From: an uncultured Candidatus Saccharibacteria bacterium
Lineage (GTDB): Bacteria > Patescibacteriota > Minisyncoccia > Phycocordibacterales > UBA2100
Direction of reading: 5' to 3'
Length of the DNA: 64,000 nt
Assembly (NCBI GenBank): GCA_964462785.1
Contig: CAYWZA010000002.1
Location: 1,061 to 65,060 of the forward strand
Position 1 is the first letter of the stretch. Every line of letters begins with the position of its first letter. The notes under the pieces are model-generated. The model did no database searches, was not told the DNA's origin, and worked only from the letters and a program-made list of their open reading frames with translations. Positions 1 through 64,000 of this stretch are shown here, piece after piece. The translations under genes and the position numbers were made by a program.

Positions 1-517
1 AACGACTTCGCAGCGGCGAAGAGAGGAGCGACGGGCGTGTGGTGGCGGCGACCAGCGTGAACGCGGGCAACTCCAGCTGCACTGAGCGCGCCGACGGTCC
101 TTTACCAATAATGATATCCAAAACTCCCGACTCCATGGCGGGGTAGAGCACCTCCTCTATGGTTTTATTGAGCCGGTGGATTTCGTCTATAAAGAACACG
201 TCTCCCGGGGAAAGGTTGGTGAGGATGGAAGCGAGGTCGCCGACACGCTCAATTGCCGGACCGGATGTAGATTTAAGCTGTGCACTAAGCTCCTTTGCCA
301 TCAGATGGGCGAGAGTAGTCTTTCCGAGCCCAGGCGGACCATACAAAAGCACATGCTCAGGCTGTTCTTTGCGTTCTTGTGCGGCGGTAAGCAGCACGCG
401 GAGGTTCTTTTTGATAGTTTCCTGTCCGACATATTCACTCCACACACTTGGTCGGAGTGCTTGATCGAGGGAAGCGAGTGTTTGCGACCCACCCGGCACA
501 TGTTTTTTCGATGACAT
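1..517 (-). CDS. ruvB: Holliday junction branch-migration helicase RuvB, partial (C-terminus runs off the window start)
   Basis: Reverse-strand translation from the ATG at 517 reads [10 protein letters not shown]...[21 protein letters not shown]...FFIDEIHRL. This gives Walker A and Walker B motifs with the typical RuvB N-terminus. It is absent from the ORF track because there is no stop codon inside the window. Confidence 0.85.
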
Positions 518-852
518 AAGGGTATTGACAAAGGGAGTCATGAGTGATATACTCCCTATGGTTATTCTATCACAAACGAAGTTGGTTCAGAGTCAAAAAT
601 CTCTCAACGATCGAGAGTTTTCCCGAGGATGGTGGCGGTACTTCGCCACGGCGGAGCCTTGCGGCCCCTCTCCTTAGGTGTTAGCTCGTCTTTCGATACC
701 TCATTGAAAGCATCGTTGAGAGATTTTTGATCCCGAACATTCAGGCACCACTACATTGAACGGTAGCACCCCGTTTAGAAAAAGAAACTCTTGACTTTTG
801 ATGTGCAACAAAAAAGAACCCTCGCGCAAACGAGGGTTTTGTTGCACTGTAC

Positions 853-2571
853 CTATGACGAGTACATCTTTACGTCGGCGTCCAAGTTTACTGTGCGCTC
901 CACCTCATCAAAAGAAGTAATACCGCGCAACACTTTCACCATGCCGTCTTGTGACATACGGCGGATCTGTTGCCGTTCTGCAGAGCGCCATATCTCACGC
1001 TCGCTCGATGTGGAACGAACAACCTTTTCCAGCTCCTCATCCATAAATATCGCTTCAACAATACCGATGCGTTTCTTGTAACCCATATTTCCGCACTCAG
1101 GGCATCCTTTTGGAAGCCACATCGTCTCCCGATTCTCCGGCATGTCGTCCGGGTGCGGCACGTTTTTCAGTAATTTATCCATAATCTCCTTTGCGCGCCC
1201 TGTGATTGGCACCGCCTCTCTGCAGTGCTCGCACAAAATACGCACGAGACGCTGTGCCATCGCCACGTTTACCGATGAGCCGAGGATTTCCGGTTGAATA
1301 CCCATGTCGATCAAACGGGGGAATGTGCCCGCAGCGTTGTTGGTGTGGAGTGTGGTAAACACCAAGTGACCAGTGAGTGCGGCGTGCACGGCGGTCGATG
1401 CAACTTCAGCATCACGAATTTCGCCCACCATGATGATATCGGGATCTTGGCGCAACGTGCTGCGCAAACCCTGCGCGAACGAGTACGTTTTTGATACCTG
1501 TGTTTGCACAACACCGGGGAGATGATATTCAATCGGGTCTTCAATAGTAACAATCTTCACCCCCGGCTTGTGCACCGCCTTCAAAAACGCATACAGCGTG
1601 GTGGTTTTACCGGATCCAGTGGGACCGGTGTTGAGAATCATGCCATTAGGGCGCTCGATTTCCTTCAAGAAAATATCCATCAGATACTTATCAAAACCCA
1701 AATTATCGAGAGAAAGACCGATCGTCGATGGATCAAGAATACGCATCACGATCGTCTCGGCGTAGTTGCCGGGGAGCACTGACACGCGAATCTCAATTTC
1801 CTTTTGGTTCACCACAATACTAAAACGACCGTCCTGCGCTATGTTTTTGAGATTCAATTTAAGACCAGAAAGGAGTTTGATGCGCGACGACACCAACGCA
1901 TAGGTGGTGTGATCAAAGGTGAGGATCTCACTCAGCACGCCGTCGAGGCGGTAGCGCATACGCACCAACCCTTCTTCGGGCTCGAGGTGCACATCGGACG
2001 CGCGCAGCGAAAGAGCGCCCGCCATGATGATTTCAAGTACGCGCGAAATGCGGTGTGCATCTTTACTACCCACATTCTCTCCGATGTGGCTGCTCACATC
2101 CTGGGTTGTTTTAAGTTCGGAGAGCATTTTCTGAATTGCCTCGTTTGAGATAGTGAGCACACCAGCCTCTGTTTCCGTTGCGAGAGAAAGATCACCATAG
2201 CGATCCCAGGCGTGTTCGAGGGAGGCGCTCGATACCATAAAGCGGCGCACCTGATAGCCAAGGCGTTCAAGATTTTGGACGCTTTGCAGGGAATTAGCGC
2301 GTTCGGGGGCGCGCATAGCGACAAACAGGCGCTTGCCGATCTTGCGAAATGCTGCCACCTCCGCTTCGCGCGCGTCTTTTTCCGGCACCAACTGCAGTGC
2401 GTCGGTGTCTATGGATTTGCTGGTGAGATCGGTGTATTCGACGTTGTATTTTCCCGCGAGTGCCTTTGCGAGCTCCTCTTCCTCGCGTTTGCGGAGCTGC
2501 TCGACGCGCTCGGTACTTTTCTGGTCATGGAACTGCGTAGTCATTGCTGATATTTTAGCACGTGCTATCAC
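853..2571 (-). CDS. pilB: Type IV pilus assembly ATPase, PilB/GspE family
   Basis: The 572-aa ORF carries the Walker A motif GPTGSGKTTTL and the GspE-family motifs IIMVGEIRD and TGHLVFTTLHTN. The true start may be an internal Met (MTTQFHDQ). Confidence 0.85.
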   Translation of the reverse strand: MIARAKISAMTTQFHDQKSTERVEQLRKREEEELAKALAGKYNVEYTDLTSKSIDTDALQLVPEKDAREAEVAAFRKIGKRLFVAMRAPERANSLQSVQNLERLGYQVRRFMVSSASLEHAWDRYGDLSLATETEAGVLTISNEAIQKMLSELKTTQDVSSHIGENVGSKDAHRISRVLEIIMAGALSLRASDVHLEPEEGLVRMRYRLDGVLSEILTFDHTTYALVSSRIKLLSGLKLNLKNIAQDGRFSIVVNQKEIEIRVSVLPGNYAETIVMRILDPSTIGLSLDNLGFDKYLMDIFLKEIERPNGMILNTGPTGSGKTTTLYAFLKAVHKPGVKIVTIEDPIEYHLPGVVQTQVSKTYSFAQGLRSTLRQDPDIIMVGEIRDAEVASTAVHAALTGHLVFTTLHTNNAAGTFPRLIDMGIQPEILGSSVNVAMAQRLVRILCEHCREAVPITGRAKEIMDKLLKNVPHPDDMPENRETMWLPKGCPECGNMGYKKRIGIVEAIFMDEELEKVVRSTSSEREIWRSAERQQIRRMSQDGMVKVLRGITSFDEVERTVNLDADVKMYSS

Positions 2572-2577
2572 TTCTGT

Positions 2578-3009
2578 ATGGAAACCCTACACGGCGTTGA
2601 AGAAATGAACCAACAAGCGGAAAAACTCGTTGCCTCACTACACCCACAAACGCACGGGGCTACAGTGATTACTCTTTCGGGGGATTTGGGAGCGGGGAAA
2701 ACCACGTTTGTGCAAGGGATAGCTCGTGCGCTGGGAATACATGAACCAATCACCAGCCCGACATTTGTCATTATGAAAAAATATCCCATCGATGTACGCG
2801 GATATCACACCCTCGTACACATTGATGCCTACCGACTCAAAAGCGCAGCAGAGTTGACCGTGCTTGGCTGGGGTGATGTGTGTGCAGATGCTGGGTGTAT
2901 TATGTGCGTCGAATGGCCGGAACGGGTGAGGGAAGTACTGCCCGCCAACCACACACCCGTAGTGCTCACTTATATAGACGAACAAACACGCACGGTAGCG
3001 ATTTCTTAA
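2578..3009 (+). CDS. tsaE: tRNA threonylcarbamoyladenosine biosynthesis ATPase TsaE (YjeE)
   Basis: 143 aa with the P-loop LSGDLGAGKTTFVQG and the TsaE-like size and layout. It is divergent from pilB with only a 6-bp gap. Confidence 0.75.
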   Translation: METLHGVEEMNQQAEKLVASLHPQTHGATVITLSGDLGAGKTTFVQGIARALGIHEPITSPTFVIMKKYPIDVRGYHTLVHIDAYRLKSAAELTVLGWGDVCADAGCIMCVEWPERVREVLPANHTPVVLTYIDEQTRTVAIS

Positions 3010-3051
3010 CACACACCCCCAAGAGGGGGGGGAAACAAAACTCATGCAATA

Positions 3052-6000
3052 ATGAGTGCATTAGTATTTTTATATTTGGCACAACATATGTTTAAAAAGT
3101 GGGCGGTGATTGGTGTGGTGCTGGCGTTTCTGGTTCCGCTCGCCACCTCAGCAAGTGTATTGAGTGAAATGCGTGCTCGTTTAGAACAGCAAAGAGCAGC
3201 GCAAGCCGCACAAGCAGTAGGTGGGGTTGGTGGAAACACCAGCACATTCTCCAATTTTCAAAATCCGCAACCCGTTCCTGTCCCTCCTGTAAACCCCAGC
3301 AAACCAAACACCCCCAACACACTTCCTGATGACTACCCCACAGCAGGAGAGGAGAAACCAGCATGTCCAACACTGACCGTACTCCTGAAACGAGGATCAC
3401 GAGACGCAACAAGTAAAAACCAAGTCACCGAGCTCCAGCTGTTCCTCGCGGAGCACTTTGGGCTAAACGAAGAGGATGTGGTGACCGGCTATTTTGGAAA
3501 GACAACCGCAAGCTATGTGGTGAGGTTCCAACAAGAACAAGGCTTGCCCGCATTCGGCATCGCCGGATCGATGACCCGCGCCGCGATTGCGCGTGTGTGT
3601 GGTGGTCAGGCGACACCAACACCATCTGGTGGAGCACACATCACGCTCGTATCTCCTAATGGGGGAGAAACGTATAACATCGGAGACTCGCTCCAGCTTG
3701 TGTGGAGCGGAAAGAATTTTCCTGCGGGCTCGCAGGTGTGCGGTACGCTGACGACAGCCGCAGGCGGCAGCTTCGCATTTCCACCAACTGGCTCTTGCCG
3801 CGATGTGGGAGGTGGATCAGGAGGCAGTACGCACAAAGGCATTCTTGCAGGCACACTTATCCAAAACCCGGGATACAATCTTGCCACCGGAAGATACACA
3901 GCGAAAATCACACTACTCGGACCATCCACCAACCCAGAAAGAGATCGTCCGACACTCGCGGTTGATACCAGCGACACGCCGATTGTTATTGGCGGCGGAC
4001 AAACAACCCCGTCCCCAAACAACACGATCTTCATACCATCCACAACCCTCGGGGTAGCGCCGCTACAAGTAAAATTCCACATACCGAGCTCTGAAGGTAG
4101 TTTTGTCGACTTTGGCGACGGCACGGACAATGTTATCTGCACCGACAAAGCAGGCGAGTCATGTTCGGTCTCTGGAATAACTCACACATACAACAACCCC
4201 GGAGTGTACACAGCGAAGTTGTATCAATCTGTATATCGATGCACGACTGGCGGCGTGGGGAAAGATGGTTTGCCCGACTCAGGCTGTGGCTACCAAAAAA
4301 CAAGTGTCATTCTGTCCACAGCACAGATCACCGTGACATCATCCACCCAAGGGCCCGGCTTGACCGTAAAAGCCACACTTGAAGATCCTACTGGTAATGG
4401 TAAGGAAGCCTTTGCGTTTGGTGATCAGCTGGTAATAAAATGGTCAGTCGATCCGATATCCGACCTCGAATTAGTTGGTTGGAATGGGTATGCTCCGGAT
4501 ACTGGTATTGAATTGCGACCCTACAACAACCCAACAGCTGCAGGGATCCGAATCGCGCGCGTTAAAGAGAGTGGTGTTTTTCCACACACATTTACATGGA
4601 ATGTGGCGAAAGAAGGGCTCTATGGGGATGTAGTTACATCTGGTAAATATTATGTGTATGTAACTGTTGCATCAAAACAACAAGGAGGGTATCGGGTTGG
4701 TGTCGCGGGGGCAGTGTGGCTTGGGGTAATCCCACCCACGCCACCGAGCACCGGCATCACCGTCACGGCACCAAATGGCGGGGAGCGGTGGGAGCAGGGG
4801 GTGATGAATACAGTTACATGGGCTCCATATAGCTACACACCCACAGTGCAAAACCCATCAAGCGATGTGACGGCGTACCTCGAGCGATGGTCGCTTCTGA
4901 GGGGCTATACCACCGTAGGAAAAGTTGAGGCAAGCGGCAAGGCATCGATTCATTGGATAACCGGAGAGCTTGATTCAGCAACTATGGGCGGCAACTTCGT
5001 GCCACCCGGCGAGTACTACATTCGTGTAGTGAACAATGTGACTGGTGCGACAGATCGTAGCGACAAATCTTTCACCATTGCTCCAAAACCAATCGACTTA
5101 AAAATAAACGGATCTGACGGACCGGTGGTCATCAATAGCGCCACTGATCCGGTCACTGTGTCATGGTCGTCCCCGAGCACGAGCGGTGTGCACACCTGCC
5201 AACTCACCAGTGTTGATCAGCTTCCTTGGTCAAATGTAGTTGCAAGTAGTGGATCAATCAGCAGCCGCCTCAGCTTTGGCACAAACACCAGCACAACAGT
5301 ATATATCCAGTGCATCGTCACCAACACATCAGGTATGGGTGCGCAAGTAACTGATTATGTACAAGTGACCGCAGGCACACCGCAAGCCCCCGTACTCCAA
5401 GTAATAAGCCCCAACGGGGGAGAGCAGCTCGTGGTGGACAAACCATTCACACTTAAATTTAAAACTGCAGGTATTAGCCAGATGTCGATTGCGCTCTACA
5501 AAAATGAGCAGTGGATAAAGTGGATTGGAGAAGCGGCTGGCTTTAACGGAACCGAAGGGGAGGTAAATGGGTATCGCCAGTGGGAATTTAATCCGTCCGT
5601 CACGCTCGGTCCCGCCGAAGCTAGCTCGCTGCCCAGTGCTGGAAATGTCTACAAAATATATGTCACCGGTCAAAAGGCAGATGGCACTGGCTACATTGAT
5701 GACAAAAGTGATGCGCCATTTTCGTTTGTTTCCGGAACGCAAAGTTCATGCACACTCGACGGGGTGACTCTTTCGAATGGAGAACAGGCGATGTTTTACT
5801 CACAAAAAACAGTCGCTGTAGGCAAGATGTGCGGTGACTTTGGGCAGGTGCGCACATGCAACAACGGAGTGTTGTCAGGATCGGCAACGTACCAATACGC
5901 AACCTGTACTGAGCAGACAGTGACTGCACGATCACCGTGGGGCAAGAAGCTTGCTGTCGCTGCCGCCGATATCCCCGATGGTCGCTTCCGCCTGCACGTC

Positions 6001-7221
6001 TTCAAGCGCGACACTACGGGCGCACCATCCACCGCACTTCGTTCCCCGATCGTGCTCGATCAGCCGTACTTGACCTACATAAATTTTGAGGGAGGGTATC
6101 AACAGCCGCTCAGCAAACAAATCGGAGGATATTTTGTCGGAAGATTTGCGTACCCAGCAAACCAATCAATTCCTGTTACATTTGATTTCTCGAATCCGCA
6201 ATGGGATATAGCCCGCCTCTATATAGACGGAGTGCTGGCACACACGTATGGCAACAACACCGGATCACCTACATTCACCAAGACATTTACCGGTGGTACA
6301 CACATTATTGAAATCGAATACGATAGCAGGTGGCACGCGGGGACATTCGCGCTTCGCATGGGGCTATTAATCAATCCGGGATACACAACAAGCGCGAATG
6401 TCACTACGGCGCTTAAGGCACTCAAAACGCAATATCCGGATCTAAAAGTTCTCGCCGCTGCGGCATATATCTCTAACGATCAGGTAAACGGAGATATTAC
6501 CGTCAATCTCCCCACGATAAATTCTCCCGCGGTGTTGGTGCTATCTTCATACGATCCGGTGCGCTGGCGATGGGTGCACAATCAGGCGGCGGTTAATCAA
6601 ATAAAAGCGATAGTGGTGCATTCACTTGCAGGAGCGGCTGTACCCGATTTTGTCGGATCAATTCCCACGTACCTAGTACGCGAATACATTTCGCGCGATG
6701 CGGGCAATCAGGGTATTACTGCAAAAATCGGTCTCCCTATTGATTCGTATTCAAGTGAATATTCGGGGTCAACAATTACTCTCCCTGCAATTTTGCCACC
6801 ACCAACGGCGTTACCTGAGATTGTCACATTCACCACTTCGTCAAACTCTATTCCGCTTGGAGGCAGTGTGACGGTAAGTTGGCAAAGTAAAAATGCCGTA
6901 CGATGCGTTTTCTACAGCCCGGCTTCAGTAGAAAGAAACGTTCCAGACGATGTCCCTCTATCAGGATCGAAGACACTTGTTTTCGGACAAACAACATCGG
7001 ATTTTAATCAGGGCAAAGTAGCCTCACTGAATCTTACATGCCTTGGTTCAACATTAAACAGCGCGGGGAATACAGTATCTGCTTCGAAAGATTTAACCAT
7101 CACACTTACAGCACCCACTGCTACAACCACAGCATCCAATACATCACCAAGCTCTCAGTTTGCAAACGTTCTGACACCGTTCTTTTCGGCGATACAGGCG
7201 ATTTTTGGATTCAACCGATAG
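3052..7221 (+). CDS. Large secreted surface protein with a PG_binding_1-like domain, a PKD domain and Ig-like repeats (1389 aa)
   Basis: There is an N-terminal signal/TM segment. The PG-binding-like segment reads TELQLFLAEHFGL...TGYFGKTTASYVVRFQQEQGLPAFGIAG. A PKD-like segment reads FVDFGDGTDNVICTD...THTYNNPGVYTAKL. The rest is long and Thr/Ser/Gly-rich and beta-rich. Confidence 0.7.
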   Translation: MSALVFLYLAQHMFKKWAVIGVVLAFLVPLATSASVLSEMRARLEQQRAAQAAQAVGGVGGNTSTFSNFQNPQPVPVPPVNPSKPNTPNTLPDDYPTAGEEKPACPTLTVLLKRGSRDATSKNQVTELQLFLAEHFGLNEEDVVTGYFGKTTASYVVRFQQEQGLPAFGIAGSMTRAAIARVCGGQATPTPSGGAHITLVSPNGGETYNIGDSLQLVWSGKNFPAGSQVCGTLTTAAGGSFAFPPTGSCRDVGGGSGGSTHKGILAGTLIQNPGYNLATGRYTAKITLLGPSTNPERDRPTLAVDTSDTPIVIGGGQTTPSPNNTIFIPSTTLGVAPLQVKFHIPSSEGSFVDFGDGTDNVICTDKAGESCSVSGITHTYNNPGVYTAKLYQSVYRCTTGGVGKDGLPDSGCGYQKTSVILSTAQITVTSSTQGPGLTVKATLEDPTGNGKEAFAFGDQLVIKWSVDPISDLELVGWNGYAPDTGIELRPYNNPTAAGIRIARVKESGVFPHTFTWNVAKEGLYGDVVTSGKYYVYVTVASKQQGGYRVGVAGAVWLGVIPPTPPSTGITVTAPNGGERWEQGVMNTVTWAPYSYTPTVQNPSSDVTAYLERWSLLRGYTTVGKVEASGKASIHWITGELDSATMGGNFVPPGEYYIRVVNNVTGATDRSDKSFTIAPKPIDLKINGSDGPVVINSATDPVTVSWSSPSTSGVHTCQLTSVDQLPWSNVVASSGSISSRLSFGTNTSTTVYIQCIVTNTSGMGAQVTDYVQVTAGTPQAPVLQVISPNGGEQLVVDKPFTLKFKTAGISQMSIALYKNEQWIKWIGEAAGFNGTEGEVNGYRQWEFNPSVTLGPAEASSLPSAGNVYKIYVTGQKADGTGYIDDKSDAPFSFVSGTQSSCTLDGVTLSNGEQAMFYSQKTVAVGKMCGDFGQVRTCNNGVLSGSATYQYATCTEQTVTARSPWGKKLAVAAADIPDGRFRLHVFKRDTTGAPSTALRSPIVLDQPYLTYINFEGGYQQPLSKQIGGYFVGRFAYPANQSIPVTFDFSNPQWDIARLYIDGVLAHTYGNNTGSPTFTKTFTGGTHIIEIEYDSRWHAGTFALRMGLLINPGYTTSANVTTALKALKTQYPDLKVLAAAAYISNDQVNGDITVNLPTINSPAVLVLSSYDPVRWRWVHNQAAVNQIKAIVVHSLAGAAVPDFVGSIPTYLVREYISRDAGNQGITAKIGLPIDSYSSEYSGSTITLPAILPPPTALPEIVTFTTSSNSIPLGGSVTVSWQSKNAVRCVFYSPASVERNVPDDVPLSGSKTLVFGQTTSDFNQGKVASLNLTCLGSTLNSAGNTVSASKDLTITLTAPTATTTASNTSPSSQFANVLTPFFSAIQAIFGFNR

Positions 7222-7245
7222 GCTTCGCTGTGATACATTAGTGGG

Positions 7246-9639
7246 GTGTCAACAGCAGTAAAAAAGAACAACAGAAAGCGCCTAGTCCTGCTTGATTCGC
7301 ACGCTATCATTCATCGCGCATACCACGCGCTGCCGGATTTCACCTCAAGCAAGGGCGAGCCTACCGGTGGGCTCTATGGGCTCTCCAGTATGCTCCTGAA
7401 GCTCATCGATGAGCTTAAACCAGATTACATCGCGGCATGTTTCGATCTTGCGGGTCCCACACACCGACACGAAGTGTTTGACGGATACAAAGCGGGGCGG
7501 GTGAAGACGGAAGATGCTCTCGTGATGCAAATTGATCGCGCGCGAGATGTGCTCAAAGCGTTTGGTATTCCGCTCTACGAAGCGCAGGGTTTCGAGGCGG
7601 ATGATTGCCTCGGCACTATCGTGGAGCAACTCAAGGATCGTGATGATGTTGAAATTATTATCGCTTCCGGCGATATGGATACACTCCAGCTCGTCGACAA
7701 CGATCGGGTGAAAGTGTTTACGCTGCGCAAAGGGCTTTCCGATACGGTGACGTATGACGAAGATGCAGTGCGTACGCGATTTGGTTTCGGTCCCGAGCTC
7801 ATTCCCGATTACAAAGGGCTGCGTGGTGATCCTTCAGACAACATTCCGGGGATTAAAGGCATCGGAGAGAAAGCGGCAACCGACCTCATCCTCGCGTTTG
7901 GTGGCATGCCCGATATATACGAAACACTCAAAAAGCATCCAGAACAATTTGAAAAGAAAGGCATCAAAGCGCGCGTGATGAAGCTGGTGCAAGAAGGGGA
8001 GGATGACGCGGCGTTTTCCATGATGCTCGCGACCATTCGGCGCGACGCCCCTATTACCTTCACCCTTCCAAAAGAACCGTGGGAAGCGCCGGTAGATGAC
8101 ATGCTCACACTCTTTGATGAGCTTGAGTTTCGCTCGCTTGGCGCGCGGGCACGCGCACTTTTCGGTGGCGAGCAGCCCGCCGAAACGCCGGAGGAAAAAG
8201 AAGATGAGACGCCAATAGACCCCAACACCGCGCGCGAAGCGGCAGTCGCGCTTTGGCTGCTTTCATCAGATATGACCAACCCAACAGTCGAAGACGTATT
8301 GCGTTATACAAAAGAAAGTAGTGTCGAGCGCGCACACGCAGCACTCATGCAGAAACTGAAAGACACCGGTCGCCTGTGGGACGTGTTTGAAAAAATTGAG
8401 CGACCACTCATTTCCATCGTCGAGCGTATGCATACAGATGGCATCGCGCTCGACACCGCGTATCTTAAAAAATTATCGCGCGAGTATCACACTGAATTAA
8501 GTGCACTTGAAAAACGCATCTTTCAACACGCGGGGAAGGAATTCAATATCAACTCTCCCGCACAGCTTTCCGTGGTGTTGTTTACCGACCTCAAACTCAG
8601 TATTCCGCGGCACAAAAAAACAGGCACCGGCAAGCCATCGACGCGCGAATCGGAAATTGAAAAGTTGCGCGACGCACACCCGATCATCAATGACATTCTT
8701 GCGTATCGCGAGCTGCAAAAACTGCTCTCCACCTATATCGACAACATGCCGGAGATGGTGGGGGAGGATGGGCGGCTGCACCCCACCTTTCTCCAAGCCG
8801 GTGCGGCGACGGGGCGCATGGCATCGCAAAACCCCGGGGTGCAAAATATTCCTATTAAAACTGAATATGGCAGGCGGATGCGCAATGCATTTGTTGCAGC
8901 GCGAGGGTATCAACTGATCGCGCTCGACTACTCACAGATCGAGCTTAGGATTGCTGCGGGTCTTTCGGGGGATAAAAAACTTATCGAGGTATTCAAAAAA
9001 GGAGGAGATATTCACACCGCGGTTGCCTCTGAAGTATTTAAAGTACCTGCTGCACAGGTGGATGCGGAGATGCGCCGTCGCGCGAAGGTCATCAATTTCG
9101 GCATCATTTATGGCATGGGGGTGAACGCGTTGCGCGCGAATCTGGGCGATCATGTGTTGCGTGATGAAGCGGCACGATTTTTGCAGGAATATTTCAACAA
9201 TTTCTCCGGTCTCGCGGCATTTCTCGAGAAAACAAAGCGCGATGCCGCGCGCAACGGCTATACGGAGACGCTCTTCGGTCGTCGCCGGTTCTTCTCAGGC
9301 TTCAAATCACCGTTACCACATATCCAAGCGCAGGCGGAGCGCATGGCGGTCAATGCCCCTATACAGGGTACGCAGGCGGATATCACTAAACTCGCCATGA
9401 TTGCCGCCGACGCTTGGATTGAGAAAGAAAAAATGCGCGATTCGGTGCGCCTGCTGCTCCAAATCCACGATGAATTGGTATTTGAAGTGAAAAAAAGTGA
9501 GATAGAACGCGTCGCACGCGAAATGGCACGCATTATGGAGACGGTCGTTGAACCAAAAGAGCTCGGAGGTGTTCCTATTGCAGTGACCGCCTCGGTCGGA
9601 GAAAACTGGGGTGAAATGGAAAAGATCAAAAAAGAATAG
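7246..9639 (+). CDS. polA: DNA polymerase I, short form (5'-3' exonuclease plus polymerase domains; the 3'-5' exonuclease region is reduced)
   Basis: Start codon is GTG. The N-terminus (LVLLDSHAIIHRAYHAL) is a 5'-nuclease domain. The C-terminus carries family A polymerase motifs (RRRAKVINFGIIYGMG and QIHDELVFEV). At 797 aa it is much shorter than the 928-aa E. coli enzyme. Confidence 0.85.
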   Translation: MSTAVKKNNRKRLVLLDSHAIIHRAYHALPDFTSSKGEPTGGLYGLSSMLLKLIDELKPDYIAACFDLAGPTHRHEVFDGYKAGRVKTEDALVMQIDRARDVLKAFGIPLYEAQGFEADDCLGTIVEQLKDRDDVEIIIASGDMDTLQLVDNDRVKVFTLRKGLSDTVTYDEDAVRTRFGFGPELIPDYKGLRGDPSDNIPGIKGIGEKAATDLILAFGGMPDIYETLKKHPEQFEKKGIKARVMKLVQEGEDDAAFSMMLATIRRDAPITFTLPKEPWEAPVDDMLTLFDELEFRSLGARARALFGGEQPAETPEEKEDETPIDPNTAREAAVALWLLSSDMTNPTVEDVLRYTKESSVERAHAALMQKLKDTGRLWDVFEKIERPLISIVERMHTDGIALDTAYLKKLSREYHTELSALEKRIFQHAGKEFNINSPAQLSVVLFTDLKLSIPRHKKTGTGKPSTRESEIEKLRDAHPIINDILAYRELQKLLSTYIDNMPEMVGEDGRLHPTFLQAGAATGRMASQNPGVQNIPIKTEYGRRMRNAFVAARGYQLIALDYSQIELRIAAGLSGDKKLIEVFKKGGDIHTAVASEVFKVPAAQVDAEMRRRAKVINFGIIYGMGVNALRANLGDHVLRDEAARFLQEYFNNFSGLAAFLEKTKRDAARNGYTETLFGRRRFFSGFKSPLPHIQAQAERMAVNAPIQGTQADITKLAMIAADAWIEKEKMRDSVRLLLQIHDELVFEVKKSEIERVAREMARIMETVVEPKELGGVPIAVTASVGENWGEMEKIKKE

Positions 9640-9644
9640 CGAAT

Positions 9645-10295
9645 ATGCTCTATGTATACGGAGGGGATTCGGTGAAATCACGCATCAAAATGCGGTCGAC
9701 GCTCGCCGCGCTCGAGAAGCGCGCGCCGCTCGCGCATCTGCTGCGGATTACTGACGAGGACGTTGCGGCGGTTTCCTATCCCGATTTACTCGCGGCGCAA
9801 GGGCTTTTTTATACGAAGCGCATTGTAGTGTTCGACAACGCGTTCAAAGAAAAAACAGCACAGGAAGTAGCAGTGGATCATCTCAAAGAGATGGCGCAAT
9901 CGGAGCACGTGTTTCTCATTCTTGAAGAAAATCCAAGCGCCACATTCAAAACCCAGCTGCTAAAACACGCGACAAAAGCTTTGATGGGGGAGAGTGATGC
10001 AAAACAAAAAGAGCAGGTGGACTGGAGCGCAACAAACGCGCTTGAGTCGCGGGATAGTGAGCGGCTCTGGAAATCGGTGTGCACGTCGCTGTTAAAAGGT
10101 GCTCCGGCTGAACAGGTGCACGGGCAGCTTTTTTGGAAAGCCAAGCAGCTGCTGCTTGAAAAACGGTTTCGCAATTGGCAGGAGCAGGAGCTTCGCGCAC
10201 TCGTGAGCACGCTCGCCGAGCTTCCCCAGCGCGCACGGCGCAAAAACATGGATATGGAATATGCGCTCGAGCTGTTTGCGTTGGGGGTGATGTAG
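9645..10295 (+). CDS. DNA polymerase III delta subunit-like protein (short HolA-like)
   Basis: The N-terminus LYVYGGDS resembles the HolA start, and the gene sits directly after polA. At 216 aa it is shorter than canonical HolA. The assignment is tentative. Confidence 0.4.
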   Translation: MLYVYGGDSVKSRIKMRSTLAALEKRAPLAHLLRITDEDVAAVSYPDLLAAQGLFYTKRIVVFDNAFKEKTAQEVAVDHLKEMAQSEHVFLILEENPSATFKTQLLKHATKALMGESDAKQKEQVDWSATNALESRDSERLWKSVCTSLLKGAPAEQVHGQLFWKAKQLLLEKRFRNWQEQELRALVSTLAELPQRARRKNMDMEYALELFALGVM

Positions 10296-10298
10296 TCC

Positions 10299-10431
10299 GC
10301 TAGCTCCCTAGCGCAGGTTTTCGCGAGCACGATAGCAGTGGTTGTTTGTATGAACATCACCACTGCGACATTGTTACACGCACGTGTACGCGCTGCGCGA
10401 TGCTCGCTTAAATCTGCGCTAGGGAGCTAGC
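10299..10431. repeat. Hairpin-enclosed intergenic element, copy A: a perfect 18-bp inverted repeat flanking a 97-nt interior with a conserved core
   Basis: The left arm gctagctccctagcgcag (10299-10316) is the exact reverse complement of the right arm 10414-10431. The interior contains atcaccactgcg, then 22 nt, then gcgctgcgcgatgctc. The same spacing is seen at 53049-53175. Confidence 0.7.
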
Positions 10432-10488
10432 CCACGACTATGCACACTATCTGTTTGCGCGGCAACATAAACCACGTAGCATGATGGT

Positions 10489-11940
10489 ATGAATGTCTCT
10501 TTTACGGGCTGGCGAACACAGCTCATTGTAGCCATCTCCTCACTTTTTATTCTATGTATTGTTGGAATGAGCACGCCGGCACATGCGCAGCAGGTGGATG
10601 CTGGGGCTAATGCGCAGTGTCAAGCTTCGTGGACCGGATATTACAGTGCGTGTATGGCGAGGCCGGGTGCAAGTGCTGCCGCATGTCAGCAAGAAGCTAA
10701 CGGGAAAAACCTAGCCACAGCATGCAGTGGAAAGTGTAGCGGTCTATGTAATTTCCCCATGGGAGGCGGAGCAATTGCAAATGTCTGTGGAGGGTTGAAG
10801 TGTGGTGACCAGCCCGAGGGGGCATCCGATGCGGGGGCACAAAAAGCCATGGAAATGGCGAAGCAGCTCATGGACGCCCTTAAAAGCAAATCTGGTGGGG
10901 GAGGGGGTGGCGCAGGAGGTGAAACACCGCCGTTTGAAAATACTCCTCCGCCTCCTCCTGATGCCGCAAACTTCAATACCAATAGCGCAACAAGCACGTT
11001 CGGGAGCATTTTTAATACGGGGACGAATAGCACCGCGAGCTTTACCCAAACCGCCGCGCAGCGTATTACCAACGCGGCTGCGGACATCTTCTCATCCATT
11101 GTGGGTGGTGCAGCCAGCGAGCAAGCGAATAATGCAAACAACACAGACGCGTCCGCCCTCAAAGGTTCACAACCCGTGGTCGGGAGCACGCAAGCAGAAC
11201 GCAACAAAAACAGCAAACGAGATCCAAAGGATGACATCATCACGCGGGGAAAAGATGACGCTGTTGCAATGAATCTCACATCGTTTTTCGATAGATTTTT
11301 CGGTCGGGATGAGCAGATGAATAATGGCGTATCATTTTTCGGGCGCCTGTGCACAGCACGACCATGGCAAGCGTCTCTAGTTGCGCGGGTACTTTCTGAA
11401 AACTTCTTTGATTCATTGTGTGCACGGCAGGGTTTTGCACTCGAGAATGGTCGCTCAGATGTTTTCAATGCACGTTTTGGCAGCGCCCTTGGCGGTGCTG
11501 AGCTTACGTGCCCGCATAAAGCGAAAATTGGAGACACGGTGAACATTGCATGGAACTGTGGCGCAACGCAGAGTGTTGGTCTTGGTTTTGATACGGGCGG
11601 GAGCCCGTCCGGCAGTGTTGCGCTGCAGCCAGAAGACACCGCAGAATACCAATTGCGTTGTGGGAATGGTGGTCGCGCCCGATGTCTCATTGAGATTGAA
11701 CGACCGCGTGCAGAAATTACCGCCTATCCAGCACTGGTGCGCCTTGGTGCGCGCACTGAAATTTTCTGGACGAGTGAGCACGTCGCCTCATGTGTCATCG
11801 AGGGCCCTGGGCTCAAAGAGCTAGGTGTTCGCGGCGCAGCGACTACTCCAGTTATTCTCACCGGCGTTACCTATACTATTGTGTGTCACGATGAGGCAGG
11901 CAGGGAAGCGCGAGACAGTGTGACCGTTGAAGCGAATTAA
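10489..11940 (+). CDS. Secreted paralog-family protein P1 (483 aa): signal peptide, Cys-rich N-terminal module, Gly-rich motif, C-terminal twin beta-domain
   Basis: Signal peptide ends ...TPAHA. The N-terminal motif is CQASWTGYYSAC and the Gly run is GGGGGGAGGETPP. The GRLCTARPW...FFDSLC motif is shared with P2. The C-terminal twin domain aligns with the C-termini of the 476-, 819- and 2785-aa proteins. Confidence 0.7.
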   Translation: MNVSFTGWRTQLIVAISSLFILCIVGMSTPAHAQQVDAGANAQCQASWTGYYSACMARPGASAAACQQEANGKNLATACSGKCSGLCNFPMGGGAIANVCGGLKCGDQPEGASDAGAQKAMEMAKQLMDALKSKSGGGGGGAGGETPPFENTPPPPPDAANFNTNSATSTFGSIFNTGTNSTASFTQTAAQRITNAAADIFSSIVGGAASEQANNANNTDASALKGSQPVVGSTQAERNKNSKRDPKDDIITRGKDDAVAMNLTSFFDRFFGRDEQMNNGVSFFGRLCTARPWQASLVARVLSENFFDSLCARQGFALENGRSDVFNARFGSALGGAELTCPHKAKIGDTVNIAWNCGATQSVGLGFDTGGSPSGSVALQPEDTAEYQLRCGNGGRARCLIEIERPRAEITAYPALVRLGARTEIFWTSEHVASCVIEGPGLKELGVRGAATTPVILTGVTYTIVCHDEAGREARDSVTVEAN

Positions 11941-11948
11941 TAGCCGGT

Positions 11949-13379
11949 ATGTACGCAATGCGAATACCACTCAGCATTCTACTCAGCGTGATTGTTGCGG
12001 GAGCTTTCGCTGTGCATCATGCAGCCGCGCAAGAGACCGCGGGACAGGTGGATAGCTCGAATAAAATTTGCGCCAGCTGGTGGAAGCAGTGTGAGGGGAA
12101 ACCTTGTGCATCAAACCCGCCCGCATGCTCTCAGCAAATAACAGGGGGTTCCGCATCCGGTCATTGCAAAGGACCATTATGCAATGCGGAATCATACACC
12201 GACGCACAAGGTGATACGAAGTCAATCCAAGATGCCATGGGCTTCTTTCAGCAGGCGATGGGCATGATTCAGGGTCTTTTGGGTAAGGGAGGGGGCGCGG
12301 GCGCAGGTGGTGGCGAGGTTCCGCCACCGACGGGCAGCTCAGGATCACTTCCCAACGTGGCTCCTTCACCGGCAGATTTCTTTTCGGGCGCGTCAGGGAG
12401 TGCATCCACTAATCAGAACACTGATACAGAAACGCAAAAAGCCGCTGAAGAACCAAGTGCGACTTTTTTAAACGCAGTCTCCAAAGGATTCAACACTATC
12501 ACTGACAAAATTACTGAAGTGACGGTTGGTATTACCGAAAAGGCGCCTACGAAAACGGATGAAAGTACAAAGACAATAGACGCGACGCGCCCAGACACCG
12601 AGAAAGGCACCGGCACCAGCGCGACGACCCCCAAAAAAGAAAGCAGCGGCGTATCTGGTTTTTATAATGCAAATACATTTGGTCCGAATGCCGATCTTTC
12701 GCTTATCGGTCGTGTGTGCGAGACGCGCCCGTGGGCAGCAGGACTCATCGCACGTTTCGTCGCACCATCATTTTTTGACAGCATGTGTAGCAAAGGGGGA
12801 TACCACGTTGGACCGTATGATCCAGCGACCCAAGTGCCGGTGAATGCCACCGAGATGGTGCAGTCGGCGAGAGAGCGCGCCGCTGCAGAGCAGGCGCTTA
12901 ATGCGCGCGGAGAGATGCAAAAAGGTATTCGCTGCGCACCGGTCATTATCCGCCAAGGGGCGGAGGCGGCGCTGGAATTTTCCTGCGGCACTGGTGAGCG
13001 TTTACTGCGCGCTGTCGGCTTCAGAGCGGGGGTCAACGATAGTAGGGTGATTGTCCGCCCGGAGAAGACCACGGTATATGGCATACAGTGCTCGAATAAT
13101 TTTGAGGCAGCATGTGAAGTGAAGGTTGTGAACCCGCGCGTGGTGGTGTGGTCAGAACCAAAAACAGTTCGCCTCGGGTCGCGCGCGGTCATTCGCTGGA
13201 ATACGCAGGATGTTGAAAAAGGATCATGCACCGTGAAAGGAAATAGCTTCTCGCAAACAGGCGAGCGTGGTGGTGCATCCACCGTCCCCATCACTGGAGC
13301 CACTCCCTTCACTGCAACTTGCACCGCACTCGACGGGCAGCCGATCACCGAAACTCTCACTGTCGATTTGGCGCTATAG
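11949..13379 (+). CDS. Secreted paralog-family protein P2 (476 aa)
   Basis: It has a signal peptide, the motif CASWWKQCEGKPC, the segment MGMIQGLLGKGGGAGAGGG, the GRVCETRPW...FFDSMC motif and a C-terminal twin domain. The architecture is the same as P1. Confidence 0.7.
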   Translation: MYAMRIPLSILLSVIVAGAFAVHHAAAQETAGQVDSSNKICASWWKQCEGKPCASNPPACSQQITGGSASGHCKGPLCNAESYTDAQGDTKSIQDAMGFFQQAMGMIQGLLGKGGGAGAGGGEVPPPTGSSGSLPNVAPSPADFFSGASGSASTNQNTDTETQKAAEEPSATFLNAVSKGFNTITDKITEVTVGITEKAPTKTDESTKTIDATRPDTEKGTGTSATTPKKESSGVSGFYNANTFGPNADLSLIGRVCETRPWAAGLIARFVAPSFFDSMCSKGGYHVGPYDPATQVPVNATEMVQSARERAAAEQALNARGEMQKGIRCAPVIIRQGAEAALEFSCGTGERLLRAVGFRAGVNDSRVIVRPEKTTVYGIQCSNNFEAACEVKVVNPRVVVWSEPKTVRLGSRAVIRWNTQDVEKGSCTVKGNSFSQTGERGGASTVPITGATPFTATCTALDGQPITETLTVDLAL

Positions 13380-13405
13380 AAAATAGTGGTATATTATGGG
13401 CGCAT

Positions 13406-13478
13406 CCGCCCTTAGCTCAGTTGGTAGAGCAGCTCCCTTTTAAGGAGTTGGTCGTTGGTTCGAATCCAACAGGGCGGA
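13406..13478 (+). tRNA. tRNA-Lys (anticodon TTT)
   Basis: A manual cloverleaf fits. The acceptor stem CCGCCCT pairs with AGGGCGG. The D-arm is GCTCAGTTGGTAGAGC, the anticodon loop is CTTTTAA and the T-arm is GTTGGTTCGAATCCAAC. Confidence 0.8.
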
Positions 13479-13486
13479 CATGACAG

Positions 13487-13513
13487 AAAAACCTGCACTG
13501 ATGCAGGTTTTTC
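13487..13513 (+). terminator. Rho-independent terminator after tRNA-Lys
   Basis: The hairpin is aaaacctgca, loop ctga, then tgcaggtttt, followed by a T-run. Confidence 0.7.
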
Positions 13514-13584
13514 GGTACATGTCCGAGCCGCAGCGCGACCAAAGTTTCTTCGAGTGAAGCGAGTTAGAAACTGGGAGTACTCCT

Positions 13585-13705
13585 GTGGTGATGTTTTTGT
13601 TTGCCGGAGCGAAGCGCAGGCAAGGCAAAAACCGCGAGGCGGGTGAGCTGCGAATACTTGCAGCAGCGCAAGACCTTTTGAGCGATTTTGGAGTGCGCCA
13701 GCACG
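13585..13705 (+). repeat. tRNA-linked structured repeat element, copy E1 (degenerate, downstream of tRNA-Lys)
   Basis: The core gatgtttttgtttgccggagcgaagcgcaggcaaggcaaaaaccgcgag is about 94% identical to the core downstream of tRNA-Arg-TCT at 42107. A second hairpin (gcgattttg...caaaatcgc) follows. Confidence 0.6.
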
Positions 13706-13776
13706 AACAAAATCGCCAAAAGGTGTACAGGTCATGTAATGACCGCGACCGAGCGCGCGAGAGTTGTGACAACAAA

Positions 13777-14163
13777 CTATAACGGCAAATCAAACGCAAA
13801 CGCACCCGGACCGGTGATCATGACTGAGAAAGACATTACCAAAAGAAGGAGTGTGGTGCTCAAAGGGAAAGGTCGAGCGGGGCGACCGAGTATGAGCCAT
13901 GCGAGAGTGAGCAGTACACCCAAAAGAGCGCCAAGCTGTGCGTAAGAGCCGAGCATAAGGGAGAGGGCGCATGCGCACTCAAGCAACGCCATGATGTACG
14001 CGAGGGGAGATCGAATACCGCGCGCGTGGATGTATGCCGCGAGTGCAAATACCACCGCCGCTGCAGCGCGGATGATAAGCGCGGAGAGTGGGGTAAGAAA
14101 CAAGAGCTCAGGAAACATGCTCAACATGCACATATCGTAGCATGATGATAAGGTGGGGTGCAT
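13777..14163 (-). CDS. Hypothetical small integral membrane protein (128 aa)
   Basis: The ORF is strongly hydrophobic with several predicted TM segments. No recognisable family was found. It overlaps the start of the next gene by 11 nt. Confidence 0.3.
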   Translation of the reverse strand: MHPTLSSCYDMCMLSMFPELLFLTPLSALIIRAAAAVVFALAAYIHARGIRSPLAYIMALLECACALSLMLGSYAQLGALLGVLLTLAWLILGRPARPFPLSTTLLLLVMSFSVMITGPGAFAFDLPL

Positions 14164-14629
14164 GAGAGATCGGCATACAGTGGTATTGCTTCACAACATT
14201 CGCAGTGCGCACAATGTGGGTTCGATATTTCGCACGAGCGACGCGGCGGGGGTGGAGCGGATAATTCTGAGCGGCTATACACCGCGCCCTGTGGATCGAT
14301 TTGGGCGGGGTCAAAAGGATATTGCGAAAACAGCGCTTGGTGCCGAAAAGAGCGTGCCGTGGGAGTATGTGAAAACACCACAAGAGATCATCAACAAACT
14401 ACATGCGAACGGTTGGAGTATTATCGGCGTTGAACAAGATGCGCGGGCAAAAAACTATCGCGAACCGCTTCCTCTAAAGCGTGTGTTTGTGCTCGGCAAC
14501 GAAGTACGTGGACTCTCGCACACAATGCGTGCGCAGTGCGATATGTTGATTGAAATCCCCATGCGTGGCAAAAAGGAGTCGCTCAATGTGTCTGTCGCTG
14601 CAGGAATCATTCTGTTTGGGTGCAGGTAA
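14153..14629 (+). CDS. SpoU-family RNA 2'-O-methyltransferase (TrmH/TrmL-like)
   Basis: 158 aa with the SPOUT motifs HNVGSIFRTSDAAG, LGNEVRGLS and IPMRG..ESLNVSVAAGIILF. Confidence 0.75.
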   Translation: MGCMRDRHTVVLLHNIRSAHNVGSIFRTSDAAGVERIILSGYTPRPVDRFGRGQKDIAKTALGAEKSVPWEYVKTPQEIINKLHANGWSIIGVEQDARAKNYREPLPLKRVFVLGNEVRGLSHTMRAQCDMLIEIPMRGKKESLNVSVAAGIILFGCR

Positions 14630-14637
14630 CACAGTTT

Positions 14638-15660
14638 CTAATATGTCCACACATCTATGGTGCGACCCTGCGCATCCAAAAGACGTATCACTTCATGATC
14701 GTTGCTCCACAATTCTCCCGCTGCTCCCAAAAAAATACGCCACGTATCTCCGTCGAATGACGGGCGCCATTTGTGGCGGGCGAGGCAGCCGTTATAGGTG
14801 AGGGCATTGCGCATGAATGAGGAACAGGTATCGCTCACAGGTGGCGGCTCGCCAAAAATAAAGCGACAGATAGGCAATGAGCGCGCATATGCAACGCACG
14901 CGGGATCAGCAGTGCGGCTGGTCGCCGGCTCAGTCAAGACCTCATTTTCAGGGCTGGGGCAGCGCTCATCCAAGCTCGGTACGAACGTTTGGAATTGCCC
15001 TAAATAGCCAGTGCACGCATTTTCCTTGAATGATGTCCCCACAGGCGAGCGCCCCGAGACGATGAGCGCCTGATCACCAGCATCGAGCGATATCGCTGCT
15101 GTCTGTGGCACTTCACCCATCACAAAATGGCGCGTGCCACTGGGGATGGTATAGCGCCCGCGCGAATACACGCTCTGCAGCGTCCACCCGGTAATCTGCA
15201 CGGGCGCGGTGTTTTCGCTATCGGCGATGAGCGTTATGTATTCGAGTGAAGGGTCATCTGATGTTGCGCCGGAATATGATTCACCGATGCGCACGAGCCC
15301 GCGATAGGGCGAAGGGCTGCCAAATTGTTTTGCATCCACGATGCGAGCAGAGAGTTCGTCGTATTGTCGCTCGATTGAGAGCAGTTCATCCCTCGGCGAT
15401 TGTTCAAATGAACCCGAATCGCCGATATCATCAAAACTCAATGCCGGGTAATCAGTAGGAATATCAGGTACGGCAGGAAAGGGAAATGGCGCATCGGTTG
15501 TTGATGTGGCATTACGGCTCTCAAAAATGAGTGTAAATGGATTGGTGAAAAATTGTTTGCGTCGTTCAATCTCCTCTCCCGAGTCGTTGAGGCGGAATAT
15601 GAGAATGCCGATTGCGGCGATGATGAGGAAGAGTAATAAAAGGCGCTGAAGCATATCCAC
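14638..15660 (-). CDS. Hypothetical membrane-anchored or secreted protein (340 aa)
   Basis: There is an N-terminal TM helix and several Cys residues. No confident family assignment was possible. Confidence 0.4.
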   Translation of the reverse strand: MDMLQRLLLLFLIIAAIGILIFRLNDSGEEIERRKQFFTNPFTLIFESRNATSTTDAPFPFPAVPDIPTDYPALSFDDIGDSGSFEQSPRDELLSIERQYDELSARIVDAKQFGSPSPYRGLVRIGESYSGATSDDPSLEYITLIADSENTAPVQITGWTLQSVYSRGRYTIPSGTRHFVMGEVPQTAAISLDAGDQALIVSGRSPVGTSFKENACTGYLGQFQTFVPSLDERCPSPENEVLTEPATSRTADPACVAYARSLPICRFIFGEPPPVSDTCSSFMRNALTYNGCLARHKWRPSFDGDTWRIFLGAAGELWSNDHEVIRLLDAQGRTIDVWTY

Positions 15661-15663
15661 TGA

Positions 15664-16923
15664 TTATACCTTCCGCGCAGACATAAGCGCCTTTAATTCC
15701 TCGCGCACCACGACCTCATCGCTCCATGCAGTGTTGCGCCCACCCGCGCCATGAATGGATGGCTCGCTGCCTTTGCCGGTGATGAGCACCGCGTCATTGC
15801 CGAGCGCGCGCGAAAGCGCTTCGCGAATCGCGAGGCGACGATCGAGGATAATAGTGGGCGGCTTTTTCATATCACGCGCGATCATATCCGCGATAGATCG
15901 GGGATCTTCGTCATAGGGGTCCTCGGTGGTGAGAATCACTTCAGCACAGCGCTCATCGGCAATCGCTCCCATCACCGGGCGCTTCCAAAGATCGCGCCCG
16001 CCGCCGGTGCCACCCAATACACAGATGAGGCGCTTACCCTTGTATGCGTCATAGAGTGCAGTGAGTGAATCGGGCGTGTGCGCGTAATCAACAATGACGG
16101 AGAATGGCTGCCCCTCGGTAATCGATTGGGCGCGCCCGCGAATTTCGGTGACGCGCGCAAGCCCGCGTGCGATAACCGGCTCTTGAATATCGAAAGTGCG
16201 CGCGGTGATGGCCGCTGCGAGCGCGTTATAGAGAGAGAATAAGCCGGGGAGTGTTATGCGCATGTCGGTATCACCGAGATGAAATGACCCGCCGGTGTGA
16301 TCTGCATGATAGGGCTCCACTTGCTTGAGTGAAAAAGGAATGCGTTCATCAGCGTCGAGCGCAAGGAAGCGCCCCCCGAGCGCGTCGTCAGCGTTCGCTA
16401 CGATAACGCGGCGCGGCTTTTTCGAGCGGGCGAGCTGCTCGCCGAGCGAGAGTTTTGCGGCGATGTAAGCCTCAAGCGAACCATGCGAATCGATATGCTC
16501 GGGAGCGAGATTGGTAAACACGAGGCAATCCATATGGAGGAAGCGGTGGCGGAATTGTGCGGCACCCTCGGAGGTCATTTCAATGATGGCGACCGTGCAA
16601 TCATGATCAATTGCGCGCGCGAGGAAACGCTGAATGCCGAAGCGCCCGGGCATGCTCATGCGCAATGTATTTGGCTTGGTCTTCTCTCCCGTCTTTATGC
16701 GCAGCGAATTCAGCACTGCCGTTGTGTAGCCCGCTTCTTCAAAAATAGCGTTCAATAATTCGGTCGTGCTCGTTTTTCCTTTTGTGCCAGTAACGCCGAT
16801 GAGCGTAATCCGACGCGACGGCATAAAAAACACAAGCGATGCAAACCACGCCCAGAGAAAGTGATACACGGAAAGCAGTGGAGAGGGGACAGCTTCGCGC
16901 ACTGAAGATTTTACTCCCGCCAT
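15664..16923 (-). CDS. Mur ligase family protein (MurE-like, lacking the usual N-terminal domain; N-terminal TM segment)
   Basis: The ATP-binding loop reads LIGVTGTKGKTSTT. EMTSEG and NLAPEHIDSHGSLEAYIAAK match Mur ligase central-domain motifs. Confidence 0.6.
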   Translation of the reverse strand: MAGVKSSVREAVPSPLLSVYHFLWAWFASLVFFMPSRRITLIGVTGTKGKTSTTELLNAIFEEAGYTTAVLNSLRIKTGEKTKPNTLRMSMPGRFGIQRFLARAIDHDCTVAIIEMTSEGAAQFRHRFLHMDCLVFTNLAPEHIDSHGSLEAYIAAKLSLGEQLARSKKPRRVIVANADDALGGRFLALDADERIPFSLKQVEPYHADHTGGSFHLGDTDMRITLPGLFSLYNALAAAITARTFDIQEPVIARGLARVTEIRGRAQSITEGQPFSVIVDYAHTPDSLTALYDAYKGKRLICVLGGTGGGRDLWKRPVMGAIADERCAEVILTTEDPYDEDPRSIADMIARDMKKPPTIILDRRLAIREALSRALGNDAVLITGKGSEPSIHGAGGRNTAWSDEVVVREELKALMSARKV

Positions 16924-16924
16924 A

Positions 16925-17500
16925 TTATTTTTTCTTGCCCCCTAATGAGCGCAGCGCCGCGGTGAGCCGCGCACCTTCGCCCACGACATCGTCGTCCACC
17001 TGCGCGAGCGCATCGCGCGCCTCTTTGAGCGAGTATCCCAGGCCGCGCAGTGCCTCGAGCGTTCCCTCGTCGCCCTCGTGCCCTGTGGCAATGATGCCCA
17101 ATGATTCGATTTTATCTTTCAACTCAAGGACGATTTTTTCTGCAGTTTTTTTACCGATGCCGGAGACATTCGTGAGGTATGTCGCTTTGCCCGCGCCAAT
17201 CGCTGACGCGAGTGTATCAATGCCCGCTAGTGAGAGAATCGAGAGCGCCGATTTCGGACCAATACCGGAAACACTCAAAAGCAGCTCAAACATCCGGCGC
17301 TCCTGATCCTCCAAAAATCCATACAAATCGAGCGCATCCTCGCGCACGGCGGTATATATATTGAGTGTCGTAGACGCCCCCTCCTTGAGAGTGGCACGTG
17401 TTGCCGGTGTGGCAAAGATGCGATAGCCCACACCCGAGACATCGAGCACCACGTCGTGCTCGCGTATCGCTGCCACAGTGCCCCGAAGCCGTGCAATCAT
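16925..17500 (-). CDS. ruvA: Holliday junction DNA helicase subunit RuvA
   Basis: The N-terminus MIARLRGTV...GVGYRI is typical of RuvA. Helix-hairpin-helix motifs (GIGPKSA and GIGKKTAEKI) and the C-terminal RuvB-interaction domain are present. Confidence 0.85.
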   Translation of the reverse strand: MIARLRGTVAAIREHDVVLDVSGVGYRIFATPATRATLKEGASTTLNIYTAVREDALDLYGFLEDQERRMFELLLSVSGIGPKSALSILSLAGIDTLASAIGAGKATYLTNVSGIGKKTAEKIVLELKDKIESLGIIATGHEGDEGTLEALRGLGYSLKEARDALAQVDDDVVGEGARLTAALRSLGGKKK

Positions 17501-17574
17501 ATACCCATCATAGCAAAGCTCCACAGATCAGACGCATTGCAAAATATCCATATATTGTGTACAGTGCACGAACT

Positions 17575-17829
17575 ATGGCAATCATAAAATCAGCCAAGAA
17601 AGCCCATCGGCAAGCGAAGCGTCGCCGGATATTTAACCTGCGCCGCACACGCGCCATGAAAGACGCCGTTGGCGAATTCAAAAAGACCATTACTGCAAAG
17701 GGGACGCCAAATGTCTCTACGCTCTATCAAACGATAGATAAGGCAGTAAAGCGCGGGGTGATCAAGGCTAATACCGCCGCGCGCATGAAATCAAGATTGA
17801 CGCGGAGGATGTCCACAGGGGCGAAGTAG
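17575..17829 (+). CDS. rpsT: 30S ribosomal protein S20
   Basis: The ORF reads MAIIKSAKKAHRQAKRRRIFNLRRTRAMK..., the canonical S20 N-terminus. It is about 84 aa. Confidence 0.85.
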   Translation: MAIIKSAKKAHRQAKRRRIFNLRRTRAMKDAVGEFKKTITAKGTPNVSTLYQTIDKAVKRGVIKANTAARMKSRLTRRMSTGAK

Positions 17830-17859
17830 GCTTTCTCCAACAACCCCTATACTTACCTT

Positions 17860-18849
17860 ATGCGTAAAGCGCGTAAGTCTGCGAACGTTGAAGTCATCGC
17901 TTTTTCTATTTTTATAGTTGCACTGGTTGGCTATAACATTTTGGGCACATTCTCAATTCTTCCGCAGAGCATGGGGGCGGCAGCAGGATCTTCAAATATA
18001 GATTGTGGCGCATCTTGGAAAGGTTTCTATCAGAAAGCACAGGCTGATTATCCGCCACCCCAAGGGAATGATGCAAAATGGAAACAAGAGGCCGACACAA
18101 AAAATCAGACCCAGCCATGTAGCGAGCCTGGCGGTTCGGGTAAATGCGGATTTGGGATGGCCCCAAACATAACTCCAAATGCGACCGTATGTAGTGCGGA
18201 CAAGGACGATGCTGGTAATAAAGCCACCGATGAGGGGGCAAAACAAGCAATGGATGCTGCTAAAAAGGCAGCAGAAGATCTTGCAAAGAAGGCAGGTGAA
18301 AAAAAGGGAGGAGAGGGGGGAGGTATGCCACAGATGCCACAACCAAAAGAGAAGCCGCCAAAACAACCAGAAGATAATAAGGGATGCCCAGAAGGACAGG
18401 AGAAAACAGCAACCGGCTGCCAAGAGAAGAACCCGGCGGCAAACTTTGGAAGCGGCACGCTCTCAAATTTCCTCGAATCTTTTAAGAAAACTTTCGGGTT
18501 GACTGGCGGAAGTGGCAGTGGTGGCGAGACTCCGGAAGAAGCACTGGCGCGCATCGCTGGGGAGATAGATAAAGATCCAACCGTCCCTGCGCAAAGCAAG
18601 CCCGCCATTCAGGGATACGTAAAAGCATTTATTGACGAACATGGCGCAGCTCCTACAAGCGCGCAGATCAAGCAGGTCGTTGGCATGCCAGTGAATGAAA
18701 TTCCGCAAACCCGCGATGCTCTGCGCGAAGCTGCGCAAGGGCTGAATACTCTCGCACCATCCTCGGGTCTCTTCGGCAGCGGCAATAGCTCACCCGAAGA
18801 AACCAACGTTCTCAATCGAGTATTCAATTGGCTCAAGAATTTGATTTAA
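17860..18849 (+). CDS. Secreted paralog-family protein P3 (329 aa, short form with no C-terminal twin domain)
   Basis: It has an N-terminal TM/signal segment, the motif CGASWKGFY (compare CQASWTGYY in P1) and the Gly run KKGGEGGG. The protein is Lys/Glu/Pro-rich and low-complexity. Confidence 0.6.
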   Translation: MRKARKSANVEVIAFSIFIVALVGYNILGTFSILPQSMGAAAGSSNIDCGASWKGFYQKAQADYPPPQGNDAKWKQEADTKNQTQPCSEPGGSGKCGFGMAPNITPNATVCSADKDDAGNKATDEGAKQAMDAAKKAAEDLAKKAGEKKGGEGGGMPQMPQPKEKPPKQPEDNKGCPEGQEKTATGCQEKNPAANFGSGTLSNFLESFKKTFGLTGGSGSGGETPEEALARIAGEIDKDPTVPAQSKPAIQGYVKAFIDEHGAAPTSAQIKQVVGMPVNEIPQTRDALREAAQGLNTLAPSSGLFGSGNSSPEETNVLNRVFNWLKNLI

Positions 18850-18861
18850 TAGCTCGCTCAA

Positions 18862-18896
18862 AGAGAAAGCCGCCCCCAAGGGGCGGCTTTCTCTTT
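18862..18896 (+). terminator. Rho-independent terminator
   Basis: The hairpin is agagaaagccgcccc, loop caag, then gggcggctttctct, followed by Ts. Confidence 0.75.
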
Positions 18897-18953
18897 GACG
18901 GAGTTTGCGAATTGTTTATGGTCACAACTCGCGCCGGCTTCCGCCGGCTCGTT

Positions 18954-19142
18954 CGTGTCCCCTCGGCCGGAATCGGTCACGAATAAATCGCCTGACGGCG
19001 ATTTTTCGCTACCCCGGCTCGCGGTTTTTGTCTCCCCCTCATTTCATTCGGGGAAACAAAAACATCGCTGCGCCTTTCGATTCCGGACGCACAGTGCTCA
19101 AGCGCTATGCTCCGAGGGGACAGTTTTCGCTTCGCTCACGTG
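18954..19142 (-). repeat. tRNA-linked structured repeat element, copy E2, with a perfect 22-bp duplicate of the tRNA-Arg 3' end at its distal border
   Basis: The 22-mer cgtgtcccctcggccggaatcg occurs at 18954-18975 and again at 19139-19160. The second copy is the 3' end of the minus-strand tRNA plus 4 trailer nt. On the minus strand the interior holds the core gcagcgatgtttttgttt, hairpin 1, aaaaaccgcgagccgggg, hairpin 2 (aaatcgccgtcaggcgattt) and tcgtgacc. Confidence 0.7.
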
Positions 19143-19214
19143 TCCCCTCGGCCGGAATCGAACCGACATTACAACCTCCGCAAGGTCGCGTCCTATCCAT
19201 TGAACGACGAGGGG
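19143..19214 (-). tRNA. tRNA-Arg (predicted anticodon GCG, an unusual isoacceptor)
   Basis: The reverse complement folds as a cloverleaf. The acceptor CCCCTCG pairs with CGAGGGG. The D-arm is GTTCAATGGATAGGAC, the anticodon stem is CGACC/GGTTG, the loop is TTGCGGA and the T-arm is GTCGGTTCGATTCCGGC. Confidence 0.55.
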
Positions 19215-19287
19215 CTATTCGACGACTCTAACACGAAATTGCTTTTACGAAAACAAAATCTTTTGCACACTCGCCGCAGGTGGGTGA

Positions 19288-21747
19288 GTGCGGGCAAGGT
19301 ATAGTAGAGGTATGTATGTCATGAGCAGGGCAGTGGCTGCGTTGTTGGTAATTGCAGGTGCATCTGCGGCAGTGTTTTTCACGATACCTTTTGGAGCGGC
19401 AGCAGCGGAAACGTCCTGCAAAGTCTCTAGCGCTGTCGCGGTGCAGCAAACAAAAGATGCTCAGGGGAATATTGTCTCCACCACCAAAGATCTTGATGTA
19501 AAAGCAACAGAAGATGCGTGCGATGACGGGAAGATATACACCATCGAACCCATCGAACAAACAACGACGTGCGCGTATGCATACAAAATAACAGTAACTG
19601 TAAACCCAGTAACGACAGCAGGCGCTCCACTGCCGCCAGGATATTATCGATACAAAAAACCAGAAGGAACCGATTACATCGCGGTTCCTTGCGTTGCAGG
19701 AAAAGCCGCCATTCCGACGGGGGCAGCGGGGGCTGCGGTAAGAAATGGATTGGGAGATAAAGTTGCGTCGCTCGCGAAAGCGTATGCAGCCAATGATAAG
19801 AACGCTATAAACGCCGCAACGCAAAGCTTGGCGACAGCGGGGCTTAACAAAAATAGCGCGGTCTTAGCGGCTTTTGGCGAGACAAGTAACCAACTCACGG
19901 CAGAAAACAAAGAAAAACTCGCGGGTGCGGATCAGCTCGCTACGCAACTCAGTTTACTTGAGAAGACCGCAGCAGGGGAAACTGCAGGAGTGCAGGCGGC
20001 ACTCGACTCCGTCAAAGATCAGCAATCGGGATTGCGAGAAGTGCTTCAGAGAAAGTTTGCTTTTGATGCTGTCCAAATGTATGAAAAACCAACAGTAACT
20101 TCCGCTGATCCAATAGTTACCGGCACGTTCGTGAACGATGAAAGACAGTGGAAAGAAAGTACGGGATTCAATACTCCAACAGAAAGTAACAAAAACGCGT
20201 ATCAAGAAGCACAAGCCGCCTATGAAAAATGTGCCGCGGGCTTATGGGTTCCTCGAGTAACCTGCAGTGCTGAGCTGGCGGAGCGTGATCGAGCTGCAGA
20301 GCGCGCAGGGTGCACGTGGGGGTTAAAGAACACATGGTCGATAAGTGGTGGGTGGCAGTGTTCAGAAACCAAAACCAGCACAGTGCCTTCCCCCGAGAGA
20401 AAACCACCGGCAGACGTGCCCGATGATCCGGCTCTCGCGCGCGAAAAACGCGCTCTTGAAGCTCAGATTGAGCTGTGCAGGCAATCTGGCTATGGAGCAG
20501 ATCCACTCACTGGGAAATGCACGCACGTTCGAGTGGATTCACAAGAAGAAGCGAACAGATGGGCGGCGGAAGAGGTACGCCGGTCGAGAGATACTCACTG
20601 TGCAATGCTGGAAGCGCAGTGTCAGAATGGCAATCAGCTTTGTCTTAGAGAATACGCAGGAACATGCCAAGGAGGCAATCCATACTCAGGCGTTGGTTCG
20701 GGTGTTGGCTCGGGTGGCGGTGGCGGCGGACTTGGAGGATTAGGAAATTTGTTTGGCGGTCAGCAGAACCCGGGGCAGGGGGGATTATCGCCGGGCGAGC
20801 AGCGAGCGCTTGAGCGCGAGTGTTTTGATTACGGCAATTCGACTGCGTGCAAAGCCCTGCAGCGGAATTGCCAAAGCTCACAGCAGCAGGGAGGTAGCGG
20901 CATCATGCAGATTATTCCCATGATCACTTCGCTCATCGGCGGGCAAAGCGGCGGGCTGGGCGGGCTCAACAAAGAGCAGTGCGCATCGCTCGACAAATCA
21001 ATCAGCAACAGCATGTGCCGCCAATATGCAGGCACGCAATTCCAAAATGGTCGTTGCGAATGCCCTAATGATAAAGAATGGAGCGGGACGGAATGCCGTA
21101 CTAAAAATACCTGCGCGCAATATCCCGGCACCGAGCTAAAGAACGGGCGCTGCGAATGCCCGGCAGATAAGCAGTGGGATGGTGCGCGGTGTGTGGGCAG
21201 CGATGGCAGTACTCAGAACCCAAATGATAATCGCGAGCCTGAGCTTGCATGCTCGCCGCCGATTGCCGACATTGATGAAACGCCGATTGCAATCTCATGG
21301 CAATGTTTTGGCGCTGATGTGTCGAGTGGCGATGGTTTTAATACCGATGGCAAGACATCTGGATCAGCAACCACCAAGCTGAAATCCGCGGATCTGAATG
21401 CGGATGCGACAAACGTCGATCTCACCCTCACCTGCAGCAAGGGAACAACTCAGAAAAAAGCGCTGTGCCCGATCGAGATCAACCGCCCGCTCATCGTGGC
21501 AGTGGTCAATCCGAGTGTTGTTGAAAAACGCGGAGACACAGCAAACATCGGCTGGATTGTGAAAGGTATGAAAGAAGGGAATGAGGTCTGCGAGCTCACG
21601 AGCAACAAACATGCTGACTTTTCGAAAAAGGGACGCAATGGGGTGTTTGCCACACCGCCGATAGAAGAAACGACAACGTTCACCATCAGATGCACGACCC
21701 GCGCTGGAGCGACAAAGAAAGTCGATCTTGAGGTCAGAATCAAATAG
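19288..21747 (+). CDS. Secreted paralog-family protein P4 (819 aa) with EGF-like Cys repeats and a C-terminal twin beta-domain
   Basis: It has a signal peptide and a Gly run (GVGSGVGSGGGGGGLGGLG). A Cys motif NGRCECP.DK.W.G..C is repeated twice. The C-terminal 170 aa align with the C-termini of P1, P2 and P5. Confidence 0.7.
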   Translation: MRARYSRGMYVMSRAVAALLVIAGASAAVFFTIPFGAAAAETSCKVSSAVAVQQTKDAQGNIVSTTKDLDVKATEDACDDGKIYTIEPIEQTTTCAYAYKITVTVNPVTTAGAPLPPGYYRYKKPEGTDYIAVPCVAGKAAIPTGAAGAAVRNGLGDKVASLAKAYAANDKNAINAATQSLATAGLNKNSAVLAAFGETSNQLTAENKEKLAGADQLATQLSLLEKTAAGETAGVQAALDSVKDQQSGLREVLQRKFAFDAVQMYEKPTVTSADPIVTGTFVNDERQWKESTGFNTPTESNKNAYQEAQAAYEKCAAGLWVPRVTCSAELAERDRAAERAGCTWGLKNTWSISGGWQCSETKTSTVPSPERKPPADVPDDPALAREKRALEAQIELCRQSGYGADPLTGKCTHVRVDSQEEANRWAAEEVRRSRDTHCAMLEAQCQNGNQLCLREYAGTCQGGNPYSGVGSGVGSGGGGGGLGGLGNLFGGQQNPGQGGLSPGEQRALERECFDYGNSTACKALQRNCQSSQQQGGSGIMQIIPMITSLIGGQSGGLGGLNKEQCASLDKSISNSMCRQYAGTQFQNGRCECPNDKEWSGTECRTKNTCAQYPGTELKNGRCECPADKQWDGARCVGSDGSTQNPNDNREPELACSPPIADIDETPIAISWQCFGADVSSGDGFNTDGKTSGSATTKLKSADLNADATNVDLTLTCSKGTTQKKALCPIEINRPLIVAVVNPSVVEKRGDTANIGWIVKGMKEGNEVCELTSNKHADFSKKGRNGVFATPPIEETTTFTIRCTTRAGATKKVDLEVRIK

Positions 21748-21768
21748 GAGCATTTCTGCGATACTGAT

Positions 21769-21793
21769 AAAAACCCTTTATACACAGGGTTTT
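21769..21793 (+). terminator. Putative weak terminator after P4
   Basis: The stem aaaccc pairs with gggttt and is followed by a T. Confidence 0.4.
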
Positions 21794-21969
21794 AGAGCTT
21801 GTTGAAAAACCCGGGTTCCCTAGCCGAGCGGTGCGGTTTCCGTCGCGAGACACTTCGGCGGAGGGCGAAATGTGCTGGTGGCACATTGAGACCGAGCCGA
21901 ATGTGTCGCAGCAGGAAACCGTACCGCGCAGGCAGGCAGGGAGGGGTTTTGAGACATGCTCTGGCCCCA

Positions 21970-21998
21970 TTGATTTTTCACGATACTTGGTGTATAAT
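21970..21998 (+). promoter_or_regulatory. Sigma70-type promoter (TTGATT, 17-bp spacer, TATAAT), copy 1 of a duplicated promoter
   Basis: The promoter region gccccattgatttttcacgatacttggtgtataatta shares about 40 bp of identity with 25583-25620 (2 mismatches). Confidence 0.65.
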
Positions 21999-22046
21999 TA
22001 AAACAGGCTGCGAGGGGACGCAGCGAATTTTGGAAAGGGAAAAAAG

Positions 22047-22367
22047 ATGAAAACCTTTGGTTTTATCGCGGCACTTCTGCTCGGGCTGGGCACCGCTCAG
22101 GCTTCCGCTGAAGAATCCACGTTTGCAAATCTGACCGCGGGCGACCGCGTCTTGATCGGCGACTGGATGCCGAAGCAGATCAACGAGGAGGAGCTCAACG
22201 CACTCTGGACTGAGCCTGCTGAGCTGCCAACAGCGAACACGGAAGATGAGGAGAAATCCTCCCTCGACCGATTCGAGTTTTGCGGCGAGGTATGCCGCAC
22301 CGCCTTTGCTGGCGAAGAAAATTCGGCAGCAAAAAAGTTCAGGTTCACACCGGCGTCTGCGCTTTAA
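22047..22367 (+). CDS. Small secreted protein (106 aa, signal peptide MKTFGFIAALLLGLGTAQASA)
   Basis: The signal peptide is clear and the mature protein is acidic with 2 Cys. It sits downstream of duplicated promoter copy 1. Confidence 0.55.
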   Translation: MKTFGFIAALLLGLGTAQASAEESTFANLTAGDRVLIGDWMPKQINEEELNALWTEPAELPTANTEDEEKSSLDRFEFCGEVCRTAFAGEENSAAKKFRFTPASAL

Positions 22368-22535
22368 AACAGCGCAGCACAAAGTCAATCCCCCGAAATC
22401 AGCCAAAATATGGCGGGTTTCGGGGGATTTTTTAATGGCACACACTATCCCCACCTTTCAATTACACAGCGCCGCAGAGAGGCGCATAGTTATTACCAGA
22501 ACAAAGGAAGACAGAAGTATACAGGGAGGACCTTC

Positions 22536-25493
22536 ATGCGCATTGTTATCGCATGCATACTCGCGTTTGTCGTTGGGTCTTCCAGCGCAAACGCAGCGAT
22601 AAGCGAGGATGTACAACAGTTCATTCTCGATCATCTCAAGCTCGCCGTTCCTATTGAGGAGGCGCCGCAACCACCAGTATCGTTACGCGAGAAAGCGAAA
22701 ACGATCGCTGATGATTTGCAAAAAATATTCGAGTGCGAACGTCGTGGGTGTCTTGGGAAAGCCATCACCTATGGCGGAGAAAAGAATTCCATCCCCGAAC
22801 AGTACAAAGAATTGTTTGCACAGAAATTACAGCTCACGCCGCGCGATAAGGGCGGTGCTTCAGAGCCTGACGGTCGTGCCGTCCCCGGCATCATCATTGC
22901 TTTTATTGGCGCCTGTACGTGGGACGCCGCGGATTGTGACGGTGTGTACATAAATTCTGCACACCGCAACAAAAGTGGTGTCGGCAGTCGCCGGCACACG
23001 AATGATTTTGCAACGCGCGCTTTTGATCTGCTTGGATTCAAAGATATTGATCATCAGATCCGCTTCCTTACACGCATGGTGCTGGTGATAGAAGAGATGG
23101 GACTCGAGCCGAATCTTGGTCTCGGTCTTTCCACCGGCGAGGATGAAGAGGGTAGGGCAATTGCATATCAAGTAACACACATCGACGTGAATGGGCATGA
23201 GGTATCGCGCAAGAGTCGCTGCAAAACAATCTGTAGCAAATGCTCGAAAGTAAAGGGTAAGAGAAAATGCACCTGCAAAAGGCAATGCACGTCACGCGAA
23301 GGATCACATACATGGGATTATGGTCCGCGCACGGCACTGCAGATCATGTTGCAGGAAAAAATAGCAGCCGGACGACTTCCTGTGCAGTTTGCAGACAGCG
23401 TGCTCGTCACTCGCACACTCACCAGTAAATCTCTCGAGCATGAAGAGTCGAAAGATGCGCTGGCAGATGCTCAAGCCACGTCGCCGGTTTCAAGCCAAGG
23501 TAAGACACCGGCACAGCTGAAATACAATCTATGGGGCATCGAGTTTAAAAACTGGAGCCCTGGTCTTGATACGGTATATGGTCGGCAACTCTGTAAAAAG
23601 GGTGGACCGGTGCCGAATAAAGAAAACGTATTTTTCTGCGCATTCGATAATCCGATTGATGCGATGACTGCCTATTTTCTGAAAATCGATGCGTATTGTC
23701 GCAGTGGCATTTGTACGCCGCTCACGATAGCACGCGATTGGGTAGGGATGGGCGACATGGATGCCTATGGCAAAAATGCAGCGATCATCATCAAAGTAGG
23801 ACCGACAGAAGATATAGACAATCTGATAAAGCGGGTGCTTTTGATGCAGGCGCAGGCATGTCTTGAGCAAGGTTTCTGCGTATATTCCGAAGGGAAGCCG
23901 AAGGTGGTGGAACATTTGATCACGGCGTTTCCGTTTTCGCGCAACGAAATTTTTGCCGCTATTATTCGCGCACATTCCGAAAAGGTAGCAAATGAGTGGT
24001 TTGCGAGTACGGTGCCGCCGGTTGGGTTATTTGCCCCCGAGGAGCCGACACTTGCACCCATGACCCCGCTTACTTACAACGCACACTATGAGCCCGACGG
24101 GCGTTTAGTGGTTCCAGGAGTGCGCGCAGATTACAGCCTCTATAAACAAGGGGAGGCAAAATCACAGAAAGACACACTGACCATCATTCATGGCGATGTG
24201 TCGTTCAATTGCAAAGAGATTCAATCGCACTATCACGCATGCATCTCTCGTAATGGTGTGTTCAAGCAATTCCGTCCGTTCAGCGCGCGAGCGCCGCACG
24301 CGGCATACATGAACAGCTATACGACAGGTATCGTACTTCCCGGCATCGATAATTTGCCGCCGGCGCACAGTGCACTGCTGCCACCGACATTAGAACAGCT
24401 TGAAACACTCGCTCGGGTTTTGTTTGCGCGCGATGTTGCCGAAGGTCGACGAATTCCTTTTGCACGTCACCCCAATACCGAGCAGGGCAAAGGGCATAAG
24501 TGCTCCTGCGAAGCCGGCACGCCGGAAAGCGACGTATGGCTCGAGCAGCGCATACAGCAGCTGCACACTGAAAACAATACAAACTTAGAACTTCGCAAAG
24601 AAACACTGCTCAACTTGAGGGGTTCTACGGGTGGCATTGTCACCCGCAGCACATCTCAATTGCTGCAAAGCGTGGACGGCGGTGTGTTGGTGACTGATCC
24701 GCGAGGGTTGGTGCCAGGCGCACAGGCATTCTATCCGGCGGAGGAAATATCTCCGCCAGTTCTTGCTACTATTGCAGTGGTAAATGTTGCGCGACCTGCT
24801 TTATACGGGATCGACGCAACACTACTGCGCGATCCGACGTTTCGCTATCTGGTGGTGCATGAGGCGCATAGCACAGCCACAGAGGCGAGTATGCTGCGCG
24901 CGCTCGACACTGGCGTCTATGAACCAAATATTGATTGCGCACGGCTCTTTAGCGGATGCGCCATGTTTGGCTATCATGCGTTTTTGCCAAAGAAAGGCAG
25001 ACGCATACTGTGGATGGCACCTCGCGGCGCACGTGTAAACGGGATGCAACCTCCGGGGAGCATACCGCGCATGAACGGTGTCGCCGAAAACGCAGCGAAC
25101 ACCAATGCGCTTCATGTAGTACGCGAGGGCGATTCGTCAGAGCCGCTTACCGCGACTCAACAAAGCACGCTTAAGGCACTGAGTGAAGCATTTGCAATCG
25201 AGCCGTCGCACATCATTGGGCATGGCGAAGCACAACCAACAGGTGCCGAGGGGAGAGTGGATGGTATTGTTGCCGCGCGCTCCGTGCGCGGCGCCATAGC
25301 ACCCGACGCCGCTCCCTTAAACGCAGAGTCTGCGTTTAAGACATATCTCGCGCATCGTGCCAACATCTTACGCAATGCTCGTACGCCGCCGCTGCAGGAA
25401 AAAGTGCATGCGCTTGCGCGCGCATATAGCGGCACTATCAACGAAGATGCGGCGCTCGATCTGCTCGTCCCCAAACGACAGCCCGAGCACTGA
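22536..25493 (+). CDS. Secreted peptidoglycan hydrolase-like protein (about 985 aa) with a GH73 glucosaminidase-like central region and an Amidase_2 (AmpD/T7-lysozyme-like) C-terminal domain
   Basis: The start follows the RBS agggagg. The signal peptide ends ...SSSANA. The GH73-like motifs are YNLWGIEF and FCAFDNPIDAMTAYFLKI. The Amidase_2-like motifs are YLVVHEAHSTA and SHIIGHGEAQPTGAEGRVDG, matching the I.GH.E..P....DPG pattern. The ORF track extends upstream to 22410. Confidence 0.55.
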   Translation: MRIVIACILAFVVGSSSANAAISEDVQQFILDHLKLAVPIEEAPQPPVSLREKAKTIADDLQKIFECERRGCLGKAITYGGEKNSIPEQYKELFAQKLQLTPRDKGGASEPDGRAVPGIIIAFIGACTWDAADCDGVYINSAHRNKSGVGSRRHTNDFATRAFDLLGFKDIDHQIRFLTRMVLVIEEMGLEPNLGLGLSTGEDEEGRAIAYQVTHIDVNGHEVSRKSRCKTICSKCSKVKGKRKCTCKRQCTSREGSHTWDYGPRTALQIMLQEKIAAGRLPVQFADSVLVTRTLTSKSLEHEESKDALADAQATSPVSSQGKTPAQLKYNLWGIEFKNWSPGLDTVYGRQLCKKGGPVPNKENVFFCAFDNPIDAMTAYFLKIDAYCRSGICTPLTIARDWVGMGDMDAYGKNAAIIIKVGPTEDIDNLIKRVLLMQAQACLEQGFCVYSEGKPKVVEHLITAFPFSRNEIFAAIIRAHSEKVANEWFASTVPPVGLFAPEEPTLAPMTPLTYNAHYEPDGRLVVPGVRADYSLYKQGEAKSQKDTLTIIHGDVSFNCKEIQSHYHACISRNGVFKQFRPFSARAPHAAYMNSYTTGIVLPGIDNLPPAHSALLPPTLEQLETLARVLFARDVAEGRRIPFARHPNTEQGKGHKCSCEAGTPESDVWLEQRIQQLHTENNTNLELRKETLLNLRGSTGGIVTRSTSQLLQSVDGGVLVTDPRGLVPGAQAFYPAEEISPPVLATIAVVNVARPALYGIDATLLRDPTFRYLVVHEAHSTATEASMLRALDTGVYEPNIDCARLFSGCAMFGYHAFLPKKGRRILWMAPRGARVNGMQPPGSIPRMNGVAENAANTNALHVVREGDSSEPLTATQQSTLKALSEAFAIEPSHIIGHGEAQPTGAEGRVDGIVAARSVRGAIAPDAAPLNAESAFKTYLAHRANILRNARTPPLQEKVHALARAYSGTINEDAALDLLVPKRQPEH

Positions 25494-25504
25494 CGACACA
25501 ATAG

Positions 25505-25545
25505 AATGCGCCCTCGCTCCGCGAGGGCGCATTTTCGGTTTTGCC
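25505..25545 (+). terminator. Rho-independent terminator after the hydrolase gene
   Basis: The hairpin is aatgcgccctcgc, loop tccg, then gcgagggcgcatt, followed by ttcggtttt. Confidence 0.75.
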
Positions 25546-25589
25546 ACTAACGCAGAGAATTCCTTTTATCAACAGGGTTTTTAGCCCCA

Positions 25590-25618
25590 TTGATTTTTCA
25601 CGATGTTTGGGGTATAAT
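25590..25618 (+). promoter_or_regulatory. Sigma70-type promoter, copy 2 of the duplicated promoter
   Basis: The promoter region gccccattgatttttcacgatgtttggggtataatta has TTGATT, a 17-bp spacer and TATAAT. Confidence 0.65.
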
Positions 25619-25667
25619 TAACATGGTGCCCTGGAAAGGAATGGGGCGGAAACAGAAGGTAAAACAG

Positions 25668-25982
25668 ATGAGAGCAATGTTGGTAGCCGTCATCACGCTA
25701 TGGAGCACAGCAAGTGCTTATGCGTGGCAGGAGGAAAACCCAGGGAGCAGGGTTGAAATTCGACAGGAAACAGGGGTCTTTTGTGTGGACGAGCAGTCTG
25801 CACAAGAGTATCTCAAACAAAACATGCTCCTGAAATCGGCAGCAATGAGGGACGACCTCCTTGCAACAAAGTGCTGGGTGGACGCTCGCACGGTCGCTGG
25901 TGATTTTTCTTCGGGAGCGCGCATAGTTCAAGTGCTCATTCTCGAAGATGGAAGACAGCTCACACGGTTTCTCGTTTGGTGA
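25668..25982 (+). CDS. Small secreted protein (about 104 aa, signal peptide MRAMLVAVITLWSTASAYA)
   Basis: The ATG at 25668 follows the RBS gaaggt. The track ORF 25590-25982 would begin inside the promoter. The mature protein has 2 Cys. Confidence 0.5.
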   Translation: MRAMLVAVITLWSTASAYAWQEENPGSRVEIRQETGVFCVDEQSAQEYLKQNMLLKSAAMRDDLLATKCWVDARTVAGDFSSGARIVQVLILEDGRQLTRFLVW

Positions 25983-26089
25983 ACTGGTGAGTGAGAAGCG
26001 CTGACCCCGGTCTATGACCGGGGTCTTATGTTTCCACATATGCGCACACAATAAAGCAGAAATGCAGTAAAACATGCCATAATTTCTCC

Positions 26090-29000
26090 ATGGTACGCGT
26101 TTTATGCGGGTTAATCTTTGTATGCACACTCGCATCTTTTGTCCACACAACCTCAGCACAAGCTCAAAGTAAAAATTGTACGCCCGGGGGTACCTGCAGC
26201 ACCGAATTGGAAGGGGATACTACCACCACCGTTAGTGCCGGAGAAGACAAGGGTACCGCCACACAAGATACGCAACAGACAGGAAGCTGCACAAAAGAGC
26301 TGCAAGCGGCAGGAAAATGTAAGCCGGAGTGTCCAAAAGTAAACTATTCGAGTGTAACCGGTGGGATTGTCACCTGCTACAGCGAGGTGAGCGACAGCTG
26401 CTATATGAATGATAACGCCGGCACTGCTGAGTGTTCGAGTGACGAGATGCAAAAAATTATTGACGGGAAAACTCCTCCGCAAACTACCGATTACGTAGGT
26501 ACGCCGGGGTCACAGAGTGGCTCCTCTAGTGGGGTTCAAAGTCCTGAGATCGAAGCACAGAAGGCATTGCGCGACGCGGAATATAAGTTGGCACAGGCAC
26601 AAAAAAATTATGATCAGTGCTGGTGGGGTTGTGCTGATGAAAAAGCGGCGCTTGAGCAAGCTCAACAAACACGCGATGCAGTGCAAGATTCTGCAGATTA
26701 TCTTAACGAAATTGCCAATAAACCACCCGGTACCTACATACCCGAAACCCCATTGAATACAGCGTTGCAAAATAGTTGGGCTAACAATGTATTGCAACAG
26801 CCCGCACCGGCAGTAACAGAGAGTCGCTTGGGCGATTTCGGTAGCGGATTACGCGAAGCGCTCAGTCCTGATTCTTTTTCGAACTCAGCCTTTCGAGATC
26901 AGTGGAACGGGTGGAATCCAAACGTAACACCGAGCGACGGGGCGTTCAATCGTTTTGATTTTGGAAATAATAGCGGATTCAACTCATTTGGGCAGTCGGT
27001 CGGCAGTGATATTTCTGGAGGGCTGAGTGCTGGTCCGAGCTCATTCACTCCTTTTTCTTTTGACAGTGGCTTAACTGGGAGCCCGTACGATGGGTCCGCC
27101 CCGTTCGAGCCATTCGACTATGAAACTTCCCCCATCGGACCGGGTTGGGGGAATGACGACCTCGGAAAACTATCAAATTTCGATTTCTCGAATGCGCCGC
27201 TGCAGCCAAGCACTCTGCAAGATCTATCGAATTTAAATAACGGGTTATTACCCACACTCCCCAGTGTTTCAGATCCACTTGGTGCCCTGAAAAGTTTGGA
27301 TTCGGAGCAACTTCCTACGGTGTCAGATGCTCAATCACCGAATGATTTTCTTGGACTCAAGGCTATCGCAGAGCAACAACCGCCTGAAGGCAGCGGATTG
27401 AGTGCCGAGGATTTCAGCGAGCGCCTCGAAGTGTTTAAAAAAGGATTCGGCAATGTGGTGGACAGCCTCACTGAGGGGGTGCAGGGTATTTTTGCGGGAG
27501 ACATCAGCGCACCTGATTTTTGGGATAAAACACTTAAAAATATCGGCGTTGGTGTCAACGCTGGTTTGGGTGAAGGGGGAGTACGCCTCGGCGGCATCCT
27601 CGACTACTCTCCGCTAAGCGATGGCGGGCTATTGCCTGGTCTGCGGCAGACGGTCAAAGACGTGTTTGGGTGGGGAAGTGATGTCGCGACACCACCCGAG
27701 ATACCATCGGGGATACAAGGCGGCGGAGCGCTGACCGCAGGTGAGTCATATCGGCGAGAGCTCGATGCTGCGAAACAAGCATCCGCAGCTGCGGGCGAGC
27801 GCGCACGGCGAGCAGACGAAAACGCTCGCAGCACGGGATCCTATGATCCAGACAATGCCTTTGAAGTGGAAAGATACAATGCGGCGCAGGCAGAAATAAA
27901 AGCCGCACGTGAGGAGCAAGCAGCTGCGCAAGCGCGGCTTGCGGCAGCACAGGCGGATGTTGATCGTATCCGCGCGCGCGACAACCAAGTCCCCGGGCAG
28001 GGGAGCATTGCGAATACGGGCGTGAATGAAGCTAAGGTGGTGGCAGATTCGGGCGTACGCGATACACAGGGAACAGAAAGTCTTGCGTACCAGCGTGCAG
28101 CAAAAGACTACCAGGCATTATTACCCCTCGCGGCTCCGGTTACCAACGCTCTGCAAGACGCGAATAGCGCCTGGATAAAACGAGCTGAAGAAATAGGGCT
28201 CATTGAAAATATCGGAACAGCTGATAAGCCGCAATATCGAATACGCCCTGAACTCACGGAAACGCAACGGATCAATAAAATGGGAATGCTGCGCGACGAG
28301 ACCGATCGTCTCAATTTGGCAAAAGATCAATACAAGACATATGCAGAGACGCTCAAAGATGCTCGCGACAAAACTCTGTATGCGGCAGGTGCAGATCCGT
28401 TGTTTTCGGACGCCGCGCGGGCAAATGCACTTTTGGGCGATATGCGTCTAAGACCTGAACAAGAAATACCCATTGATGAATATTGGCAAGACAAAAATGG
28501 ACTGGCAATGGGAGTGGGCGCAGCGGGAGCTATGGGAAGATATGTTCTTAGAATGGATCCTTATCAACCAGTCATCAACTCAAATGCGCAAGAAATTGCA
28601 TTTAATGAACTGCAGGCAAAACAAGAAGCACTCATTCAATCATTAGCGGGATGTACCGACTGTCAAAATGTTATTGAAGCGATTGAACGCAACAATGAAC
28701 TTGCAAAACAATTTGAAAGCGGACAGTTTGAGGGAGCGCAAAAAGACTATCTCATAAAACTTTCAGACCAAAACCCTATTCAAAGGGATCTTCCAGTAGG
28801 GGATTTAACCACACAAGAATTAGCTTCGCGGGCAAGCAATGAATGGGGAAGGCTGCTCCGCGGTACGCAAGAATATCTTGGCGCGGAAATGGGTAAGGCG
28901 TGGGAGGAGGGAGAATATGGCAAAGCAACAGCTCTTTTCTTGCTACAAACCCCAGGGCAGATCACACAAGGCTTGCTCGGGGCTGAGTCGCTCCAAGGAC

Positions 29001-32000
29001 TTGGGCAAACACTATATGGTGCTGACACCAGTATTCTCGGGCTGACAATTCCCGGAGGGGAAGCGGGCTATAATATTGTAAGAAATGTCACCGATGCAGG
29101 GACTTTATCTGTAGTTACGGGTGCCTACTTATTTCCAGGACCGGCAGGGTTAGCACTAAGGGGAGCTGATAGCCTTGCCGCCAGCGCGGGGCGCTTTGCG
29201 GGTAACATTGCGGACGTCAGATCCGCCTTGAATGTTGCCGATAGTGGAGCGGGCTTTGGGTATGATTTTTCAGGGCGACCATCGGCGGATGCAATCATTC
29301 GTGATGGGGGCTTAGCAGTGGTACCCGAGAACAACATATCTACTGCGCCCGCGCGTGATGGTGGCTCAAGTCCTCCGCCTCAATTAACCTCGAACGCACC
29401 ATCTCCCACATCACGCTCCGTCACTCAACCCCCTCCATTGCGTAATGAATTCTCACCCACAGGTGGTGCGCGCACCAGTGGCAATGCGGTGCAAGGAGCG
29501 CCCCCCTCCGCCTCATTTATTCCAGGGACTTCGCCGCTCGGCGATCTTGCAGACGCAATGCGTCGAGGATCACCGACACTGATCACCCCGTCTAATTTCG
29601 GTCGGACCGGCGACGACGTTCTCTTCGGTGGTGCGGCGAATGACAATCTAATGGGCTCTACTCCTGCCGGAGGTCCGCCTTTGGAAAATAGGTGGTTTGC
29701 ATTTGCGCGCGCTCCCGAGGATGGAGGGGGAGCGGGGCGTGGAGGCACGATCATACCGTTTACTCCACGAGCGTCCGAGCTCCCAAGTGTCGGCGGTGGG
29801 GACACTATTGTATTTAGAGAAGGTTTTGGCAGTGATGCACCACCAGCTCGCGTGGACGCAGGTGCTATTGATGACGCGACACTGCGTGAGCTCGAAAACA
29901 TTCTCGCGAACGAGCCGGATCAATTTGTGTTTCGTACTGTTGATGATGCCGTCACACCCGATGGCGTGACAGATCTGTTGCAGCGCCGATACGGAGGAGC
30001 ATCTCTAGAGGAAATCGCAAAAGCACGGGAGGCAATACGGCTGAATGAAGCTGCCCGTCGTCTTGATTCTCAAAACACTTCGCAGGCAACCGCGGATGCA
30101 AGCACTTTGCGTGCCCGCGCTGCACAAATCGCAACCGACATCAATGATCCTGCTTTGGGTAGATTGGCTGAATCGTGGGGAGGGGAAAGAGCGCCGAGCG
30201 CAGCAGGTGCTGGCGTTCCAGATAGTGTCGTTGCAGCAGAGGCGGCACAGCCAAAACCCGCTTCTGGAATTTTATCCCCCATTACCAACACTCCATTCGC
30301 AAGAGCGTTGTGCGTTATAGGTGGCTTGTTCTGTGGGTCGCAAGCTGTTCCTGGGCAGTTGGTAAACGATCTCAATCCGTTGGGTATAAGTTCGGCAAAT
30401 GCAAAGCCGGCAGCGCTTCCGGTCCAATTAGTGCATGACGGTGTCTTGGGGGTTGAGACAGGTGCGGCGTCGACATACAACCCGAATGTGGTCGGGTGGA
30501 GAACGGGTGGGGAAAAACTTGCAACAGGCGGAAGATACAATCCCGATGAATTTGAAGCTGCGCTACAGACAGGATTGGCGGAACAGTATCGAATGGGGCA
30601 CAGCAGATACCCCAATGTCGGGTACGCGCTTGTGGAAGCGGAAGGCAGAAAACTTATTGTACGCATTAATGACAACGGTCCATTAGTTCGCAATCGCATC
30701 ATCGATCTCAACGAAGCCTCGATGCGCTATTTAAGTGGTGGTAGATATGGCAACAATTCGGGAGTATTGCAAAATACACGAGTAACTGTTTTGGCAGGAC
30801 AAAACTATACGCCGGGACCGCTTGCGAATGATGCCACTCTTCTCGCTCGGGCTGAAATACCGCCCGCAAGTCCAACAGCACCTCGCATAGAAACAGGATC
30901 ACTGAGCGCCCCTAAGTCAGCGGTGGATTCCGCAGTTGATGAAATTACAAAAAGGGCGGAGCAGGTGGGTGACGCTGTTAGAAAAGCAGGCGATGATCTT
31001 GCGAAAGCACTCGATATACGCCCCGGCACTCCGGAAACTGACTTCATGAAAAACGTGCAAGGGAAATTAGTGGAAACACCACCACCAGCGGCATTGATCA
31101 AAAATTTTGACGTTAACAATCACACTTCCGCAGAAGCAAGAGCGGTCCAGGAGGCGCTTAGAGCCCAGGGGTATGACACAGCTGTTGATGGAGTTATCGG
31201 TCCGCAGACAATACGCGCGCTCGAAAGCGCGAGAGTGGATATTGATGGTGCGTTGCGCAATATTTTCACAGACCAAGCTGACTATCAGCAAGCGCGCAGG
31301 ATATTCCTCGAAAGATTTAAAGGTATGCCCAAAAATTTTGAGCAACCACTGCTCACCATGTTGCGAAAGATGCAAGAGGCTGGTCAGGCGCTGCCCGGCG
31401 ATAATCAGCCGATCGTGCTGGTTAACGTAAGCGGAAGCAGAGAGGGGGTTGCCATTATGTCGCTCACACACAACGACGGGCTCCTTCTTTGGGAGGGAAG
31501 TCCGACACTCAGAGTCGGCGTAGCAGCTAATGGCCCGATTGATTGGGCAAAAGATTTTATTGGCTCGAACAAAACGATAGTGGGCTCAGTAGCAAAAATT
31601 ATTGGTGGGGAACATCGTGGAGACAAGGCTTGGGCAGTGGGCGCGCTTTATCGGGAGTCAATAGATGGGGGATTACAGAACGAGAGAGTCACATGGTATC
31701 ACGGAGTTTCTAATCGCGCCGTTACACCAGGCCAGCGCCCCAACGCAACATCGGGGTGTGTTTCAATGTGTTCTCTAGTGATGCAAAATTTGTATGATCA
31801 AGTGCTGGGAACCCCTGGTGTGGGGGAACCGGGGTGGCAACTCGCAGGTAGAGATGGGGCAGTGCGGGGAGCAAATAAGATTAACGGGGGATATACGTAT
31901 GAATTTTCTGAGCAAGTGACAAACAGCGTTGGTGTTGCAGAAAATAAGGCAATTGCCCAGAAAGAGCCGGTGATGGTTGCTGATGCTGCGCCAGGTGGTG

Positions 32001-34447
32001 GTGCGACTCAGGGTCTTACTCCTGAAACCGCCGAAATCGCTCGGGTGTATGAGATATCCGGAGAGACTGGAACGATACCAAAGGGAGCGATCCTTGAGGT
32101 GAGCCCGGATGGAAAAACATTAACCTATGGCGAGACCGTGTACCAAGCAAAACAGATTTCTGGAGAACCGATTCCGCTAGAACCCGCATCAGCACTTTCA
32201 ATTATAGATTTGAAACCTTTACAAGTGGACTGGCTAGACAGAATACAGATTGAAGGCGTTCCGAAGCTGGGACTAGAACTTCAGGTGTGGCGACCAGATT
32301 TCAACGCCGCGGTTGAAAATGTGATGCGGGGGGTCAATGATGGCATCTCTGAATTCAAACAAATCGTCAGTGGCGTACCCGGCGACATATCAAAATGGGT
32401 TTCTAGAAACAGCTTTAATGTCAGTGTTAGTCTTGAACCGAATCCGGCATGGCTTAAAGCGGTTGGAGATAGTGCTAATACTGCTGCAGAGCGAATAACA
32501 ATAATGTATCGGGACGCATATGCTGCTTTGGACGACTTCCCGTCAGCACCTCCCACGCCAGGTGACCCATTATTCGGTCTATTCGCCTTGGGTAGCACGC
32601 GACGCACATCAAATGCACCATCCCAAACACCAATACCCGAGGGGGTAGACACTCCGCCCGCAGGACTTGGGTTGCAGGCACCACCTTCAAAAATAGCAGG
32701 CACGGGTGATACACAGAAATTTGTACCTACCTCGCGCAACATTAATCCAGCACCGGTACGCGCGATTGATGATATTCCCGCACCGACAGATGGCGTAACT
32801 CCGCCATTGTCACGGACTCAACCTGATGTTACTGAGGGTATGAGTAAATCTGGTCGCACGGGAGGAGCTTCGATCACTGATGACACTGCCACAAACGGGA
32901 CAGTGCCCGCGAAACAAGACACTCCGCCCGCAGGACTTGGGTTGCAGGCACCACCTTCAAAAATAGCAGGCACGGGTGATACACAGAAATTTGTACCTAC
33001 CTCGCGCAACATTAATCCAGCACCGGTACGCGCGATTGATGATATTCCCGCACCGACAGATGGCGTAACTCCGCCATTGTCACGGACTCAACCAGTTGGT
33101 GATTCCGCTGCGAACATGACAGAACTCATGAGCCGAAGCGCACAGCAAAGTGCGCCAGCCACAGCCGCTTCAGTGGGTGCCATGAAGAAAGTTTCAAATA
33201 CAATCCGCGCTTGTGTAAATGGGGGATGGACGACGGCGAAGTGTGCGGGTGTTGCAATAGTCGCAACGTGGGCTGGGACATGCGCACTAACGGGGTACGA
33301 CGGTGTTCCATGCAATTGGCAAGGGACAAGGACAGGCACATGCATATCGGACGGAGGGAGGAAATGTGTTACAGGAGCATCCCCAGGAGCGGATGCAACA
33401 AAAGATGGTACAGAAAAAACACCACCTGCGGATACAGATAAAGACAGAACTGGCGCAGGCGCACCTCCACCAGATGATACAGGCGCAGGGAGGAGACCGC
33501 CTCCAAGTGCCCAGACGCCACCCAATAGTGGCACTGCAGCACCTACACGCACCACACAAGGAGGATCGGGTGGAAGTGGTCTTGGTGGATTGATGGGAAT
33601 GCTCGGGCAATTTATGCAGATGCTTACCGGGCAGGGAGCGCAAGAGCCAGATGCATCACCAACAGGATCGCCTAAGGCACCGACAACAGTGACTCTCTCC
33701 TGCGATCCGTCAATTATTCTCAATCGTGGCACGACAACGATTCGCTGGGCGTGCTCAGGTAATGAGCGCAGTACGGGAGTGAATTTCGATACACGCGGCG
33801 CGCCGTCGGGATCGGTGGAGCGGGGTATTGATACCATCGAGCAGAGCATGCAATTTGGCGTTTCGTGTGGCGGCAGCGCGCCGCGCAGCTGCTCAGTGCG
33901 CGTACTGCACCCGCGCATCACACTCACCGCATCTCCGGGCGAAGTGGAAAGCGGCACGCACGCACGACTCAATTGGGCTGGAGTGGGCGTGCGATCATGC
34001 GGAGTGCTCGCGCCTACCTCAAATGAAATTGCGCGCGGGACGGCGACAGGATTTGTCGACACGCCCGATCTCACACGCTCACAGCGCTTTGCGGTGGTCT
34101 GCTCTACTGATGCAGGCAAGCCTGTGCATGAATTCATTACCGTGCGCGTCGCAGGCGATGACACGGATCCGGAAGTAGTGGAGATTCCTGAAGCGTATAT
34201 GCGCACCACGCCTTCCTCCGCGGCGTCAGCGCTGCCCACCGCAGTGAGCGATCTGCCCTCAGAAGAGGGGAGTAGTTTCTTCGATGGTTCTGCAAATACT
34301 CCATCGCCCAGCGCACCACAAGAGCCGATCACACCGCCCCCCGGCACGTTCACCGCAACTGATGCTCAAGGCAACGCCGTCTTCCTCTGTGATCCTGAAG
34401 CAGGTATTGATACCTATATTTCGTGCATATCCGGAGGAAGGTGGTAG
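26090..34447 (+). CDS. Giant secreted multidomain protein P5 (2785 aa) with coiled-coil regions, a PG_binding_1 domain, a YkuD-like L,D-transpeptidase fold, an RlpA-like double-psi beta-barrel, an internal exact repeat and the family C-terminal twin beta-domain
   Basis: Signal peptide is MVRVLCGLIFVCTLASFVHTTSAQA. The RlpA/DPBB-like segment is TGGRYNPDEFEAA...LIVRINDNGPLVRNRIIDLNEASMRYL. The PG_binding_1 segment is TSAEARAVQEALRAQGYDTAVDGVIGPQTIRALE. The YkuD-like segment is WYHGVSNRAVTPGQRPNATSGCVSMCSLVMQNLYD. The Gly/Met motif is GGSGGSGLGGLMGMLGQFMQMLTGQG. The C-terminal 200 aa align with P1, P2 and P4. Confidence 0.8.
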   Translation: MVRVLCGLIFVCTLASFVHTTSAQAQSKNCTPGGTCSTELEGDTTTTVSAGEDKGTATQDTQQTGSCTKELQAAGKCKPECPKVNYSSVTGGIVTCYSEVSDSCYMNDNAGTAECSSDEMQKIIDGKTPPQTTDYVGTPGSQSGSSSGVQSPEIEAQKALRDAEYKLAQAQKNYDQCWWGCADEKAALEQAQQTRDAVQDSADYLNEIANKPPGTYIPETPLNTALQNSWANNVLQQPAPAVTESRLGDFGSGLREALSPDSFSNSAFRDQWNGWNPNVTPSDGAFNRFDFGNNSGFNSFGQSVGSDISGGLSAGPSSFTPFSFDSGLTGSPYDGSAPFEPFDYETSPIGPGWGNDDLGKLSNFDFSNAPLQPSTLQDLSNLNNGLLPTLPSVSDPLGALKSLDSEQLPTVSDAQSPNDFLGLKAIAEQQPPEGSGLSAEDFSERLEVFKKGFGNVVDSLTEGVQGIFAGDISAPDFWDKTLKNIGVGVNAGLGEGGVRLGGILDYSPLSDGGLLPGLRQTVKDVFGWGSDVATPPEIPSGIQGGGALTAGESYRRELDAAKQASAAAGERARRADENARSTGSYDPDNAFEVERYNAAQAEIKAAREEQAAAQARLAAAQADVDRIRARDNQVPGQGSIANTGVNEAKVVADSGVRDTQGTESLAYQRAAKDYQALLPLAAPVTNALQDANSAWIKRAEEIGLIENIGTADKPQYRIRPELTETQRINKMGMLRDETDRLNLAKDQYKTYAETLKDARDKTLYAAGADPLFSDAARANALLGDMRLRPEQEIPIDEYWQDKNGLAMGVGAAGAMGRYVLRMDPYQPVINSNAQEIAFNELQAKQEALIQSLAGCTDCQNVIEAIERNNELAKQFESGQFEGAQKDYLIKLSDQNPIQRDLPVGDLTTQELASRASNEWGRLLRGTQEYLGAEMGKAWEEGEYGKATALFLLQTPGQITQGLLGAESLQGLGQTLYGADTSILGLTIPGGEAGYNIVRNVTDAGTLSVVTGAYLFPGPAGLALRGADSLAASAGRFAGNIADVRSALNVADSGAGFGYDFSGRPSADAIIRDGGLAVVPENNISTAPARDGGSSPPPQLTSNAPSPTSRSVTQPPPLRNEFSPTGGARTSGNAVQGAPPSASFIPGTSPLGDLADAMRRGSPTLITPSNFGRTGDDVLFGGAANDNLMGSTPAGGPPLENRWFAFARAPEDGGGAGRGGTIIPFTPRASELPSVGGGDTIVFREGFGSDAPPARVDAGAIDDATLRELENILANEPDQFVFRTVDDAVTPDGVTDLLQRRYGGASLEEIAKAREAIRLNEAARRLDSQNTSQATADASTLRARAAQIATDINDPALGRLAESWGGERAPSAAGAGVPDSVVAAEAAQPKPASGILSPITNTPFARALCVIGGLFCGSQAVPGQLVNDLNPLGISSANAKPAALPVQLVHDGVLGVETGAASTYNPNVVGWRTGGEKLATGGRYNPDEFEAALQTGLAEQYRMGHSRYPNVGYALVEAEGRKLIVRINDNGPLVRNRIIDLNEASMRYLSGGRYGNNSGVLQNTRVTVLAGQNYTPGPLANDATLLARAEIPPASPTAPRIETGSLSAPKSAVDSAVDEITKRAEQVGDAVRKAGDDLAKALDIRPGTPETDFMKNVQGKLVETPPPAALIKNFDVNNHTSAEARAVQEALRAQGYDTAVDGVIGPQTIRALESARVDIDGALRNIFTDQADYQQARRIFLERFKGMPKNFEQPLLTMLRKMQEAGQALPGDNQPIVLVNVSGSREGVAIMSLTHNDGLLLWEGSPTLRVGVAANGPIDWAKDFIGSNKTIVGSVAKIIGGEHRGDKAWAVGALYRESIDGGLQNERVTWYHGVSNRAVTPGQRPNATSGCVSMCSLVMQNLYDQVLGTPGVGEPGWQLAGRDGAVRGANKINGGYTYEFSEQVTNSVGVAENKAIAQKEPVMVADAAPGGGATQGLTPETAEIARVYEISGETGTIPKGAILEVSPDGKTLTYGETVYQAKQISGEPIPLEPASALSIIDLKPLQVDWLDRIQIEGVPKLGLELQVWRPDFNAAVENVMRGVNDGISEFKQIVSGVPGDISKWVSRNSFNVSVSLEPNPAWLKAVGDSANTAAERITIMYRDAYAALDDFPSAPPTPGDPLFGLFALGSTRRTSNAPSQTPIPEGVDTPPAGLGLQAPPSKIAGTGDTQKFVPTSRNINPAPVRAIDDIPAPTDGVTPPLSRTQPDVTEGMSKSGRTGGASITDDTATNGTVPAKQDTPPAGLGLQAPPSKIAGTGDTQKFVPTSRNINPAPVRAIDDIPAPTDGVTPPLSRTQPVGDSAANMTELMSRSAQQSAPATAASVGAMKKVSNTIRACVNGGWTTAKCAGVAIVATWAGTCALTGYDGVPCNWQGTRTGTCISDGGRKCVTGASPGADATKDGTEKTPPADTDKDRTGAGAPPPDDTGAGRRPPPSAQTPPNSGTAAPTRTTQGGSGGSGLGGLMGMLGQFMQMLTGQGAQEPDASPTGSPKAPTTVTLSCDPSIILNRGTTTIRWACSGNERSTGVNFDTRGAPSGSVERGIDTIEQSMQFGVSCGGSAPRSCSVRVLHPRITLTASPGEVESGTHARLNWAGVGVRSCGVLAPTSNEIARGTATGFVDTPDLTRSQRFAVVCSTDAGKPVHEFITVRVAGDDTDPEVVEIPEAYMRTTPSSAASALPTAVSDLPSEEGSSFFDGSANTPSPSAPQEPITPPPGTFTATDAQGNAVFLCDPEAGIDTYISCISGGRW
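32648..33093 (+). repeat. Exact 176-bp direct repeat (period 270 bp) inside the giant gene
   Basis: The segment 32648-32823 matches 32918-33093 with no visible mismatch. Each encodes DTPPAGLGLQAPPSKIAGTGDTQKFVPTSRNINPAPVRAIDDIPAPTDGVTPPLSRTQP. The ORF track shows identical antisense ORFs over both copies. Confidence 0.85.
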
Positions 34448-34506
34448 TGGAGTTTGATGAAAATCGCGCACTGCGAGTTGCGAATTGCCCCAAAAAGGCA
34501 ATGAGT

Positions 34507-34547
34507 GCAGAAATCTCGAAGCGACGCAGTCGCTTCGAGATTTCTGC
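34507..34547. terminator. Bidirectional terminator hairpin between convergent genes
   Basis: A 19-bp perfect stem (gcagaaatctcgaagcgac pairing with gtcgcttcgagatttctgc) encloses a 3-nt loop. Confidence 0.7.
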
Positions 34548-34563
34548 CGGGCTCCGCTCAGCT

Positions 34564-35040
34564 TCAAAATCCAAAAAACTCTGCGAGGGTGTATATAAAT
34601 GACTGATGCAATTCTATTTCCGGCACGCGCTCTGCGAGAAATGCGCGCACCATATTCGGATCAACATCAGTAAGGGGAATGATCAGATCGGGATTCATAA
34701 TACGGGGCGTGTCAATTAATAGTGTCGGCTCGTCATCCTCGCTCACCCAGAATGCGCGCATTTCTTCATAGGGGTAGAACGTATCTCCCACAGCAAGCCC
34801 GCGCTCACCGAGCGCGAATTCAACAACGGCGGGCGGGCGCTTTGCCAGCATGCCGAGCGTGACCCCTCCGAGCACGATAAGCAGTGCGAAGAGCACATTA
34901 TTCAGCAGCACCGCAGTCAGTGCGGAGGACATGATGATAATACCGAGCGCCCAGTACCAATCACTGCCGCGCTCTATGTGTTGGTGTTCTTGACCAGACC
35001 ATGTGATCGTTTCGTTCATGGAGTGATGGTATTCCCGCAC
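34564..35040 (-). CDS. Hypothetical membrane protein (158 aa)
   Basis: There are two hydrophobic helices near the N-terminus and no recognisable family. The ORF overlaps the pilin gene's stop by 25 nt, so the true start may be the internal MNETITW. Confidence 0.4.
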   Translation of the reverse strand: MREYHHSMNETITWSGQEHQHIERGSDWYWALGIIIMSSALTAVLLNNVLFALLIVLGGVTLGMLAKRPPAVVEFALGERGLAVGDTFYPYEEMRAFWVSEDDEPTLLIDTPRIMNPDLIIPLTDVDPNMVRAFLAERVPEIELHQSFIYTLAEFFGF

Positions 35041-35432
35041 CCTTCCGAATATCCTTTGATGGTATCCGTCTCAAGACAAAATGAAATAGTAAATGAAGAT
35101 CCGTTTGCGGGTGTTACATACGTATAATCCTGCACGGGGGAAGCCGGATCATGCGGGACGGCATTAATGACTCCGGCATTTTCGAGCACCGTTGAAAGAC
35201 CGTCTTCGCCAGTGATATCAATCGGGGTGGTCGTGATGGGGAAAACACCGCCGCTTGTCACGGCATACGATGCAAGTGATTTTGCAATCGTGTTTACATC
35301 AGATATGCGTCGCGCGTCGCGTCCGCGTTTTTGTACCGCGCCAAAAGATGCCATGGCTACGGCGCTCAAAAGCCCGATGATGGCGATCACCACTAAAAGC
35401 TCAATCATCGTAAATCCACGTCGGGGTTCCAT
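35016..35432 (-). CDS. Type IV pilin / pseudopilin (prepilin with N-terminal methylation motif)
   Basis: The N-terminus MEPRRGFTMIELLVVIAIIGLLSAVA is the class III signal, with Gly-Phe-Thr-Met-Ile-Glu and a hydrophobic helix. A C-terminal Cys pair is present. Confidence 0.8.
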   Translation of the reverse strand: MEPRRGFTMIELLVVIAIIGLLSAVAMASFGAVQKRGRDARRISDVNTIAKSLASYAVTSGGVFPITTTPIDITGEDGLSTVLENAGVINAVPHDPASPVQDYTYVTPANGSSFTISFCLETDTIKGYSEGCGNTITP

Positions 35433-35484
35433 AGTAAATAAATAGGGTAAAAAACGAGCATTCGAATAGTATTTTTATTGTAGT

Positions 35485-36573
35485 ATGATTTACACTACGG
35501 GCAATGGGATCTGGTCGAACAGGTCGCAAAATAGTATGCAAACAACACCAGAACAACCTGAAATAGGGCGCCGCCCACTGGTGGTCACCATCGGCGGGGG
35601 TACTGGTCAATACACCATTCTCACGGGGCTCAAGGAATATCCCATTGATATCGCTGCGATTGTCTCTATGGCAGATGACAGCGGCTCGACGGGTGCTCTG
35701 CGCGATGAATTGGGCGTATTGCCGCCGGGGGATGTGCGGCAGTGCCTTGCGGCGCTCTCAAAGGAAACGCCCACTATGCGGGCGTTATTTTCGTATCGTT
35801 TTTCGGCGGGTTCGGTGAAAGGGCACGCCTTTGGCAATCTGTTTCTTTCAGCGCTTGAGAAGATTACCGGCAGCTTCGCTGCGGCGGTTGCCGAGGCATG
35901 TCGCATTCTCGCCGTGTCTGGTGAAGTGATTCCTGTCACTGAGGGCAATATGCGTCTGCTCATCGAGCTTAAAGATGGCACACAAGTGAGTGGCGAACAT
36001 TTTCTTGATGGTGATGAGCGCGTGCGAACAGTAGGGGTGAAGCGTGTGGCGCTGCAGACTCCTGTCGTGGGGCATTCGCGCGCAGTGGAATGCATTAAAC
36101 ACGCCGATCTCATCGTGATTGGACCAGGAGATTTGTACGGAAGTGTGCTGCCGCCGCTTTTGGTGCCGGAAATTGCGCAGGCGGTGCGCGATACGGCTGC
36201 TCCGCTTATGTATGTGGCGAATCTTACGAACAAGAAAGGGCAGACTGACGGTTTTACGGCGCACGATTATGCACATGTCATTCATGAATATCTTGGCACA
36301 CATTGCATTGATGTATTGCTCTGCAACACGACGCCGCCCGCACCACATTTGCTCGAGCGCTACATCGAGCAAGAAGGAAAAGGCATGATTGTGGAATGTG
36401 TGGAGGGAACAGATGAGCCGTACCGTGTTATTGCCCGTGATTTTATTTCAACCGACAGCCAGATGATCCATCCACACGATGAGCTCGGACACACACGCTC
36501 ATACATCCGTCACGATCCCATCAAGCTCGCCGCCGCTGTCATTGAAGTCCTCTCCCAAACAGCGCGGGTGTAA
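35485..36573 (+). CDS. YvcK/UPF0052 family protein (gluconeogenesis factor, CofD-like)
   Basis: The motifs VTIGGGTGQYTILTGL and LPPGDVRQCLAAL are family hallmarks. The real start may be the internal MQTTPEQ. Confidence 0.7.
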   Translation: MIYTTGNGIWSNRSQNSMQTTPEQPEIGRRPLVVTIGGGTGQYTILTGLKEYPIDIAAIVSMADDSGSTGALRDELGVLPPGDVRQCLAALSKETPTMRALFSYRFSAGSVKGHAFGNLFLSALEKITGSFAAAVAEACRILAVSGEVIPVTEGNMRLLIELKDGTQVSGEHFLDGDERVRTVGVKRVALQTPVVGHSRAVECIKHADLIVIGPGDLYGSVLPPLLVPEIAQAVRDTAAPLMYVANLTNKKGQTDGFTAHDYAHVIHEYLGTHCIDVLLCNTTPPAPHLLERYIEQEGKGMIVECVEGTDEPYRVIARDFISTDSQMIHPHDELGHTRSYIRHDPIKLAAAVIEVLSQTARV

Positions 36574-36642
36574 CGCATGCCTCCAAAAGCTGTCAAAAAG
36601 CAAAAAAGATTGTATAGTGATGAGCGGCAGGGTGTGCAAGAG

Positions 36643-36727
36643 GGAGGGGTGGCAGAGTGGTCTAACGCACCGCACTTGAAATGCGGCGTGGGGCAACCCA
36701 CCGTGAGTTCGAATCTCACCCCCTCCG
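36643..36727 (+). tRNA. tRNA-Ser (anticodon TGA), type II with a long variable arm
   Basis: The acceptor GGAGGGG pairs with CCCCTCC. The anticodon stem-loop is CCGCA CTTGAAA TGCGG. The variable arm is about 16 nt and the T-arm is GTGAGTTCGAATCTCAC. Confidence 0.8.
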
Positions 36728-36790
36728 CAGCTGATCTTTACCCCAAAAAGTGGAGACGGAATACGGGTTTCGGGGGAATTATTAAAAGAA

Positions 36791-37231
36791 ATGTATAAAG
36801 GAATTATGGCATCAATCAATCCGCACATTAATTTCAACGGAAATGCCGAAGAGGCATTCAATTTTTACAAATCAGTATTTGGTGGAGAGTTTACGAAAAT
36901 TATTCGGCTCAAAGATTTGGAAAGTCCCGAATTTCCCGTAGCAGGAAAAGATGAAAATAAGATACTACACATTGCCTTGCCAATAGGGAAAAACTTTTTG
37001 ATAGCGAACGACGTCCCAGAAAGCATGGGGCGAGTAAACGAAGATGAAAACAGATCTAAAATTGCAATCAGTGCGGAAAGCAGGGAAGAAGCAGACTTGT
37101 TATTCAACGGACTTTCAGCAGGCGGGGCTATTGAAATGCCTATTGGAGATAGCCCCTGGGGTTCCTATTTTGGAATGTTTAGGGACAAATATGGAATTGA
37201 GTGGACGGTAGAATTTGTGTCCCAAGGGTAA
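36791..37231 (+). CDS. VOC-family protein (PhnB-like, glyoxalase/bleomycin-resistance fold)
   Basis: INPHINFNGNAEEAFNFYKSVFGGEF and the C-terminal YFGMFRDKYGIEW are typical of PhnB-like proteins. Confidence 0.6.
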   Translation: MYKGIMASINPHINFNGNAEEAFNFYKSVFGGEFTKIIRLKDLESPEFPVAGKDENKILHIALPIGKNFLIANDVPESMGRVNEDENRSKIAISAESREEADLLFNGLSAGGAIEMPIGDSPWGSYFGMFRDKYGIEWTVEFVSQG

Positions 37232-37246
37232 ATCTCGAGAAGAACA

Positions 37247-37720
37247 ATGCTCATGTATATGAAAAATAAACACGAACGGGGATTTGTAAAAATTTTATTG
37301 GCGGTGGTGATGCTGTTTCTGGCGGTGGGGACGATATATTCAATGCGGACGGCAGTGCCGCCTATGGATGAGGCTGCGATTGATGATGCGATGCTGGCGG
37401 AGCGCGCGGGCGTGCGCTTCGCGTGGGTGATTACCGCACTCGAGCCGGATGAGTTTGGCATGCCGAAAGCGCGGATCTCACTTGTTGCAGGCGGCAAGGA
37501 GCACGCACTTGGCGAGTTTGATGGTACGTGTGCGCAGCAAAAAACAGATCTGCTCGAAGGCGAACAGGAAAAAGTTATTTGCTGGTGGGCGGGTGGTGGA
37601 AAAGAAATCGGCGTGTTTGAAGAGGGGGGCGATCTGGTCGTTAAAGTGGGTGATGTGGATGAGGGCGGTGCAGAGACCGGCGGATTCCGCGGCAATTTTA
37701 AGAAGGTTTTGGAGATATAA
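37247..37720 (+). CDS. Hypothetical membrane-anchored protein (157 aa)
   Basis: One N-terminal TM helix is followed by a Gly/Glu-rich C-terminus. Confidence 0.4.
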   Translation: MLMYMKNKHERGFVKILLAVVMLFLAVGTIYSMRTAVPPMDEAAIDDAMLAERAGVRFAWVITALEPDEFGMPKARISLVAGGKEHALGEFDGTCAQQKTDLLEGEQEKVICWWAGGGKEIGVFEEGGDLVVKVGDVDEGGAETGGFRGNFKKVLEI

Positions 37721-37765
37721 TTTTTGCAAGAAACGCCCCGTCGATGATGACGGGGTGTTGTGGTG

Positions 37766-38506
37766 TTACCTTTCTGCGCGCCAGAGCAGAATGGTCGTGT
37801 TGTCGTGGAGAATGCCACGGCGTTGGCGCCACTCAAGGATTGTTTTCGCATGTGTGGCTCCCTGCATGATTTCTGCGATTCCCGTGTGCGTTTCCGTGTC
37901 ATACGGGTCGACATCAATGCCATCCGTTGCCACCACCACCGCGCGCGGAGATTTCAGCGTAAAAATTTCAGGCACATCAGAGATGACCGAACGAAGTTCG
38001 GCATCACCCAGCGCACGCGAAAGTTGAAGCATCGGATTTGAATTCGGCGCACCGATATATCCGCACGAATAAGCAGCACCGCGCTCGATGCATGCATAGC
38101 GTTCTACGATATTGGTGTGCACGTTGTGCTGCGGAGCGATCAACACTGAACCGTTTTCTTTACACACAAGGACCGGTGAATCACCGAGGACCGCCACGGT
38201 CACGGTGTCATTGCTTTCGCACACAAAAGCGGCAGAGAGTGTTGAGCCACATTGATAGTGAGCCGTCTCCTGCGCAATACGCGCAGTAGCTTCAGCAAGT
38301 GCCGTGGCGATGCTTTTTGTAAGGAGTGCGATAAAAAATGTTTGGAAATGCTTCCGGCAATACTCAGATACCGCATCTCCGCCGTGTCCGTCGAAAACGG
38401 CAAGAAGGTACCCTTCGATGTGTGCTGTGCGCACCGGAGTGATACAGTAACGGTCTTCCTGATGGTCGCGCTCACCAAGAGCGCGAATGCTGGTCAAGTG
38501 ACTCAT
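37766..38506 (-). CDS. PP2C-family Ser/Thr protein phosphatase
   Basis: The motif DRYCI..........LLAVFDGHGGD, GSTLSAAFV and the C-terminal VVATDGIDV are PP2C metal-binding motifs. Confidence 0.75.
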   Translation of the reverse strand: MSHLTSIRALGERDHQEDRYCITPVRTAHIEGYLLAVFDGHGGDAVSEYCRKHFQTFFIALLTKSIATALAEATARIAQETAHYQCGSTLSAAFVCESNDTVTVAVLGDSPVLVCKENGSVLIAPQHNVHTNIVERYACIERGAAYSCGYIGAPNSNPMLQLSRALGDAELRSVISDVPEIFTLKSPRAVVVATDGIDVDPYDTETHTGIAEIMQGATHAKTILEWRQRRGILHDNTTILLWRAER

Positions 38507-38587
38507 GCACGGGTCTCCTCATCCTGTGTACTGTTGGTATTTTCGCACGAAAAGCGGAGTGGCGCGCGCGTGTGCTACCATCAGGGG

Positions 38588-39016
38588 GTGAAATACATCG
38601 GCATTGATTATGGAGCAAAAAAGATCGGCATTGCGCTGTCGGATGCCGGTGGCACGATAGCGTTTCCGAGTGATGTGATCCCGAATGACGAACACGCCAT
38701 AGGTGCCATTGTGAGCATCATGCTGCGCGAGGGAGCAGAAGGGATTGTGGTGGGCGATACACGCACCGAGAGCGGAGCGGCAAATGATATAACCGTGGCG
38801 CTTGAAACTTTTATCAGCACTCTTGAGCGCGTTGCGGGAGTTTCTGCCGTGCGGATAGCCGAGGCGGGCACGAGTGGTGCCGCGCGCGCCCCACGCGGGG
38901 AGGGGGAGGCGCGGGGGGTGGTGAGCTCAGCGCGCGCTGCGAGTGATGAGGGGGTGGATGCGCGCGCGGCAGCACTCATTCTGCAGCGCTTTCTCGATGT
39001 GCAGCCGCAAGCATGA
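38588..39016 (+). CDS. ruvX: Holliday junction resolvase-like protein YqgF/RuvX
   Basis: A GTG start follows the RBS aggggg. The N-terminus VKYIGIDYGAKKIGIALSD is the RuvX/RNase H-like motif. The longer track ORF from 38252 is a likely artefact. Confidence 0.7.
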   Translation: MKYIGIDYGAKKIGIALSDAGGTIAFPSDVIPNDEHAIGAIVSIMLREGAEGIVVGDTRTESGAANDITVALETFISTLERVAGVSAVRIAEAGTSGAARAPRGEGEARGVVSSARAASDEGVDARAAALILQRFLDVQPQA

Positions 39017-39028
39017 TAGTGTCTTTGT

Positions 39029-39361
39029 ATGGACCAAATTTCATACGATGATTTCGCCAAACTCGACATTCGCATCGGGCGGGTTGTTGCCGCTGAGCGC
39101 GTACCGGAAACCGACAAGCTCATCAAATGCACTGTTGATTTCGGTGAGTTGGGCACACGAACGATTGTTTCGGGCATCGCTCTCTATCGCGCGCCGGAGG
39201 ATATTGTCGGCAAAACATTACCATACATCGTGAATCTCGCGCCGCGCATGCTCAAGGGTATTGAAAGCCAGGGTATGTTATTGGCACTTTCGTTTGGGGA
39301 GGATGGATTTTCATTACTGGTGCCGGACGCCGATGTGCCAGCGGGATCCAGGATTAAGTAA
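39029..39361 (+). CDS. tRNA-binding protein (CsaA/Trbp111-like OB-fold domain)
   Basis: FAKLDIRIGRVVAAERVPETDKL...VDFGELGTRTIVSGI is an EMAP/MetRS C-terminal-like tRNA-binding domain. Confidence 0.65.
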   Translation: MDQISYDDFAKLDIRIGRVVAAERVPETDKLIKCTVDFGELGTRTIVSGIALYRAPEDIVGKTLPYIVNLAPRMLKGIESQGMLLALSFGEDGFSLLVPDADVPAGSRIK

Positions 39362-39366
39362 ATTGA

Positions 39367-40542
39367 ATGACAGTGGATTATGCCGCATATCCGGCATATT
39401 TTGCCTATATAATTGTATGTATGAACGACTTCTCGTGTCGCTGTGAACTGCCGCCACTCAAATCGCGCGGTTTCCTCGACCGGTGGTTTCCACTTCCCAA
39501 CGTGCTGTTTCCCCGCGCAGCGGGGGTGGATATATCTGACAGCTCAGTCAAATGGCTTTCGCTGGAACAAACCCCGCGAGGCTTTCATGTGCGCGCATTC
39601 ACTCAGGTAGCTCTTGAACCGGGGATTGTGGTAGAGGGCATTGTGCGCGATGAGGAAAAACTGGCGCAAGCCATACGCACACTACACGCGCAAGCGCGGA
39701 CGGGGTCATATGTACATGCGGCACTTCCCGAAGAAACCGGCTTTGTATTTACGATGCACGTTGTTGGTCTCGGCAGCAGAGAACAAGTATTGCGCATGAT
39801 CGAATTTGAGATTGAAGATCACGTGCCATTGCCGATTGATAGCATTGTCTACGATTACGATGTCATCAGCCTGCATTCGGGCGATGAGGGGGCTGAAATT
39901 AGCGTGACCGCGTTTCCGAAGTCGATCGTCGAAAGTTATGTTCAGGCGTTCGATCGCGCGGGAATGAAGCTCCTTTCGCTTGAATCTGAGGCAAGCTCAA
40001 TCGTGCGCTCGGTGTTGCCCGCGCACAGCAAGGATGTTGTCCTCATCGCAGACTTTGGACGCGCCCGCACGGGCATCATTATCGTGAACCGCGGTGTCCC
40101 CATTTTCACCTCAACCGTGAGTGTGGGGGGAGATGCCATGACGAAAGTCATCATGGAAACCATGTCGGTTGATGCCGATAAAGCGGAAGAGTTTAAGAAT
40201 GAACATGGTATTGCGCGCGATGGAGACAAGCGCGTTGTCGAGGCGATTGCTGGCACTGCCGGTGCGCTTGCTGATGAAATTGCGAGACACTTTTCATATT
40301 GGGACACGCGGCGCGATGAGCATGGTCGGCGGGTGACGCCAGTTGCGCGCGTGATTTTAACCGGCGGGAGTTCGAATCTAAAAGGACTCGATGAGTATGT
40401 TGCGGGCAGAGTGCGCGCGCCGGCAGGGCATGCACACGTATGGCAGAACGTGTGCTCATTTGATGAATACATTCCGCCGATTGATTCGCATCATGCTCTC
40501 GGGCTTTCAACGGGCATCGGGCTTGCTCTGCGCGGTATCTGA
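39367..40542 (+). CDS. pilM: Type IV pilus assembly protein PilM (actin-like ATPase fold)
   Basis: GVDISDSSVKWLSLE near the N-terminus, GGDAMTKVIM and VILTGGSSNLKGL match PilM/FtsA-like motifs. The gene is followed directly by pilN- and pilO-like genes. Confidence 0.75.
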   Translation: MTVDYAAYPAYFAYIIVCMNDFSCRCELPPLKSRGFLDRWFPLPNVLFPRAAGVDISDSSVKWLSLEQTPRGFHVRAFTQVALEPGIVVEGIVRDEEKLAQAIRTLHAQARTGSYVHAALPEETGFVFTMHVVGLGSREQVLRMIEFEIEDHVPLPIDSIVYDYDVISLHSGDEGAEISVTAFPKSIVESYVQAFDRAGMKLLSLESEASSIVRSVLPAHSKDVVLIADFGRARTGIIIVNRGVPIFTSTVSVGGDAMTKVIMETMSVDADKAEEFKNEHGIARDGDKRVVEAIAGTAGALADEIARHFSYWDTRRDEHGRRVTPVARVILTGGSSNLKGLDEYVAGRVRAPAGHAHVWQNVCSFDEYIPPIDSHHALGLSTGIGLALRGI

Positions 40543-40547
40543 AATAT

Positions 40548-41075
40548 ATGGCAAATCTTCTCACGCATAGCAGCACTCATGGTTACGGCAGTATCGGTCG
40601 GGTGCTTTTGGTCGGCAGTATTGCCGTGATATGTATGGCAGGGAGTATTACACTCGCGCTGCTCCCCACATATTTTGAAATGCGCGCTGAGCGCACAGCG
40701 CGCGAGTCGGTGCTCGGCGCACTGAATGTTAGTGATGCTGACAGCGCGCGCAGCGAACGCGAGAAATTGAGCAGCACGAAAAAACGCTCGACCGCATTAC
40801 TTGAGGTAGGCACAAAGCAACAGGTGAGCGACGCCATACTGCTTGCTGTTTCGGAGAAGCCAAAGGGGGTTACGATTCGGTCGTTTGTGTATGACCGGAA
40901 AGGGACAAAGCCGACATTGGTAGTCTCAGGCAAAGCCTCTGATGGAGCACTGTTTAAAACGTACACCGATATTTTGAAATCAAAAGCGCTGTACGAAAAA
41001 GTGTCTGTCCCGCTTGCGGCACTGGCAAATCTTGAGGGAGGAGACTTCGCTATCACCATGACCGGCGCTTTTTAA
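40548..41075 (+). CDS. PilN-like type IV pilus inner-membrane component
   Basis: 175 aa with one N-terminal TM helix and a coiled-coil. It immediately follows pilM. Confidence 0.5.
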   Translation: MANLLTHSSTHGYGSIGRVLLVGSIAVICMAGSITLALLPTYFEMRAERTARESVLGALNVSDADSARSEREKLSSTKKRSTALLEVGTKQQVSDAILLAVSEKPKGVTIRSFVYDRKGTKPTLVVSGKASDGALFKTYTDILKSKALYEKVSVPLAALANLEGGDFAITMTGAF

Positions 41076-41082
41076 ATCAACT

Positions 41083-41607
41083 ATGCACTATTCGAAATTT
41101 CTTACGTTTATATGCTGCATCGCGGCGTGTGCGGCACTCGGGGGATTAGGGTGGATAGTGCTCACTGTGCGCGCCGATATGGCTGCGCTCGCCGATCTCG
41201 AATTTGCCTACAGTGAGGCGCAGCAAAAATATAGCTATTCGGCTTCCATAAAATCGCTACTCCGCGATATTGCGGGAGAGCGCGAGCAACTATACATGCT
41301 TACCCAGCATCTCGATCCGGTTAAGGTGATTCATGATATTGAAAGTGCAGCACAGGCGGCGAAAATAAAAATGACGGTGCAAGCGGTAAAAGTGGGCAGT
41401 GCGCCGGCGAGTGATCCCACCCTCGAGCCGTTTATTGTTTCTCTGGAGGCGACGGGCACCTTTGAGCAATTACAGCATTTCATCACTTTGATTGAGTTAT
41501 TGCCGTTTCCATCGCGCGTTGAGCAGATTCGTCTTGAGAGGCGTGAAAAAAATTGGCATCTCGAAGCGGTGATTCATGTATACGCAGAGCAGGCGAATGA
41601 TCTATGA
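41083..41607 (+). CDS. PilO-like type IV pilus inner-membrane component
   Basis: 174 aa with an N-terminal TM helix and a coiled-coil. It follows the pilN-like gene. Confidence 0.5.
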   Translation: MHYSKFLTFICCIAACAALGGLGWIVLTVRADMAALADLEFAYSEAQQKYSYSASIKSLLRDIAGEREQLYMLTQHLDPVKVIHDIESAAQAAKIKMTVQAVKVGSAPASDPTLEPFIVSLEATGTFEQLQHFITLIELLPFPSRVEQIRLERREKNWHLEAVIHVYAEQANDL

Positions 41608-41933
41608 AAATTGCTACACACATAAAGACAGCACGCTTCGAGTGGCATACACGGCATGATCCCGGGTGTTTCAGGGCGCTCGCGGTGCGTTTTTGGAAAA
41701 TAGTACTCGTGGCGTGTATGTCAGTTGCAGCACTTTCGCTTGGTTTTGTTGCATGGAGCATGCTCGGGTCGGTCGCGGGCATAGAGGCGCCGACGCCGCG
41801 CGTCGGTAAGGATTCCACAGAGGCGCTCTCGCGCGAGCAAATTAGATCCACGCTCGAGCTCTATGAGAAACGCGCGGTAGATTTTGAGGCAAAGAAAAGT
41901 GCAGCGCAAAAAATCCCTGACCCATCGCTGTAA
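41604..41933 (+). CDS. Hypothetical small membrane protein (109 aa), possibly PilP-like
   Basis: It has one TM helix and a 4-nt overlap with the preceding gene, which suggests operon membership. Confidence 0.35.
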   Translation: MKIATHIKTARFEWHTRHDPGCFRALAVRFWKIVLVACMSVAALSLGFVAWSMLGSVAGIEAPTPRVGKDSTEALSREQIRSTLELYEKRAVDFEAKKSAAQKIPDPSL

Positions 41934-41969
41934 TGTGTGCGTAGAAATGTGTCGAGTCGCGTGATATTC

Positions 41970-42041
41970 TGCGTACATTGCCCTCGTAGTTTAATGGATA
42001 AAACTCCGGACTTCTAAGCCGGCTATCGAGGTTCGATTCCT
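41970..42041 (+). tRNA. tRNA-Arg (anticodon TCT)
   Basis: The acceptor GCCCTCG pairs with CGAGGGC. The D-arm is GTTTAATGGATAAAAC, the anticodon loop is CTTCTAA and the T-arm is CGAGGTTCGATTCCTCG. Confidence 0.75.
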
Positions 42042-42095
42042 CGCGAGGGCACACAAGCACAAAACCTGCCCTGCGGCAGGTTTTGTGCTTGTGTG
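42042..42095 (+). terminator. Strong hairpin terminator after tRNA-Arg-TCT
   Basis: The stem is cacaagcacaaaacctgcc, the loop is ctgc and the return strand is ggcaggttttgtgcttgtg. Confidence 0.7.
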
Positions 42096-42285
42096 CCGGG
42101 CGCAGCGATGTTTTTGTTTGCCGACGCGAAGCGAGGCAAGGCAAAAACCGCGAGCCGGGGTCGCGAGATTTTTCCGTCAGGAAAAATACTCGTGACCACA
42201 AAAAGCGCTTAGTGACCGTCAGGTTGATTCCTACCGAGGGCACACACAAACATCCCGCCTGCGCGTGATGTTTGTGTGTGCCAGC
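42096..42285 (+). repeat. tRNA-linked structured repeat element, copy E3, with a degenerate duplicate of the tRNA-Arg-TCT 3' end and a terminal hairpin
   Basis: The core gcagcgatgtttttgtttgccgacgcgaagcgaggcaaggcaaaaaccgcgagccggggtcgcga is followed by hairpin 2 (gatttttcc, gtca, ggaaaaatac), then tcgtgacc, then ggttgattcctaccgagggcaca at 42222-42244. The matching tRNA 3' end is ggttcgattcctcgcgagggcaca. The perfect inverted repeat cacacacaaacatc...gatgtttgtgtgtg closes the element. Confidence 0.7.
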
Positions 42286-42313
42286 AGGAATGAGCTACTC
42301 GCCTATAGGCGGA

Positions 42314-43819
42314 TCATCCTTTCGAGGTCGATGTCAAGAAACCGCTTCCAACCAAATTGAAAGACGCGTCGTATATGAGAATGTGGTAGTACCCTTCAGA
42401 AAGTCCACCGAATAAAGTTGACCAATTTCCTCCCGAAATAGAAGCGGAATTCGATACTGCAAGATAGCCGCTTCCACCCTTCACAATGTTTCCAACAGAG
42501 CTCCAATCCTTACCGCCTGCGTATTTTATCTCAACGAGAGCCACTGTAAGTGGTCCGCTTACAGATGCCGTGCCAGAGAGCGTGAAGGAGTTGCCAGGCG
42601 CAACGTTTACTGCCGCCATGTACGCTGCGGCGTTTGAGCCAGAATTGATCTGTACTCCTGTCCCATTAAATACATGGGTCGGGTTTGTAACGTAGACTGT
42701 CACTGTTTTTTCTGCCGAAGGTCCATCCTTACCGGTTCCCGGATCATTGGTGCAACCCAATTTATAGGATGTCGTTTGGGAAGGCGAGACAGTCTTTGAA
42801 CCGTTCATTGAAACAATTTCTGTCCACGGCTCGTACAATGAACCGCTCTGTACGAAGCACCGATTTGCATTACTGGAGCTCCACGAGAGTGTTGCAACCT
42901 GTCCTACTAAGATCGTGCTCGGGGATGCTTGGAAAGTTGTGGTGGGTGTTGGCGGTGGGACATATGCATTCGCGACAGTAACAGTTACTTGTCGAATGGC
43001 ATATGCTCCCCCTATGCCCGTATGCGGCGCACAGCGTAATTCGTAGGTCGCGTTTTGAGTGAGGGGGCCGATGACCACCGATGTGACACCGGTTGAGTAA
43101 TTTATCGTTGCTTTACTTAGGTCCACATCCGGAGCCCCCGTAGAGATGGAGCTGATCCCGCATGCTCCAGTATTTGAGGCAGACCATGAGAGCGTGACTG
43201 AGTCCCCGGAAGAAACGCTCGCAGGAGAAGCGTAAAATGTTGTGATTGTAGGACTAGATGAATTTGCTGCGGGCTGAGGTTGTACGCTAGGAGTTGGAGG
43301 GACTACTGTCTGTGCACTGCCACCACACGCCATCGCTGCGCGGGTTTTTGGTCCGGCGTATCCATATCCGGTCGTATCAGCATCTCCAGAGGAAACAACA
43401 CCGCGTGCTGCTTGCCAACGCTGCAGGGCGCGCTCGGTCGCCGGCCCAAAGTATCCCGTAATGCGACCTTCGGGATAAATTGATGAGTTTTGGGCAAGAA
43501 ATTTTTGGAGTTTGGTCACTTCTCCATTCGTCTGCGCATCTGCACGATCGAGATACAAATCAAAGGAAAGAGATATGCAAGATGACGCTGAAGTAGAAGT
43601 TCCTCCGGCACTGGATGAACTTGAGCCGGTAGGGGCGTGTCCACGCAATGATGCTCCCACATTTTGTACTGTAGCGGCATCAGCACCAAATGAAGCCACG
43701 AGGGAAATGATGGCTTGTATCTGACTTTCGGAAAGTGCAGCCTGCGCTGATGCGGGCACAGTTACAAATCCTGATATAAAAAGAGATAGAGCGACGAACG
43801 AGGAAAGCACGAAACGCAT
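42314..43819 (-). CDS. Secreted protein with a PG_binding_1-like domain and Ig-like beta repeats (501 aa), paralogous to the N-terminal part of the 1389-aa protein
   Basis: It has a signal peptide. The segment TKLQKFLAQNSSIYPEGRITGYFGPATERALQRWQAARGVVSSGD aligns with the matching segment of the 3052-7221 protein. The remainder is Ser/Thr/Gly-rich. Confidence 0.65.
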   Translation of the reverse strand: MRFVLSSFVALSLFISGFVTVPASAQAALSESQIQAIISLVASFGADAATVQNVGASLRGHAPTGSSSSSAGGTSTSASSCISLSFDLYLDRADAQTNGEVTKLQKFLAQNSSIYPEGRITGYFGPATERALQRWQAARGVVSSGDADTTGYGYAGPKTRAAMACGGSAQTVVPPTPSVQPQPAANSSSPTITTFYASPASVSSGDSVTLSWSASNTGACGISSISTGAPDVDLSKATINYSTGVTSVVIGPLTQNATYELRCAPHTGIGGAYAIRQVTVTVANAYVPPPTPTTTFQASPSTILVGQVATLSWSSSNANRCFVQSGSLYEPWTEIVSMNGSKTVSPSQTTSYKLGCTNDPGTGKDGPSAEKTVTVYVTNPTHVFNGTGVQINSGSNAAAYMAAVNVAPGNSFTLSGTASVSGPLTVALVEIKYAGGKDWSSVGNIVKGGSGYLAVSNSASISGGNWSTLFGGLSEGYYHILIYDASFNLVGSGFLTSTSKG

Positions 43820-43948
43820 AATAATTAAAGTTATACATTAGCCCAAAATAATAAAACGTACGCTCATAGTAGCATGTGCGGTGAGTTATCGGGGGGGGTG
43901 GGGATTGCCGGCATTTCTGCACAAAACAACGGTCGGGCAATCCTATTT

Positions 43949-44125
43949 GGCGCGCGCTAAGGGACTCGGTCACGGATAATTTTTGTTGCACAAAATTTCC
44001 GCGACCCAGCCTCGGCGTTCCCACTTCGCTCCGCTGCGGGGGACCCTGCGCCTCCGGCTTTCTCGTCCCGTATCACCGCACAAAATAAAATCGCCGAATG
44101 CTGGCGCATCCGGCTTCTTATTTTG
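43949..44125 (-). repeat. tRNA-linked structured repeat element, copy E4 (diverged), with a partial duplicate of the tRNA-Val 3' end
   Basis: Read on the minus strand, hairpin 2 is aattttgt, gcaa, caaaaatt, followed by atccgtgacc, then cgagtcccttagcgc (plus 43953-43968). This matches the tRNA-Val T-arm and acceptor 3' strand for 15 nt. Confidence 0.6.
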
Positions 44126-44198
44126 TGGGCGCTAAGGGACTCGAACCCCTGACCTTCTCAGTGTAAATGAGTTGCTCTACCAACTGAGCTAAGCGCCC
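44126..44198 (-). tRNA. tRNA-Val (anticodon TAC)
   Basis: The reverse complement reads GGGCGCTTAGCTCAGTTGGTAGAGCAACTCATTTACACTGAGAAGGTCAGGGGTTCGAGTCCCTTAGCGCCCA and fits a cloverleaf. There is one A-A mismatch in the anticodon stem. Confidence 0.7.
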
Positions 44199-44220
44199 GT
44201 CTCGCGAGTATACTATATCG

Positions 44221-44493
44221 ATGCAAGAAATTCACTGCATCGTAAAGGGTAGGGTACAGATGGTTATGTACCGCGATTTTGTGAAGCGCGGGGCGCGGGC
44301 GCTGGAGATTGTGGGTTGGGTGAAGAATCTTTCTGATGGAACGGTGGAGGTAGTGGCGCAGGGAGAGAAAACGCAGCTTGAGATGCTCATCGAACGATTG
44401 AAAAGAGGATCGATTCTATCGCACGTGGACGACGTGCATGCAGAATGGCGCCCGTCGAGCGAACACTTTGACTCATTTGAGATAGTACTCTAG
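44221..44493 (+). CDS. acyP: Acylphosphatase
   Basis: 90 aa. VKGRVQMVMYRDFV and GWVKNLSDGTVEV are the acylphosphatase signatures. Confidence 0.75.
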   Translation: MQEIHCIVKGRVQMVMYRDFVKRGARALEIVGWVKNLSDGTVEVVAQGEKTQLEMLIERLKRGSILSHVDDVHAEWRPSSEHFDSFEIVL

Positions 44494-44502
44494 TGTCCCT
44501 CT

Positions 44503-45174
44503 ATGATTACAAAACCGCCGCAATGCATAGGCATCATTCTTGATGGCAATCGCCGATGGGCGAAAGGAAAAGGGCTGCCGAGTTTGGAAGGGCATCGGCA
44601 GGGCGCGGAGCGACTGCGTGACACCGCGCGTTTAGTGCGCGATCGCGGCATCAGGCATCTCGCGGTGTATGCATTTTCGACGGAAAATTGGAATCGCGAT
44701 GAAAAGGAGGTGTCCTATTTGATGGGACTGTTCCGTGACATTGTAGAAACGCATTTTGCGGAACTTGCGAAAGAGGGAATACGTATTCGCTTTGTCGGGC
44801 AGCGTGACCGGTTCGCATCCGATATGCAGGAGCTCATGGCGCGTGTTGAAAAAGATAGCGAGAGCAACGAATCACTCACGCTATGGGTGTGTTTCTCGTA
44901 CGGCGGGCGGGCGGAAATTGCTGCCGCGGCGCAGACGATCTCCGGAGATATTACAGAGGAGTCGATCGCTACCCATCTGTGGACCGCGGGCATGCCCGAT
45001 CCCGATATTGTCATCCGCACCGGCGGTGAAAAACGGCTCTCGGGGTTTCTCACCTGGCAATCTATATATAGTGAGCTGTTCTTTGTGGATGAATATTGGC
45101 CCGATTTTAGCGAGGCGATACTCGATTCCATACTTTCTGAATATGCGCAACGTGAAAGACGTCATGGTAAATAA
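44503..45174 (+). CDS. uppS: Undecaprenyl diphosphate synthase (isoprenyl transferase)
   Basis: IGIILDGNRRWAKGKGLP and ENWNR and the RTGGEKRLSGFLTWQ motifs are UppS hallmarks. Confidence 0.85.
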   Translation: MITKPPQCIGIILDGNRRWAKGKGLPSLEGHRQGAERLRDTARLVRDRGIRHLAVYAFSTENWNRDEKEVSYLMGLFRDIVETHFAELAKEGIRIRFVGQRDRFASDMQELMARVEKDSESNESLTLWVCFSYGGRAEIAAAAQTISGDITEESIATHLWTAGMPDPDIVIRTGGEKRLSGFLTWQSIYSELFFVDEYWPDFSEAILDSILSEYAQRERRHGK

Positions 45175-45916
45175 CACACCAGCAATTCTTTACGAAGACG
45201 ACAGCGTCCTCGTCATCAATAAGCCTGCGGGGCTCATCGTGCATTCCGATGGGCGCACCGAGGAACCATCGGTTGCCGAGTGGATACTCGCACACTATCC
45301 GGCGCTCAAAGACGTCGGCGAGCCGTGGACTTCGCCACAGGGAGAGATCATTCCGCGCCCAGGTATTGTGCACCGCCTCGATCGCACCACTTCGGGTGTG
45401 ATGATTATCGCGAAAACGCAGGAAGCGCATGCGTTTTTAAAAAAACAATTTCACGAACGGACGACAGAAAAAATATATGATGCGATCGTCTACGGGCATC
45501 CGAAAGCGGATGGGGGAGTGATTGAGATGGAGATCGGTCGCACCAAGACAGATCCGCCGCGCTGGTCGGCGATGCGCGGGAAAAAAGGAAAGCTGCGCGC
45601 GGCAATTACCGAGTGGCGCGTCATCACGCGCGGCACGGATCCTGAAACAGGAGAAAGCATCACTCACCTTGAAGCCAGTCCTAAAACAGGTCGCACCCAT
45701 CAAATCCGCGTGCACCTCAAAGCGATTCATCACCCCATCGTGTGCGATCATATCTATGCTGAGGGGAGACCCTGCTTCCTCGGGTTCACACGTCCTGCGC
45801 TCCATGCGCGTTCGCTTTCAATCACGCTTCCTTCAGGCGAACGGCATACCTTTGTCACTGAAATACCCGAGGAGTTTGAACGCATACAAAAAACCGTCCC
45901 CGGAGGGACGGTCTAG
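45164..45916 (+). CDS. RluA-family pseudouridine synthase
   Basis: HRLDRTTSGVMIIAK carries the catalytic Asp motif. ILYEDDSVLVINKPAGL is also present. The start is placed at MVNNTPAIL or at the ATG at 45143. The longer upstream frame overlaps uppS and is unlikely to be real. Confidence 0.7.
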   Translation: MVNNTPAILYEDDSVLVINKPAGLIVHSDGRTEEPSVAEWILAHYPALKDVGEPWTSPQGEIIPRPGIVHRLDRTTSGVMIIAKTQEAHAFLKKQFHERTTEKIYDAIVYGHPKADGGVIEMEIGRTKTDPPRWSAMRGKKGKLRAAITEWRVITRGTDPETGESITHLEASPKTGRTHQIRVHLKAIHHPIVCDHIYAEGRPCFLGFTRPALHARSLSITLPSGERHTFVTEIPEEFERIQKTVPGGTV

Positions 45917-45917
45917 G

Positions 45918-47021
45918 TCATGCCATGCGGGCGAGTTGTGAATTGGTGTATGTGGGATCGTCGGTGACTTCCCGAACAATGGGGATGAAGTCAGGTAAGA
46001 TGAGTGTGTCTTGCAGGTCAGTCAACTCCGCTTCAAGCAAGACGAGCCCTCCGCGCGGCTCCACAAAGACATCGAGCTCAAAGTACTGATTTTCCCACAC
46101 AAAAGCATAGCGCTTTTTTTCGATTGCGTACTTATGCAGATTTCGCTCACGAATGTACGACAAGTACTCGTGCTTGGAGATGGTGCGCTCCTCTTCGGTA
46201 CGAATACCCATACGAACGAAACGTTTTGTCGTGTGCGTGTATGTTATATGTCCTTCATGTGTGGTTGCGCGGACTCGAGATTCGGCGCCATCTGGCTTCA
46301 CGGCGAGATACGTTTGCGTAATGTGTAAGCACACCGAAGGGACAGGAAGTGATTCGAAGCGTGATGAGTCCACCAAAAATTTTCGTTCTATCTCCAGTGG
46401 CTCAGGTATACCGAGCGCGTGGGCGACACATTTTTTGACGCGCGAAAGCTTCTCCTCAAAATTCGCACAGCGTTCATTGCCGATGACCTGTAGATGAGGG
46501 TGGCCGAGCCATGCATGAAGCGTGCGCTCGTCTGCCGCGATAGCTTCCTCAGGTGTTTCCAGACGCGCTGCATTATTTGCGAGTGTGTAATGCTCAGGGG
46601 CGCCGATCGCGGACGTGCGCAAATGAATTACCGACTTATAGGATTGCATCATGGAGGATTCACTCCAGCCAAACTCTTTCAGAAGCTCAACGAATTCGTT
46701 CGGCTTAGTGTATGCCTTCGCGTCAAGCCGACCTCGATCGCATATCACGACCACCCTGCGTTCTCTTGGAAAGGAAAGAGCGATCTCATGGACATGTTTC
46801 TCGAGCTGTGCTTGCAGTGACAACACCGCGCGCTGGAAGTCTTTTGAGCGTACACCTTTATCTCTTGGGCTGAATCCGTTTTGCATGAGGAGTGTCGCTG
46901 TCTCAGGGATGGTGAGTGGGGTGTATCCACGCTCAACGAGCCACTGCGTTACGTGTGAAAGTGCAGTCGTTTTACCTGCGCACGGACCGCCGGTCAATAC
47001 AATAGTGGGGATGGCATGCAT
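45918..47021 (-). CDS. P-loop ATPase (AAA_28/NadR-like kinase fold) fused to a C-terminal CYTH domain
   Basis: The N-terminus reads IVLTGGPCAGKTTAL. The C-terminus EIERKFLV...Y.....E.R....Y.E..FE.D.F fits the EXEXK CYTH signature (CyaB/ThTPase family). Confidence 0.6.
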   Translation of the reverse strand: MHAIPTIVLTGGPCAGKTTALSHVTQWLVERGYTPLTIPETATLLMQNGFSPRDKGVRSKDFQRAVLSLQAQLEKHVHEIALSFPRERRVVVICDRGRLDAKAYTKPNEFVELLKEFGWSESSMMQSYKSVIHLRTSAIGAPEHYTLANNAARLETPEEAIAADERTLHAWLGHPHLQVIGNERCANFEEKLSRVKKCVAHALGIPEPLEIERKFLVDSSRFESLPVPSVCLHITQTYLAVKPDGAESRVRATTHEGHITYTHTTKRFVRMGIRTEEERTISKHEYLSYIRERNLHKYAIEKKRYAFVWENQYFELDVFVEPRGGLVLLEAELTDLQDTLILPDFIPIVREVTDDPTYTNSQLARMA

Positions 47022-47131
47022 AGCTTTCTCCTATGATCTGCACAAAGTATCTCTGTGTAGCGCCATGGGCACAAGTCAAGACGAGTTGCGTCTTTTTACA
47101 CACTCTGGTACAGTGCGACAACAACAAATAT

Positions 47132-47581
47132 ATGAAAGGAGTCGTTATTTCGCCAGTAAACATGAAAAACCGAGCCGAGCTCGGTATTCGTGCCGGAGAC
47201 ATGGTGCGCGTATCTCAGAAAATTCAAGAAAAGGGTAAGACCCGCCTGCAGGCATTTGAGGGATTGGTGCTCTCGGTGAAGCATGGCACGGAAGCAGGCG
47301 CCACATTCACAGTGCGCAAGGTGGCAAGCGGGGTGGGCGTCGAGCGCACGTTCCCGCTATATTCGCCGATGATCGATGCGATTGAAATCACGCGCCGCTC
47401 AAAAGTCCGCCGCGCAAAGCTCTATCACGTCCGCGAGCAGGTCGCCCGCGAAGCAAAGCGCACGCTCCGCCGTATGAGCATGGCCAGCATCTCAACTTCA
47501 AATGACGCGGGCGAGGTAGCAGCAGAAGCAGCGCCAGCCGGCGAAGATGTGGCAATTGGTACAGAAGAAAAAAAGGAGTAA
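47132..47581 (+). CDS. rplS: 50S ribosomal protein L19
   Basis: GDMVRVSQKIQEKGKTRLQAFEGLVL matches the L19 core. There is a Lys/Glu-rich C-terminal tail. Confidence 0.8.
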   Translation: MKGVVISPVNMKNRAELGIRAGDMVRVSQKIQEKGKTRLQAFEGLVLSVKHGTEAGATFTVRKVASGVGVERTFPLYSPMIDAIEITRRSKVRRAKLYHVREQVAREAKRTLRRMSMASISTSNDAGEVAAEAAPAGEDVAIGTEEKKE

Positions 47582-47617
47582 TAAAAGCTTCGGACATTTC
47601 AATTTTTTTACCCACAA

Positions 47618-48319
47618 TTGGTAGACGCTATTACCTTGAGGATATGCTACCATGTAGCGATGGGGAAGAGGGGACCAAAGCCGAAAGGCAAAGTAAAAAT
47701 TCGATGGTCGGCTGATTTTGCATACGCAATAGGGCTACTGGTGGCAGATGGGTGTTTATCTCCGAGTGGGAGGCATATCATTCTAGTTTCGAAAGACGAG
47801 GAGCAGCTACATAATTTTAAAAAAGCTTTGGCAATAGATGCACATATAACAAACTCATACCCACTCGCGACCAAAATACGTCGGATCCAGTTTGGGGATG
47901 TTCTGTTCTACCAGTTTTTACTAAGTATTGGGCTCATACCAAACAAATCGAAGGTTATCGGAAAGATACAGATTCCCAAAAAATACTTTTTCGATTTTCT
48001 TCGAGGATCCTTTGATGGTGATGGTTCTAGTTATTCATATTTTGACCCACGGTGGCAATCAAGTTTTATGTTTTACACCTGTTTTGTTTCTGCAAGCAAG
48101 ACGCATTTAGATTGGTTGCAGGAGGAAATCTTCAGCAGACTTGGAGTTAGTGGTCACATCACTCACACAAAAAGTAATACCTTCCACCAGTTAAAATATG
48201 CAAAAAAAGACTCACTTAAAGTATTGAGGAAAATGTACCACTCAAATAAAGTCACATGCCTTTCTCGCAAACGATTGAAAATTGATAAGATGTTAGATAT
48301 AGTTGGTGAACGTCTGTAG
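47618..48319 (+). CDS. LAGLIDADG-family homing endonuclease (double-motif, free-standing)
   Basis: Two LAGLIDADG-like motifs are present: AIGLLVADGCLS and FLRGSFDGDGSS. Local GC is lower than the surroundings. Confidence 0.7.
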   Translation: MVDAITLRICYHVAMGKRGPKPKGKVKIRWSADFAYAIGLLVADGCLSPSGRHIILVSKDEEQLHNFKKALAIDAHITNSYPLATKIRRIQFGDVLFYQFLLSIGLIPNKSKVIGKIQIPKKYFFDFLRGSFDGDGSSYSYFDPRWQSSFMFYTCFVSASKTHLDWLQEEIFSRLGVSGHITHTKSNTFHQLKYAKKDSLKVLRKMYHSNKVTCLSRKRLKIDKMLDIVGERL

Positions 48320-48343
48320 CATTGGAAGCTATCGACAAAGAAA

Positions 48344-48429
48344 GCCCGGGTGGCGAAACTGGCTAGACGTACCACCTTGAGGTGGTGGCGCCCGTTAAGG
48401 GCATGGAGGTTCGAGTCCTCTCCCGGGCA
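48344..48429 (+). tRNA. tRNA-Leu (anticodon GAG), type II
   Basis: The acceptor GCCCGGG pairs with CCCGGGC. The anticodon stem-loop is CCACC TTGAGGT GGTGG. There is a long variable arm, and the T-arm is GGAGGTTCGAGTCCTCT. Confidence 0.75.
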
Positions 48430-48483
48430 CAAAAAACAAAGACGTGGAATGCGAAGCATTCCACGTCTTTGTTTTTTGTGCCC
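48430..48483 (+). terminator. Hairpin terminator after tRNA-Leu
   Basis: The stem caaaaaacaaagacgtggaatgc has loop gaag and return strand gcattccacgtctttgttttttg. Confidence 0.7.
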
Positions 48484-48528
48484 TGTATATATATGTGATA
48501 AAATAATCGCATTAATATTTATTTACAT

Positions 48529-48813
48529 ATGTTAGAAAAACCAAGTCAAGGAGTTGTCGCCAACGAGCCAGTTCCAGGACAAGAGAAATTTAACAGCATC
48601 GAAGGGAGCATGCTGGAGCAGGATATTTATACGAAAACATTGCAGTCAATCAAGGATTTGACCAGTGTAAGCCGGCAACTCGAAATGGAAATTGATAAGA
48701 GTAATAATCGTAATCAAACGATCACTTCTGATGAAGTGAATAGGCTCAAGGAATATAAAAGACGAGTACTCGGTTTTTATCTGGATCTACTAAAGGCAGA
48801 GGGTCATTACTGA
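48529..48813 (+). CDS. Hypothetical coiled-coil protein (94 aa), AT-rich
   Basis: The ORF lies in a low-GC islet next to the homing endonuclease and tRNA-Leu. No family was recognised. Confidence 0.35.
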   Translation: MLEKPSQGVVANEPVPGQEKFNSIEGSMLEQDIYTKTLQSIKDLTSVSRQLEMEIDKSNNRNQTITSDEVNRLKEYKRRVLGFYLDLLKAEGHY

Positions 48814-48839
48814 TATAAAAACCCCGCACGTATGCGGGG

Positions 48840-49487
48840 TTAATGGTGGTGCTCATGCGGCGTCTTTCCAAACACCTTTTTGAGCAGCGAAAGAACATAG
48901 AGGAACAGCAAGCCGACGATGATGCACGAAACAACTGTGTCCCATAGCGAGTTTCCGGTGCTTGCGACCAAGATGCCGCCGCTCACAACTGCAATGCTCG
49001 ACGCAAGATCGGCAACAGCATGTCCGCGCGCACCTTGTGCAGTGAGGTCGGTAAGTTCACCGAGCAGCCATAACTGCAGCACATTACCAAAGCAGCCGAT
49101 ACTTGCAGTGACCATAAGCGGCAGCGATGCCACTTGCGGCGGGTTGAGTGCGCGCTCGTATGCTTCGATAGCAATCCAAACGGTCGCTAGCGTAATGAGT
49201 ATCATCTGGATCACAAAACCGCCCTTTTCCACGCGATGATGTTCCTGCGCGGGTCGATAATGTGCATGGATGCTAATACTGAGTGCAAACGCAAATCCTA
49301 CAGCATCACCAATCACATGACCGGTGTCACCCAAGAGCGCAAGGCTGTTTGAATGATGCCAGCCAAATGTCTGCACGACGGCAATGATAATCGCGATGAG
49401 CAGTGCGAGGGTATATGTGTTTGGTTTGCACCAGCACGGCCCTGCGCGCGAGCAGTATGAGAAGTGGTAGTTTCCATGTTCATGCAC
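48840..49487 (-). CDS. Cation diffusion facilitator (CDF) family transporter, membrane domain only
   Basis: The motif HSNSLALLGDTGHVIGD is on TM2, with six predicted TM helices and His-rich termini. At 215 aa it lacks the usual cytoplasmic C-terminal domain. Confidence 0.6.
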   Translation of the reverse strand: MHEHGNYHFSYCSRAGPCWCKPNTYTLALLIAIIIAVVQTFGWHHSNSLALLGDTGHVIGDAVGFAFALSISIHAHYRPAQEHHRVEKGGFVIQMILITLATVWIAIEAYERALNPPQVASLPLMVTASIGCFGNVLQLWLLGELTDLTAQGARGHAVADLASSIAVVSGGILVASTGNSLWDTVVSCIIVGLLFLYVLSLLKKVFGKTPHEHHH

Positions 49488-49556
49488 GGTTCATACTCCT
49501 GTTATCCACCTTCACTCAAGCACGGAAGGCGTATCGCAACAAGATATAATAATCAC

Positions 49557-50111
49557 ATGGCGCTGTTTACGCGGAAGGGTGATGGCGGTACGACCGGATT
49601 ATTTGGCTGCAATCAGAAGATGTCGAAAAGCTCGGCGATTGCCGAGGCGCTTGGCTCGCTCGATGAATGTAATTCATTTCTGGGATTGTGTAAGGCTCGT
49701 GCAAAGCAAGAATCATTCACGAGAGGGGAACGGGCAGTCGCTGATATCGTGCATGATGTGCAAAATCATCTCTTCACGTTGCAGGCTGAAGTCGCCGGTG
49801 CTGATAAACACATTCCAACGGAAAGTGTCATTGCAGTGGAAGAGATGATCAATGCGATAGAAAAAGAATTGCCGCCGATCAAGAGTTTTTTAATTTCAGG
49901 AGCGACAGAGCTTTCAGCGTGGTTTGATGTCGCGCGCACGCTCGCACGCCGCGCCGAGCGCCGCGTTGTCGCAGTACACGAAGAAGGGAAGCGGCCAATT
50001 AATGAGCACACGCGCAGCTACCTCAATCGTCTTTCATCGCTCCTCTACGCGCTCGCGCGCTTGGCGAATCAGCGTGCAGGCATCTCGGAAACGTCGCCAG
50101 AGTATAAGTAG
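49557..50111 (+). CDS. ATP:cob(I)alamin adenosyltransferase, PduO type
   Basis: MALFTRKGDGGTTGLFGCNQKMSKSSAIAEALGSLDECNSFLGL matches the PduO-type N-terminus. Confidence 0.75.
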   Translation: MALFTRKGDGGTTGLFGCNQKMSKSSAIAEALGSLDECNSFLGLCKARAKQESFTRGERAVADIVHDVQNHLFTLQAEVAGADKHIPTESVIAVEEMINAIEKELPPIKSFLISGATELSAWFDVARTLARRAERRVVAVHEEGKRPINEHTRSYLNRLSSLLYALARLANQRAGISETSPEYK

Positions 50112-50164
50112 CCTCGCCAAAGCGCCATAATCTGGTATAACATCAAGGTTGTAAGAGACCGTAT

Positions 50165-50237
50165 GGTGCCTATGGTGTAGCGGTTAACACTGGAGCTTGT
50201 GGAGCTCTCAACTCGGGTTCGAGTCCCGATAGGCACC
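50165..50237 (+). tRNA. tRNA-His (anticodon GTG) with the extra 5' G(-1)
   Basis: G(-1) precedes GTGCCTA, which pairs with TAGGCAC. The anticodon stem-loop is GGAGC TTGTGGA GCTCT. The T-arm is CGGGTTCGAGTCCCG. Confidence 0.75.
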
Positions 50238-50303
50238 CAAAATCAAGAAGCCCGAAGCGATAGCTTTGTTATCCACGTCGCATCAGAAAACGATCTTGCA
50301 AGG

Positions 50304-50714
50304 ATGTATACTAGTATGTATATGGACACATCCGTATACATTGCGCAACTAGTTGGTCCGGTGTTGCTCACGGTGGGTATTGCCATGTTTATTCGCCCAC
50401 AGGCAGTTCCGAATATGATTCAGACACTTGTCGCGGGACAAGGGGAGTTGCTCACATTTTTCCTTGGCATGTGCGCGATGCTCGCGGGTATTGCGATTGT
50501 GCTTTCGCACAATATATGGGAGGCGAGCTGGCGGGGAATTATAACCATCTTGGGATGGGGGATGATCATTAAAGGCATTGTTCGCATTCTGGTTCCCGAG
50601 TGGGCGCTGCGCACAAGTGGCATGGTCTCGAGCAACACGTTCATCATGAAGTGCACTGCGTTCGTGCTCTTTTTGATCGGGCTCTATCTCTCATATCGCG
50701 GTTTTGTGGTGTAA
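50304..50714 (+). CDS. Hypothetical small integral membrane protein (about 136 aa)
   Basis: Four predicted TM helices. The start is the MYTSMYMD Met downstream of tRNA-His. The track ORF from 50199 overlaps the tRNA. Confidence 0.4.
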   Translation: MYTSMYMDTSVYIAQLVGPVLLTVGIAMFIRPQAVPNMIQTLVAGQGELLTFFLGMCAMLAGIAIVLSHNIWEASWRGIITILGWGMIIKGIVRILVPEWALRTSGMVSSNTFIMKCTAFVLFLIGLYLSYRGFVV

Positions 50715-50770
50715 GAAAGTGAGGATGCCCACGTCTTTATTCATACGCATTTAATAATTAGTTTTTCAGT

Positions 50771-51598
50771 ATGGACATACAAAAACACGAACTGCATCTC
50801 GTTCCGCCGGACATGATCATGAAAGCTGCTACTATTGCGCTCGCAGCGCTTGCTATTTGGGGGGCGGCGAGTGCATTCAAGACGTTTAAGGAATTTAAAT
50901 TTGTCGGCTCGGGAACCACCGCCACTAACACCATCACCGTCTCGGGCGAGGGAGAGGTGTTTGCGGTGCCGGATCTCGCGACATTTTCAGTGACAGTCAC
51001 TGAAGAGGCGAAAGAGGTGAAAGACGCACAGAAGGTGGCGACGAAGAAAATCAACGACATCATTGCGTATCTCAAAGCACAAGGTATCGAAGAGAAAGAC
51101 ATAAAGACCACCTCATACAATGTGTATCCAAAATACGAATGGGTTGAGACGCAGGTAGAATGCATCCGCTATCCATGTCCGCCACATGGCGAACAGCAAA
51201 TGACTGGGTTTGAAGTCTCGCAATCAGTGGAGGTGAAAGTGCGCGATACAGAAAAAGCGGGCGATATCCTCTCGGGGGTGGGCAATCTTGGAGTAAACAC
51301 CGTGAGTGGTCTATCGTTCACCATCGATGAAGAAGATAAACTTAACGCTGAGGCGCGTGCGGAAGCAATTGATGATGCGCGCGGCAAGGCAGAAGAGCTT
51401 GCGGCGCAACTCGGTGTTTCGCTCGTGCGAATCGTTGGCTTCAACGAAAACGGGGGTGGATATCCTATGTACGCCAAGCGCGAAATGGCAGTAATGGCTA
51501 TGGATGCGGGTGGGTTTGGGGGCGCCCCTGCTCCAGAGCTGCCGGTAGGAGAAAACAAAATTGTCTCAAACGTGAGCGTTACCTACGAAATTCGGTAA
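50771..51598 (+). CDS. SIMPL-domain protein (DUF541, 26-kDa periplasmic immunogenic protein family)
   Basis: There is an N-terminal TM helix. ITVSGEGEVFAVPDLATFSVTV and the C-terminal VSNVSVTYEI fit the SIMPL domain pattern. Confidence 0.65.
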   Translation: MDIQKHELHLVPPDMIMKAATIALAALAIWGAASAFKTFKEFKFVGSGTTATNTITVSGEGEVFAVPDLATFSVTVTEEAKEVKDAQKVATKKINDIIAYLKAQGIEEKDIKTTSYNVYPKYEWVETQVECIRYPCPPHGEQQMTGFEVSQSVEVKVRDTEKAGDILSGVGNLGVNTVSGLSFTIDEEDKLNAEARAEAIDDARGKAEELAAQLGVSLVRIVGFNENGGGYPMYAKREMAVMAMDAGGFGGAPAPELPVGENKIVSNVSVTYEIR

Positions 51599-51624
51599 AA
51601 CCCTTAAAAGGTGGCATGAAACAA

Positions 51625-51652
51625 GCACGCCGCCCCTTCGGGGCGGCGTGCT
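51625..51652 (+). terminator. Rho-independent terminator overlapping the -35 box of the secE promoter
   Basis: The stem gcacgccgcccc, loop ttcg and return strand ggggcggcgtgc are followed by ttgact. Confidence 0.7.
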
Positions 51653-51679
51653 TGACTTTGAGTGCTGTGGGAGTATAAT
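51652..51679 (+). promoter_or_regulatory. Sigma70 promoter for secE-nusG-rplK (TTGACT, 16-bp spacer, TATAAT)
   Basis: The promoter reads cttgactttgagtgctgtgggagtataatt. Confidence 0.65.
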
Positions 51680-51740
51680 TACCTTTACGTGAGCGCCCGA
51701 AAGGGCGTTTTAAAATGGGGAAATATAGAAATAATTTTTT

Positions 51741-52061
51741 ATGTCATTCAATCAATACCTTAAAGACACGCGTGTTGAGCTCAAACACGTCGCATGGCCG
51801 ACGCAGCTGCAAACGCTTGTATACACGACGCTCGTGATTGGTATTTCAATTGCCATCGGGCTCTACATCGGCTTTTTCGACTTCTTCTTCACACGCGGGC
51901 TGGAAGAGTTCCTTCACCGCATGGGTGCCACCACTGCACCGATTGAGATCAATCAGCAGCCGGTTGATACAAACACCCCCGTGAATTTTGATGTGCTCCC
52001 TGGTGGTGCAAAAGACAGCGTGGCACCGATTACCAACGAAGCGGCTCCAAAGGCAAACTAA
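51741..52061 (+). CDS. secE: Preprotein translocase subunit SecE
   Basis: A single C-terminal TM helix (LVYTTLVIGISIAIGLYIGFFDFFF) sits upstream of nusG with a 2-nt gap, in the conserved secE-nusG-rplK order. Confidence 0.75.
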   Translation: MSFNQYLKDTRVELKHVAWPTQLQTLVYTTLVIGISIAIGLYIGFFDFFFTRGLEEFLHRMGATTAPIEINQQPVDTNTPVNFDVLPGGAKDSVAPITNEAAPKAN

Positions 52062-52063
52062 GT

Positions 52064-52609
52064 ATGGCAAAACAAGTACACAGTGCGCAGCGCGGATGGT
52101 ATGCGGTGCATACGTATTCAGGCTACGAAGACGCCGTGGCGCGCAATTTGCGCCAGCGTGTTGATTCGTTCGGCATGAAAGAGAAAATTTTTGACGTGGT
52201 TGTTCCCGCAGAGAAGAAAATTAAAGTAAAGGGCGGACGCAAGACGGAGGTGCGTGAAAAAATCCTCTCCGGGTATGTGCTTGTTGATATGATTCCAACT
52301 GACGATGCGTGGAGCGTGGTGCGCAACACACCGCAGGTAACGGGTTTTGTGGGCACGGCAAATCAGGCTGTGCCGCTTACAAAAGCTGAGGTGGATGGCA
52401 TCTTCTCGCAAATGAATGAAGGTGAGCCGAAACATACTATCGACCTCTCGACTGACGATGCCGTGCTCATCATCGACGGTCCGTTCAAGGATCTCGAGGG
52501 CAAGGTGGGGGAAATTGACGAAGCGCGTGGAAAGGTTAAAGTCATGGTGCCGATGTTTGGTCGCGAAACGCCGGTGGAGCTTGAGGCGGATCAGGTGCAG
52601 AGAATATAA
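52064..52609 (+). CDS. nusG: Transcription termination/antitermination factor NusG
   Basis: [14 protein letters not shown] marks the NGN domain. The C-terminal KOW region reads [24 protein letters not shown]. Confidence 0.85.
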
Positions 52610-52620
52610 TCAAAAAATCT

Positions 52621-53043
52621 ATGGCAAAGAAAATAACAAAAATGGTGAAGATACAGCTGCCGGCAGGGAAGGCAACTCCTGCGCCGCCCGTGGGTACGGC
52701 GCTTGGTCCGACCGGTATCAATATCGGTGAATTTGTGAACCAATTTAACACCAAGACCCGCGATCAGATGGGTTCTATTATTCCTGCAATCATCACGATT
52801 TTCGAAGATCGAAGCTTCACGTTTATCATGAAGAAGCCGCCAGCTTCCCAGCTGTTGCTCAAAGCAGCCGGCAAGGAAAAGGGCTCGGGCAAGGTACCGA
52901 CGGAGAAGGCGGGGAAAATCACCAAAGCTCAGCTCGCAGAAATTGCGGCGCACAAAATGGAAGATTTGAATGCAAACTCACAAGCCGCAGCCGAGCGCAT
53001 CATTGCAGGGACAGCGCGGAGTATGGGGATCGATGTGGCATAA
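52621..53043 (+). CDS. rplK: 50S ribosomal protein L11
   Basis: [35 protein letters not shown] is the canonical L11 N-terminus. Confidence 0.9.
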
Positions 53044-53048
53044 GCGGC

Positions 53049-53175
53049 GCGGGCAAGTTTGAGGTCTTCGCTCGCACCACACTCGGGGTAGCTTAAACGT
53101 ATATCACCACTGCGCTGTTTCAGCACGCATGATAGCGCGCTGCGCGATGCTCTCGAAGACCTCAAACTTGCCCGC
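53049..53175. repeat. Hairpin-enclosed intergenic element, copy B: a perfect 22-bp inverted repeat flanking an 83-nt interior with the conserved core
   Basis: gcgggcaagtttgaggtcttcg (53049-53070) is the exact reverse complement of 53154-53175. The interior contains atcaccactgcg, then 22 nt, then gcgctgcgcgatgctc, as in 10299-10431. Confidence 0.7.
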
Positions 53176-53261
53176 ACTCCCGTCAAAACGATTCGACCTC
53201 GCTGCGTAGCGAATTTTTTGTTTTCATGAGAATATGCTCCAAGAAAAAAGGAGCGAAGGCA

Positions 53262-54158
53262 ATGAAGCAGTATCTCGATTTGCTACGACATGTGCGCACG
53301 AATGGCGTGCGCAAGGAAGATCGCACTGGCACCGGGACGCTTTCGGTGTTTGGGTACCAGATGCGTTTTGATCTCAATGAAGGATTTCCGCTGGTCACCA
53401 CCAAACGCGTGAACATGAAAGCAGTTATTCACGAGCTTTTGTGGTTCTTGAAGGGCGATACCAACATCAAATATCTCAACGACAAGGGTGTTCGTATTTG
53501 GGATGAATGGGCGGACGAACAGGGTCGGCTAGGACCGGTGTATGGCAAGCAGTGGCGGTCATGGTCATCATTTGAGTATGAAGGCGGATATTCTGTCGGA
53601 TATGAATGGATCGATAAGGAATATCACGAGAAAACGATCGATCAGATTACGAACGTGATCAATAGCATCAATAAAAAGCCACACTCACGTCGCCATATTG
53701 TGACTGCCTGGAATCCGGCAGACTTGCCCGACGAATCAATTGATCCGCAAGCGAATGTTAGACGCGGCAAAATGGCACTCGCGCCATGTCACTGCCTCTT
53801 CCAATTCTACGTGGTGGACGGTAAGTTGAGTTGCCAGCTCTATCAGCGTTCGGCGGACGTGTTCCTCGGCGTACCGTTCAATATTGCGAGCTACGCACTG
53901 CTCACCATGATGATCGCCGATCTGTGCAAGTTGCAATTGGGCGAATTCATTCACACGTTTGGTGATGTACATCTGTATCTCAATCATCTCGATCAGGCGG
54001 ATACACAGCTTGCGCGAGCTCCGCGCTCGCTACCGCGGATGTTGATCAATAGTGATACCAACGAAGATGTCTACGATATCGATGTTTTTGTGTTCGAAGA
54101 CTTTAAGTTGGTCGACTATAATCCTCTCCCCGCAATTCAAGCACTCATTTCGAAATAG
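53262..54158 (+). CDS. thyA: Thymidylate synthase ThyA (with an internal insertion relative to the 264-aa form)
   Basis: [38 protein letters not shown] is the N-terminus. The catalytic region is [12 protein letters not shown] and the C-terminus is [15 protein letters not shown]. Confidence 0.85.
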
Positions 54159-54229
54159 GTATATCAAGGTCCAAACCTTGCTATGTAAAAAGACCGGAGC
54201 ATTGCTCCGGTCTTTCATTGTTTCTAACA

Positions 54230-54730
54230 TCAAAAATGTCGTACCCACATTTCGCATGCGGTGTCGTGTTCATCGCCGGCGAAGCGCTTGCGTTCTGGCG
54301 TACTCTCGAGGCACCAATCGTGGTCGAGCTCGGGGAAGAACGTGTCTCCTTCGGGCTCTGCATAGACGCGCGTAATGACTGCGCGGTAGGCATAGGGCAT
54401 GGCTTCTTTGTAGAGCCAACCACCTCCCGCTACAATGAGATCCATTGATAAGCGCGGCATCACCATCGCTTCTTTCAGTGAATGTGCGACGCGTGCGTTG
54501 GGAATGGTGAGTTCGGTGTTGCGTGAAATGACGATGACATCACGCCCGGGCAGCTTTTTAGGCGGTAAACTTTCATACGTGTAGCGTCCCATCGCAACCG
54601 TACGCTGCATCGTGAGATTGCGAAAGCGCCGCAGGTCATGGGGTAAATGCCAGGGTAACGCTCTGTCGCATCCAATCACGCCGTTTTGCGCCACTGCTGC
54701 AAGCAGCAAGCATCGCTTTCCACTCCACAT
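54230..54730 (-). CDS. folA: Dihydrofolate reductase
   Basis: LLAAVAQNGVIGCDRALPWHLPHDLRRFRNLT followed by VAMGRYTYESL is the DHFR fold. The gene is convergent with thyA. Confidence 0.8.
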   Translation of the reverse strand: MWSGKRCLLLAAVAQNGVIGCDRALPWHLPHDLRRFRNLTMQRTVAMGRYTYESLPPKKLPGRDVIVISRNTELTIPNARVAHSLKEAMVMPRLSMDLIVAGGGWLYKEAMPYAYRAVITRVYAEPEGDTFFPELDHDWCLESTPERKRFAGDEHDTACEMWVRHF

Positions 54731-54816
54731 GTGTATTCACACCCTCTTTGTATACTGATTCAAGTCTTGCAAGACTATAGACTGCAAGATTGCGAGACAC
54801 AAGGTGAGACAGTTTC

Positions 54817-55503
54817 TTAACGCTTTTGTTTATTACGCTCGTGGTCGAGGTAGAGCCGCGGCAGCATGTCCGTGGGCTTCCAGTGTTTTTTTAGATCAGT
54901 AATATGTTTCGCGCTCTGATATTTTCCGTTTGCAGCGTAATCTTTTTTGAGGATCTCACCGGTTTCAAAGAATACTATTTGTGCAATGCGTGACCCCACG
55001 ACAAGCGGCACATGGTAATGCGTCGAATGATTGGTGATCTCCATGGTCCAGCGATTGACGTATCCCACGTCGCCCCAGCCGGCGCATTTACACACAGCGA
55101 TAAAGCTGCGCCCTAAAGATGAGCGCGCCTTCATCATTGTCGTGATATGGTTGCGCCCGCCGATGAATTCGTTGGTGTGAGCAAGAATGGTTTCACCCGG
55201 GCCAATCATGATAACGCGATCGTTTGGGCGGATGTTTGCAATGTTTTTGTGATACGGCTTAAAAATCTCTTGTGCGGTTTTTGCTCGCTCAGCTTTCGTG
55301 CCCCAGACACGCTCCATGTGTTCGCGATCATAAATATTGTACACATTCTCTAACAACGCAGGCGCTTTCTCTCGAAAGTAATACTCACCGAGGGTTACAT
55401 CATGGCTTGAGGTGGATAAATTCTTACGGACAAACGGCTCGATGACAACATCTCCCGTTTTCATCGCTGTCAGAATTCGTTTGTCGCTTAGTGCCATATT
55501 CAT
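54817..55503 (-). CDS. dCTP deaminase family protein (dUTPase superfamily)
   Basis: IMIGPGETILAHTNEFIG and CAGWGDVGYVNRWTMEITN resemble the Dcd trimeric dUTPase-fold motifs. Confidence 0.55.
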   Translation of the reverse strand: MNMALSDKRILTAMKTGDVVIEPFVRKNLSTSSHDVTLGEYYFREKAPALLENVYNIYDREHMERVWGTKAERAKTAQEIFKPYHKNIANIRPNDRVIMIGPGETILAHTNEFIGGRNHITTMMKARSSLGRSFIAVCKCAGWGDVGYVNRWTMEITNHSTHYHVPLVVGSRIAQIVFFETGEILKKDYAANGKYQSAKHITDLKKHWKPTDMLPRLYLDHERNKQKR

Positions 55504-56204
55504 GCTTGCTCAAATGCGTACTCTTCGAATACTAGGGATTGTGATGGATTTTTTGCAATGCGCAATGTTTCAAGTACGCCAGGCATGATCGGCTGGCGCA
55601 TGAGCTCTTTTTCAGAAAGCCAGCGCATGGAACCAATAGAGGATTCCGGCAGCAAATCTCCGCGCAGCTTGGTGCCGACAAACACGTGGAATAGCGTGTG
55701 AGCAATGACCTCATGCGCAGCATCGGTAACCAAAAGATACATGATACCTTTCTGTTTGAGCTGTGCAGTGAGTCCTGTTTTTTCCTGCAACTCCCGCTCG
55801 ACAGCATCGGTGATTTTTTCTCCCAGATGCACTTTTCCGAATGGAAAGCCATCCATATTGAGGAATGGCTGCTTTTTGCGCGTGTAGACGAGGTATTCGT
55901 TCTTTGTGTTTTTGCACACGATGAGTGTGGCGATGCGCGGCTGCATGCGGATAGAGAAATGCTCGAATGTCACCTGCGTTGCATGGTGGAGACCTTTGGT
56001 GGTGAGTGCGTAGCCGGCTCCTTTGCGGCATACGTATCCACGGCGTATGAGTGTTTTAAGATGGTAGCTAAACTGATTGCCTTCAATGTGTGGTGGCTTT
56101 ATCTGCGCGTAGCGTGCCACTTTATTCTCCGAGAGCTTCTTCAAAATATGCTTCTGAATAATGTGCATCTCCATCCCGTTAGAAATAGGACGCGTACGCC
56201 GCAT
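55500..56204 (-). CDS. NUDIX hydrolase with an N-terminal winged-helix domain
   Basis: The Nudix box is GKVHLGEKITDAVERELQEKTGL (GX5EX7REUXEEXGU). An N-terminal HTH-like segment is present. Confidence 0.65.
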   Translation of the reverse strand: MRRTRPISNGMEMHIIQKHILKKLSENKVARYAQIKPPHIEGNQFSYHLKTLIRRGYVCRKGAGYALTTKGLHHATQVTFEHFSIRMQPRIATLIVCKNTKNEYLVYTRKKQPFLNMDGFPFGKVHLGEKITDAVERELQEKTGLTAQLKQKGIMYLLVTDAAHEVIAHTLFHVFVGTKLRGDLLPESSIGSMRWLSEKELMRQPIMPGVLETLRIAKNPSQSLVFEEYAFEQA

Positions 56205-56411
56205 GGCTTGCGCCTACTCGGTTAATTCTTTTAACAATGACCGATGCATCCGTATAGTAGCTGAGTCGGCGTCCGCGATTTCTAACGGGATCCATACGTA
56301 CGGTGAGCATATACCACACCCGATCAAGACTTGAGTCAAGTTGTTTTGAGTCAATTGAGACTGAGGCAATACAACTTGTCTTACGCGCGTTGCGCGTGCG
56401 GGGGACACTAC

Positions 56412-56819
56412 ATGCAGGCATCAAAGGAGGATGTTATGCGCGATGTTGCAGGTTTGCTGGTGCAGAAGCGGGAAGACGTACTACGGACGTTGTTGGTCTT
56501 TAAGAAAGGATACTGGTTTTTCCCCAGTGGAAAGCGCGAGGAAGGAGAGAGTTTACATGAAACGCTTGCGCGGGAAGTGTATGAAGAGCTCGGACTCACG
56601 ATCGGGTGCATGCCGCCACGCGTGCATGTTGGGGAATTTCCGGCTATTGGTGGCACTGTGTATCGATTTCATACGTTCGTATGCAGGGCTGAACATCTCG
56701 TGGGCACGCCGCAGCTGCGTATCGGAGATAGTGTGAAAGATTGGGTGTGGGTGGATATGCCACTTGAGCTCAACCTAACGACTCACGCGCGGTTCATTAT
56801 TGATAGATTCGGGGTTTAA
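56412..56819 (+). CDS. NUDIX hydrolase (MutT-like)
   Basis: The Nudix box is SGKREEGESLHETLAREVYEELGL. Confidence 0.65.
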   Translation: MQASKEDVMRDVAGLLVQKREDVLRTLLVFKKGYWFFPSGKREEGESLHETLAREVYEELGLTIGCMPPRVHVGEFPAIGGTVYRFHTFVCRAEHLVGTPQLRIGDSVKDWVWVDMPLELNLTTHARFIIDRFGV

Positions 56820-56871
56820 TAGTGCGGGCGCTTCGCGCCCGCTTTTCATGCAGTAATATTTTTAGTAAGGT

Positions 56872-57531
56872 ATGACACAGTCTAAAAAGAGTAAGGAGCA
56901 GAAGATGCAAAGAGGAAAATTTATCGTCATTGATGGCGGTGAGGGGACGGGGACTACGACGATTTCCATGTACCTTGCCTCAGTGTTTGGCGACAACGCC
57001 ATTCGCACGCGTGAGCCGGGCGGCTCGCCGTATGCGGAAAAGATTCGAGAATTAATTTTAAGTGATTCGGCAAAAGAAACTGATGCTGAAACTCAATTCG
57101 CTTTGTTCTGGGCGGCTCGCCGCGATCATATGCGCTCGGTCATCATTCCTTCACTGGACGCCGGAAAACACGTCTTCTGCGATCGATTTGATTCATCCAC
57201 GTGGGCGTATCAGATTTGCGGTAAAGAAAATCCTCAACTGGTGAATCTCTTTTGGACGATGCGCGAACACTACATAGGTGGCTACGCGCCGGATTTGTAC
57301 ATGCTTCTCGATATTGAGCCGGAGCTTGGTATTGCGCGTGCAAAGGGGCGTGGCGGCCTACCAAATCATTTTGATCTGGCGCACATCGATTTCCACAAAC
57401 GAGTGCGTAAGGGATTCCGCGATTTCTGTGGCTATTACAAGTATGCGATCATCGACGCGAGTGCTCCGCTTGCAGAAGTAAAGTTGGAGGCGCTTCGCAT
57501 TGTGCAAGACATGATTGGTGGAGGTAGTTGA
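56872..57531 (+). CDS. tmk: Thymidylate kinase
   Basis: The P-loop is FIVIDGGEGTGTTT. The DRF motif is CDRFDSSTWAYQ. Confidence 0.8.
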   Translation: MTQSKKSKEQKMQRGKFIVIDGGEGTGTTTISMYLASVFGDNAIRTREPGGSPYAEKIRELILSDSAKETDAETQFALFWAARRDHMRSVIIPSLDAGKHVFCDRFDSSTWAYQICGKENPQLVNLFWTMREHYIGGYAPDLYMLLDIEPELGIARAKGRGGLPNHFDLAHIDFHKRVRKGFRDFCGYYKYAIIDASAPLAEVKLEALRIVQDMIGGGS

Positions 57532-57706
57532 ATGTGCCGCCGCAGCTTTAGCTGCGGCGGTTTTTAAGAGTCTGTCTGAAGTCTCGTGGTACCCATTCCT
57601 GAACATGCGGGTTTTTGAGCGAAAAACGAGTCGGAGCACGAAGTGCAGCTTAAGCTGCATTGAGTGCGAGACGAAGTTTTGCAGCCAAAAACATAGCGTG
57701 TTCAGA

Positions 57707-59410
57707 ATGGGGGAAGACTTTAGACAGGCTCTAGCGTACTATGGGGAAATGGACGTCGCAGCAAACATACTCGATGCGCTAAAAAAATCGCTGGTCAGTG
57801 CGGGGGTGGAGCATCCCGATCCCAAGATTGAGTTTCCGGCAGAGTTTGTGCATGGCGATTTTGCGACGAACGCGGGGCTGGTGTATGGCAAACAGCTCGG
57901 GAAAAACCCGAAAATGTTTGCGGATGAAATTGTTGCGGCACTTGGCGAGATAGAGGGGGTTTCAAAAATAGAGGTAGCGGGTCCGGGTTTCATTAATTTC
58001 CACCTTGTGCCAGAGTATTTCTCCACTTTGCCGGTCTATATATCGCCACGTGAATGGGGGAAAGGTAGTGCACGGAGCGAGCAGGTGGTTGTCGAATACA
58101 CTGACCCCAACCCATTCAAAGCATTCCACATCGGGCATTTGATGAGCAATACGATTGGCGAATCGCTTGCGCGGCTTATAGAAAATACCGGAGCGAAAGT
58201 TGTGCGCGCAAACTATCAGGGCGACCTCGGTGTGCACGTGGCATCTGCGATATGGGGCATGCGCATGCTTGGCTTGGACCCCAAAAGCGCGGATGATTTC
58301 GGGCGCGCGTATGCCGCAGGCGCGACCGCATATAAGGAGGATGAGGCCGCAAAGAAAGAAATAGACGAGATCAACAAAAAACTCTACGACCGCTCCGATC
58401 TCGAACTCGGCGCTATATATGATACAGGGCGTACAGCATCACTCGATGCATTTGAGCGTATCTACGCGATGCTCGGCACGAAATTTGACCGTTACTTTTT
58501 TGAAAGCGAAACAGGATCGGTTGGAAAGGAAATAGTAACTGCTCATCCGGATATTTTTCCCGAATCAGACGGCGCGCGTGTGTTTAAAGGAGAGGAATAC
58601 GGATTGCACACGCGGGTGTTCATCAATGCACAGGGACTCCCGACGTACGAGGCAAAAGAATTGGGTCTTGAGACGATGAAAGCAAAAGAATATCCTGATG
58701 CCACGCAATTCATCGTGGTGACCGGCAACGAAATCATCGACTATTTTAAAGTCATTAGAAAAGTGTTGGAGCTTATCGAGCCCAAGACCGCCGCGCGTCT
58801 CATACATGTGCCGCATGGCATGATGCGTCTTCCTTCGGGGAAAATGAGCTCGCGTACGGGGAATGTCATCACCGGCGAATCATTGCTACATGATTTGGAG
58901 GAAGCGGCTCGCGAACGCGCGCGTGAAAGTCGCGCTGATGATATTGATACACTCGCGCGAGTGATTGCTGTTGGCGCGATCAAATATCAAATTCTACGGC
59001 AGGCAGTGAGCAGAGATATTGTGTTTGATGAGGCACAGGCACTGTCCCTCGAGGGTAACTCGGGACCATATATTCAATACGCACACGCGCGCGCATGTGC
59101 ATTGCTTGCAAGGGGAAGAGAGGCGGGGGTGTCACCAGCGGCACGAGTGGGGGAGCAGGTGAGCATCGTTGAACGGCTCATCGCGCGCTTTCCACATATT
59201 GCCGCACGCGCAGCATCAGAGCTCGCACCGCAACATATCGCCACATTTCTCATTGAGCTATCGAGCGCATTCAATGCATGGTATGCGCAAGAACAGATTC
59301 TCGACGGCACTGATAATGCCCCGCGCAAGCTCGCTATCGTTGCTGCCGTCGCCACAACACTCAAAAATGGACTGCATCTCCTCGGTATTGAAGCGCCAGA
59401 GAAAATGTAA
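57707..59410 (+). CDS. argS: Arginine--tRNA ligase
   Basis: The HIGH motif is FHIGHLMSN. The KMSK-like motif is KMSSRTG. The C-terminal DALR anticodon-binding domain is present. The start is uncertain because the track ORF begins at 57515 and overlaps tmk. Confidence 0.8.
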   Translation: MGEDFRQALAYYGEMDVAANILDALKKSLVSAGVEHPDPKIEFPAEFVHGDFATNAGLVYGKQLGKNPKMFADEIVAALGEIEGVSKIEVAGPGFINFHLVPEYFSTLPVYISPREWGKGSARSEQVVVEYTDPNPFKAFHIGHLMSNTIGESLARLIENTGAKVVRANYQGDLGVHVASAIWGMRMLGLDPKSADDFGRAYAAGATAYKEDEAAKKEIDEINKKLYDRSDLELGAIYDTGRTASLDAFERIYAMLGTKFDRYFFESETGSVGKEIVTAHPDIFPESDGARVFKGEEYGLHTRVFINAQGLPTYEAKELGLETMKAKEYPDATQFIVVTGNEIIDYFKVIRKVLELIEPKTAARLIHVPHGMMRLPSGKMSSRTGNVITGESLLHDLEEAARERARESRADDIDTLARVIAVGAIKYQILRQAVSRDIVFDEAQALSLEGNSGPYIQYAHARACALLARGREAGVSPAARVGEQVSIVERLIARFPHIAARAASELAPQHIATFLIELSSAFNAWYAQEQILDGTDNAPRKLAIVAAVATTLKNGLHLLGIEAPEKM

Positions 59411-59590
59411 AATTGGCTCAGTAGAGCCGTGTTATCCACAGCACTTGCGCTTTTCTGCAGGGATGATACAATATACACAGAGGTGAAGCAGGAGAAATGA
59501 CTCGAACTGCATGACTCACGCGGAAACGCGGTGGGTAATGGACTTCGGAGATACTCGGCTTTCATCAATGGGAAAAAGAAGGAGAGAACC

Positions 59591-59824
59591 ATGGAGCTCG
59601 TAGCATGCGCCCCGCGGGGTGATTTGGAGAAGACTCAGCAGGCGCGCAACGTGTTGCGCCAGCGTGTTGAGGGAGGACACTTTCCTTTTGTGTTGTACGT
59701 CGAAAGAGAGTGTTTCGTTATAAAAGACGCTTCCACATGGGAGCAATTCCGCAACCAGATTGCTCCCAAAATTGCAGGCGTCGAGTCTGCGTGGGCAGTC
59801 AAAAATTTGCAAGTTGCTGCATAA
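59591..59824 (+). CDS. Hypothetical small protein (about 77 aa)
   Basis: The ORF follows the RBS aaggagag and has no recognisable family. Confidence 0.3.
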   Translation: MELVACAPRGDLEKTQQARNVLRQRVEGGHFPFVLYVERECFVIKDASTWEQFRNQIAPKIAGVESAWAVKNLQVAA

Positions 59825-59906
59825 GCACTCGCAGCCCGCATCACACATTCGTGATGCGGGCGCTTTTTTTTGGCAGAAAAACTGCTGAGATGGTACGATA
59901 GAACGC

Positions 59907-62900
59907 ATGCAGGACTCCAACGTTAAAAAGAGCCAGACCGCTCAGCGGGAAGAGGCGACACTGGCGTTTTGGAAGGAACAAGACATTTTCAAAAAAACCC
60001 TCGCCCGTAAGGCGCCCAAAGGGGATTTTGTATTTTACGAGGGTCCTCCCACGGCAAACGGTCACCCTGCCATTCACCACCTCGAAGCGCGCGCGTTCAA
60101 GGATTTGATACCGCGCTATAAGGCAATGCAGGGGTATCGCGTGCGGCGCAAAGCGGGCTGGGACACCCATGGATTGCCCGTCGAGCTTGAGGTGGAGAAA
60201 GAATTGGGGCTCAAAAACAAGAAAGAGGTTGAGGGCTACGGCATCGAAAAGTTTAACCAGAAATGTAAAGAGAGTGTCCTGCGCTACATTGACGAATGGA
60301 AAGAATTTACCGATCGCATCGGTTTTTGGGTGGATCATGACGAGACGTACTTCACGTTTGCGAACGACTATATCGAATCGGTATGGAACATTCTGAAAAC
60401 CGTTGATGAGAAAGAACTCCTCTACAAAGACTATCGCGTCGTGCCCTGGTGTACGCGCTGCGGTACGCCTCTCTCATCGCACGAAGTTGCCGATGGATAC
60501 AAAGACGTCACCGACACATCTATCTATGTGCTGTTTAAATTGGCAGATCGAGATGAATATATCGCTGCGTGGACGACAACGCCATGGACGCTGCCAGGGA
60601 ATGTCGCGCTCGCGATCAATGAAGATCTCACCTATGGATTGGTTGCCATAAACGGAAAACGCGTATGGATGGCGAAAGATCGTGCACAGGCGCTGTTCCC
60701 TGATGCTTCAGTGGAGCAAACCAAGCAGGGGAAAGAGTTGTTGCAGCTCTCATACGAACCACTGTTCCCATACCTGCGCGATAGTGCGCCTGAAAGCCAG
60801 CGGGAATCATTTGAGCATGCATACAAAATTTTCTCCGCCGCGTTTGTGGGAGCGGAAGATGGCACCGGTGTTGTGCACATAGCGCCCATGTATGGTGCAG
60901 ACGACTTTGAGCTCGGCACAAAACACAAGCTTCCAAAACATCACGTGGTGAATGAAGAAGGGAAGTTTATCGATGCCGCAGGTCCGCTTGCGGGCATGTA
61001 TGTGAAAAAGGCAGACAAAGAAATCATCACGCTGCTCGGGGAAAAAGTGTTGCGCATCGAAGAGGTCGTGCACTCGTATCCGCATTGCTGGCGCTGTAAG
61101 AGCCCGCTCATCTACTATGCGCGCGATTCGTGGTACATCCGCATGTCGGAAGTGCGCAGCAAGCTTGTCTCGGAGAACAAAAAAATCCACTGGGAGCCGT
61201 CGCACATTCGCGATGGCAGATTTGGCGAATGGCTCAAGGAGGTGAAGGACTGGGCGATCAGCCGCAATCGTTTCTGGGGGACGCCGCTTCCTATATGGCG
61301 ATCAGAAAGCGGCAAGACGCTCGTCGTCGGGTCGCTCGACGAATTGAAAAAGCTTTCCAAAAAGTCGGGCAACTCATATTTCATGATGCGGCACGGTGAA
61401 TCCGAAGGTAACGTAACGCGCACTATCAACTCAGACCCGCATAAGCAGGTACCGCTTACCCAAAAGGGCAGAGAGCAAGTAGAAGAAGCTGCGAAGCAGA
61501 TGCAGCGCCCCGACTACATCTATGTGTCACCGCTTACGCGGGCACAACAAACTGCGCAGATTGTCGCGCAGGCATTCGGCATACCGGATGACCGCGTGAT
61601 TACCGATGCTCGTCTGCAAGAAATCGGCGTCGGTGTGTATGAGGGGCGATCACTCGATGAATACAATGCCGAGTTTCCAAATACGATGGAAGAATTTACG
61701 CGCAAGCCCGAAGGTGGAGAGAATTGGATGGATGTAAAGCGCCGCGCAGGTAATTTTCTGTATGATATTGAAACAAAACATCAGAACAGCACCATCCTGC
61801 TGATTTCACACGGCGATACGACGTGGCTCATGCAGGCTGCAGCATGCGGCGCCGACAAAACAGAAACACTTGCCACGGTGGGTGAAATGAAAAACGCGGA
61901 AGTGCGCGCGCTCGATTTCACACCACTCCCCGTGAATGGCGACTACGAGCTTGATGTGCACCGACCATACATAGATACGATTACGTTGGAGCACGATGGG
62001 GAAACATACGTACGCGTGCCGGAAGTGTTGGATGTGTGGTTTGACTCCGGGGCGATGCCGTTTGCGCAGGATCACTATCCGTTTGAGAACAAAAAGTGGA
62101 TTGACGGCGCGGGGTATCCGGCGGATTTCATATCCGAAGCGATTGATCAAACACGCGGGTGGTTTTACACACTGCACGCGATTGGCGTTTTGATGGGGCG
62201 CGGCGCAGCATACAAGAATGTGATTTGTTTGGGGCATTTGCTCGATGACAAAGGAAAGAAGATGTCCAAATCGCAGGGAAATGTCATCAATCCATGGAAC
62301 GTGCTGCCGAAATATGGCGCGGATGCGCTGCGGTATTGGATGTATGCGGTGAATGAGGCGGGAGCGTCAAAAAATTTCGACGAACGCACCGTCGAGGAGA
62401 TCGTAAAAAAGCACATGGGGCGGCTGCTCAACGTCCTTTCATTCTATGAATTGTACAAACAGGATGTTGTGCACACAGCGTCGCGCAAGAGCGCGCATGT
62501 GCTGGACCGCTGGATCATTGCGCGTATCGATACGCTTACGCACGACATGACTGAGCATCTCGATGCATATGAAATTGACCGCGCGGTGCGTCCTATTGCA
62601 GATTTTATCGATGATCTTTCCACATGGTACTTGCGCCGCTCACGCGATCGCATCAAAGGGGACAACGAGAAGGATAAGAAGCACGCGCTGGCGACACTGC
62701 GCTATGTACTGCTCGAGCTTTCTATATTGATCGCTCCGGCAATGCCGTTTCTTGCTGAGCATATGTATCAAGCGGTAGGCGGCAAGAAAGAGAGCGTACA
62801 CCTCGATAGCTGGCCGAAAGCAGTGGCGCTTAAAAAAGCGGAGCGTGATGTGCTCGACATGATGCAGAAAGCGCGCGATGTGGTCTCTCTCGGGCTTGAA

Positions 62901-63320
62901 GCGCGCGCCGCAGCGCAGATTAAGGTGCGCCAGCCGCTCCAGAGCGCAACGCTCAAAGATGATTTTGATGCGGAGGTACGCGCGACTATTCGGGATGAAC
63001 TTAATGTGAAAGAGATACGCGCAGACAAAGAACAGGATGCGCCAATTGTATTTGATCTGGTGATTACCGATGCGCTGAAGCGGGAGGGGGAGCTGCGTGA
63101 TATTTTGCGCGCCGTGCAGGAGTTGCGAAAAAAGAAAGGGCTGCAGCCGGGAGAGCCCACCATACTTATTGTCGGCACAGGAGTTGAGGGGCGCACGCGC
63201 ATTGAGGAGTGGAAAGAAGTCATTATGAAAGCTGCGGCGATCGAACACATCGAATATGATGCCAATAGCGGTGACCCGCTCGAGTTTGATGACTACGAAG
63301 TGAGGATGGCGCTAAAATAG
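59907..63320 (+). CDS. ileS: Isoleucine--tRNA ligase (type 2) with an inserted histidine-phosphatase (PGAM-like) domain
   Basis: The N-terminus GPPTANGHPAIHH...WDTHGLPVELEVEK matches the Thermus-type IleS, and KMSKS is present. The segment NSYFMMRHGESEGN....LLISHGDTT (about nt 61370-61950) has the RHG and H motifs of histidine phosphatases. It lies where the related IleS has only a short zinc-finger segment. Confidence 0.8.
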   Translation: MQDSNVKKSQTAQREEATLAFWKEQDIFKKTLARKAPKGDFVFYEGPPTANGHPAIHHLEARAFKDLIPRYKAMQGYRVRRKAGWDTHGLPVELEVEKELGLKNKKEVEGYGIEKFNQKCKESVLRYIDEWKEFTDRIGFWVDHDETYFTFANDYIESVWNILKTVDEKELLYKDYRVVPWCTRCGTPLSSHEVADGYKDVTDTSIYVLFKLADRDEYIAAWTTTPWTLPGNVALAINEDLTYGLVAINGKRVWMAKDRAQALFPDASVEQTKQGKELLQLSYEPLFPYLRDSAPESQRESFEHAYKIFSAAFVGAEDGTGVVHIAPMYGADDFELGTKHKLPKHHVVNEEGKFIDAAGPLAGMYVKKADKEIITLLGEKVLRIEEVVHSYPHCWRCKSPLIYYARDSWYIRMSEVRSKLVSENKKIHWEPSHIRDGRFGEWLKEVKDWAISRNRFWGTPLPIWRSESGKTLVVGSLDELKKLSKKSGNSYFMMRHGESEGNVTRTINSDPHKQVPLTQKGREQVEEAAKQMQRPDYIYVSPLTRAQQTAQIVAQAFGIPDDRVITDARLQEIGVGVYEGRSLDEYNAEFPNTMEEFTRKPEGGENWMDVKRRAGNFLYDIETKHQNSTILLISHGDTTWLMQAAACGADKTETLATVGEMKNAEVRALDFTPLPVNGDYELDVHRPYIDTITLEHDGETYVRVPEVLDVWFDSGAMPFAQDHYPFENKKWIDGAGYPADFISEAIDQTRGWFYTLHAIGVLMGRGAAYKNVICLGHLLDDKGKKMSKSQGNVINPWNVLPKYGADALRYWMYAVNEAGASKNFDERTVEEIVKKHMGRLLNVLSFYELYKQDVVHTASRKSAHVLDRWIIARIDTLTHDMTEHLDAYEIDRAVRPIADFIDDLSTWYLRRSRDRIKGDNEKDKKHALATLRYVLLELSILIAPAMPFLAEHMYQAVGGKKESVHLDSWPKAVALKKAERDVLDMMQKARDVVSLGLEARAAAQIKVRQPLQSATLKDDFDAEVRATIRDELNVKEIRADKEQDAPIVFDLVITDALKREGELRDILRAVQELRKKKGLQPGEPTILIVGTGVEGRTRIEEWKEVIMKAAAIEHIEYDANSGDPLEFDDYEVRMALK

Positions 63321-63344
63321 CTCACCCGGTAGTAGAAATTCAGC

Positions 63345-63614
63345 TTGATTATGTTCTACACTTACGTACTCGAGGGCAACAAACAAAAGGACCTTTACAT
63401 CGGGTTCACGCACGATTTGCGCAAACGTATTTCAGAACATAATCAGGGTCTTACCAAAACCACCAAAGGTGACACATGGCGATGTATTTACTACGAAGCA
63501 TGTCGTGAGGAAAAAGATGCTCGTCGCAGAGAACGTTATTTTAAAACCAGCCAAGGTCGGCGGCTTTTGAAACGTAGATTACAAGACTATTTCAGAGTGC
63601 GACGAGCAAGCTGA
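63345..63614 (+). CDS. GIY-YIG nuclease family small protein
   Basis: YTYVLEGNKQKDLYIGFTHDLRKRISEHNQG is the GIY-YIG motif. The protein is 89 aa. Confidence 0.65.
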   Translation: MIMFYTYVLEGNKQKDLYIGFTHDLRKRISEHNQGLTKTTKGDTWRCIYYEACREEKDARRRERYFKTSQGRRLLKRRLQDYFRVRRAS

Positions 63615-63621
63615 ATTCTCA

Positions 63622-64000
63622 CTACCGGGGCATGTACGAAAAGTACACCACAGACGCAGTGATACTTACTGAGCGTGAGCAAGGCGAGCGCGACAAGGTG
63701 TTTGCGCTCTACACGCATGATTTTGGATTGGTGTATGCGCGAGCGAGCGCAGTGCGCACCATGAGCTCGCGCATGCGCTCGGCGCTTACGTTGTTTGCCC
63801 CCGTCTCGGTTTCATTAGTGCGCGGCACCCGCGGCTGGCGTGTCACGGGTGCGCGACCAGCTTTATATACGAAACTGGTTCCGGAAGGGGCGCATACGTT
63901 TGCGCGCATTGCGCGGCTCTGCCTGCGCCTCGTGCGGGGCGAGGAACGAAATGAATATTTATTCAATACACTGCGGGGTGCTCGTGAGGCGTGTGCGGAG
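63622..64000 (+). CDS. recO: DNA repair protein RecO, partial (N-terminal, runs off the window end)
   Basis: MYEKYTTDAVILTEREQGERDKVFALYTHDFGLVYARASAVR resembles the RecO N-terminal OB-fold start. There is no stop codon in the window. Confidence 0.5.

What the first reader, a model, noticed from the sequence alone, without database searches (positions are those of the whole stretch)
47600..48840. AT-rich islet with a free-standing LAGLIDADG homing endonuclease next to tRNA-Leu
A double-motif LAGLIDADG endonuclease gene (47618-48319) sits between rplS and tRNA-Leu-GAG with no obvious intron or intein host gene. A small coiled-coil ORF follows the tRNA. Local base composition is visibly AT-richer than the flanks, which suggests horizontal acquisition. 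Free-standing LAGLIDADG genes are uncommon in bacteria outside introns and inteins.
Basis: partly seen in the sequence, partly recalled or inferred. Interest (0 to 1): 0.5.

Follow-up and report, generated by a model that had tools for sequence, protein, structure and literature searches.

The report
Homing endonuclease cassette at tRNA-Leu gene
A selfish DNA-cutting enzyme gene, with no intron or intein around it, sits just upstream of the tRNA-Leu(GAG) gene in this ultra-small bacterium; it belongs to a large, undescribed family that occupies this one site in many related bacteria and appears to move together with a changed copy of the tRNA.

Summary
A double-motif LAGLIDADG gene lies between rplS and tRNA-Leu(GAG). 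No intron or intein is detectable. It is the most AT-rich, most compositionally atypical stretch of the 64-kb window. The true start is probably ATG 47660, not 47618.

It is not a one-off islet. The protein has about 2,900 relatives, all in Patescibacteria. tRNA-Leu(GAG) followed immediately in 71 of 71 testable metagenomic loci. L19 (the rplS product) preceded in 53 of 59.

Among species-level rplS loci, 14 of 74 carry the gene. Most of the others have rplS next to the tRNA. Several of those keep only the gene's last 45-60 nt.

Endonuclease identity does not track host L19 identity. Both catalytic aspartates are invariant.

- A conserved 26-nt non-coding copy of the tRNA's D-loop-to-anticodon-loop segment lies upstream of the start codon.
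- The gene's 3' coding end contains the tRNA's promoter.
- The tRNA next to the gene always differs from the canonical sequence in that same segment.

Best reading: a free-standing homing endonuclease that targets the canonical tRNA-Leu(GAG) gene and carries a resistant tRNA allele. The cleavage target is inferred, not shown. I rate it a new variant of a known kind.

The parts
47132..47581 (+). rplS (ribosomal protein L19), the usual upstream neighbour; start codon uncertain (mechanical ORF starts at 47033)
   Evidence: Pfam Ribosomal_L19 E=2.6e-32. L19 lies immediately upstream of the endonuclease in 53 of 59 metagenomic loci.
47616..47641 (+). Non-coding AATTGGTAGACGCTATTACCTTGAGG: a partial copy of tRNA-Leu(GAG) from the D-loop to anticodon-loop position 37, with one extra base between GACGC and CTTGAGG. 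Proposed to be the left half of the homing site, and possibly the endonuclease's own promoter or operator.
   Evidence: About 90% conserved over 93 loci, at a variable distance (mostly 13-33 nt) from the start codon. In loci without the endonuclease the motif occurs only inside the tRNA itself. It is present even where the upstream gene is not rplS.
47660..48319 (+). Free-standing double-motif LAGLIDADG homing endonuclease gene (219 aa; stop codon included)
   Evidence: Pfam LAGLIDADG_3. 2945 homologues. AF2 model pLDDT 90; best PDB fold match I-Tsp061I, E=3e-12.
47726..47752 (+). LAGLIDADG motif 1 (AIGLLVADG, residues 23-31; catalytic D30)
   Evidence: D30 and G31 invariant in 33 and in 49 family members.
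47999..48025 (+). LAGLIDADG motif 2 (LRGSFDGDG, residues 114-122; catalytic D121)
   Evidence: D119, G120, D121 and G122 invariant in 33 and in 49 family members.
48275..48303 (+). Sigma-70-like promoter TTGAAA-17-TATAGT inside the endonuclease's last 15 codons, 41 nt upstream of the tRNA. Inferred to be the tRNA-Leu promoter.
   Evidence: 10 of 12 consensus match. An equivalent promoter (>=10/12) occurs in 53 of 94 loci with the endonuclease, against 0 of 94 mid-gene controls. The same 45-60 nt are kept next to the tRNA in loci that lack the gene.
48344..48430 (+). Complete tRNA-Leu(GAG), a non-canonical allele in the D-loop to anticodon arm (GGCTAGACGTACCACC instead of GGTAGACGCACTACC)
   Evidence: ARAGORN; Rfam tRNA 44 bits. 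It follows the endonuclease in 71 of 71 metagenomic loci. Divergence statistics.
48426..48482 (+). Perfect 27-bp hairpin followed by a short T-rich stretch; inferred intrinsic terminator of the cassette. It overlaps the last 5 nt of the tRNA.
   Evidence: Fold energy -45.7 kcal/mol, z = -12.3.
48529..48813 (+). 94-aa AT-rich ORFan in the variable region downstream of the tRNA.
   Evidence: No Pfam match. Only itself found in 5.8 billion proteins. The downstream ORFs of related loci are not homologous to it.

Best explanation
This is a free-standing, probably active LAGLIDADG homing endonuclease gene. It forms a three-part cassette with the tRNA-Leu(GAG) gene:
1. a 26-nt partial copy of the tRNA, from the D-loop to anticodon-loop position 37;
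2. the endonuclease gene, whose last ~45 nt also carry the tRNA's promoter;
3. a complete tRNA-Leu(GAG) that differs from the canonical sequence in the copied segment.

Proposed mechanism:
- The enzyme cuts the canonical tRNA-Leu(GAG) gene of genomes that lack the cassette, within GGTAGACGC-ACTA-CCTTGAGG.
- The break is repaired from a cassette-bearing copy. The left end pairs in rplS and the tRNA 5' segment. The right end pairs in the tRNA 3' part.
- The endonuclease gene and its uncleavable tRNA allele are copied in. The recipient's old tRNA 5' segment is left upstream as the 26-nt fragment.
- Placing the tRNA promoter inside the gene's 3' end keeps the essential tRNA expressed. It also makes complete deletion of the gene costly.
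- The element is later lost by internal deletion that spares the promoter.

Shown here: the anatomy, site specificity, patchy distribution, remnants, discordance with host relatedness, conserved catalytic residues, and the divergence of the resident tRNA.

Inferred: nuclease activity, the identity of the cleavage site, immunity of the resident tRNA, and use of the embedded promoter.
For: Fold and active site:
- AF2 model pLDDT 90. The nearest folds are I-Tsp061I, I-AniI and I-DmoI.
- D30, D121, Q77, K96 and K182 are invariant in 49 members that share 45-75% identity.

Site specificity:
- tRNA-Leu(GAG) is immediately downstream in 71 of 71 metagenomic loci and in all species-level loci with the gene.
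- L19 is upstream in 53 of 59 loci.

Presence or absence:
- 14 of 74 informative species-level rplS loci carry the gene. One of these is frameshifted (L022).
- They fall in at least 8 separate places on an L19 tree, with loci lacking the gene nested among them.

Loss footprints:
- The last 45-60 nt of the gene persist right next to the tRNA in L017 (E=3e-11), L062, L056, L028, L085, L053 and, more weakly, L061 (E=0.02).

Horizontal exchange:
- Window versus L007: L19 82% identical, endonuclease 60%.
- L005 versus L034: L19 85%, endonuclease 52%.
- Spearman rho between endonuclease and L19 identity is -0.03 over 1176 pairs.
- L068 and L071 are 95-100% identical in their immediate flanks (other mosaic patches lie further upstream). 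Identity drops to ~60% from the middle of the endonuclease gene through the 3' end of the tRNA.

tRNA-derived motif:
- It is ~90% conserved in 93 loci and is non-coding.
- It is closer to the canonical tRNA (4.7 edits) than to its own neighbouring tRNA (8.3 edits).
- It travels with the gene into contexts where rplS is not the upstream gene.

Resident tRNA avoids the canonical sequence:
- Within 2 edits of canonical in 2 of 94 loci with the gene, against 20 of 55 without (p=2e-8).
- GGTAGACG occurs in 0 of 94 against 22 of 55.
- Matched to the nearest relative lacking the gene, GGTAGAC is missing in 12 cases and the reverse holds in 1.
- The same unusual tRNA allele (GGTATACGCGTACGATTGAGGTTCGTA) recurs next to the gene in distant host clades: L022, L068 and L073.

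Embedded promoter.

Precedent: T4 SegB is a free-standing endonuclease in a tRNA gene cluster. It recognises a tRNA motif and co-converts neighbouring tRNA genes (PMC2330249).
Against: - No cleavage data exist. The target is inferred from conservation and avoidance patterns only.
- The statistics on tRNA divergence are not fully corrected for shared ancestry. The same relative lacking the gene is reused in several matched pairs.
- No pair with near-identical endonucleases in distant hosts was found: none with endonuclease >=85% and L19 <=70% identical. Recent long-range transfer is therefore not documented. Part of the discordance could reflect fast evolution.
- How two alleles meet in one cell of these bacteria is unknown. 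No close relative occurs on viral contigs (best 38% identity).
- The upstream motif could be conserved simply as the endonuclease's own promoter. TAGACG-17-TATAAT fits in many loci.
- The HE-like tRNA promoter in loci lacking the gene could be ancestral rather than a remnant, except in L017, where the match extends into coding sequence.
Confidence: 0.68

Rival explanations
1. Domesticated LAGLIDADG protein. It would be a vertically inherited DNA-binding or regulatory factor, analogous to WhiA. It would act on the tRNA-Leu locus, for example by binding the tRNA-like motif, and would have been lost repeatedly.
For: - Fixed genomic position and strong sequence conservation: 62-71% identity among the top 120 hits, as high as for L19.
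- A conserved non-coding tRNA-like motif upstream could be an operator.
- WhiA appears among the fold matches (rank 12).
- No near-identical copies occur in distant hosts.
Against: - Both catalytic aspartates are invariant. WhiA lacks the catalytic acidic residues (my own knowledge of that family).
- There is no helix-turn-helix domain.
- Endonuclease identity is uncorrelated with host L19 identity.
- Only about 19% of related species carry the gene, and loci lacking it are nested among those that have it.
- A frameshifted copy and deletion remnants exist.
- The mosaic tract in L068/L071.
Confidence: 0.12
2. Remnant of an intron. The endonuclease was once encoded in a group I intron in the anticodon loop of tRNA-Leu(GAG). 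The 26-nt fragment would be the old 5' exon. The ribozyme has decayed and an intact tRNA copy took over.
For: - The tRNA-like fragment ends at anticodon-loop position 37, the region where tRNA introns sit.
- Patescibacteria carry group I introns in tRNA anticodon loops, and LAGLIDADG genes occur in cyanobacterial tRNA-Arg introns (PMC13011429).
Against: - No group I intron model matches even at E<=10.
- The fragment lacks tRNA positions 1-13 in all loci.
- No 3' exon copy follows the ORF.
- The downstream tRNA is complete.
- The reported Patescibacteria tRNA introns carry HNH genes, not LAGLIDADG genes.
- This rival concerns the origin only. It does not conflict with present-day free-standing status.
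Confidence: 0.1
3. A single recent horizontally acquired AT-rich island, inserted next to a tRNA gene by some other mechanism such as an integrase. The endonuclease, tRNA and small ORF would have arrived together.
For: - It has the lowest GC and the most atypical tetranucleotide content in the window.
- It is tRNA-adjacent.
- It contains an ORFan.
Against: - The order rplS, endonuclease, tRNA-Leu is conserved in distant genomes.
- There are no integrase genes in the interval.
- The low GC of the endonuclease is family-wide and scales with host GC.
- The closest relative of the window (L007) also has an endonuclease at this site.
- The small ORF region is not conserved with the endonuclease.
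Confidence: 0.04

Closest known systems
Monomeric double-motif LAGLIDADG homing endonucleases of archaeal rRNA introns (I-Tsp061I, PDB 2dch; I-DmoI)
   Same: - Single chain of about 200-220 aa with two alpha-beta-beta-alpha-beta-beta-alpha domains.
- Both catalytic acidic residues are present.
- Best fold match is 2dch (E=3e-12, TM 0.64-0.68). Best full-length PDB sequence match is also 2dch (E=1e-4); an engineered I-CreI single chain scores lower (3e-6) over partial stretches.
   Different: - Only about 21% identity.
- Not inside an intron.
- Has a basic N-terminal tail (MGKRGPKPKGK) and a conserved C-terminal helix encoded by promoter-bearing DNA.
- The proposed target is a tRNA gene, not rRNA.
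Phage T4 SegB (free-standing GIY-YIG homing endonuclease in the tRNA gene cluster; PMC2330249)
   Same: - Free-standing gene placed among or next to tRNA genes.
- Its recognition site includes a conserved tRNA motif.
- Homing carries neighbouring tRNA genes along (co-conversion).
- The site is polymorphic for presence or absence among relatives.
   Different: - A different nuclease family (GIY-YIG versus LAGLIDADG).
- A phage rather than a cellular chromosome.
- SegB recognises the T-arm, whereas here the D-loop to anticodon arm is implicated.
- No partial tRNA copy and no embedded tRNA promoter are described for SegB.
LAGLIDADG genes in insertion sequences and group I introns of Patescibacteria 16S/23S rRNA genes (PMC11270868)
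   Same: - Same bacterial phylum and same enzyme superfamily.
- Insertion at highly conserved RNA-gene sequence, interpreted there as homing.
   Different: - Those lie inside rRNA genes, often within introns.
- This family is outside any gene and is linked to tRNA-Leu(GAG).
- No paper in the searched library mentions it.
Free-standing LAGLIDADG ORFs of fungal mitochondria and green-algal chloroplasts (e.g. PMC7487136)
   Same: LAGLIDADG genes in intergenic regions, without an intron or intein.
   Different: - Organellar genomes, with varied locations.
- Not a single conserved chromosomal site coupled to a tRNA allele.
WhiA (DUF199), a bacterial transcription factor built on a LAGLIDADG scaffold
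   Same: A free-standing bacterial protein with a double LAGLIDADG fold. It is a fold match at E=1e-7.
   Different: - WhiA has lost the catalytic residues and carries a C-terminal helix-turn-helix domain (my own knowledge).
- Here the catalytic residues are invariant and there is no such domain.

Membership tests
LAGLIDADG homing endonuclease superfamily (double-motif, monomeric) | Two LAGLIDADG motifs, each ending in a catalytic acidic residue followed by Gly | tested here: met
   AIGLLVADG (D30) and LRGSFDGDG (D121). Both Asp residues are invariant in 33 and in 49 homologues.
LAGLIDADG homing endonuclease superfamily (double-motif, monomeric) | Two tandem alpha-beta-beta-alpha-beta-beta-alpha domains packed through the motif helices | tested here: met
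   AF2 model with pLDDT 90 and pTM 0.88. Its secondary structure order fits this fold. Top Foldseek hits are I-Tsp061I, I-AniI and I-DmoI at probability 1.00. Pfam LAGLIDADG_3 scores above its cut-off.
LAGLIDADG homing endonuclease superfamily (double-motif, monomeric) | Site-specific double-strand cleavage of a long (~20 bp) target | not testable with these tools
   Needs an in vitro cleavage assay. A candidate target is proposed from sequence patterns only.
Free-standing homing endonuclease gene (intronless homing) | Not embedded in a self-splicing intron or an intein | tested here: met
   No Rfam intron match, even at E<=10. The ORF stands alone between rplS and a complete tRNA. The upstream tRNA fragment lacks positions 1-13.
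Free-standing homing endonuclease gene (intronless homing) | Same insertion site in different genomes, with presence or absence polymorphism among close relatives | tested here: met
   71 of 71 loci have tRNA-Leu(GAG) downstream. 14 of 74 species-level rplS loci carry the gene, with loci lacking it nested among them.
Free-standing homing endonuclease gene (intronless homing) | Phylogeny discordant with the host, and co-conversion of flanking markers | tested here: met
   rho = -0.03 between endonuclease and L19 identity. A replaced tract from mid-gene through the tRNA sits in otherwise 95-100% identical DNA. Caveat: host relatedness was measured from L19 only.
Free-standing homing endonuclease gene (intronless homing) | The allele lacking the gene is cleaved and the allele carrying it is resistant | tested here: inconclusive
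   Indirect only. The resident tRNA in loci with the gene avoids the canonical sequence: 0 of 94 against 22 of 55 for GGTAGACG.
Intron-encoded endonuclease of a tRNA group I intron | A group I ribozyme flanking the ORF, with tRNA exons on both sides | tested here: not met
   No group I match. Only a 5' partial tRNA copy is present and no 3' exon copy. The downstream tRNA is complete.
WhiA-like domesticated LAGLIDADG regulator | Loss of catalytic residues plus a C-terminal helix-turn-helix domain | tested here: not met
   The catalytic Asp residues are invariant. No helix-turn-helix domain appears in Pfam or in the model.

The most novel reading that the evidence does not exclude
The cassette behaves like a natural gene drive aimed at an essential tRNA gene.
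- The nuclease destroys the canonical tRNA-Leu(GAG) gene.
- Cells are rescued only by copying in the cassette, which supplies a cleavage-resistant tRNA allele.
- That allele's promoter is buried in the nuclease gene, so the nuclease cannot be cleanly deleted.
- The retained tRNA-like fragment doubles as an operator through which the nuclease represses its own promoter, as I-TevI does (PMC2988022).
Probability: 0.3. Interest if true: 0.78.

Novelty: new variant of a known kind. Interest (0 to 1): 0.6.

Why it matters
- Free-standing LAGLIDADG genes on bacterial chromosomes appear to be little documented. In Patescibacteria the papers found in the searched library report LAGLIDADG genes only inside rRNA genes.
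- This is a large family: about 2,900 protein clusters at 90% identity, and 236 clusters at 50% identity with E<1e-30.
- It has one fixed chromosomal site and a specific, testable candidate target.
- Its architecture ties a selfish gene to an essential tRNA in two ways: a replacement tRNA allele, and a shared promoter.
- It would give a tractable case of homing in bacteria that depend on DNA uptake.
- It would explain why tRNA-Leu(GAG) alleles differ sharply between near-identical genomes.
- It would add a compact (219 aa) meganuclease scaffold with a guessable 21-22 bp target.

Tried and rejected
- **Intron or intein context.** Rfam at gathering score and at E<=10 found only the tRNA plus spurious hairpin hits. 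Rejected.
- **Column-by-column tRNA comparison.** It showed no single diagnostic position between loci with and without the gene. The difference appeared only when the D-loop to anticodon segment was compared as a block with the canonical sequence.
- **The small ORF as part of the element.** It is not conserved in related loci and has no homologue anywhere. Rejected.
- **Phage origin.** Viral contigs hold only relatives at 24-38% identity. No support.
- **Exact insertion junctions from filled and empty sister loci** (L073/L080, L022/L027, L026/L020, L047/L054). These pairs share only 67-75% DNA identity, too divergent for base-level junctions. Homology breaks after rplS and resumes about 50 nt before the endonuclease stop codon or in the tRNA.
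- **Sliding identity on L034/L236, L181/L185 and L082/L068.** The flanks were not alignable, so these pairs were uninformative.
- **NCBIfam.** No named family matched.
- **Other inserts between rplS and tRNA-Leu.** They are unrelated genes: an asparagine-synthase-like gene in L011, and a membrane protein plus a thioredoxin-like ORF in L048. In L062 a retropepsin-like ORF sits next to an endonuclease remnant.
Full report
**1. The observation**

- ORF 47618-48319 (+) is listed. It matches Pfam LAGLIDADG_3 above the curated cut-off, with two stretches. It has both motifs, AIGLLVADG and LRGSFDGDG.
- Upstream is rplS (Pfam Ribosomal_L19, E=2.6e-32), ending at 47581.
- Downstream is tRNA-Leu(GAG) at 48344-48430 (ARAGORN; Rfam tRNA 44 bits).
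- A perfect 27-bp hairpin follows the tRNA (-45.7 kcal/mol, z = -12.3).
- Then comes a 94-aa ORF at 48529-48813, a second hairpin, and a convergent cation-efflux gene.
- Rfam finds no group I or group II intron, at gathering score over the window or at E<=10 locally.

Composition is clearly atypical. The gene has GC 0.395 against a window mean of 0.521 (z = -4.3), the lowest in 64 kb. The tetranucleotide distance of 47600-48840 is the window maximum.

One correction concerns the start. Homologues begin at MGKRGPKPKG, so the start is ATG 47660. The TTG at 47618 lies in a conserved non-coding element (section 4).

**2. A large, site-specific family, not a one-off**

The protein has 2945 relatives at E<=1e-3 among 90%-identity clusters. 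The top 120 are about 220 aa long and 62-71% identical. The few that carry a source name are from Patescibacteria/Parcubacteria. The window itself comes from a Parcubacteria genome assembled from a metagenome.

Against 50%-identity representatives there are 236 clusters at E<=1e-30 and 2947 at E<=1e-10. NCBIfam has no model for the family.

Three distant homologues all sit in the order rplS, endonuclease, tRNA-Leu(GAG).

A metagenome scan with the family alignment gave 80 loci.
- tRNA-Leu(GAG) is immediately downstream in 71 of 71 testable loci.
- L19 is immediately upstream in 53 of 59. The exceptions have S10 or unrelated genes upstream.

So the gene is tied to the tRNA rather than to rplS.

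**3. Presence or absence, decay, and discordance with the host**

A scan of species-representative genomes with an L19 alignment gave 80 rplS loci from Paceibacteria-type lineages.
- rplS followed by tRNA-Leu(GAG) is the general state.
- In loci without the endonuclease the tRNA starts 0-125 nt after the rplS stop. Four loci carry other inserts.
- The endonuclease is present in 14 of 74 informative loci. One copy (L022) is frameshifted.

On an L19 neighbour-joining tree the carriers fall in at least 8 places, and loci lacking the gene are nested among them. Examples are L080 within the L073 clade and L062 within the Kaiserbacteria-like clade.

A profile of the last 69 nt of the gene finds significant remnants directly upstream of the tRNA in loci that lack the gene: L017 (E=3e-11), L062 (5e-7), L056, L028, L085 and L053, plus a weaker match in L061 (E=0.02). 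L017 also gives a 29-aa tblastn match.

Endonuclease identity does not follow host identity.
- Window versus L007: L19 82%, endonuclease 60%.
- L005 versus L034: L19 85%, endonuclease 52%.
- L068 versus L071: L19 99%, endonuclease 75%.
- Over 49 unique loci (1176 pairs), Spearman rho is -0.03.

In L068/L071 the immediate flanks are 95-100% identical. Identity falls to about 60% from the middle of the endonuclease gene through the end of the tRNA, then returns to 97% right after it. This is a replaced tract that includes the tRNA.

One caveat applies. No pair with near-identical endonucleases in distant hosts was seen. Viral contigs hold only relatives at 38% identity or less.

**4.

*(a) A partial tRNA copy upstream.* The sequence AATTGGTAGACGCTATTACCTTGAGG (window 47616-47641) lies upstream of the start codon.
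- It is about 90% conserved across 93 loci, which is more than the coding sequence.
- Its distance to the ATG varies (mostly 13-33 nt), so it is non-coding.
- It is a copy of the tRNA-Leu(GAG) D-loop through anticodon-loop position 37. The canonical tRNA reads AATTGGTAGACGCACTACCTTGAGG|TGGTAG. The copy has one extra base between GACGC and CTTGAGG.
- It lacks tRNA positions 1-13, so it is not an exon.
- In loci without the endonuclease the motif occurs only inside the tRNA.
- It accompanies the endonuclease even where rplS is not the upstream neighbour.

*(b) A promoter inside the coding sequence.* The last 15 codons of the gene contain TTGAAA-17-TATAGT (48275-48303), 41 nt before the tRNA. A promoter matching at least 10 of 12 consensus positions lies in the 75 nt before the tRNA in 53 of 94 carrier loci. 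None of 94 mid-gene control segments has one. This is the same stretch that survives as a remnant after the gene is lost.

*(c) A divergent resident tRNA.* In carrier loci the tRNA differs from the canonical sequence in exactly the copied segment.
- It is within 2 edits of canonical in 2 of 94 carrier loci, against 20 of 55 non-carrier loci (Fisher p=2e-8).
- GGTAGACG occurs in 0 of 94 against 22 of 55. In the species-level set alone the figures are 0 of 18 against 22 of 55.
- Matched to the nearest relative lacking the gene, GGTAGAC is missing in the carrier in 12 cases. The reverse holds in 1 case.
- The upstream fragment is closer to the canonical tRNA (4.7 edits) than to its own neighbouring tRNA (8.3 edits).
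- One unusual tRNA allele recurs beside the endonuclease in distant host clades.

These statistics are not fully corrected for shared ancestry.

**5. The protein**

AlphaFold2 with 33 sequences gives pLDDT 90 and pTM 0.88, with two tandem domains and a C-terminal helix.
- The best PDB fold match is I-Tsp061I (2dch), at E=3e-12.
- I-AniI, an intein endonuclease, I-DmoI and I-OnuI-type enzymes follow. WhiA ranks lower.
- By sequence, 2dch (E=1e-4) and I-CreI derivatives are the only PDB relatives.

D30, D121, Q77, K96, K182, R203, K204 and K207 are invariant in 49 members that share 45-75% identity. This argues for a maintained active site.

**6. Composition**

The gene is AT-richer than its flanks in 59 of 60 metagenomic loci, by 8.6 points on average, and in all 17 species-level loci. 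Its GC tracks host GC with r=0.76. GC3 is also low: 0.39 against 0.60 for rplS in the window.

Low GC is therefore a property of the family. It may reflect amino-acid content, weak selection on a selfish gene, and embedded AT-rich signals. It is not a timestamp of acquisition.

The AT-rich stretch after the tRNA is a separate, genome-specific ORFan region.

**7. Most likely mechanism**

This is a free-standing homing endonuclease cassette: a tRNA-like fragment, the endonuclease gene with the tRNA promoter embedded in it, and a variant tRNA-Leu.

I infer the following sequence of events.
- The enzyme recognises the canonical D-loop to anticodon-arm sequence of the tRNA-Leu(GAG) gene in naive genomes.
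- The break is repaired from a cassette-bearing copy. This leaves the recipient's old tRNA 5' segment upstream as the conserved fragment.
- The repair installs the endonuclease together with a tRNA allele that no longer matches the target.
- Decay then proceeds by frameshift and internal deletion. The 3' end is spared because it drives the tRNA.

The fragment may also serve as the endonuclease's promoter (TAGACG-17-TATAAT fits many loci) or as its operator.

The closest functional precedent is T4 SegB. It is free-standing, lies in a tRNA cluster, recognises a tRNA motif, and co-converts tRNA genes (PMC2330249).

The anatomy, distribution, discordance and avoidance pattern are shown here. Cleavage, immunity and promoter use are inferred.

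**8. Rivals**

- *A domesticated WhiA-like regulator.* This fits the fixed site and the conserved motif. It conflicts with the invariant catalytic residues, the patchiness, the pseudogene and remnants, and the discordance with host relatedness.
- *An intron origin.* This is possible historically, because the fragment ends in the anticodon loop and Patescibacteria have tRNA introns (PMC13011429). No ribozyme or 3' exon copy remains.
- *A single recently integrated island.* This is contradicted by the conserved synteny.

**9. Novelty**

In the searched library, papers that mention LAGLIDADG genes in Patescibacteria describe only rRNA-gene insertions. One paper on Patescibacteria tRNA introns reports LAGLIDADG genes only in cyanobacterial tRNA-Arg introns. 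Free-standing LAGLIDADG genes are described for organelles.

I rate this a new variant of a known kind: known enzyme superfamily and known intronless-homing logic, but a new family, a new target context and a new architecture.

Noticed in passing
window 36601-37441: The only other low-GC patch (<0.44) in the window lies directly after tRNA-Ser(TGA) (36643-36728). It holds a 146-aa glyoxalase/PhnB-like ORF at 36791-37231 (Pfam Glyoxalase, E=2e-10). It may be another tRNA-adjacent acquired gene.
   Followed up: partly
window 48529-48813: The 94-aa AT-rich ORF after the tRNA has no homologue other than itself in 5.8 billion proteins. It is bracketed by two strong hairpins. Whether it is a real gene is unknown.
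   Followed up: yes
window 48426-48482: A perfect 27-bp hairpin (-45.7 kcal/mol) starts within the last 5 nt of tRNA-Leu. That is unusually long for an intrinsic terminator. It gave spurious microRNA-family hits in Rfam.
   Followed up: partly
L010, L012, L052, L060 (rplS stop to tRNA-Leu start 0-1 nt): In several relatives the tRNA-Leu gene begins 0-1 nt after the rplS stop codon. The tRNA must therefore be co-transcribed with rplS, and its 5' processing would define the mRNA 3' end.
   Followed up: no
L062 3524-4190; L011 3733-5223; L048 3789-5231: Other, unrelated inserts occupy the same rplS to tRNA-Leu gap. L062 has a retropepsin-like 159-aa ORF plus a small ORF, next to the endonuclease 3' remnant. 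L011 has an asparagine-synthase-like gene. L048 has a membrane protein and a thioredoxin-like ORF. The gap is a general insertion hot spot.
   Followed up: partly
L001, L007, L019, L026, L047, L064 and window 48333-48340: A short motif CTTGACAAA (window: ATCGACAAA) lies 4-8 nt upstream of the tRNA-Leu 5' end in several loci, including one without the endonuclease. It is too close to the tRNA to be its promoter. Its function is unknown.
   Followed up: no
L068 1186-1555 and 1856-2080 versus L071: Two further mosaic low-identity patches (61-73%) interrupt otherwise 95-100% identical genomes upstream of rplS. Recombination tracts are therefore not unique to the endonuclease region.
   Followed up: no
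L027 1948-2119: Tandem tRNA-Leu(GAG) and tRNA-Leu(CAG) genes lie 6 nt apart, directly after rplS. This locus lacks the endonuclease and is sister to the locus with the frameshifted copy (L022).
   Followed up: no
L087-L164 (viral contigs): Many viral contigs encode double-motif LAGLIDADG proteins that are 24-38% identical to this family. Their genomic contexts were not examined.
   Followed up: no

Follow-up and report, generated by a model that had tools for sequence, protein, structure and literature searches.

The ileS gene in the window (the whole 64-kb stretch of DNA that was analysed) encodes a type-2 isoleucyl-tRNA synthetase (IleRS2) that carries a complete branch-1 histidine phosphatase domain nested inside its CP3 subdomain. 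The favoured explanation, whose chances are judged to be about even, is that this PhoE/PspA-like phosphatase acts together with IleRS as a unit on a small metabolite or nucleotide. The gene, its upstream neighbour and the relevant domains and motifs are located as follows.

57749..59410, + strand: argS, gene call on the NCBI contig, syntenic neighbour of ileS
59907..63320, + strand: ileS, type-2 isoleucyl-tRNA synthetase with nested phosphatase, an uninterrupted ORF of 1137 aa
59907..61358, + strand: host part 1 (aa 1-484), aligning to residues 12-480 of Thermus thermophilus (Tth) IleRS; N-terminal half of the Rossmann fold, CP core, CP1 editing domain, CP2 and first half of CP3
60069..60080, + strand: class-I signature in the non-canonical form AIHH (aa 55-58), read from the sequence
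61359..61949, + strand: nested insert (aa 485-681), complete branch-1 histidine phosphatase domain plus linkers
61389..61397, + strand: RHG motif (R495/H496/G497), aligning to the RHG of PhoE, with H496 as the predicted phospho-acceptor nucleophile
61539..61541, + strand: R545, second arginine of the phosphate pocket (motif SPLTRA), invariant, aligning to the Arg of PhoE 'SGRA'
61620..61622, + strand: E572, predicted general acid (motif RLQEIG), aligning to the Glu of PhoE 'RLREI'
61809..61811, + strand: H635, second catalytic His (motif ISHGD), invariant, aligning to the His of PhoE 'THG'
61950..63317, + strand: host part 2 (aa 682-1137), aligning to Tth IleRS 488-818; second half of CP3, C-terminal half of the Rossmann fold with KMSKS, anticodon-binding domain and type-2 C-terminal domain
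62259-62273, + strand: KMSKS (aa 785-789), read from the sequence

The protein scored 867 bits against the ileS equivalog TIGR00392 (cut-off 621.4), with the match split into two stretches by the insert. In Pfam, tRNA-synt_1 was likewise recovered in two stretches (E=2.6e-121), accompanied by Anticodon_1 and DUF5915. The AF2 model of the full-length nested IleRS (pLDDT 92.2, pTM 0.85) was matched by Foldseek to 8C8W, 8C8U, 8WND and 1ILE, with target TM values of 0.78-0.87. Among the best 120 full-length homologues, the class-I signature read GIHH in 100, AIHH in 10 and ALHH in 8 proteins, and the CP1 editing motifs WTTTPWTLP and GTG.VH were invariant. The G/AXHH signature variant of IleRS2 was described by Brkic et al. 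2023, and the nomenclature of the CP subdomains follows PMC7191050 and PMC7955072. On the basis of the equivalog profile, the signature motifs and the overall fold with its editing, anticodon and C-terminal domains, the protein is an IleRS2. No second ileS was found within the 64-kb window.

The alignment to T. thermophilus IleRS (1ILE, 760 bits) was split, with Tth 12-480 corresponding to query residues 13-484 and Tth 488-818 to query residues 682-1002; therefore, ~197 aa occupy the site at which the Thermus enzyme has ~7 residues. An earlier note on this DNA had recognised a PGAM-like histidine phosphatase domain in a Thermus-type IleRS, and this is borne out by Pfam, TIGR00392 and the 1ILE alignment. 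The coordinates given there (61370-61950) and the motifs MMRHGESEGN and ISHGDTT were correct, and the estimated length of about 165 aa was somewhat low. In the AF2 model, the insert lies between the two helices of CP3, whose flanking strands and helices are still present: strands 463-466 and 471-473 and helix 477-483 form the first half of the subdomain, helix 688-691 and strands 693-703 the second. The suggestion that the domain replaces the zinc-binding connective segment has to be revised, since it is nested inside CP3 and the four zinc cysteines (CxxC...CxC) on either side of it are kept in 44 of the 120 insert-bearing homologues. These cysteines are present in Thermus and lost in the window IleRS and some of its relatives.

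CP3 is a variable, peripheral subdomain, which differs in topology in each solved IleRS and serves as a docking surface in human IARS1. The insert starts ~20 residues past the CP2-CP3 linker (SRNRFWG), a segment that lines the tRNA CCA pocket in yeast IleRS. Its length is tightly fixed within the family (194-211 aa in the best 120 full-length homologues), and in GC content it does not differ from the host gene (0.525 vs 0.525). Both linker regions score a pLDDT of at least 95 in the AF2 model, and P675 in the C-terminal linker is invariant among the 120 homologues, which points to a rigid mounting and not to a floppy passenger.

A search with the His_Phos_1 profile (PF00300), as proposed in the earlier note, was strongly positive over aa 492-672 (E=1.2e-37, 130 bits vs a cut-off of 21.7, spanning positions 2-182 of the 194 in the profile), and a 207-aa stretch spanning the insert, when excised, reached 134.8 bits (cut-off 21.7). 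The domain is also catalytically plausible, as had been supposed, with all catalytic residues present and aligned to those of PhoE. R495 and H496 are invariant, both in the 120 homologues (120/120) and in a GTDB set including the window (81/81), and E572 is conserved in 96% of the former and in 80 of the 81 members of the latter, with Asp in the remaining one. Asn502, like the nucleophile His and the general-acid Glu, is retained in 80-81 of 81 species. Taken together, the catalytic set R495, H496, N502, R545, E572 and H635 is essentially invariant, while the remaining insert drifts; its residues are invariant or almost so even in 25 divergent inserts with identities down to 25%, those of the SR1 type included. 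Since the active site is invariant even though the insert as a whole is less conserved across the GTDB species set than the host (41% vs 57% identity), selection acts on the active site. Features specific to the family are a GNxYF motif ahead of strand 1 and an HGxPxW motif after the second His.

The profile score, the catalytic core and the alpha/beta fold with its complete cap subdomain assign the domain to branch 1 of the histidine phosphatases. In structure comparisons, its fold neighbours were generic metabolite phosphatases, which favours a small phosphomonoester as the substrate. More specific identities were considered and rejected. For dPGM, dPGM_arch gave 88-92 bits vs a cut-off of 225 and pgm_1 30 vs 81.7, with the other dPGM profiles scoring lower still. 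The nested and stand-alone forms both stayed below the cut-offs for CobC alpha-ribazole phosphatase (TIGR03162, 78-90 bits vs 162.9) and PspA phosphoserine phosphatase (NF045917, 68-87 bits vs 350), and the domain was also distinguished from SixA phosphohistidine phosphatase (TIGR00249), which has a compact fold of ~155 aa without a cap. As no curated equivalog (dPGM, CobC, PspA, SixA) was reached at its cut-off, a substrate is not transferable by homology. Neither the nested nor the stand-alone phosphatase matched any of the anti-phage defence models of PADLOC.

A survey of related IleS proteins, which the earlier note had called for, detected the same junction in all of the best 120 full-length homologues and in at least 515 GTDB species genomes, a number that is a lower bound because it was obtained with one narrow junction peptide pattern from a 7-sequence alignment, in a scan biased to Parcubacteria-type sequences. 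Where the names of these genomes were informative, they were of the Parcubacteria/Paceibacteria type. At 80 of 80 GTDB loci, a long open reading frame runs across the junction (1100-1270 codons where the contig holds the entire gene), and the reading frame of nested ileS is intact in two independent assemblies. The arrangement had been called unusual, which is right in that it is undescribed for any characterised aminoacyl-tRNA synthetase and has to be qualified for Parcubacteria-type Patescibacteria, in which the nested design is the norm. At NCBI, most nested proteins go under the bare name 'class I tRNA ligase family protein'.

Of the 150 cluster representatives nearest to the insert, 97 had the domain nested in IleS, 44 were short proteins and 9 were longer ones without IleS flanks, five of the latter being tandem phosphatase doubles. 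Seven long representatives scanned against Pfam contained no other synthetase type or other fusion partner, and some IleRS carry 2-4 tandem copies of the phosphatase. A domain phylogeny (neighbour joining, 82 sequences, 100 bootstraps) was saturated and recovered only the core stand-alone clade, with 55% support.

The closest stand-alone homologues of the insert are ~190 aa long; they are labelled 'broad specificity phosphatase PhoE' by JGI and 'histidine phosphatase family protein' by NCBI. In such split-type relatives, the phosphatase gene sits between argS and ileS. Nine homologue families from six different 50%-identity clusters were sampled, one of them on a 965-nt contig without neighbours. 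In seven of the eight families with longer contigs, the phosphatase adjoins an insertion-free ileS; in the eighth, the contig stops 165 nt past the phosphatase, so that adjacency holds in all families assessable (7/7 with a readable neighbour on the ileS side). The adjoining synthetases comprise 938-977 aa where complete, with two cut by the contig end. Upstream, argS was found in seven of the eight, often at a distance of 1-5 nt or with an overlap of 10-20 nt, and at several split loci the phosphatase gene lies closer to argS than to ileS. The usual order is argS-phosphatase-ileS-recO (loci L083-L096), a synteny shared by the window. At L083, ileS lies on the opposite strand, and at L087 and L092 adjacency holds despite a divergent ileS subtype. 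No His_Phos relic was detectable in the argS-ileS spacer or the rest of the 64-kb window. A small GIY-YIG ORF with flanking inverted repeats is located just downstream of the window ileS.

The host portion resembles other type-2 IleRS (1ILE; Priestia megaterium IleRS2, 8C8W) in its full-length fold, KMSKS, CP1 motifs, C-terminal domain and G/AXHH signature, and differs from them by the ~190 extra residues that form a second enzyme inside CP3 and by the loss of the zinc ligands found in Thermus. The insert, in turn, resembles PhoE (Geobacillus stearothermophilus, 1H2E/1EBB) and PspA (Hydrogenobacter thermophilus, 4IJ5) in its size of ~200 aa and its aligned catalytic residues, whereas identity is only 27-29%, the PspA equivalog is hit at 68-72 bits, far short of its 350, and both of these enzymes are free-standing, without a link to a synthetase. 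Like the insert, the editing domain CP1 of class Ia synthetases is a hydrolytic unit set into the connective-polypeptide insertions of a Rossmann fold; however, fold, chemistry and position are unrelated, CP1 being located before CP2 and the insert in CP3. A branch-1 phosphatase fused to a nucleic-acid enzyme is known from the bifunctional RNase H/acid phosphatase (NF005567, PRK07238), but that fusion is end-to-end with a different partner, and NF005567, although among the best NCBIfam matches, was hit at 78-93 bits, far under its cut-off of 326. A curated precedent for an IleRS with an extra enzyme domain is NF040702 ('isoleucine--tRNA ligase, N-acetyltransferase domain-containing'), in which, however, the extra domain is a GNAT (query 326 bits vs cut-off 1999); no paper on IleRS-GNAT proteins of this type was found. 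The histidine-phosphatase domain of TFIIIC tau55 (2YN0), a eukaryotic protein of the transcription apparatus, is a much more distant structural relative.

According to the favoured explanation, this is the IleRS of a bacterium of the Parcubacteria group, and one polypeptide would combine two catalytic activities, the ~190-aa phosphatase being mounted between the two helices of the surface subdomain CP3. The synthetase part is predicted to charge tRNA-Ile normally, since neither the signature motifs and KMSKS loop nor the editing motifs of CP1 and the anticodon domains are damaged; its AIHH motif predicts hyper-resistance to mupirocin. The full branch-1 machinery predicts hydrolysis of a phosphomonoester through a phospho-histidine intermediate: the phosphate would be held by R495, R545, N502 and H635, the phosphoryl group transferred to H496, and the leaving group protonated by E572. 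The substrate would most probably be a small phosphorylated metabolite or nucleotide, less so a protein. It weighs against this explanation that AMP is the sole obvious phosphomonoester in the IleRS reaction itself. Because stand-alone homologues adjoin insertion-free ileS in sister Patescibacteria, phosphatase and IleRS are proposed to function as a unit, which would be fused in the window and co-expressed, possibly as a complex, in split-type lineages. The adjacency in the latter could, however, represent inherited synteny or the source of a local rearrangement, without joint function; the closer spacing to argS at several loci and the opposite strand of ileS at L083 also count against coupling.

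Alternatively, and on the unlikely side of possible, the domain may be an ordinary broad-specificity or metabolic phosphatase that these tiny genomes require, captured into a tolerant surface loop of an essential, constitutive gene and mechanistically unconnected with isoleucylation, with the fusion only securing its expression. The variable and peripheral nature of CP3, with its use for docking in human IARS1, would suit such a role, as would the generic metabolite phosphatases among the fold neighbours and the JGI label of the stand-alone form, and we know of no phosphomonoester step in IleRS chemistry. Yet nesting and conserved adjacency to insertion-free ileS are two independent linkages to the same partner, the latter persisting at L087 and L092 with the divergent ileS subtype; the linkers are rigid and conserved, and the closest relatives observed were either nested in IleS or phosphatase-only proteins, short or in tandem, with no other fusion partner in the seven long representatives scanned against Pfam. 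A mere binding function, with the pocket as an allosteric sensor of a phosphorylated ligand or the domain mainly dimerising IleRS, is thought highly improbable. Many dPGM-like enzymes are dimers, tandem copies could form an intramolecular pseudo-dimer, and the catalytic residues are the same as those needed to bind phosphate; however, enzyme relatives that only bind their ligand have usually lost one catalytic residue or more, and the nucleophile His, general-acid Glu and Asn502 persist in 80-81 of 81 species. An origin as a selfish element (intein-like or mobile) or as an assembly or gene-calling artefact is practically negligible. The GIY-YIG ORF with its inverted repeats indicates that mobile DNA does visit the locus, but Pfam detected synthetase domains and His_Phos_1 only, with no intein or homing-endonuclease domain, and selfish insertion and artefact alike are effectively refuted by the equal GC content of insert and host, the frames intact in two assemblies and, as far as the contigs reach, at 80 of 80 GTDB loci, and the clade-wide conservation of the junction in at least 515 species. 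The idea of a selfish domain insertion raised in the earlier note is thus very unlikely, the fixed length and invariant active site also speaking against it.

A bolder proposal, considered quite unlikely, is that the phosphatase truly adds a third active site to IleRS, one working on the synthetase's own substrates. It might take up the CCA terminus of tRNA-Ile, as CP1 does, and strip off a blocking terminal phosphoryl group, or it might destroy a phosphorylated IleRS-directed inhibitor or by-product; the argS-phosphatase-ileS operon would then be the unfused form. The specific case of a site for the tRNA 3' end, at which the nested hydrolase would clear away a phosphate at the 2'/3' terminus or a phosphoryl group added by a toxin and thereby enable the charging of tRNA-Ile, is a slim prospect. 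It is consistent with the position of the insert ~20 residues after the SRNRFWG linker, with the precedent of CP1, itself a hydrolase nested within this connective-polypeptide series, and with the 2-4 tandem copies in some IleRS. Against it stand the complete cap subdomain, as in small-molecule enzymes, and the restriction of the domain to IleRS among synthetases in the 150 closest relatives, which would be odd for general tRNA repair; moreover, no branch-1 histidine phosphatase is, to our knowledge, known to act on RNA ends.

Eukaryotic synthetases are well known to carry additional catalytic domains. In the literature searched, no description was found of a pairing of IleRS with a histidine phosphatase or of a bacterial synthetase with a catalytic domain nested in it, and the recent literature on IleRS evolution that was checked contained no mention of 'phosphatase', 'Patescibacteria' or 'CPR'. 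Over a large portion of the Candidate Phyla Radiation, the nested design builds a complete second enzyme into the catalytic body of an enzyme essential for translation, and generic NCBI names hide both the nested protein and its stand-alone partner. In minimal genomes with little room for idle domains, the partnership of phosphatase and IleRS is a clear hypothesis. If the phosphatase acts on tRNA or ligands of the synthetase, this would be a novel step of quality control or repair during aminoacylation; if not, the family would provide a clean natural case of domain nesting versus operon linkage for one protein pair. Should it indeed be a third active site of IleRS, Patescibacteria would possess a repair or detoxification step of aminoacylation without counterpart in studied organisms.

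The ileS gene of the window encodes a single uninterrupted reading frame of 1137 aa, the product of which is a normal, intact IleRS2 with a histidine phosphatase domain nested inside it. The features of the gene and its surroundings are as follows:

57749-59410, argS, upstream neighbour of ileS
59591-59824, 77-aa ORF in the argS-ileS spacer, without Pfam match
59834-59871, strong intrinsic terminator in the spacer, downstream of the 77-aa ORF
59870-59899, promoter-like site in the spacer, after the 77-aa ORF
59907-63320, + strand, ileS
60069-60080, class-I 'HIGH' signature, read as AIHH (aa 55-58)
61296-61330 and 61977-61991, CP3 zinc-ligand positions in the insert flanks, occupied by S, gap, H and D
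61359-61949, phosphatase insert
63325-63347 and 63607-63629, 23-nt inverted repeats (87% complementary) bracketing the GIY-YIG ORF
63345-63614, GIY-YIG ORF of 89 aa, between ileS and recO

For the synthetase part, Pfam reported tRNA-synt_1 in two pieces (E=2.6e-121), Anticodon_1 and the type-2 C-terminal domain DUF5915, and the NCBIfam IleS equivalog TIGR00392 was matched with 867 bits (cut-off 621). The best Foldseek matches of the full-length model were P. megaterium IleRS2, yeast IleRS and Thermus IleRS (target TM 0.78-0.87). The KMSKS and CP1 editing motifs are intact, and they are invariant across the family of the 120 best full-length insert-bearing homologues. The class-I signature in this family reads GIHH (100/120), AIHH (10) or ALHH (8). 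These forms, the AIHH of the window included, correspond to the non-canonical G/AXHH motif of IleRS2, which was shown to be compatible with full activity and to confer mupirocin hyper-resistance (Brkic et al. 2023, PMC10485003).

The T. thermophilus enzyme (1ILE) was aligned to residues 13-484 (Tth 12-480) and 682-1002 (Tth 488-818) of the window protein, so that the break at 484/682 leaves about 197 residues where Thermus has about 7. The position and motifs that the earlier note had given for a PGAM-like domain were thus correct. The connective polypeptide of IleRS comprises the CP core, CP1 (editing), CP2 and CP3, the last bounded by residues 459-526 in yeast and 473-534 in C. albicans; no two solved IleRS share a CP3 topology, and zinc is bound by the Thermus version alone (PMC7191050, PMC7955072). 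An AlphaFold2 model of the full-length protein, generated from the 120 homologues (mean pLDDT 92.2, pTM 0.85), contains strands 463-466 and 471-473 and helix 477-483 before the insert, the first and last phosphatase strands at 490-495 and 666-669, and helix 688-691 followed by strands 693-696 and 699-703 after it. This order of elements places the phosphatase between the two CP3 helices. Both linkers were modelled at pLDDT ≥95 and P675 in the C-terminal linker (consensus PLPHN) is invariant in the family, which suggests that the domain is mounted in a fixed orientation. The accompanying proposal that the insert replaces the zinc-binding segment did not hold. Thermus IleRS has four CP3 zinc ligands (CxxC...CxC) that are lost in the window protein, whereas 43-44 of the 120 insert-bearing homologues retain both of the ligand pairs that flank the insert; zinc loss is therefore separate from, and independent of, the insertion. 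The ligands are also gone in one insertion-free relative (L083).

The His_Phos_1 profile search proposed in the earlier note gave E=1.2e-37 and 130 bits (gathering score 21.7), covering aa 492-672 and profile positions 2-182 of 194. The nearest solved sequences were PhoE of G. stearothermophilus (E ~1e-16) and the phosphoserine phosphatase PspA, whose RHG motif, second Arg, Glu and second His are all aligned in the insert. The curated equivalog cut-offs for dPGM, CobC, PspA, SixA and GpmB were never reached. In all 120 full-length homologues, N489, R495, H496, G521, S541, R545, H635 and P675 are invariant, with G497, N502, T518, E572, E605 and R613 conserved in at least 95%. Among 25 inserts diverged to 25-45% identity, SR1-type included, R495, H496, G521, S541, R545, E605 and H635 were still invariant, and in 80 GTDB species plus the window, R495, H496, N502, R545, E605 and H635 were kept in 81/81 and E572 in 80/81. 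Identity to the query is 41% for the insert and 57% for the host; the insert as a whole is thus the less conserved part, which means that selection centres on the catalytic pocket. Judged from its sequence, the nested domain is complete and apparently works as a phosphatase.

The nested form is widespread. PF00300 was present in each of the 120 homologues (51-74% identity, 1124-1270 aa), whose source names include Kaiserbacteria, Nomurabacteria, Paceibacterota and Pacebacteria. A scan of GTDB species genomes for the junction peptide GN[KSR]YFxMRH yielded 530 stretches, 515 of them confirmed, a lower bound because a single pattern was used; the genome names include Kaiser-, Nomura-, Campbell-, Adler-, Zambryski- and Vogelbacteria, Minisyncoccia and RAAC4_OD1_1. 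The junction lay inside a long open frame at 80/80 GTDB loci examined (1100-1270 codons where the contig spans the whole gene, shorter where it cuts the gene). When the insert alone was compared with 1.84 billion cluster representatives, 37 matched at E≤1e-30 and 1803 at ≤1e-10. The best 150 comprised 97 with IleS flanks, 44 short sequences and 9 longer ones without IleS flanks, 5 of which were tandem doubles. Seven long representatives from these 150 were scanned against Pfam; all carried IleS-type synthetase domains, and no other synthetase type was found among them. Divergent nested phosphatases in P0094 (labelled SR1) and P0117 share the CP3 site with the query at 25% identity to its insert (28% over the whole junction query), and have an extra ~40-aa segment after the third strand while retaining the catalytic R, H, R and H. 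Related IleRS (P0260, P0299, P0304, P0354, P0328) have two to four His_Phos_1 copies in tandem at the CP3 site; most of the copies seem to retain RHG and the second His. Tandem doubles also occur as stand-alone proteins of 360-450 aa (P0279, P0297, P0347, P0351, P0368). Three patescibacterial proteins of ~510 aa annotated as 'class I tRNA ligase' (P0044, P0047, P0054) start in the C-terminal third of the insert and may result from fragmented gene calling (frameshifts, or an alternative code in some lineages) or represent truly split ileS genes.

Full-length stand-alone homologues (190-205 aa, 33-45% identical to the insert) have the family-specific motifs GNxYF...RHGE and SHGDPLW in common with it and form a Patescibacteria family of at least 385 clusters at 90% identity. 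Genomic context was sampled for nine of them (P0264, P0275, P0296, P0305, P0309, P0315, P0467, P0490, P0498), with the sole contig of P0315 (965 nt) lacking neighbouring genes. In 7 of the remaining 8 contexts, the phosphatase adjoins an insertion-free ileS (938-977 aa where complete, two being cut by the contig end; CP3 of 73-79 aa where readable); in the eighth (P0264, L084), the contig stops 165 nt past the phosphatase, before any downstream gene. An upstream argS was found in 7/8. The usual order is smpB(-), argS, phosphatase, ileS, x, recO, ..., proS, with argS-phosphatase gaps of 1-5 nt and phosphatase-ileS overlaps of 10-20 nt or short gaps; at L083, ileS is convergent and argS and the phosphatase are still 5 nt apart. 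These split-type relatives also have a G/AXHH-type signature (GIHH or GVHH). The window order (argS, 77-aa ORF, ileS with nested domain, GIY-YIG ORF, recO) matches their frame (argS ... ileS ... recO). The stand-alone gene occupies the position of the argS-ileS spacer, and no His_Phos relic was detectable in this spacer of the window (59411-59906). Together with its repeats, the GIY-YIG ORF (63325-63629) resembles a small mobile cassette, and the corresponding site in split-type relatives holds small ORFs unrelated to it. At L087 and L092, the ileS beside the phosphatase belongs to a clearly different IleRS subtype (MGVHH), while the phosphatase and remaining neighbourhood are as in L088, which suggests that ileS was displaced in situ and the cluster retained. 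The corresponding signature in L088, L094 and L096 is PGIHH, and CP3 reads 'RERYWGTPLP' there versus 'KKRYWGLALP' in L087/L092. The stand-alone phosphatases of these five loci are closely related and lie in one shared neighbourhood.

Nesting and conserved adjacency are two independent links of one pair, and this Rosetta-stone and gene-neighbourhood evidence argues for phosphatase and IleRS being functional or physical partners. Inherited synteny is another possible reason for the adjacency, which may also have done no more than give rise to a local rearrangement, and it is possible, if rather doubtful, that the domain is a passenger housekeeping phosphatase without mechanistic link to IleRS. 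We give an even chance to the reading in which an active phosphatase, as one unit with IleRS, acts on a small phosphomonoester. In such a reaction, H496 would attack the phosphorus, with the phosphate bound by R495, R545, N502 and H635; E572 would donate a proton to the leaving group, after which the phospho-histidine would be hydrolysed by water to release phosphate. To our knowledge, AMP is the sole phosphomonoester of the synthetase cycle; none of the evidence here singles it out as the substrate.

The phosphatase fold is of the small-molecule type, and it appears improbable that the domain is a third site, analogous to CP1, that removes phosphate from tRNA 3' ends. A non-catalytic sensor or dimerisation module is slightly less probable still. 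That the insert is a selfish element or an artefact is extremely unlikely; its length is fixed (194-211 aa in the 120 homologues), it has the same GC content as the remainder of ileS (0.525 each), and the identical protein is recorded in two independent assemblies, the NCBI MAG GCA_016181805.1 (named 'Parcubacteria group bacterium') and a Logan assembly.

Both parts stem from well-known families, IleRS2 and the branch-1 histidine phosphatases of PhoE/PspA type; their combination is new. No paper describing the nested architecture was found in the open-access PMC/bioRxiv literature, and the terms 'phosphatase', 'Patescibacteria' and 'CPR' are absent from a 2023 study of 379 IleRS and a 2026 preprint on IleRS evolution. 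Nested-form sequences have been public for years, for instance in RAAC4_OD1_1 and the GW2011 genomes. The NCBIfam scan showed no model for a phosphatase-bearing IleRS; an exception model exists for IleRS with a different extra domain, GNAT. Most full-length nested IleRS carry only the NCBI name 'class I tRNA ligase family protein', and the stand-alone partner is labelled 'histidine phosphatase family protein' or 'PhoE' (NCBI/JGI), names that hide the link between the two. The window protein is a bifunctional polypeptide that joins an intact IleRS2 to a phosphatase with a complete, conserved catalytic set; this architecture occurs clade-wide, and the phosphatase is linked to ileS and argS.
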